Part shown: one piece after another, positions 1 to 64,000 of the stretch
How positions within the stretch are numbered: the first letter of the stretch is position 1
How the letters are laid out: each line of letters begins with the position of its first letter
Source: Pocillopora damicornis
Taxonomy: Eukaryota
Direction of reading: 5' to 3'
Length of the DNA: 64,000 bases
Assembly: GCF_003704095.1 (NCBI RefSeq)
Contig: NW_020847516.1
Span: 248,001-312,000 of the forward strand
Made by a program: the position numbers and the translations under genes
The notes under the pieces: model-generated
The model's database searches: none
Told to the model about the DNA's origin: nothing
What the model saw: only the letters and a program-made list of their open reading frames with translations

Positions 1-27504: not shown

Positions 27505-28719
27505 CTCGACTAGTGGGGAAAAAAACCACACAGAGAAAGAAAAGATGTTACAAGGAATGCAAAGTTATTATGGTTGGATTGGAATATTGGGATAATTTTA
27601 GAGAAGCCATGCTAACTTGTATGCTGGTACTTTTCCATATGGCTGAAAATGTAGAAACAGGAATGAGCCAAGCTTTCTCGTTCGTAAATTATTTTAAAGA
27701 CTTCGTAAACGCTCTAGATCATAATTTATATTACTTTTTCGCCATGGTAGTAAGAATAATAATTGCAGGAATAATTATGTCATTATTGTCTGTATTGCTG
27801 TAAAAACTAGATCCCAATCCCCGCTATATCACCATTATTATTAATGTTATTATAAATATTATTATACCTTCAACTCACTATCTCTTTTCTGATCGGCCAG
27901 AAGCGTAAAGTTAATTTTCGAAATCAGCACCTGGCACGTCATCTAGCTGCAGATTATGCAATAATCATGTCAAGGACATTCAAGGTTGCAGGTAATCATG
28001 TCATGTACGACCGCAGTGCACGATTCCTTAGGGTAATCATGTCTAGTTCGCGCCCTACTTGTGGCTTGCTGATTTGTATATTTTTACACGTTTAAATATA
28101 AATTATCAGTTCCATTTACTATCGTGACCATTTTTTTCGTTCAATGTATACTAAAACAATTATTACATTCGGTTTTTTTGATATTCAGAATAATCCAGGT
28201 CTCGTTAAGGGTTACAAAAAGCTCATCGAATAATTGTTCACTATCAAGATAAAATATTTTGTCGTACCTGACAAGACGTCAAGTGCAAGCATTTGAAGAT
28301 CCGTTGAAAGAGTTGCAAATCGGAAAGTCTACCCTCTCGTTCATTCTGTCCTTTCCAGTTTTGTTACTGCAGGGCTTTAGTTGAAAAGCTGAACAAACTA
28401 CGCTTACAAGTTTTCGTGGCGCAAAACCTACGTTTACAGCAAANNNNNNNNNNNNNNNNNNNNNNNNNNNNNNNNNNNNNNNNNNNNNNNNNNNNNNNNN
28501 NNNNNNNNNNNNNNNNNNNNNNNNNNNNNNNNNNNNNNNNNNNTGCCTCGAGAGTCCTTGCAAAATGATATTAATACGTAATGTATAGTACGGTTATTAC
28601 GAACCAGAATAACGAGTCAACTTAAGTCGAATCCGCTGCTTTCGTTGAATGTCTGTTCTCGTGACAATCAAGATCAACTGAAGGTTCAAATCTTTTAAAC
28701 GTTTTGATTTTTTTACCGC

Positions 28720-28790
28720 TTCGGCTTTGATCATGTTCGGCTTTGATCATGTTCGGCTTTGATCATGTTCGGCTTTGATCATGTTCCGCT
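28720..28790. repeat. Minisatellite, 16-bp unit x4
   Basis: TTCGGCTTTGATCATG repeated four times with no spacers. Confidence 0.95.
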
Positions 28791-29300
28791 TTTTCCACAA
28801 ACAAAATTGAACTTACTTTAGGGACCAGATCCTGAGTAAGACTCGTCAAATGGCAGTTAGCGGCTGAAATAACATCTTTCTTTAACGTTGAAAGTGAACT
28901 ACGCAATGAAAGAATTTACGAATTGGCATTTACAAAGAAATGCAAATTCTTAATGTTTGGACTTTGTTCGGGGATTCCCCCATTATGATGTCATAGCAAT
29001 ATGTTTTTCCCAAACACCTGAAACGTGCAAGTTGTCTTGTATAAAACAATCAGTTTTAAAACTTGTCCCAATTTATTGAGTTTTTAAGTTTTCGGACTCT
29101 TTGGATGGTAAACTTGTTACGTTTATGTCTAGATAATATGACAAGGATCAGCTTTAGAGTTGGCACTTTTGAAGGAAGAAGCATTGCTTTTTTTTGTGTA
29201 TGAAGCACCAAATGTTAGACCGTAGGTATTAGTGAAAGACTTTATTGGTAGAGAAAGAAATATTATTATATTAAAATTCACATGGCAACCAGGTGGACAA

Positions 29301-30252
29301 TCAGATATAGTTTGATGCTACACTGGTTTGCAGATTTAATGAATGTAACCGAAGAAGTTACAATTCATAGACCCAACGTTTCGACACTCCCGTCTAGTGC
29401 CTTCATCAGGGGTGATCTAAACGCTGCAACAAGAAGTCCTTTTATATGATCACTAGTTAGCAGCCTTTTTTCTGACGAGGTGTAAATAGGCGTCAGGAAG
29501 CAAACCGCCATCGTCAAGATTTAAAGGAGCGTGGGCGGAGTTAATATGCCAAGCCTCCAAACAAAGGCGCTGGTGGTAACGCCGATTAGTGGTGATAATT
29601 TTAGAATTATCACACCCAATTGTATGGTTGGTTAGGCAAGTATGCTCCGATAAAGCTGAATTTTCCTTTTTTTCAAAGAAAAACCGCTTTTTGGTGCTCT
29701 TTTAACCGTGTACCAAACTGGCGTTTGGTCTGTCCGATGTATTCGTTGTCACAGTCATTGCAAGGAATAGAATAAATGGCGTCGGTTCGTTGTTCTTTTG
29801 TGACAGGATCCTTAGGTTTGGCGAAAATATGCCCCAAAGTCTGAAAAGGTTTTTGAGCAACTTTAACGTTGTATTCAAAATTCTCTTGATGGGTTCAGTA
29901 ACACCCTGTATGTAAAGAATAACACCAAAACCAGTCGCTGGTTCCCTTTCCTTTCTTTCCCCTCTGGACACATTTAAATCAAGAAAGGGCAAATGTCTAT
30001 CCTTTTCACGCTCAAGGGTGAATTGGATCGACGGCTCTACTGAATTCAAATGCGACAAGAGGCGCTCCGCTTCATTTCCGGATACCACAGAAATAACATC
30101 ATCGACATATCGTTTCCAGAAAAAGGGTTTTAAAAGGGTTTTTAAAAGGGTTCTTTAAAAGGGTTTTTAAAGGGTTTAAGGGTTAAACTTTGTAACTTCT
30201 TCGGTTACATTCATTAAATCTGCAAACCAGTGTAGCATCAAACTATGTCTGA
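29301..30252 (-). mobile_element. Penelope-like retroelement (truncated, internally deleted) with inverted pseudo-LTR
   Basis: RT segment FWKRYVDDV...IQFTLERE..LPFLD; GIY-YIG endonuclease AIYSIPCNDCDNEYIGQTKR...RLKEH; ~63-bp inverted repeats 29301-29363 / 30190-30252. Confidence 0.92.
29371..29413 (-). ncRNA. Minimal type I hammerhead ribozyme in the Penelope pLTR
   Basis: Minus strand reads accc-CUGAUGA-a-ggcac(loop)guguc-GAAA-cgUU-gggu, with the conserved core, stem I, stem II and a palindromic AACGUU stem III. Confidence 0.8.
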
Positions 30253-30989
30253 AAGAAATATCAGCTCCTTTTTTGTGTATGAAGCACCAAATATTAGGCA
30301 GTAAGTATAAGTGAAGGATTTTATTGGTAAAGAAAGAAATACTAGTTTCTTTTTTGTGTATGAAGCACCAAATATTAGATAGTGAAGGACTTTATCGGTA
30401 AATCTAAACCCTGGGAATGAGAATAGAACCAAGATGGTTGGCGCAATTTTACTTTCCTCGCTTATATACATCCTTTCTCTTTGCATAAATGATATCTTCT
30501 TCACTTTCTCTCTGACTGATACTCACAATGCTTTTACAGAGTTCAACCGTGCACGGTCTGGGTACTACATTTTAAAAAAGTGAAAGGTTTTCTTTGCTTC
30601 CTTTGAGAAAGTAGTGCAACGGTTACGAATGATAGTAACAGGAAGGGAAGGAATCATGATATGATCCGGCTCTGGTTGGGGAACGGTATTGCTCGTATCA
30701 GTCTCCGAGGAAGTTCGAAGAAGTACATTCCATCGTCAGTTAAATACCTTACTCCAGGGAAAATATCCTGTCGTTCATCATTCCTTACGGTTAATTCAGT
30801 GTCTTGACTAAGCTCAACTCTTATTTGGATCTATAAGAGGGCGGCAGCGGTTTCTAACCCAATAATAATGCGTAGCAAAGCAAAACCGCAGACACTAGTT
30901 CAGCACGGTTTTTTCAAGAAAAGTGTGTCTTTTGGTGGCAAGTTAGTGCTAAAACCGGGGTTCTAAAAGAAACGTTTCGTCTTTGTTTG

Positions 30990-31200
30990 TTTTGGCCGCT
31001 GGTCTTCCTGTTCGCTGTCTATGTCGAACTCGTTCTCCAGTTCGTCTTCTTCCTCTCTTACAGTTCATTCTACTTGCCACACACTTCATCCTCGTTGCCT
31101 TCCAGAGGGTTAGATTTGCTGTACTGCTTGAAGGCGTTAACGACCAAATCCGCGGTTATCTCTTCCCATGCTTTGTGGATCCATCGCAAAACGTGGAAGT
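30990..31200 (-). mobile_element. pogo/Tigger DDE transposase C-terminal remnant
   Basis: VLRWIHKAWEEITADLVVNAFKQYSKSNPLEGNEDE followed by an acidic tail resembles pogo transposase ends; stops present. Confidence 0.7.
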
Positions 31201-31984
31201 TTTTCGTCATAGACTTCAGAAATAGTTTGCCAATTGATGAAAATGGAAACTTTGACCCGGGTGTCCTCGGTGATTTATTTGTAGCTGTTCCAAGACACAC
31301 AAATCCTTTACCTGACTGCTCTGACGATCTCCTGTGGCTTGGTTCTATTAATTACAGGACACCTAATCGGTATAAAAACACTGTGGAGTTCAGGGTTTTC
31401 CATCATTTGGGACGCTTTCATTACGGCATATGAAAACAATCAATCAGCAACCCCTGATTGTTGCTCAGGTACTCTACGAACTATTTATATAGATACATGT
31501 AACTTACAACTTAGGGAATATATCACATTGACGTTATCTTCTGCAGCGGTGGTTTAACATAGACTAATTAGGAATAAATGCTTAACTATACTCGCAGCTT
31601 TCAGCGAAGCGCTGGCTTTTAGCTATCGGAAGTATAGATGCACAAGTCATGCTTGTGCGCGTGACAGTATCTGGAATCTTTGAAATCTGTTCTACGCTCC
31701 TGTGGACTTGCTAAGGTTACAGTGATGTAATGATGTAAGAACTCGAGTTTCCATTCAGCTCTGTCAGACTTCTGCAAGGAAATAAAAGACAGAAATCAGA
31801 TTATTTTTATCTGCGTTCTCTGTAGAGTTTCAGCGAATCATAAAATCGAAAGAATTTTCGCTTATGTAATCAATGCCTTTTGCCAACTATGTTAACTTGG
31901 CTGTAATGTAAGGCTATGTATCACCAAGCTAGCTGGGCTGCTCCTGTTTTTCAAATTTCTAATGCCTTTATTACTTATTTGCAG

Positions 31985-32987
31985 GCTAGCGGTAATTTCC
32001 CAGTCCTAAATTGCAAGGAAGTTGTATTTGCGGAAAATAGAGACGATCGGAAAATTCATCCTTCAGTCCAAAAGAAATAGTGACGTTGAAGCTTTTCGCA
32101 ACGAGTTCTGGTTGGCCCCTGCCGACTGCTGAAAAATCACCAAGTGAGGCTTGAAGCTTGTGATTTAAATTGTGACAGTTTTATCATGGATGGGCCACTT
32201 ATTGGTCAGCCTGAATTGGATCTCAAGGATGAAACCAAATACTTAGAGTCTAATGGAACCGTAACGTTTCTCTTGGAAGCGAAGGATCCGAAGAACAACA
32301 GGACCTATATTGATGGACAGCTTAATTTTTTTAGATACTCGTTCGATGATGAAAAGTTGACAGACTGTTTATAGATGTGCAACACTGATCTTTTTAACAC
32401 TGATCCTTTACTGATTCTTTTAAGCTTAGTAACTCGCTGATTGCCATTCGAGTGTTTGACGCGTACACAATTGATGGCGAACCAACCTGGTTAGATCATA
32501 TCTAGCCTATATTTAAACAGTACGCCAACATGTTTCCAGCGATGACTGAGAACTTTTTTTTTTGTCCCTAATTACCCATCCCGACTTCCTGATGGGGTAC
32601 ATCCTGACCTTATTGTGGAATATCTTCATGAAAATTAAGCAGCCAGAATTTGAACTCCAAGACAAGCTGGGGCATGTGTGGGAGTATGTTCGTCGCAGTA
32701 GATCCAATACGATGGATTGCCAGAGGACAGATGAAGGTGAAGGCTGCTCTAACGGTGACATCAATAACTATCAAGGCCATTGTCAGCATCCAACTGATAG
32801 GAACCATATTGCAAACTATGGTATACGAGGTGAGCCGTAAAATTAAATATTTACGAGGCCCCTAATTCTTATTTACTCTTTTATTTATTAACTTTTAGGT
32901 CATCAAACTGATGCTATGGAACGTTTGCGTCAAGCGGCAATGGCTACGAGTTCCAAGAGTGTAAACGGAAAGTTACCATTTGGGTGA
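31985..32987 (+). pseudogene. Degenerate spliced gene remnant of unrecognised family
   Basis: Coding-like segments (32144-32374, 32562-32829) interrupted by stops; a phase-compatible 69-bp GT-AG intron 32830-32898 joins ...NYGIR-G-HQTDAMERLRQAAM. Confidence 0.5.
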
Positions 32988-35869
32988 ATTGCAATTCTGG
33001 TGGTTATTTCTGACAAGGAGGAAATTCTCTATATGGTAACAAAATAAGTGTAAACCGTACGAAAACTGCAAGGTAGGGAAATTTTTCTTGGCCTCCTTAA
33101 GTTCTGCTTAAAAGTCCGATTGGAACATCTGAAGCAATATAAAAATACCAAACCAGCGATCAGTTCCGGCAATATCTTTCATTTGTCCTCAATAGGTTTC
33201 TCAGCCATGTTTTCAGAAACGATAACTGATTATTCAGAAAAGACTCAGAACATTCCTTTGTTCAAATATCACTACTCTTGACAATAACTCTAAACGCAGT
33301 GCAATAATGAAACTTTCTTTTTAACTTACTTCATATAGCACTAGGTTAAAGCAACCGATTTTATGTGATCGTTCCTATTACATTTTTGTACCACTGGCTA
33401 TGTTTTGTCGTTAAAATAATCACAGTTTTCTTTCCTCTTTATACTTAGCTTCCTGGTGGAAATACTAAGCAATTCGTCTACCACTATAACACAGTTGGAA
33501 ACTTTTACCATTACATATTGAGAGTCCTGGGAAACTTGACAAATTGTGGAAAAATAGTGATATATTTACCGGGAACNNNNNNNNNNNNNNNNNNNNNNNN
33601 NNNNNNNNNNNNNNNNNNNNNNNNNNNNNNNNNNNNNNNNNNNNNNNNNNNNNNNNNNNNNNNNNNNNNNNNNNNNCAACGATGGCAAGAGATGGAACTT
33701 CCCCGTCGTACCTCTATCAGAGAGAAATTCAGCCGGTCGAACCGGTCAGCCTCGAACGCTCTGACTTCGAGGAGCAGCAAGAAGACGAAGAGGAAGATGG
33801 AATATTAGAGTACGATTCCCAAGAGATGATGATGACATTCCATCTTTGGAACGAGAGGCTGATTTTTACTTTAATTACTTCAAAATGATCCTGAAGCTGA
33901 TACTATCTGATCGTAACCTCCAATCTTTCGGTTAGAAGTTCATTTCGAATAAATGAATTGATTCGAAATTAATGACCATGAACTATCTATTATAAACAAT
34001 AATTCATGTTAGAGAATTGAAACTTTAGAAAGAAACCAAGCGAATTATCACCCATGATGATCACTGGCAGAGTACGTATCAGCTAAAATGATTAGAATCT
34101 TCTTTTCATTTTTCATTCTAATTGGTACACTTTGTGGTACTGATATTGAGATACTATAATGTGGTATTAATCGAAATATATTCTTTTTACCTCTTGGCTC
34201 TCTCCGATCAGGAAGCGACGGGCAAAACCTATCATCAAGCAGGGGTTTACTGCTTGTTTTATAGGTCACGGCACAGGCAGACCACACTATGTGTTCGCGG
34301 TTAATTATCGTTGACATGAGACGAACAAAATCTATGAGGGTTATAAACAAAGCTCTGAAAATTGCACATCTAAATTACATCTCGTTCTGAATATCTCAAT
34401 AAAGTTAAAGGAAATATTGATTGATGCATTTGTCGTATTTTTTCGCCTTCGTGAGCCGTTTGGAGTGTCTTCACGGAATTACTTTTGGCTGGAGGCCGTT
34501 ACGAGAAGAAATGGAGACAGGTGAAGGAGGTCGCGGCTGGCGGCCACCAAGTTGCAAGCCTTGTATCCCTTTCTTCTTTTAACGGCCTTCAGCCAAAAGT
34601 AATTTCGTATAGAGACGCTTTAAAGAGCCCAAATAAAAATATTCATGCTAATTTGAACTTTTGCGGTAGAAGTTACAAGTTACGTCTATTACAGTTATCC
34701 TCTAACTGAACAAATTGAAGACATCATCACTTTCGGTTTGGAATTCTATAATCTATTGCCAGAAAATTTCACCACGTGGGGTGAAGCCGTATCAAGGACT
34801 AAGTTTAGTACTTACATGTAGGTCATTTTATGCTCGGATTCGTGATACTTTTAATGGTGTTCAAACTCCATTTCTGCAGTTTCTGTACCTTGTGAGGATC
34901 AGTTCGTTACTAGCCTTTAAAATGTTTACTTTTCTTATTCCCTGATCCTATATGAATTTTTTTGTTAGACCAACCATCATAAACCTGAATACGTTACTGA
35001 TGGTCGTGTTGAATTCGTCCGTATTCAATAGCCATGTAATGCTAGCTTCCTTTACACTGGCCCCCTAACTTTTGTCTCTCAGCAAAGAATTTCCATTCAT
35101 GTGAGTGTAACGATTCTCATGACTCCACTGTGACCTTAATAGTAAGCAAACCATATTCTGAATTAGGAGAAATTAAATGCTTAACACTCTTAGGGGACAA
35201 AAGGTTTTAAAGAGACCCTTAGGGTGCTGAATTAGAATATCAAAACGTAACTAGACCTTATAGGATATTTTTGCAACGGCTTTTTCCCAATTCAGTTCAA
35301 TCGACTCAAAAGAGTGGTTTCTAGCTGAATAATGTATCTACCGTCAGCTAGAAAGTATATAAGTTTTCATCAAGAATTTTACTCAGTATGTGATTCGTTT
35401 GGTTGTTGTTTTTTTTGTGTGTGTGTGTGTGTGTAAGTCCATCAACCAACACGTGAGCAAAGTTAATGAGTTTACTGAGTTATACACATACAATACTGGC
35501 CACAGAACTGAAACCGCGCTCATCCGATTCCAAAACTGACGTTCTCTGTGCCAACGAAGATGGCCANNNNNNNNNNNNNNNNNNNNNNNNNNNNNNNNNN
35601 NNNNNNNNNNNNNNNNNNNNNNNNNNNNNNNNNNNNNNNNNNNNNNNNNNNNNNNNNNNNNNNNNNGAAGATACTGGGCTTATCACATCACATATGCAGG
35701 AGAGATCATAATTACAGACATGGATAAGATGAAGTTCAATTTCATTCTCGATTCAGTTCCATAACCAGTATATGCAGTAATGGTGTCTTTTATTATTAGT
35801 TTCCATAATTACCACTGAATTAATATCATGTTATGTACCTCAAGAATACAAACGTTAAAACTGTACAAA

Positions 35870-38800
35870 CCTTCTTCATATTGTCCTTTTCTTGTTAGCA
35901 GATCACCATAGGCACTATAAAACCCTGCCCTATCTCTCATAGGACAATTGGTAAGGTAATCTCTCTTGAACTTTTGAGCAAATTCCTCCGCTCTTGCTAA
36001 ATCCTTTTGGGACACATCCGTCTGAAGGTTGGTGGCTTTGCCTTTTCTTGAGCAAAGGTAGAAGAGTATTGCCCTGATAAGAGCTCTTCTACGACTCCTC
36101 GCATTCCTGCTTTGATTCCTTTCAGATCGGTGTCTGGGGCGCAGTATCACATCCTTCAAGGCTTTCTTCAACTTCTTTCTTTCTGATTTGGTGATTCCCA
36201 TGACAGCTGCCTTCTCGCACAACAGAGCAGCAACCCTGGTGTGGTTGATTGAAGTCTCTTCATTGGGAACAACTGCCTGTAACAGCTGTAAGAAACGAAA
36301 AAGTTTGCAACGCTCAAGCCTTCCCCTACCGCCAGCATTCTTCAAAAATTGTTGCAACAGGGCTCTGGATCACAATAAAAATTGATGTAGAAAAGTGGCC
36401 TTAGCTGCTTGTCAGGGCTCAAAATGTGCCCTTTGCATTCATAAGGAATCAAAAGCATTAACCTTTTAACCCCAAAGATAGACTGGCATCTAATTTCTAC
36501 TTACAGTATCACCCCTGAGTCAAACATTAGCGTTGAAAGATTAAAGAAAATAGTCACAAAGTAGAGAAGCTCTTGATTGTCAAACAATTTCTCCTTGTCA
36601 GCACCTTAGGAAATGTATAAAGAACAGTAAGGAGAGTATGCATACTGATGCTACGATGTAAAGCTTTCACACTTTAAGAGATACCATGACACAGAGGAGT
36701 CAAAACAAACCTCAGTAGAGGAATCCAATAGTTCTCCAGCCTTCTCAAAGTCTCCTTCCGTCCTGTAGGCCCCAGAGATAACACTTTTTGCTCTTCCAAC
36801 AAGTGCGTTATAGTTTGTTGAGTGGTTCCTGTTTGCCTGAATACAGACTTCTTCACCTGCATGCTTGCATCCTTCAAAATCCCCCATCTGATACAAAATG
36901 AGACACTTCTGAAAAATAGATCAAATTCAACCACATAAGAATTTTCAATATGCAATACGGTATTTCCTAAAATAAGTGCTGAGGCGTTTATTTAATCGAG
37001 GGGGTGCATGTTACACTGTATTCTCCAGTACTGATTCTGCCAAAATTGAAGCTAAATACTTACAAAGAAAGTGGTAATGGAAGCAGGTTTTCCCCTTTTC
37101 CCTACTATTCGAGGAAGTGAGGAAGGATTGGGGGGGAGGGGGGCACCACCTATTCAAGAGGGGTGCTTGTTTTACTCTGGCTGCTGAAAGTGTGCAGCTG
37201 AGAGTGAAGTAGCTACAATCATTATGTTACCATTTAATGCATCTACCTCTAATTTCACAGCAAGAAGCAAATCCTGATACTTTGCCTCCACATGATTGGA
37301 TGAATTTATGTGTTGCATGAGACGCAGTATATCCCTTCTGAAGCACTCAATTGCACCTGAAAGTAATAGAAATATTCATATATTAATATTCCCTGGCCAC
37401 TAACATAGTACAGCATTCTCATTTACCTCTTCCTGAAGAGTGTGCAGATTTTACAAAGGGTCTAACATCTAGTTTTATATCCATATGCTTTGGTCACCAA
37501 ACAACAACTTGAAGGTAACATTTGGGGATAAATTAAGTATTGCATTGTGCATCCTGTTATGCTCATAAAAATGAATCTGTAATCAGGCAAATAAGCGTGC
37601 ATGCATTCTGAGAACATGGTATTGTTTTTCAATCAATGCATGGGGGAGACATGAGCACAATGACCTATATTTGTTATGGCATCATTTTGGTGTACAAATT
37701 ATCTACTTTAAATTCCTGCATACTATGAACAATCTTGTTTTCCAGTTATTTAATTCTTTTAATGGAAAAACAGCAAACAGCATTGTTCATATGTTGATCA
37801 GTGTGAAGCTTCAACATCCCCTCCCTTCCCCCAGACAACTAATGGGCTTTTGACTGTAACAGTTGTCTGTGCCTAGGTGGGGGGAAGGAATATTTCAACC
37901 TTACCTGCCTGGGGTGGGGAGTTTGAACCAAAAGAACTTAAAGAAAAATTGAGGCGTTTAAAGGTAAAAAGTTCAATTTCACAAGTGAGTGGATCTGAAG
38001 AAAAGGTCTCCAAGGTCTACAATCAAGGAACAAAATTGTTGACACATTGATCTTTTCAACTCCATTAACCCCTTCCCCCAAAACAATGTTGTATCCTGAA
38101 ACCACAAACTTTTAGCCAACATTGAGTGGGGAAGGGGGGTCATGTTAATGATTTAGAGTGTGGTAGAAACAGGAGTGTTTTTCTACACTAACATATAACT
38201 CGTAAAACATAATGTGTTGACTAATTTTGGACCTGGTCGTAGGTTTTAGAGCTTGGTCAATGAGTAGAAAGTGATGTGCTTGTTTTGCTATTACAAATAA
38301 ATTGATTACCAAACCCAACACTTGGATGGGGCATATGAACACAACTGAGGGGTTCAAATGCTTAAGGGGTTGCCTGGTGGAGCAGGAAGGAGGAGGATGT
38401 TGAAGCTTCAAAATTAATAGAACAAGGTAGAATTTCTTGAAGATTACCATTTTCCACCAATTCTTGAAAATACGAGACAATATTCTGACCCTCAGGGATT
38501 CCCAGAATGCCTAGAAGTATATGCAGTACACAAAAATTTAGAACTGAAAATAATTTTCAAATTGAAAAAGTTCTCCTGAAAACTTTTTACTGACAGCACT
38601 TGAGTTACTCTAACCCCTTATGCTAATTTATCCACACACTGCATTAGGAACTGACACTACAGGTCTGTTACTTCCAACAAATGATATGTACCAGTACTCA
38701 CAATTTTGAGGATGAAAATCAAGTAAAGTGATGATGTATCCTCACATGTGAAGTGCAATTTAGTAATTGCAGAAAACAGGCCTGAAAAAATTCAGGCTTT

Positions 38801-41800
38801 GAGATGATAAAGGGGTATATATAATTTATGCAAGTGTTTTCACTGCTATGCAGCCACATGAATCAACTTTTATTGTTGTAATAAATGCACAGTGAGCACA
38901 CACTTACTGACAAGAGACAACCTAGTAGAAAGCCAATATTTTCATACACAATCATGTATGCAACTACCATGAATATAAATTCTAAATAATATACCAGCTT
39001 AAGTGCAAAAAATATTCAGATACATGTATACACACAAGAAACAAAAACATACCAACTGGTTGCTTTTTGGAGATGGGGAATTCCACTGATGGCAGGGAGT
39101 GACCATCACAGTAATCAAACAAGTTTGTTCCTTGATGATGGGTCAAAATGGGCTTAGAAATTTCATCCAGCAATTCTCCAGTTAATGCTCGGAATCTAAT
39201 GTTAACTTGGTAAGCGGAACTGCTAACTGGAAGGAGAAACAAAAAATTCCCAGTACAGGATGGCAGTTCTTTCCCACCACAGTCTATGGACAATGTTTCT
39301 ACCAAATGCTTGCAACCAACTGGTTTCACTTCTGCTTCAATCACACCTCGTCCCCCATTCTGCAAAATGAGCACAAAAAGTGGTTTATAGGTTGAACTTC
39401 ACTAAAAAGTAATTATAGTAACTGTCATTCAGTGGTTTAAGCAATAAAAAAGAATTTCAAAGAGTTGAGGTTCATTTGGTCAGTATCAGCCTCTCAAAAT
39501 CATATTTAGTTTACATTAAATTAAGTGTAAGAATGACTGATCCTACTATCTCCTAATAAACTCCTTAGTCCATTCTTCCTCTACTTAAATACAAATACAT
39601 TCCATAATTTGCAAAGCACCAAAAAGAGCCAAACAAAGCTCCAGTTAAGCACAATTTTATGTCTAACTCTGGCATATGAAACCACTGAAAAAAAGTCAGC
39701 TATTAAATGATCTGGATTTTTTAACCTAAACAATATTCAGAAGGGGTTAATTAATTTAGCAAGACTTGAGATATACACTGATTTGGAAACCATACATGAA
39801 TAGATTGAAATATTTCAACTTAAAGGAACAGTGTCATAGTGATGCATGCCCTGTGAGATGTCTAAGGTTTTGAAAAAGTTGGGGAATTTTTTCAAATTTC
39901 CCATCAGAACTGATTGCAGAGCTCTATCATTCTCTATCCTTGCTATTCGTGGATTATTTAAAAAAAAAAAAACATGTTATTTTCTTAAAGCAGAATATAC
40001 AACATGTTTTTGTCTTCTCAGTTCTTCAATAATTTATGGAATGAGGCTACATTTAAAGCTTCCTTCATGCCATTATTCTTGGTATTGCTGCCATTGTGGA
40101 CGAAGGCAAGTATACATATTGCTAATCAGCTATAGCTACTTTTAATGGAGAGATCAGCTTCAATAATCACTAAACAACACTACAATAATCACAGTGATTT
40201 CCAAATCAAACTCTCTTTGCTCACTTGGAAGATGAGGAAAGTCTATTTCGAACTCTCCTTCTGGAATGTATCTTTTGATTCAGTTGTAAGTTCAGTTTTC
40301 TTCCTGAAATGCATAAGGTGCTTTGTACATGAAGAGGAAGGTTAGTGAGAATTTCTTAGATTGAAGAAAGTATGTTCATAACACAACAGTGCACAACAAA
40401 CTGCCATCTAGGACATGTAATTCTCAGTTATAATTTCACCTGGCCTATCATATCTTGACAACCTTTCATTGTTTAACCTGAACTCACTGAAGGATAGACA
40501 TATCAAGGACTGTAATAAATTTTCTGAACCAATAGTGTCAAATAGTGAGCGCAAACGTCATCATTTTTTGCCACCGAAGGACCATATTACTTATAATCTT
40601 AGAAATCAACGTCAGTTTGTTAACCCAATAATGCGCACTAAGCATTTCTCCCAGACATATTTACCAGCCTTGTGTAGACAATAGGTCTGTGTATTATTCT
40701 TGTAAATAATAAGATATCTGAACAGTTTTTTAAATTACTGTTGTCAGTGTGAGTGAAGATAATTTGAAGTGATGAAAATAAACCCTCCAATGGAGTTAAC
40801 ATAGAGATGATAATATGTTTTCTTTGACTATGAATATATGAAAAACATATAATTATGTAAACTGTGGTTTTTTTATCTGCTTATTTAAGCAGTAAAACAA
40901 TAAGGCCTGAAAAAAATTCAGAACTGTACAGAATTTGAACCCATGACCTCTGCAATACCAAAGCAATACCAGAACTGTGTGCTGATCATTTTCTTTGTGT
41001 GATAGAGTAATTTGTGGTTAACTACAAGACTTTCATTAGCAGCTCACTTTCTGTGACACAACGTACAACTTTGTTTGAACACACCATTCTATTTTTGTGA
41101 AATATTGCTGTCACAGATAAAAAAAAAATCCTTTTATGTGCCAGAATTTATACTTTAGTAACAGTAATGCTATGATGCAGTTACAAACAAGTTTTTTGTA
41201 CATTAGAGACTACCGTATTTACCCATGTATAGTATGTGCCCATGAATAATATGCAAAAATTTTTTGACCAAATTTTTCATAAAAAAAAAGTTTTCACAGC
41301 AAAAAGCACATTGATTCTTCCTACCATATTTATTGAGATAACAATACTTACATTACAAAAACTTTGAAATTACCTATGTACTGGTAACTAACTAATTACA
41401 AAAAGGTTGAAAAGGATAACAAACAGCCTTGCAAAAAAAGAGTTTCTACGCAAAAAACCCTTCAAAATTGGACATAATGTCAATGAAAATGACTTCAGAA
41501 AAAAGGACTAGAAACTGGAAAGTAATGATTACCAACTATGTTGATAATACAGTATTAAAAAGGCCAAACTAACTGTTATGTCTTTGAAAATTGCTATCCG
41601 TTAAAATTTCATACACATCAGGTTTGCTTTGCCTTTTGTTCATATGACAGCACCAATTACTGATTGAAATAGCATGTGGTATGCCCACCACGTTTGTATC
41701 ATGCACAAGAATTAAATGTATGGGTAAATACCAACAACTCTTATTTTCTTTCTGAGCTTGAAAGAAACGGAACTGTTTGAAATGTGAAAGCTACTCTTTG

Positions 41801-44754
41801 CATCAGGAAGTAAGGTAGTGCTGACATTTAATGCAAGCTTGACAATTGACCCTGGGTAATAGAAAATGATCCCTTACTTGAGGAAGAATGAAGAACAAAT
41901 TAGAGTCGCTTTGGTGCAAACACCTCTCAACTTGTATTTAGTAGGAACTGACATTTGCTTGTGTTTCCTTGGGTCACTAAATAACTGAACGATATAATTG
42001 ATGTCTGATGTCGGATAATTAAAAATCACGACTGATGACTGACCAACCTTGTAGCTCAGAAACATTTGATTTTCTACAATTTTCTTTAGATAATTTAGCC
42101 TGTGCTGTAGTCAGTATAAACTGACAGATAGAAATACTACGAGGAAACTGTATTTTTGACTATGAATAAAATACCTGTACATGTAAAGGATTATCAGACT
42201 TTTTGTTACAGGAGCTTTCCTCGAAAACCATAGCCAGAATTGCGACAGTATCATAGATTGTACACTGACTACAACACTATTTCCTTAGTGATAGGGTTGT
42301 CCAATAAATACATGAAAGCAAGTCCAAAAAAGTGCAAGCAACTGAACAGACTGATGACAATTGCAAGAATATTCTCCCACTCAGTACCTTAGGGGCTTGT
42401 GACTGACTGTGATTTGTTGGGTAAATTGTATATGATTCTTGGCAAAACAGAGCACTCAGGCCAATAGAGTCACCTTCAACCCTCAATTCAACCCAATGAT
42501 GCACATTGCTACACATTGCTGTCTGAATATTGAAAGGTGACGTTCTACTCTAAGAAAAAGCTTCACAGTAATGGAAAACCCCTGTTAATGAAGAGGTGAG
42601 AAGTGACTGAGATTCAAACAAAGGATAGTTATGTAATTCTTGAATAGTAGTTTTTGTGAAGTACAGCACTCTCATTGAAGATTTTTGAGTGTGTAGCTTG
42701 TTAGTAAAACTAATGATTGCAAAATTCACCAACCAGCTCCTGTTAACAAGATCAGTAAACAAAGCCTCAAGAATGAGGATAAAAGAGAAGAGCTACATGT
42801 TGAACTGTACAAAGGCACAAGTTTAGAGTCAAACATTGTAATTTACTTAAGTGTTAATATACATATCACCACAGGAAATTAAAGGTAGCCATGAATTGTG
42901 TGGCTCTGTTGTTTTATGCACATTTGTTCTGATGCAACACAACTTGTTGCCACATTGATCAAGACTTAATTTATTCATATTATATGCAATGGGCCCTAAA
43001 TTAGTTCTCATAACTGCCTCTGTTAAAGGCAATTAACTTACTCCAAAACAGCTGTGAAAGGTAAAATTATGGCCGCAAGTGAAATCTTGCTGTTGTTGTA
43101 TACAATCTGTTTGACTACAGGGTCCATAACTTAAAATAATCTATAAATAGGTCCATTTGCTTAAAATATAGCAAGAGGGAACTTGATCTATATTTAAACA
43201 GGGGTAATTTGTGATCATCTTTAATGTGTTCCAAGCTGGTTACTTGCATGGTGCTTGAAATCCAAGAAGGTGGACAACTGAAATGATTCTTGGAATTTAT
43301 GTGATTCTATGCACATGGCCAAGTGTGACACTGTCGCCTTTAAGATAAAATTAATTTCTTAAATTTGAGCTTAGAATATTGACAGGACATTAAGTTTCAG
43401 TTGTTGTATGCTGACAAATAGCCTTAAAATTCTGGTTTTGAACAATCAAATTTCATTTAATTACAGACCATAGCTGGGTGTAACTTTAGATCATGGGAGG
43501 AATTTCCATGCATTTTGTCCTCCAGTTATTCAGGATAACTAGACGTGTTTTATGAGTCCTTTATGATTACCTCTATTACATATGCTTGACGACTGACATG
43601 TATGGCACTGCACATGTACATACCACTTTGAATTGTCCAGTTTCATCAGCAACAAGGTGACAATCAAGCAGTTCATTATTACCAGTTCTCAGTGCAACCA
43701 CAAGTTGGATTTGAACAAATGGACCAGGACAAAGATGTGATACTTCAGATGACAGAAAACACAGTGAATCTTCAGGCAAGGAACCACCAATATGCGCAAA
43801 ATGATGACGACATGCTTTCAAAATTTCGAGATTGTAAACTAAACAGCTGGAATCAAGAGGCCAAGATCCTGAAAATGGGAGAGCAACAACAGTGCAATAA
43901 AAACATTCAATAGTGGAAGACTATTCTATGCACTTATCATTCTACCTCTAAGCAAACAATTTGGTATATTTTCAACCTTATTCATAGTTGTACCTGTACA
44001 TAATCTCATACCAAGCCTTAAAATGCATTTTAAGGCTTTGGAAACTTTCAAACTTGGATCATTTTGTTGTATCTTGGTACAGATGAACTCTGCTAACTTG
44101 AACTTGGTAAACTTGAACCCCCAAGTTCATCCATCTTTTTGGTCAATTTCTATCAGTTAACTCAACAAACACACAAATTGTCACCTTCAGTAAAACAAAC
44201 ATTTTTCTAAATGTTCCATGAACTTTCAGTGAGCGTAAGTCATGACTAGATATTACACTTCTCCAGACAACTTGGCTATAAATTAGGCACATATCAGGTG
44301 GTGTGCGCACTCTGATTGCATTNNNNNNNNNNNNNNNNNNNNNNNNNNNNNNNNNNNNNNNNNNNNNNNNNNNNNNNNNNNNNNNNNNNNNNNNNNNNNN
44401 NNNNNNNNNNNNNNNNNNNNNNTTGAAAATGAAGCTACCACAATGCAATGTAATGGGAGTGCGCACACAGCCTGGGCGCGTATTAAACGAGGTTGGTTTT
44501 ACATGAACGTAATCCCTCCAGTTGGAATGTTGTTACTATAATTATCGGTTTTTGACGTCCAATCCTGCACCAAACAGCGACACTATATGATATTTATAAT
44601 TTTAAAAAAGTTTCAACGCAAAAATCATCGCAAAATTCGAACAGAAGAAAGCGAAAACAAGGCTCCACAGGCGATTTTTGCAAGTAACCAACTACATCAT
44701 CCCATCGAAATCCGAAATCTGTCACGTACCTTTGCAACTTTCTGGCATTTGCAT
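35870..44754 (-). CDS. Uncharacterised TPR-like protein, paralogue B (last exon probably in the gap 35567-35666)
   Basis: Exons 44754-44730 (25 nt, MQMPESCK), ~43868-43624, ~39358-39052, 38510-38448 (63 nt), 37356-37247 (110 nt), 36908-36711 (198 nt), ~36285-35871. Collinear and phase-identical with paralogue C. Confidence 0.85.
36459..36670. repeat. MITE starting TTAACC (piggyBac-like end)
   Basis: Begins ttaaccttttaacccc; family related to the copies at ~1225 and ~60830. Confidence 0.55.
40400..40730 (+). mobile_element. CR1/L2-like LINE 3' fragment
   Basis: ...HHFLPPKDHITYNLRNQRQFVNPIMRTKHFSQTYLP matches the ORF2 C-terminal pattern; similar in character to the LINE tail near 53100. Confidence 0.65.
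40820..40960 (-). mobile_element. tRNA-derived SINE fragment
   Basis: Reverse complement contains gaggtcatgggttcaaat...tttttcaggcc, as in the copy at 54123-54442. Confidence 0.6.
41211..41732. mobile_element. Tc1/mariner-pogo-type MITE
   Basis: Terminal inverted repeats (ta)ccgtatttacccat ... atgggtaaatacc. Confidence 0.55.
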
Positions 44755-47700
44755 CTTTCAGTTTCGCAGGTGTTCGTCAGGAAAGGTCTTCATTTCTTTC
44801 GTACGAGGAGCTGTTCTGACGTGAGTTAGAGTAAAACGATGCTTTAGTTCGCGTTTTCCTTGGGCTGGAAAACTTTTCCCGTGATGCACCCTAGTCTTCT
44901 ATAATGACACAAGGGAAAGTCCCTCCAAATTTCGATAGGTCAACGAGTTACTCCAAAATGACTTCTCGCCTTATCCTTTGTCTAGCCAATTTCATCTTGC
45001 TAATGATATCCAAAAGCTTATAAAGCCATTGACGCTATTATTCCCAAGGCAAGTTTGAAGTATTGGTAACATTTTCACTGGATGAATAGTGCACTGTTTG
45101 TAAAATTCCGATTCCTACGTTTTATCGTAATGAATTAACAAGGAAGCAACTTGTCCCTCCTTGTCGTCCGCCATTTTGGAATACATTTACCCCGATGTCC
45201 TGGGTCAGAGTTTGAACGATAAAACAATAAGCCACCAATGGGAAAGTCTGCTGTGCAGACGTCTCATTAGTGCAAGCTAACGCTATAACCGGCTGGACGG
45301 TATGGGTAGGGGGCGGGGAAAGGTGTAATTTATTTCCTTATCTTTGAACTACGACCGCCCCAATTCCTTTCTCTTCTAGGCCTTCTACTATAATTACTCG
45401 GGCTTTCCGAAGGAAACGCTCAAGAAGTATATTCGGNNNNNNNNNNNNNNNNNNNNNNNNNNNNNNNNNNNNNNNNNNNNNNNNNNNNNNNNNNNNNNNN
45501 NNNNNNNNNNNNNNNNNNNNNNNNNNNNNNNNNNNNNNNNNNNNNNNNNNNNNNNNNNNNNNNNNNNNNNNNNNNNNNNNNNNNNNNNNCAGCGCATGCG
45601 TGAAAAGTAAGCGCCTGCGTAGAATGAACCCTGGAGGGTAGAGCGCATGGTTTAGAGCAATGGCTGCCTTCGTGGGCAATTCCCTGCCTGATGTACGCGA
45701 AAGAAATTTGACGGCTATTACGCTCAATATACGTACAAAGTCACAGACCGTTCGGGGTAGATCAACACTAAAAACTTGTGGAGCGTTTTGGGAACGGGTC
45801 GGTCCGCGAACTTTACGAGAGATCAATTTACGAGCGATCCTTTACGAGTGAACCTTATATAGAGAAATATCAAGCAAAACCTGCCATATCAAACGAGCTA
45901 TCTCATATTATGTTTACATGNNNNNNNNNNNNNNNNNNNNNNNNNNNNNNNNNNNNNNNNNNNNNNNNNNNNNNNNNNNNNNNNNNNNNNNNNNNNNNNN
46001 NNNNNNNNNNNNNNNNNNNNGCAATGCTTTTTCTTTAGCAGTTTTCAAGTTGAAAATTACAGTACTTTCATGGAAAAGCTGAGAAACAATGTTAAATAAT
46101 TTTAAAGTTGTTTATGCAAACCTTTCCAAAAGTGGTCCTTCAATTTTCTAAAAAAAAAAAAAAAGTCCTTTAATTTCAACCTTTGGCATCTGTGGGAACC
46201 TACTCCTATATGGTAATATATTATTTTGATTGTTGTCTAGTACCATAAGAACATTCATTACACTCCAGCAGACAAAAATAAACACAAGTAGACTTATTCA
46301 TGACTGGCAATGGCAAAATTGCGTGATGACAGGAACAATGGCAATATGGCAGTCCCCTTAAGATAACTCCAGATGTGCAATATTGAAAGCCTGAGTTCAC
46401 GCAGCTATGCATCTATTTAAAATAAAAGATGGTGGCCACAGTTTTCAAGAGGAAAATTCTGAGAATTTGCCAGCCAAAATTACACCTATCCTTCATGCCA
46501 CCAATCGAAAGGATATCTGAGCTTTACATTCTGTGCTCACTACAGTCGTCTTGATCTGTCCATCCCAAGTGTCAGTCACATAGTTCCTACATATTGTTAT
46601 ATCATTCCATGATGAAGTCACGTCATTCCTCCAAAGATTTCATTCTTCACACAAGATAAAAGTTCTTTCACTCATGTTGAAGTTATGTATGAAGCGGTTG
46701 CCTGTAATACTAACAAGGTAACCTCACCTTTTCCTAGAACATCAGTGGAGGAAATGAAAGCATAGGTAGCCAGCTTTTCCAGTGTCTCATCATCCAGGAA
46801 CAAGGAGATCTCGTTCTTGAATTGTATAGTTAAATTGATCAATACTGTTACTGTTACTATGTCAATCATTATTGGTTGAGGCAGGTGAGAAGCACTTAAA
46901 AAATTTTATGTGCTGCTGGGATTCAAACCCCTGCCTCCTCCCTGCCACCCAGGTATTAGTTGAAGATAGAGCTATCATCACTGTCTTGTCAGCTAGCAAG
47001 AGTGCAGACTACAGTACTCTAACTTTGGCTGCCATATAGAAAATATGGCATAATTGTTTTACACCAATGGTATTTTTACCCTGACTCATGACAAAGTACT
47101 TATTATTTCAATTTCATAAGTTAAAAGAAAGGTTTTAAAGTTGAGGAGGATCAACATTACAGAAACTCATTCTAGGGATTTATGTACCTTATGCATTTTC
47201 TTGTATGTAAGTGTTCCTATCTACAAGAATGGGTCAAGCAGACATAAATAATTTTGTTTTATCAACTGGGTTGATAATGTAAATTGGCCTAGGAGATTCC
47301 AAGCTGAAATTTCGATTCTTAGCTGTTCATGAGGGTTAATTAGCTTAATGTGGGTTGTGTGTGTGTCTATGCGCAGAAAATCAAGGTGTCTATAAAGTGG
47401 TCAGTAATCTTAATGGTTTGCTTTAGGTCCTGATATTTTTACCTACAGCAATGCCATCTACTGTGTAACTTTTACTTATTGTAAAAAGATATACCTTGGT
47501 GAAACAGGAAGATGACTTAGTGACTGATTCCACAAGCGCCCTCATAATGTAGAAAGGAATGACAAGGATGTATCCAAACCAATCGCTAGAAAAATTTTAA
47601 TCTCCCCAACCCATTGAGCTCACAGAATTGGCACTATATAAAATCTTGTATTATTATTACCATTATTATTATTAATATTATTATTAACCATTCTGAGCAG

Positions 47701-48484
47701 TATATGGTAGTCTACCTTTTACCTACATCTAGGCAGTTTAGAAAGCTGCAAAACTCTAGAGCAAGAATTTATTTCTCAAACCAACTCAGTTGATATAACA
47801 ACATTGGCTAGTTATACTCCCCTACTGACACAGCACCATGGTTTCTTTAGAAACTTATCCCATTTATTTTAATATACTGTAAGTAGATATAGGTTGAATT
47901 ATAAAAGGACAAAAGTATCTACCAGCTTTACCATTTGCACAGACATATTTATGTTTTGGTGAAACTTGTTTTGTTTGTAGTTCAATTTTCAAACATATTG
48001 CCATGCTCAAAAACAAGGAAGATAAAGTTTGAATTAAGAATAATATAGGCTGGTGAAGATTCTGTAACTGAATGTACACCTAGTCTTGTTTCCATGTAAA
48101 AAGCCATACGAATATACTTTGAAGTACTTCTAACAATCTAACAGTTTTCAGTGTTCTCTAATTCTCCAATCTCTATGTAGACTATGTTCATAAATTTTGA
48201 AAGGGTGAAACCCTTCTTATTGTAGATGAAACATGCAAGTTCATCTTGTTGGCAAACAAATAAGATAAGTTTACCTATTATTTTGATGAACATGCTGCCA
48301 ATAAATTCAGCTGTAGCCACTTTCAAAGCAAAGTGAAATTAAATATGTGGTAAAATTGCAGTAAACAATTTAAAAAAAGTGACAAATTCAAATGTTTGAA
48401 TACAGATACTTGAAAAGTTCCTAACATAACTCCTCACTCCAAGTAGCAAGCACTGTATACATGTACAAGTTGCACATCTGTTAG

Positions 48485-51400
48485 TCAACCTTGCACTTGC
48501 CACTCCTTCAGATCATTTTCAAAATTTTGGTTGGCACACAAAAATGAAGAGTTTTTCTTTGGTAACACATGAATAACATGTCGCCTAGAGATTGACTTTT
48601 GAACACCTGGATGTGATATGTTGTCTCTTTGATACCCAGGACACCTCTCTGAGGGGCAGGCTGGGCCACAGTGAAACTTGACATGTGGAAAGTGCCCCCA
48701 ACAGAGCCATTTGACCATGCCAAACACTTGACTTAACACATTTGAAGGATGCTCATTAGCTGCTTCATATCTGTTGATATAAATGGTTCAATTAGAAGTT
48801 TTTCCATAAAAACTAAAGTCATTCTGTTTTTATCTCGCAACAATTGTAATACCAAAACAAAAAACCTCTCATAGAATGTACTTTGCAATAATTGAGTGAA
48901 TTGATTTATGTTACCCATTGAAAACATAGCTTATCTCATGTGAGTCGTTTATTCTAGAGTGTAGTTGCATTTTTATCATCAGATGTTGATAACTAAATTT
49001 TGTTTCTTTTTGTTTTTGTTCATGTACTTACTTTCAACAAAGGAGATTTAAGACTGAATCTGACCCAAATAAAAAAAAAATTGTTGTTTTGAAAATATGC
49101 ATTGTCACTGCAGCATAATTTGGCTTTACACAAATCACCTGGCTTGGGAAATCCCAACCACAGTTCCAGGTTTGCCATATGTCTTGGGAGGAAAAAGTTG
49201 ATTATGAAAGGATTATCACCATATCATATATCATACACTGGAGACAGTTGAGCTTTAATTCCTATTCATGACTGATATCCTTTAATTGCACAAACCTGTG
49301 GCTAAATGTCACTTCAATTATATTCTCTTCCTTAAGATGCAGCAGCCTATAGGGCTGAGTAGATGTTAGCCAAAACCTGCCAACATGTCTGCTTATGAGA
49401 GGCTGGCCCTTAGGGAAGTTTGCTTGACTAAGTTGGTGAGCACGTGATAGGAGACGATGGAAAAGAGGTTCTGGCAGGAACCTTTCAAAGAACACATAGA
49501 GCCGCTTGTCTGTGGGATGATCATTCCAAACTGATGCATTCCCATTCACTGAAACTGGAAGCAGTGCAGGAACAAAATGTGTTACTATTGCCTCTGTCAT
49601 GTCATTGTTAACCTTGTAAAATAAGGGACAAATAATGCCATATTCCTCAAGAAAGCTAGTCATAGCTTCTTCATTCTCTTGTATTGTAGTAAGAATGTGC
49701 CTCAAAAGGGAATTTGTAAGCATTCCCTTGTTGTGTAGTAATGTCCACTCTTTCCTGAATCCATGTTGTGAAAATAATTCATCATCTGTTTTTGGAGTGA
49801 TCAGTTGAATTGTGATGTCAACTAGAAGTGATGGCTTCAAAAGAACCCACTCAGAGATGACTGATTTCTCACCTTTGTCTATGTAAATTACAAGGCCTTT
49901 TTCATGAAAATACTTCAAAGTTTCCTTAGACCAGTTGCTGCAAATAAAGTCTCTAAATGAAGTTGGAAAATGTTTCAGGGATACACAGAACTTTGCGCTA
50001 CCATTCTCCCACAAATTAATAATTGCATCTTGAATTTTAATCCATGAAAATGGAATTGTTTGTCCCAAAGTTGTCTTGTTTTCCTCAGCTATGAGGGTCA
50101 TTGTCCTTTTAAGATTTTTAATTCCTCTATCATGAATTCCATTCTTGGATTCCACAGGAAAATACATCAACTTATCTTCTTCGTTCATTGTCAGATCATT
50201 AGAAAAGGTTTGCCAAAGGCTCTGTTGCAGATGTTTATTCAAATAACCAAGGCTGACTCTACTCATGTTTCCTCTGTGTGTACCAACAAGAAAGATTGGT
50301 GCCTTTGGCCCTACTTTGCTGTAGATGGATTCCAACCAGAAACAAATTCTTTGGATTTTCGCTTCTACATATTGGAAATTGCTGGCAGCAAAATGTGCAA
50401 GGTTGAATACAATAACATATATTGCTTGATTTCTGTAGAAGAGATGATGGTATGCTAAGTTTTCTTTTTCACCTCCAAAGTCTAGAATGCCCAATGTGAG
50501 ACTTGAGAATTTGACATTGAGAGCCTTTCTTAACTCTTGGTAATCTAGCGCTACCTTTTGTACAAAGATAAGCTTGTAAGTACATGCAAAAAGGTTTGAT
50601 ACATACTTTTCATTGAAGATTATTGCACAACAGGCACATCCTGCAAACAGTGCTACATAAGACAGCGTAGAATAAGATGATCTTGATCTGTAGAGCGCAC
50701 ACTCAATTACAAAAATAAATATAATTGGGCTTACAATTCCCTCCATGAAATGTCTTCCCTTGCACATTGAACGTATGAACCAAAGAAGTGATAAACCAAA
50801 CCCCAGCATAAAGGTATAATGAAGAATTTCACAGTAACTGACAATTGACATGTTGATCATCAATTCAGCACAGAAACCTAACCCAAAGCCGTTCATGAAA
50901 GATCCTATATCATAAAATAAACCCCCAGACCAAAAGAAAACCCGTCTGTGATTGTAGATTTTTACTTGCCCCGGAAGGGAAATTTTAATATCACCTCGAT
51001 ACCTATTAAGTAAACGCGAAAGGACCCATTTCTCCCTTAGGGGTCCAAGGAAGGAGGCAATAAATTTTCCAGTGAGAGGACTAAGGTAGAAAAGGCGTAT
51101 AATATATACTATAAATTTGTCACGAATCAAATATAAATGTTTACGTCCAATACACGGTAACTCTACACAGCAACAGTGGATCCCTTTGAAAAAACCGTTC
51201 ACTAAATGAGCAACCATGAGGCCCAAAGTGAAGTGAAGAGGACATGGAAACGTAAAGTGAACTAAGAAAAATGTAATATGTAACACTATCAAATGAGTTA
51301 TTAGATACGGAAACTTCCATAATAGCACCAAAGAGAATAAATACAGTGACCAAATCATACACAAAGACAGTGTTGATGTTCCATCTTCAAAAGCTAAGTA

Positions 51401-51808
51401 TTCTCCCGATGAAATAAAGGCTCTTAAGGAACGAACGGACTTTCCAAATCGAGCAAAACTTCCGAACGCAAGGTTCGCATTTTGCCACTCCTGGTCTACC
51501 GAGTTTGTGCGGACTCCCAATGTGCTTGGCTCTTCACTGTCGAACGGCTTTTTAATAAGAGCGTTCACAAGGCTCGTTTTTCCAACCCTGGAGTCACCCA
51601 GTATCAAACACTGGCCATTAAAAACAAACTGACTGTACTCCTCTTCATTTTGATGTTCACTTGGAAAATCAAGGTCTCTCAATAGCCTGTCGCATTTCTG
51701 CTTTTCTTCCGGTGAACCTTGATCAAGCTGCAAGCAAGCCATCAATTCAGCAGCAGTTCTTGAAGTGTGGTCGTCAGTTATATTTAAGTGGGTAATGGTC
51801 ACAGCCAT
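48485..51808 (-). CDS. Roco-family ROC-COR GTPase with a multi-pass transmembrane insert inside the ROC domain, ~932 aa, 2 exons
   Basis: Exon 51808-49296 plus phase-compatible exon 48770-48485. G1 GDSRVGKT (aa 71-78), G2 STLG, hydrophobic aa ~146-399, G3 DFGG (aa 443-446) followed by YHHLF..AIYVIVFNL, FWL, G4 LVGTH, then COR-like IPFSW, LKYFHEKGLVIY, VLLKP, FVPALLP. Confidence 0.9.
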
Positions 51809-52849
51809 CTTGAAATAGCAGTCTGTTCATGCGACAAAATCACATCCGTGTTCACGTGCCTCAGCCCAAAGTAAGTAGAAATCTCGAAGGATCAGGAAAA
51901 AAGTCAACGAGTCTAATTTTTATTTTGAGATCATTTTGAAGAAACGCCAAAGAAGTTTGAGTATACAACTTTTCGACTATTCCATGTCTTGTCTCTCCGG
52001 TTTTCTCCAAGCAATAACAAATTACAGACCACAACGGCATCCTCGCTTACAAGCTGAGGCACTGGGCCCGAATGCTTGGGAGCTGTCTTGGGGCGGAGTG
52101 GATGCTGGCAGGAGCCTGGTGATTACATGGTATGGTAATAATCTGGATGCCTCGGCTACATGAGATAGGATCGATAATTTCCTAAGTGTGGTTTTAAGCC
52201 TATGAACTGTAAGGTTCTGAAATGATTTATTCGGCTTTCAAGATCACCTGTCAATCATCACTCAAAGATCATGTGTCAATCATCACACATCCCCTTTTCT
52301 ACAAACAAAATAGTGCTCTAATTCTATGTGGAACGTTATAAGAAAGTGTTCTTAGACCTTATAGAATGTTATCGTCCGATTAACGAAAATAAAAGAAGCA
52401 AAACGTTTATGTCTATTCATGTTCAGACGTTCAAAAGTCCAATCGAGTTGGCGGCTTGATAATTCTTCCTAAACGTGTTTTGATGACTGTGGACGGAGGC
52501 TTGCTAAGTTTGATGTTTGTGCGTTCTTGTGAGCGAGATTAATTCCTTCTAGTTGAGAGTTCAAAGTTCCTCCCACATTTCTTTTTGGACTTGGTACGAG
52601 GTGATATGCGAACTTTGCGGACTTTGTCGCCCATATTTACCTCAGGGAGAAGTGATGCTTGATGACGTTTGTTGTAGTTCTCAACTTGTTTAAGTTTGCA
52701 CTTGCGTTCTGTTTCTTGCAACAGTTTCAAGTTTGGCAGTTTGGGAATCAGCTTGTCTGGTGACATTGGGAGGTAGAGCGTGTTTTCCTTTCCATGAGTA
52801 GCTATGCAGTGGGTGTGTCCGTTCTCCAGTGGTGTCGATTTGGGATAAG

Positions 52850-53842
52850 TAGTAGGGTAAGTAGTTTATTTATAGTCGCTTTGAAACTTAAACAATTGAA
52901 TTACACGATTATTACAAAGAATAAAATCAATAACAACATTAAATAGAACTATCAGTGGTTTAAAGCAACTTTGTATAAACATTTGTCTGTATATCTGTTA
53001 CGTTTGTAAATAAAATATGTCGATTAATATAAAATTTCAATAAAATATTTTAGTCTTTAAGGACATCTAAACTGTTACGAAATGTTTTTGTCTTGAACAC
53101 TGGCCTAAACTTCCGTTTGCTTCTAAGGTTCAAAGTATCTGTTGCGAGCAGAAAGAAGGTTATGGAGTTTGTTCTGTTCGCTCGGAATAATCTTATAGAA
53201 TACTTTATCAAATAGTTCCTGACGGCGGTATGAAAGTTTCGTTAGGCCTGATTCAGCCAATGCCTCATTATATTAGCAAAAGGAAGAAATGATGCGCATT
53301 GCTTGCTTTCAAGCTCGATGTAAAGGTACGTGGGTAGACCGTCAAGGAAGACAGGACATGGATACTCCGTGATCGGACTAATAGAGGTAGACCAAAGCGT
53401 ATAAGTTGAGACAAGCTATAAAGGTGCTTCTTGGCTTTTTTGTTAATGGAGTCAATGTGACAGTTCCATTTCAAATCATAAGAAATGTTCAGGCCTAGTG
53501 TTTTGGCACTGGCATCTACCAATAGGTATACCATCGACCACAACTGGATCGAGCAAAGTGATATTGTAAGTGTTTAAGTTTATGCGTAGTTCCTTACATT
53601 TCGTCTCGTTAAGTTGAACTCATAATTATCCACAGACGCACGGTTTGCTAGGATGTCAACAGCGGCCTGGGTATGACTGTTTTGATTCTTGCTTACCGTC
53701 TCCGAAATAGTGGTATCGTCATACTTCCAGAGGTCGGTGACATGAACATCTAGCTCGCCGATCATAGTAATAAATAGCCACGGCCCCAGTTGCACCTCGA
53801 GGGACCCCCGCCGGGACTGCGCCCCATTCCGGAAATCTGACT
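52850..53842 (-). mobile_element. CR1/L2 LINE fragment nested in the LTR element integrase
   Basis: Frameshifted RT remnants: AGVP.G..LGPWLF, KY(V)DDTTISE, LGLNISYDLKWNCHI. Confidence 0.85.
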
Positions 53843-54122
53843 GACAGGAGAGCTAAATATGGATCTTCTGAATTCTTACTGGCTAAGTTTTTGGTAGTCT
53901 GAACCGCTCTCTCCACCTCTCCGTTACTCTGCGAGTAGATAGTTCCGCAAATTTTGAAAATGTAGCTGCTGCAAATTGTGGCCCATTGTCCGATATGACA
54001 ACTTCTGGAATGCCGTGACGACAAAAGAATGACTTAGGTGTAAAAAAGTATTTTCTGTGATGGTGCTATTGAGGGGTGCTACTTCAAAGAATTTGGTATT
54101 ATCAACAGAGTTGATAATGTAA

Positions 54123-54442
54123 TAATGGCTGTAAATATATGAAAATCAAATATGTGCACTGCGGTTGAAGAAACGAATATAGAACCGATCCTCGCAGCCA
54201 CTGCTGAACTAGTAGTTGAAGTATTACTGATTTAGCTATTATTTACCACTTCGAAGGTTTATTTGGATCCAACATAGTAACTAGTTCCCAATTGGCTTCT
54301 TAGCTCAGTTGATGGAGCGTTGCACTGGGTTCGCATAGGTCATGGGTTCAAATCCCGTACGGGCTTACATTTTTTTCAGGCCTTATTTCAACTACTTAAG
54401 TTCAGTGGTGTTCATAACTGCGAGGATCGATTCTATATTCGT
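54123..54442 (+). mobile_element. tRNA-derived SINE-like element with inverted arms
   Basis: Box A tagctcagttga and box B ggttcaaatccc (54294-54365); inverted arms 54171-54197 / 54418-54444; 12-bp flanking duplication TTGATAATGTAA (54111-54122, 54443-54454). Confidence 0.75.
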
Positions 54443-54479
54443 TTGATAATGTAAATTGGCCATCGTAAAGAGTTTCAAA

Positions 54480-54513
54480 GCTGACGTTTCGAGCGTTAGG
54501 TCTTCGTCAGAGC
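54480..54513 (-). ncRNA. Minimal hammerhead ribozyme-like motif in a short repeat
   Basis: Minus strand reads gcu-CUGACGA-a-gaccuaacgcuc-GAAA-cGUC-agc; stem II imperfect. Confidence 0.65.
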
Positions 54514-56697
54514 TCTCCCTCTTTGTTGAATCGTGCTCGTTTAATAATATGATTAGTGCGGCTCACAAAGTGTGTTTCGAAGCATGATTTGGAGCAACTA
54601 CAGAATACCCTGCCACTTTGGTCCACCTCATTTACATGTGTCGGGAGGCTTTGAAGATCGAGGCATAACACAATAAACGTTATTCTTATTCAGTGACATG
54701 TAAGTGGTGACCTTTCTGAGAGATGAAAGCTTTTCAGAACTTCGTTCGTATTTCCAACCATAGCGTAGATTAATGTATTTATAAGGACCTTCTCAACTTT
54801 TTCACCGAGGCCTGTTACGATGCAATGGCATTCGCACCATTCGATCCAGTTCTTCCACTACTGGGTTTTTTTGGGAACCAATTTCTCCGGTTGAAGAATT
54901 TGTGCGGATGTCTAGACTTGTAGTCGTTGGGAACAGATCGCATTCTTGACACCATGCAAGGTTCTGCTGGGAATGAATCGGGCTTTCAAGATTACGTGTC
55001 GATCATCACACAAAGATCATGGTCTAACATCACACATGAACTTAGTAACACCCTTTTTAACCGTAGAGTCTTTGCAGCTCAGTGATACAGCTTCAGAGCG
55101 CGGAATCCGGCGAAGGTCTGCGGTTCGTTTCCTCCTGTCCTCTGCAGGAGGATAAAACTACACGATCACAAATTTCTCTTGCTGACCTAGCTACCGTCAC
55201 ATCACATCCGACAAACCCCACCTTCCTTGTGATAGAGAACACAGGTGCCTATGGCATAAAGCTCTTGACTTTACTCAAGGCTAGTCTTGTAGGGCCATAG
55301 GTAATCAGTGTAGGGTGGATATAGCGGTAACCGGTTACGTCGCCCAGAAGACATCTCGCCCGAAGTCATGTCGCCCGAAACCTGAGTTGTGTTCAAATAA
55401 AAAGTCAAGTCGCCGAAGAAACTAACACTTAAAAAGATCAGACTTAGACTGTAAATAGGCAATAAATATCATAAATCCTTATGACTGAAGCGCTGTTTGT
55501 GTCCGACAACACCACGAAGATTATGAAATATTCGAAATATGTTCAAGTGACGACTTTAAAAGTATGGTATGTTCTCGTTTCGTACTCATGGAAGTTTCGT
55601 AAACTTGAGGAAGTTAATCACTCAAGCGATATTGGTTTTTAACAAAACCATGAAGATTTCGATTATACAGAAATCGATTATACGGTCAGAATTGAAATAT
55701 ATTCGAGTAATGACCCTAAAAGCGCTTTTGGGTGCCGGTTTCGTTTCTTTGAGCCTAGAGCAAGGCGAATACTGGTAGAAGGGTGAACTCTTCGGTTTGA
55801 ATGACGAACATCCAACCAAACTCTTGTACTTATTTCCATTGTCAATTTGAAACCTAAAACTTACCTATGTGAATGCTTTGGATATACTCAATAAACGCTC
55901 GTTGTCGCACTCATTTACTTTATTCACCTATGTTCCATGTGAAGCCAAAGGCCCCTGGAAGTTAACTTACAAAACGCTATCTGATGCGATGTACAATATA
56001 AAATGAATTTACACACCAACATTTGCGGCTCTAGTTCTCAGGAGAATATCCAAAAACGTGCATTCACCATCTCAACTGATCGTTTACTAATCAAGTTTCA
56101 TATACTGTAATACGATGAAGATTATGACGTCACGGTAACACCATACATGCTACGATTCACCTAAATAAAGCGGAATACTCATATTTCTTAGTGAAAGTGA
56201 GTGAGGTTAAATCTATTTACCTAGTTTAACTCTGACAATAAATTTTTTGCTCCTTTACATAACTCAGTTATACTAAGATCGAAGGCGTATACAGTATACG
56301 TCATTACGTAATACCCGCTATCTACAGCCGTGAGAGTATTATACATTATGGCAAGTTTTCCTAGGAGGGGAGAAAGTGCAATGCAGTCAACGAGTGGAGA
56401 CAATCTGCGACATGACTTACATGCCTAAACTTGAGAGCAATAGCGACAACATTACTAAGCTTTGTCCGTGCAGAACTGCATTGCTGAGCCCTGTAATGAC
56501 AGTTAAGGCGTCAGGAATTCAACGGAATGTTTCATTATGAAAAAAAGCTGAACCCACAAATAACCACAGTACACCTATCAGTAAAACTAGTTTTCGTAAC
56601 AATACAGACAGGAGCCCACTACAAACGGCAGGTGATCGTTCATGATGGTTTGTTTCTAGAATGGAGATGTTAAAATGTCAGTGTCCTCTGCAACTTC

Positions 56698-59600
56698 TTA
56701 GTACTGTCTACATCTCTGCACACGCTGAGTGAGTTGCTCAAGAAATCTCTCCAGGACTTCAAACCCTGGCTCTTCGAAGCCCTGATATCTCGCCACTCTT
56801 CTCTCGTCCTGGTCATGAGGCCCCCGTCCACCCTCCCCTCGCTCCATACGCAGCCGATCGAGTTGCTGAAGTCGGTCACGTGCTCCCTTTATATCTGTCT
56901 GCAGCTGAAGATCTTCTGCTATTCTCAAAGCCTCAGACACTGAACTGATGGCTGTGGAGAAGCACGCAACAGTAATGTTTGAACTCATCATTAAATAACA
57001 CTTAACCATTCAAAAGTAAATGTTGGGTAAATGAGAAAAAAAAAATTGAAAAATAAAAAATAACGCAAATAACCATTAATTTTACCAACCTTCTTCATAT
57101 TGTCCTTTCCTGGTCAGTAAGTCACCATAGGCATTACAAAACAATGCTTTGTCCCTCATGGAGCAATTTACAAGAAACTCTCTGTTGAATTGTTGAACAA
57201 ACTCCTTCACTTTGTCTAACACTTTGTTGGACACAGCTATCTGCAAGTTTGTGGCTTGGTCTCGAGTGGAGTGAAGATAGAATAGAATCATTCTAATCAG
57301 AGCCCTTCTGGGACTATTAGCATTCCTTCTTTGAGTTTTGTTGAGCTGGTGTCTGTAGTGTAGCATTGCATCCTTCAAGGCTTTCTTGAGTTTCTTTTTT
57401 TCTTGCTCAGTGATTCCTTCAACAGTGCCCTTCTCAGACAACAAAGCAGCAAGACAGGTTCTGTTAATTGCAGTCTCTTCACCAGGGACAACAGACTCTA
57501 AGAGCTGAAAAGAAGGAGAGAAAAGAAAAGTCCTCTAAGCCTCATCCAACATGTCATGGATAATCTTCTTTCTCTCTTCAGATGGTAACAACAAGGCTCT
57601 GAAAGAGTGCCTATCAAACTCATACAGCACAGTGGCTTCAGAATGAAAGACATCTTCACAGAACACTTTTGTCAACTATGCCTTTTTCATGTGAATGTGT
57701 GAGACAAAACATCTTTTTTCATATTTCTTTTAACAGAAGCATCACAAAAAGGGCCATGAACTAAGACAGGGATATTGTCAGGTAAGTTTCCAGTGATGCC
57801 TACATGCAAAATAAGATGTGTAGAGACACAGAAACATTTAAGAGGTGAAGGTAATAAAATGCCTATAAAAACAGACGAATTTTATAGCAGCTTATGCGGA
57901 ATAAAAAATTTTTATTAAGGTGATAACTGACCTATTTTAGACATTTTATACACACCTACAGAAATAAGTAGAAATAAGCTTGTACAGATGTAGATACAGA
58001 TAATTAAGGAATCTGGAAAAAGCTAAACTCTGTTACATATACAGATTAATGGGACAAATAATGAAAGAGATGAAAAAATAAATGGTTCTAGATAGAAATA
58101 ACTAACCTCAGTAGAAGAATCCAAAAGTTCCTCCGCCTTAGTAAAGTTCCTTTCCATCTTGTAAGCACTTGAGATAGTGCACTTTGCCATTCCAGCAATA
58201 GAATTGTAATTTGGTGAGTGGTAGGTGTTAGCACGAAGGCAGATGCTCTCACCCAACTGCTTGCATCTTTCATAATCTCCCATCTGGTACAGCATGAGAC
58301 TTTCCTAAAATGAATGAATAAAATTATAAATAAGGAATTCAAGCTCATATTTCCAGAAATACTTTTCTGATCATGCCACCAATTATAATAGTAGTTTATC
58401 ATGATGAACATGCACCTCTTGAACATTATTTAATATGTGGCACATAGTAACCAGTGCAGATTAAACATTAAGAAAGCTTTCAAGCACAATCAAAATTAGA
58501 GTCTGTGCTACATGAATACATTTGGGATTTTATTCCATTTGTAAAAATATAATTATGTGGTACATGTATATTGCTCAGTTGGTACATGCACTGGTCAATT
58601 TAGCAGGGCGTATTACACTGTAACACCACCTAAATTCAAAAGTTTGTTTTAATTCAACTCTTCCGTCTCTGTTTGGACACAGATGTACAAGAAATAAGTA
58701 AGACACTTTGTTTTCTCGGTCTGTACTATAAGTTATGGACCTTTGTTTTCGGCTCAGAATCTTGCTCCGCTCCTAACAGCACAAACCTTGAACTTGGTTA
58801 GTAAGAGGTATTTACACCAGCACTGCAATGTGCCAAACAAAGGCCAAGTGAAGCCTCGATACTTCTACATACATTCCATAATATTGAAACCATATAACTA
58901 ACAGTATACTGTAATAATGTAACATTGACTACACTGTACCTCCAGCTTTACAGCAAGATGCAGATCCTGTAGTAAAGCCTCTGAATGACTGAGCTCCTCT
59001 ATGGTCTGGAAGAGACGGAGTTGATCTCGTCTGAAGCATCTCCCTGCACCTGACACAAAATGATAGCAGTTTGTTTCATGACATGTTTGGTTCACCACAA
59101 TTCAAAGTAAAGCACTGTGATTCCAATATTTCCACTGATACTTAGTAACTTGTGTACAGGAACAAATTCAATTAAATTGTGAGCTACTTACAATGTATTA
59201 GCCAAAAGATGTATGCAATAATAATAGAAATTTTTTAAATGTAAAGCTTAGCAGTAACAGGGAGGGAGGTTCTTGGGTCAATTTTTGCTTTGTATGTGTT
59301 GCTGGCCTCTCAGAACCCCTAAAAAACCCTCAGTTGTCACAATCAGTTAACAAGAATGCAAGGAGTTTTATAATGGTCATAAATTTTACAGCATCCAATG
59401 TTGGTAATAATAATAATAATAATCAATAATTATTATGGTTAATTAATAAATACATATAATGTACAGTTATAGTTTTCCTTATCCTTAAATTTACCATTTT
59501 CCACTAATTCCTGAAAATATGACACAATCTTCTGAGCTTCTGGAGTTCCCAAAATACCTGATGTATGTAAAAATATATACAATCTACACTGAGTATTGCA

Positions 59601-62600
59601 GTATACATGTACAAGACTGCACACAGTGACTATACATTAGCTAGGTTCAGTTGTCAAATCAAGCAAAATTGATATCCATTGAGGTGCACTAGTCAAAGTT
59701 ATTTCAAGCTTTCTTACAATCATAAAGAATTCTGTATTCTTACATGCATTGGATTACCTATGAACTTTATTCAAAAATTTGATAATAGTCATACATGTAC
59801 AAGTATGTTTTGTAAAGTCATGTAAGTTTTAAGCTGGCTCATAATCAACCAATATTAAATCTTCAATAATTTGACGTGTTAACTCCAACAATGATCAACT
59901 TATAGCCTTCACAATAATTATCCTTACCTGAAGACAGGCAATCAGAATTAATCAAGGAAGGAATGAAGAAGCTCATTTAATAGCCAAGAGTAGCCAAGTG
60001 TTCTACATGTAAATGAGACCTATTGGTACTGAAGACTGATATGTCATAGATTCAGTAAACTTCAAGCAAGACCAGTTTTATGAAACCATGTTATCCATTG
60101 ACATTCCATCAAGTAACCTCCCTGGACATGTGCTTTGTCTGAATATTATCATACACTAGCACCCTTAAGTGAACAACAAGCCAAGCAAGCATACACAGAT
60201 TATGTATGCTTGTAAACCAAGTTTATTTTGGCACACACAGGACAACAGGAACTTACCAACAAGTTCCTTTTTAGGGCATGGTAATTCCACTGATGACAAG
60301 GAATGGCCATCACAAAAGTCAAACAAACTCGTCTGTTGATAATGGGTCAATACTTGGAGTTGTATGTCATCTAGCAATTCCCCAGTTACTGCTCCGAATT
60401 CAAGTGAAATGAGGTACTCAGTAGGAATGCTAGCTGGAAGGAGAAATACAAAATTCCTAGCAAAGGAACCCAGCTCAACTCCACTGCAGTTAATGGCCAA
60501 TGTTTCTGCGAGATACATGGAACCAGCTGGTTTCACTTCTGCTTTAATCACACTTCGTCCTCCATTCTGCAATCAGAACACAGATTAAATGAAGTTTAAG
60601 AGCTGAAGATTATATTCAAAGAGCCACTGATGACCTCATTGATGCAAATTCTGTTTGGAAATGAATAAGGATTTTGCCAAAACAATTGGAGTCCAGGAAA
60701 ACATACTGGGCTAGCAATTAGTGTGTTGATTAATCAGCCAGTGGTGATGAGAGTAATATACAATAAATATATTTTCATATAGAGGCTGCTCATATCAATA
60801 CCTCAATGTGACTGTGACTGTTGCATGCATAATAACCCTTCTACTCTCATGAGTGACCAAGACAGAATTTTTCCTACCAATATTAGGCAGACAAGTGATG
60901 GGAATAAAGGAATATTGATTAGGAGTTTATCAGTTGGTCCAGTACCACATTCTCCAAACTAACATCGTGGAAATTATACAACAGACAGTTAAGAGAATTA
61001 ATAAAGAGATATTGGCACTTAAAAAGTTACATAATATAAAAACTGTTTCCCGTGTCATCAACTAATGAGGTATATCAATGCTATCAAGAAAGGGTTAAGG
61101 ATGTACACTGTAGCTGACCATTACAAGAACCAAGTAATCTTTAAGAGAAATGTCTGCAGAAAGAGAGACCTATAAATTGTAACATGGAATTAGAAATTAT
61201 ATCAAATCTCCCACCTTGTCTAAAAGACTGGATGGAAACACAACTTATCACAGGGAGAGGAAAGCAAGTTATAGACCTATAGGTAAAATTAATCTAGCTT
61301 GACAAGTTTTTTTGTAGGCCTTCTTTTACTAACTCTGTCATATTGATTATAATAGATGGTGTGAGTACTTACAACTTTGCATTGTTGATTTCCAGCAGTC
61401 ACCAGTCAGCAATCAAACAGCTCTTGCTTGTCATTCCTTAATGCCACCACTAATTGGATTTTGACAAATGGACCAGGAAAAAACTGTAATCCATTAGAGG
61501 ATGCAGAACACAGAGAGCCTTCAAGCAAAAGGCATCCAAGATTTGGGATATGATGCCGACATGCCTCCAAAATTTCCAATTTGCCTCTAACTATCTGTGA
61601 GGCCCAATCTTTGGGGCCAAAAGTAACAAGAGGTCGAGACCCTGGGAGAATACAACAACAAAGAAATTGATTTCAAAATATTCACTATTATGACACAGAT
61701 GTTAAACAGATCTCACCTAAAATCTTAATCTCATATGAAAAGATTGCTATTTGAAAGAACATTATTTGGATGCTTAAAAACTTAACTCTTCATTTAAATG
61801 TATACTGTACATGCATGAAGTCATTGGCTTACAACAACCACACATCATTCAAGACAAATTCAACAGTCACATCCAAATTGCTTTGCCAGTTCCTTAGTTT
61901 ACAGATGCACTATACATTAGCCAGCTGACTGTCAGTGTTTACCAATTGCTATTATGGGGAGACATTTCATTGTATATACTAGGTAAACTTCATTAAATTT
62001 TTCAGTTGACACATAGTATGTTTTCTGACCGATTTATAAGTCTTTGAGGAGTTAAATCTGTTTTCAGCTGTGATTTTTAATTTGTCATCACTGCAGTTAT
62101 GATACCTGACCAATCTGTGTTTTACATGTCACTATTTCATTGATGAAAGCAATTCGTTCTGGTTTGAAAATTATTTAAAACAAAATCAACCTTCACAAAC
62201 ACAAATGTATTTTTCTCTCAGCGAGCATTTACATTTCACGTGGAATTTTTTATATTTATTTTTATGAATTTCTAGCATTACTAACATTGTCGGTTTTAGT
62301 TTTGAACAATCGAAATATAATTATATAATTGTATGTATACATGCCAAAATTGTACACTCAAACTCGATTTAACTCGATCTGTAACTGCAAATCAAAGTCA
62401 CACCCCCATTTCTTGAGAAGTTTTTCAAAACTCAACAATTTTCGTTATTTTATTTTTTTATCAGTTTTATCCATGATAACTCGAATCAGGCCAATTGCCG
62501 ATTGGTGGCAAATCAAAACAAACCACTATTTTGTCCAAAATACGAATTTTAGCATTGAGGAAGTCAGAGATTCTGTCTTCTTTGGTTACTTAATTACGCA

Positions 62601-63039
62601 AAACGACTGTCAGTCCAATTCTGGTTTCGTTTTGTATTTTCAAAAATGTTCGCTGCTTATTAAACCCTTTCTACAAAAACGTTCTTTTTGATGGCTTGAC
62701 GTCTCAACGCTGCAAACTTCTTGAAAATAATTAATTTTCCATGAAGGTTAGAACCATCAAGACTCGAACGGAGTTCGTCGAAGCTACGTTAAGTGGTGAA
62801 CATGTCTGATGCATACGCAATAATTTACAGAACGACGTTGCATGCACGAAAACGAAAATAAAATAAGCACATTACTCTTGTTACTGTGACTCGAATTTTG
62901 AGGGCGAAAACGAAGATAAATATTGAGATGTTCCGAAAGAAATGTAAAAGACTCAGCTCTTCTCCTTTGGGTAAGCAGCTGAATTGCGAAATCAATGACT
63001 TCCCGCTCTCCTACCTCTGAAACTTTGTTCCCGCGACAT
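56698..63039 (-). CDS. Uncharacterised TPR-like protein, paralogue C (in-frame TGA in exon 2; possible pseudogene or null allele)
   Basis: Exons 63039-63015 (25 nt), 61641-61373, 60566-~60257, 59557-59495 (63 nt), 59049-58940 (110 nt), 58304-58107 (198 nt), 57504-57090, 56951-56698. TGA at 61408-61406. An alternative in-frame upstream ATG lies at 63105. Confidence 0.85.
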
Positions 63040-63392
63040 TACGAGATGTGTGCCGCCATTGATAGTGGCTTCTCTTAAGCTACTGTCAAGTTTATTTTGT
63101 TCCATTGACTGGCTATCACGTGATCGTCTGGAGAAATGACGCGGTCGAAAGTTCACGATTCTGTCAATTAACTTCCAAATATCTTCCGCAAATGAGCAAG
63201 TTCCCCGCCATCTTTGCCATTTCAGATTGTCGACGAAATCCAAAAGCTCCTTGACTCATAATCACTCTTATTTCTGGTTCATAGTTAAAGCGTGAGGAAA
63301 GTATTTCAATGAGTTATAATCTATTGAATGAGATATATCTATGACTTGGAGCGCTCAACTAACTCATAGGATGGCGACAAAACCCTAACCAC

Positions 63393-63567
63393 CGTCCGCC
63401 ATCACTGAAAATAGTTTCACCCCGAGATCCTGGGTTAGAGTAAAATAACCAATCAGCTGGTAATACAGCTTAGCGATTTTGACCAATAAGTGTACAGCAA
63501 AGTGATAGTAAGAGACCAATCAGAAGTAAGAATCGAAACGCAAGTAATCTTTGAATTTAAACTTGAA
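63393..63567 (+). promoter_or_regulatory. Bidirectional promoter with three phased CCAAT boxes and a CHR element
   Basis: CCAAT at 63449, 63483 and 63516 (34- and 33-bp spacing); TTTGAA at 63550-63555; located between head-to-head ATGs 63039(-) and 63577(+). Confidence 0.7.
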
Positions 63568-63576
63568 ACAAACAAA

Positions 63577-63961
63577 ATGGCGACCCATAGTGAGTCTGAC
63601 TCTGTCCCACATTTCTCAGACATGGATTCCCCTGGAAGCTCTGTTTCCTCTTCTTTGCAAAGAGAATACGAAGAGCTTCTTAAGTACGCTGTTGTTACAC
63701 CGAAAATTCAAGTTGTTCCAAGTGTGTACGAGCCATGTATTCCTTCGAAAGATGATAGTAGCGCTGCCTTCATTGAAACAAACGACAGCAGCTCTACGAC
63801 TTCGAAAACTACGTCGGTGTCGACTCAAAGTTCCCAACCAACAACAGAGGAATCGCATTTAGTCGATAAAGAAGAAGTGAAGAAACTTTCGGGAACCCCC
63901 TCTCTCAAAGTGTCGTTTCAAGGACAGGGATCAATAGCTCGAGATTCTCTGCTTCGATCAG
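63577..63961 (+). CDS. POC5: Centriolar protein POC5, first coding exon (gene continues beyond the window)
   Basis: DSPGSSVSSSLQREYEELLKYAVVTP matches my recollection of the conserved POC5 N-terminus ([23 protein letters not shown]); good Kozak context aaaATGG; GT donor at 63962. Confidence 0.85.
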
Positions 63962-64000
63962 GTAATTTCTAGACATCTATATTCAGTTACAAACGTTAAC

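Follow-up and report, generated by a model that had tools for sequence, protein, structure and literature searches.

A putative membrane-resident Roco protein of the coral Pocillopora damicornis with a predicted eight-helix bundle inside its Roc domain

We found that an expressed gene on the minus strand of a 64,000-nucleotide stretch of the Pocillopora damicornis genome (contig NW_020847516.1; hereafter the window) probably encodes an integral-membrane Roco GTPase, in which a bundle of predicted membrane helices occupies the hairpin that joins switch I to switch II in the Roc domain. Modelling, family conservation and RNA contigs point to a product that probably acts as a membrane-resident nucleotide switch or scaffold, a reading to which we give a probability of roughly 0.7.

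Gene and protein layout

The gene lies at 48485-51808 (minus strand) and, from its open reading frames and RNA contigs, has two exons and about 932 codons; a single open frame of 848 codons spans 49262-51808 (minus strand). The sequence-only reading had set the lower bound of the gene at 48485. This bound proved to be the stop codon of a genuine second exon, as the RNA splice joint from 48770 to 49296 demonstrates. The joint was present in RNA contigs of three runs from three studies (poly-A or oligo-dT). At the 5' side, contigs ended at 52042 (X1 record 5), 52034 (X7 record 16) and 52016 (X2 record 14), and the transcript start probably lies within 52016-52042. A loose end of 28 nt beyond 52016 in one RNA run had no match within the window. 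The parts of the gene are as follows.

51809..52042, minus strand: 5' UTR, with RNA contig ends at 52016-52042
49296..51808, minus strand: coding exon 1, codons 1-837 and the first two bases of codon 838; donor AG|GTTTGT
48771..49295, minus strand: intron of 525 nt, GT..AG, phase 2, known from the RNA joint with both splice sites read
48488..48770, minus strand: coding exon 2, the last base of codon 838 and 94 codons; end of COR-B
48485-48487, minus strand: stop codon; the 3' UTR runs on below 48300

The encoded protein was divided into the following regions.

51635..51808, minus strand: N-terminal region, aa 1-58, one strand and two helices in the model; conserved LTDDHT
51482..51634, minus strand: N-terminal half of Roc, aa 59-109, with beta1, P-loop, alpha1, switch I and beta2; Pfam stretch 68-105
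51575-51598, minus strand: P-loop GDSRVGKT, aa 71-78
51521-51523, minus strand: switch I Thr96 (STLG, aa 95-98)
51365..51481, minus strand: pre-membrane stalk, aa 110-148, with conserved FGSFxRF and a hairpin of beta strands 122-133 and 137-144
50591..51364, minus strand: eight predicted membrane helices, aa 149-406, from hydropathy, AlphaFold2 and conservation; helices 1-4 at aa 149-165, 170-184, 191-207 and 222-269, helices 5-8 at aa 287-317, 322-349, 356-373 and 381-406
50507..50590, minus strand: post-membrane return, aa 407-434, with strand 411-421 and a conserved amphipathic helix 423-433 (LxxxxLxxAL) leading into beta3
50054..50506, minus strand: C-terminal half of Roc, aa 435-585, with beta3, G3, switch II, G4 and the G5 region
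50471-50482, minus strand: G3 DFGG, aa 443-446
50270-50281, minus strand: G4 THRG
49296..50053, minus strand: COR-A and the beginning of COR-B, aa 586-838, from a weak Pfam match and a structural match

A Roc domain in two halves, followed by COR

The results showed that Pfam matched Roc (PF08477) in two stretches, with 56.7 bits against a cut-off of 27, and found no known family in aa 1-58. P-loop and switch I had been described as lying about 340 aa from G3, and we counted 347 residues from Thr96 to Asp443. In phmmer searches against PDB, aa 67-99 aligned with G1 and switch I of Rab7, and aa 435-513 aligned with G3-G4 of the LRRK2 and LRRK1 Roc domains. Modelling had been proposed as the check on whether the G domain reassembles, and in the AlphaFold2 model the two halves did rebuild one G domain. 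Whole Rab and Arl chains superposed across the gap on residues 61-580 of the model with Z of about 16-17, the Rabs as rigid bodies; among them were Rab32 (4cym_A; 173/177 residues, rmsd 3.6, Z 16.9) and ARL1 (162/164 residues, rmsd 2.9).

The structural alignment placed COR directly C-terminal of Roc, the order expected from the letters alone. The model of Roc plus COR matched LRRK2 over 378 aa (Z 24.7) and LRRK1 over 397 aa (Z 24.6), and the RocCOR of Methanosarcina barkeri superposed over 311/323 residues (Z 23.1); across LRRK1/2, Chlorobium tepidum and M. barkeri, Z ranged from 18 to 25, with Foldseek E values down to 1.7e-11. By Pfam, COR-A (586-742) was below threshold here, at 15.6 bits against a cut-off of 35.3, and stronger in homologues, reaching at most 30.5 bits; COR-B was matched in the relatives from the acorn worm Ptychodera. 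Exon 2 carries an invariant motif, FP.VKFHCGPAC.S..CPG, together with RRH. Its product matched the C-terminus of the Stylophora models P0003 and P0044, and its profile matched residues 889-947 of Ptychodera P0198 (E 3.5e-5). Neither this protein nor any of five annotated full-length homologues had an LRR, ankyrin, death or kinase match in Pfam, in agreement with the sequence-only reading.

The membrane insert

Six to eight hydrophobic segments had been noticed near 50612-51373. We placed the hydrophobic block at aa ~149-400 (nt ~50609-51364), where family-averaged hydropathy gave 7-8 peaks. AlphaFold2 returned eight helices in each of two independent runs (pLDDT 68 and 73), with several insert segments at pLDDT <50. 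Family-mean Kyte-Doolittle values were 1.1-1.7 per segment. Seven of the eight segments held about one or two charged residues; the second, which is longer in most homologues, held about three. Counted sequence by sequence, the segments numbered 5 to 9, and a second hydropathy scale gave seven favourable windows. The chain flanking the insert on either side is part of a single G domain. The bundle must therefore enter the membrane from the cytosolic side and return to it, which eight helices allow. Lys and Arg were richer in the predicted cytosolic loops (5.2 vs 3.1), a positive-inside trend, and the predicted exoplasmic loops were very short. From hydropathy and AlphaFold2 we predict, with moderate confidence, that the bundle spans the membrane as eight helices.

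The conserved Cys212 and Cys326 of the insert are both in predicted exoplasmic loops, and a conserved PGQxK lies in the predicted cytosolic loop joining helices 4 and 5. The near-invariant positions Gly205, Cys212, Pro279, Gly280 and Cys326 are all in loops or at helix ends, and the family alignment contained no conserved polar or charged residue within the helices.

We then compared the insert with known folds and sequences, as had been suggested earlier, and no known fold could be named for it. With the insert alone, the best PDB match by Foldseek had an E of 0.69 and no solved channel or transporter fold was matched, and the top VIA-align score among 48,161 chains was Z 7.7, for a helix hairpin alone. 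The ESM Atlas returned blank for both the coral and the Ptychodera insert. An insert profile run against 1.84 billion representative proteins produced 38 matches, all of them full-length proteins with the insert in place or short fragments, with no free-standing relative among them. A word-index search with the insert alone recovered the five closest orthologues and nothing else, and the insert had no Pfam match. These searches detected no sequence or fold relative of the insert outside the family of membrane-split Rocs.

Conservation in corals and selection on the insert

More than 50 full-length homologues with 33-98% identity were found in both main stony-coral lineages (Stylophora, Pocillopora, Acropora, Montipora, Porites, Oculina and Desmophyllum). 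The same split layout, which the earlier reading wished to see in cnidarian relatives, was present throughout: every homologue keeps the insert, open and hydrophobic. The coral membrane-split clade had support of 99/98, and in this genome the family includes tandem duplicates. A hydrophilic, non-membrane insertion of about 140 residues occupies the same beta2-beta3 site in two further Roc genes of the genome (L006 and L007).

The frame of the insert is open in all homologues and the insert's dN/dS is below 1 (0.47-0.72), but the constraint is weak: the value against the closest orthologue, 0.72, is not clearly <1, and the remaining protein stands at about 0.25. Within the protein, conservation is lowest in the helices. 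Across 52 sequences, the FGSFxRF, PGQxK and LxxAL motifs of the stalk hardly vary.

Interpretation of the insert

In the reading we favour, the interswitch hairpin of Roc carries at its beta2-beta3 tip a lineage-specific domain of about 300 residues, made up of a three-stranded beta stalk and eight predicted membrane helices. As modelled, the P-loop half and the G3-G5 half come together on the cytosolic face into a normal Ras-like fold, with COR-A and COR-B after it. Beyond this layout, the bundle would hold Roc-COR at the membrane, and the stalk, with FGSFxRF, PGQxK and the LxxAL helix, would tie it mechanically to the element that moves most between the GDP and GTP states. The function would probably be that of a membrane-resident nucleotide switch or scaffold, and its output seems likelier to pass by way of the Cys/His-rich tail of COR-B and the surfaces that Roc-COR exposes to the cytosol than through a channel for a conserved substrate. 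Signalling of a death-fold or innate-immune type is possible; the link is drawn because one hemichordate paralogue has a Death domain, in a protein whose insert cannot be aligned with that of the coral.

The weak constraint on the insert is no less in keeping with a passive tether than with a coupled module. A bundle that merely tethers an ordinary Roc-COR, its position in Roc being meaningless and due to a tolerant loop, is a serious but doubtful alternative. The hydrophilic insertions of L006 and L007 suggest a permissive hot spot, and the insert evolves fast, with essentially its hydrophobicity alone preserved. Against this, eight helices go well beyond what anchoring needs, the stalk motifs are nearly invariant, and the two conserved Cys lie on one predicted face.

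We consider it unlikely that the protein is a GTP-gated channel, transporter or pore, in which Roc, by its nucleotide state, would open and close the bundle, whether single or as a dimer of 16 helices, or in which a ligand of the bundle would control the GTPase. The insertion lies exactly in the interswitch hairpin, flanked by conserved stalk elements, the coral proteins have no other effector domain, and FeoB is a precedent for a G domain and a permease in one chain. However, the confinement of near-invariant positions to loops and helix ends, helices that lack conserved polar or charged residues and are the least conserved part (dN/dS 0.5-0.7), the very short exoplasmic loops and the failure to match a solved channel or transporter all argue against a conduit.

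Nucleotide-binding motifs

In the family alignment, GKTS and D443..G446 of G3 were present in 52/52 members and the switch I Thr96 in 49/52. G4 reads G-T-H-R-G, with Gly513 in 50/52 members, where LRRK2 has THLD; the coral protein thus lacks the final Asp of the Roc G4 pattern (N/T-K/H-x-D). The replacement of this guanine-specifying Asp makes guanine specificity less certain but leaves confidence in homology unchanged, and nucleotide specificity may be altered. With the Asp missing in 50 of the 52, GTP binding is putative.

A G domain that no longer binds or hydrolyses GTP, leaving a purely structural membrane protein, would agree with THRG in place of THLD and with the relaxed dN/dS of the C-terminal Roc half against the two closest orthologues (0.49-0.64). 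We give this a low probability: the invariance of GKTS and of G3, and the near-invariance of the switch I Thr, speak against it, the hemichordate relative retains THRD, and position 516, which is E, D or N in 44/52, might substitute for the lost Asp.

Acorn worm relatives

In the hemichordate Ptychodera flava, P0198 shows this split layout within a single exon, and its paralogue P0202 carries a Death domain at the C-terminus (28.6 bits; cut-off 22.6). The Ptychodera relative keeps THRD at G4. Judged from these sequences, the membrane-split layout is not confined to cnidarians. With hhalign, the coral insert profile against P0198 gave a probability of 0.6%, and the inserts were not alignable. 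In the tree, for which the masked residues of L006 were dropped, the order among the coral membrane-split Rocs, those of Ptychodera, the coral hydrophilic-loop Rocs and an Argonauta Death-Roc was not settled; a single membrane-split clade was compatible with the data in an AU test (p 0.39).

A bolder proposal is that corals and hemichordates share an ancient metazoan class of membrane machines, in which the interswitch hairpin drives the bundle and death-fold signalling lies downstream. GTP binding or hydrolysis, or the Roco monomer-dimer cycle, would then directly open, close or reshape a membrane device such as a pore, a scramblase-like groove or a fusion/fission element. We regard this as improbable.

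Transcript evidence for the insert

RNA across the insert had been called for as a check. Contigs from the three studies covered 49296-52042 unbroken and with no further joint, spanning the whole hydrophobic insert within the same open exon, indicating that the insert is retained in the mRNA and not spliced out. In other family members, about 400 aa still separated G1 and G3 in spliced transcript-like contigs. From base composition, the chance of a 325-codon frame staying open at 38% G+C is about 2e-10. Unspliced contigs also occurred at low depth beside the spliced ones.

Within the genome, the insert profile matched just 3 loci, each a family member, so the insert is not a repeat, and the Pfam scan found no intein or transposon domain. 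It is very improbable that the insert is absent from the mature protein (as a retained intron, nested element or misassembly) or is hydrophobic without spanning the membrane: the RNA contigs are compatible with rare isoforms, but spliced poly-A contigs of three studies keep the insert, and it stays in frame and open in over 50 homologues, as it does in 8 near-identical variants that come from independent assemblies.

Comparison with known systems

LRRK1, LRRK2, the Chlorobium tepidum Roco and M. barkeri Roco2 resemble the coral protein in having Roc followed by COR-A and COR-B. Those solved Rocos are soluble and have a short beta2-beta3 turn, whereas in the coral protein this turn holds about 325 residues with eight hydrophobic helices; the coral protein also differs in being without LRR, ankyrin, kinase and WD40 and in having THRG instead of THLD. 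Death-domain Rocos (human DAPK1; invertebrate Roc-COR proteins with Death or TIR, among them Argonauta P0073) join Roc-COR to a death-fold adaptor, as Ptychodera P0202 does. The coral proteins, in contrast, have no Death or TIR domain, and the known Death-Rocos have no membrane insert. The word "transmembrane" is absent from a review of Roco proteins (PMC6337361). Full-text and term look-ups of the searchable literature found no Roc or Roco protein described with membrane helices, which supports the suggestion of an undescribed architecture as far as the layout is concerned. New here are the split layout in Ptychodera flava, its Death-domain paralogue and the coral G4 THRG.

The prokaryotic ferrous-iron transporter FeoB combines a Ras-like G domain and a polytopic membrane domain in one polypeptide, and its membrane part is thought to be controlled by nucleotide state. 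In FeoB the G domain is intact and the permease follows in series, whereas the coral G domain encloses the membrane domain, and the two proteins share no fold or sequence similarity. G-alpha demonstrates that the Ras-like fold tolerates a whole inserted domain, but that insert is soluble, helical and ahead of switch I, unlike the coral insert. In Arf, the interswitch hairpin passes nucleotide state to a membrane-facing element, which is an N-terminal amphipathic helix rather than an embedded bundle. Atlastin, mitofusin, Miro and SR-beta are GTPases held permanently in the membrane by their own membrane-spanning helices; these number one or two and lie outside an uninterrupted G domain, while the coral protein would have eight inside. 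To our knowledge, no other polytopic membrane domain is nested inside a Ras-like G domain.

Implications

Few protein switches have been studied as closely as Ras-like G domains, whose interswitch hairpin changes between the GDP and GTP states. An insertion in this hairpin offers a natural experiment on how a nucleotide switch may be coupled to a membrane domain. If the hairpin did drive the bundle, a G protein and its 'receptor' would be fused at the level of secondary structure. The family of the Parkinson's-disease protein LRRK2 would gain an intrinsically membrane-bound form, and the layout may aid understanding of how Roc-COR proteins act at membranes. The only functional hint for the family is the Death domain on the hemichordate counterpart. 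For coral biology, the finding adds a lineage-expanded, fast-evolving and expressed family of membrane genes with a putative role in signalling.

Gene structure and transcription

The window is eukaryotic DNA with a G+C content of 34-41%, and its minus strand carries one long open frame. RNA contigs from four poly-A, oligo-dT or cDNA libraries, belonging to four studies, were placed on 48300-52300. The results showed an RNA joint at 48770/49296, common to three runs from three studies, which skips 525 nt whose ends are GT..AG on the minus strand. Both splice sites were read in the sequence (donor CAC AG/GTTTGT, acceptor AACAG/A TAT), so codon 838 is AG+A (Arg) and 94 further codons follow in frame. 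This makes a gene of about 932 codons in two coding exons, with a transcript that probably starts near 52040. The products of exon 1 and exon 2 were analysed separately.

Features of the gene
49262-51808, minus strand: single open frame of 848 codons
50270-50281, minus strand: G4 motif
48771-49295, minus strand: intron
48488-48770, minus strand: exon-2 tail
48485-48487, minus strand: stop codon, after 94 codons of exon 2

The stretch from 49296 to 52016-52042 was spanned by single contigs without a further joint in three runs (best examples 2773 nt and 4242 nt) and was covered piecewise, by separate contigs, in the RNA run X13. The sequence-only reading, which proposed a Roc domain split by a polytopic membrane domain, had allowed that this hydrophobic insert might be spliced out; the contigs retain it in the transcripts, with the proviso that rare isoforms could escape contigs.

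RNA contigs from two runs also lay within the intron, at a depth of about 6-7 versus 27-30 over the exons; they look like unspliced precursor or some intron retention. One contig of run X2 extended 28 nt past ~52016 on the minus strand, and this extension, without a match anywhere in the window, could come from a 5' exon far away or from another allele, or the contig could be a chimera. An antisense open frame of 132 codons with a TTG start, inside the C-terminal half of Roc (50060-50458, plus strand) and without support, is most likely a chance frame.

A G domain in two halves

Pfam Roc matched the window protein in two stretches (56.7 bits, cut-off 27), and the COR-A match was weak. In PDB sequence searches, aa 67-99 paired with the Rab7 segment that holds the P-loop and switch I, and aa 435-513 paired with G3-G4 of the LRRK2 and LRRK1 Roc domains. 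The usual spacing from the switch I Thr to the G3 Asp is about 20 residues; here Thr96 and Asp443 are 347 residues apart. We modelled the exon-1 protein in AlphaFold2 with 52 homologues (pLDDT 67.9, pTM 0.62), and a model of the insert only gave the same elements (pLDDT 73, pTM 0.68).

Order of elements in the AlphaFold2 model
N-terminal half: beta1, P-loop, alpha1, beta2 (98-103)
Beta hairpin: strands 122-133 and 137-144
Helices: eight, between 149 and 406
After the bundle: strand 411-421, helix 423-433
C-terminal half: beta3 (438-443), then the remaining Roc and COR

In this model the two halves fold into one G domain, the point on which the sequence-only reading turned. Model residues 61-580 were superposed rigidly with Rab32 (173/177 residues, rmsd 3.6, Z 16.9), ARL1 (162/164 residues, rmsd 2.9) and Rab6 (164/164 residues). 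Alignments of the model with the Roc-COR proteins of M. barkeri (311/323, Z 23.1), LRRK2 (Z 24.7) and LRRK1 (Z 24.6) run across Roc and COR alike.

G1, the switch I Thr and G3 were essentially invariant in the coral family. G4 (aa 510-513) read G-T-H-R-G in 50 of 52 coral sequences, whereas LRRK2 has THLD and the acorn worm Ptychodera THRD, so that the guanine-specifying Asp is missing in corals; position 516 was E, D or N in 44 of the 52. This Asp reads the guanine base in Ras-like GTPases, and its absence therefore may have changed guanine specificity, or affinity, in corals. A pseudo-GTPase is a live rival reading of the protein.

Predicted membrane helices and topology

Averaged over 52 homologues, hydropathy peaked at residues ~150-168, 172-205, 236-255, 293-316, 331-346, 358-372 and 381-395; charged residues were very rare in the peaks, and the flanks were hydrophilic. 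Kyte-Doolittle family means were 1.1-1.7 for each hydrophobic segment. Simple counting per sequence gave 5 to 9 segments (mode 7), and a second scale marked seven windows. Because both insert ends belong to the cytosolic G domain, the number of helices must be even, and the eight predicted by AlphaFold2 fit this. In the eight-helix topology, Lys+Arg numbered 5.2 in 43 residues of cytosolic loops versus 3.1 in 50 exoplasmic residues, and the nearly invariant Cys212 (94%) and Cys326 (90%) both lay in predicted exoplasmic loops. Since these loops total only ~50 residues in the model, a large ligand-binding ectodomain would be excluded.

Conservation and selection

Among 5.8 billion proteins searched, 73 matched, more than 50 of them with 850-980 residues, 33-98% identity and 99% query coverage. 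All of these full-length homologues kept the insert. The species named for family members are Stylophora pistillata, Pocillopora verrucosa, Acropora millepora, A. digitifera, Montipora capricornis, Porites lutea, Oculina patagonica and Desmophyllum pertusum, which we take to cover the two major scleractinian lineages (the "complex" and the "robust" corals); in the databases the proteins are labelled "uncharacterized" or "pats1/roco5-like". Transcript-like contigs of other family members contained the complete spliced product, insert included. Exon 2 (~94 codons) was conserved at 43-76% identity; its invariant Cys/His residues (His33, Cys34, Cys38, Cys43, His64 and Cys78) may form a metal-binding knuckle where COR-B ends.

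The insert was the least conserved portion of the protein. Nearly invariant were the stalk motif FGSFxRF, Gly205, Cys212, Pro279-Gly280 (in a PGQxK motif), Cys326 and, after the bundle, an LxxAL helix; the family alignment held no conserved polar or charged residues inside the helices. Against orthologues at 91%, 72% and 65% identity, Nei-Gojobori dN/dS was 0.72, 0.65 and 0.47 for the helices, versus 0.24, 0.28 and 0.23 for the rest of the protein and 0.17-0.19 for COR. The frame was kept in eight of eight near-identical variants from independent assemblies, with an amino-acid variability per site of 0.108 in the insert versus 0.065 elsewhere. These results indicate that selection keeps the insert open, hydrophobic and helical, not its exact sequence.

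Relatives in the coral genome

When 1.84 billion representative proteins were searched with a profile built from eleven inserts, 38 matched; they were either short fragments or full-length proteins that carry the match at the corresponding position, with no free-standing relative of the insert among them. Structure searches found no fold match for the insert, and the ESM Atlas search was blank. In this genome the profile found only three loci (the window gene, a tandem paralogue and one on another contig), which ruled out the insert being a repeat. The tandem paralogue (G000:C4151:313776-315680; loci L003, L005 and L018) is 41-43% identical, on the same strand, ~14 kb upstream of the window gene and 1.8 kb past the window end. 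In the tree, it and the window gene each pair with a different Stylophora gene, and the membrane-split family is locally duplicated.

In L006 and L007, two tandem Roc-COR-like genes at about 11.2-21.5 kb of contig C1630, the beta2-beta3 site between switch I and G3 is also occupied, here by a hydrophilic insertion of ~140 residues rich in Ser, Thr and Arg; evidently this group tolerates insertions there. The two genes, with THSG and TRRA as G4, may represent a relative of the membrane-split family with an expanded loop, or its forerunner. A further copy, L002 (G000:C2075:58791-60065), matches aa 415-840 only (48% identity), with two in-frame stops, upstream hydrophobic sequence in the same frame and G4 THCEHID; an intron may interrupt this copy, or it may be a pseudogene.

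A hemichordate counterpart

A search from the most divergent coral member matched Ptychodera flava XP_070562819 (P0198, 992 aa). Its P-loop is at residue 54 and its switch I reads EPSTEGI; at least six strong hydrophobic peaks follow from 162 to 446, then G3 WDFAGD at 480, G4 THRD at 544, and COR-A and COR-B. In P0198 and its 92% identical paralogue P0202, Roc is interrupted by a ~390-residue hydrophobic insert in one exon (L021:3001-5883, CM083790.1); a single exon encodes residues 1-961 of P0198, which rules out an annotation fusion as the source of the layout. The window protein aligned with the Roc halves of P0198 and with its COR (E 4e-10 and 1e-27), and the COR-B tail of P0198 matched the coral exon-2 profile, including a C-G-x-x-C-P motif (E 3.5e-5); in the insert comparison, the P0198 and coral inserts were not alignable. 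P0202 ends in a C-terminal Death domain (28.6 bits, cut-off 22.6).

A tree built on the alignment columns of Roc and COR supported the membrane-split clade of corals at 99/98 but did not settle its relation to the hemichordate clade, and one clade uniting all membrane-split proteins was compatible with the data (AU p 0.39). The two layouts may go back to one ancient origin or to convergence.

Proposed role

The transcripts show that this Roc-COR protein is expressed, and in the model its interswitch hairpin holds a hydrophobic domain of eight helices while the G domain is reassembled from its two halves. We found no description of a Roc or Roco protein with membrane helices in the full-text literature searched by architecture, and the word "transmembrane" is absent from a Roco review (PMC6337361). 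A purely passive membrane anchor is also a live rival; a GTP-gated pore is possible but unsupported. The protein is most likely a membrane-resident switch or scaffold. Its helices show no conservation of functional residues, its exoplasmic loops are tiny, and the sole functional clue is the death-fold adaptor on the hemichordate paralogue P0202. In such a switch or scaffold, the bundle would keep Roc-COR at a membrane, and the conserved stalk would link it mechanically to the switch regions.
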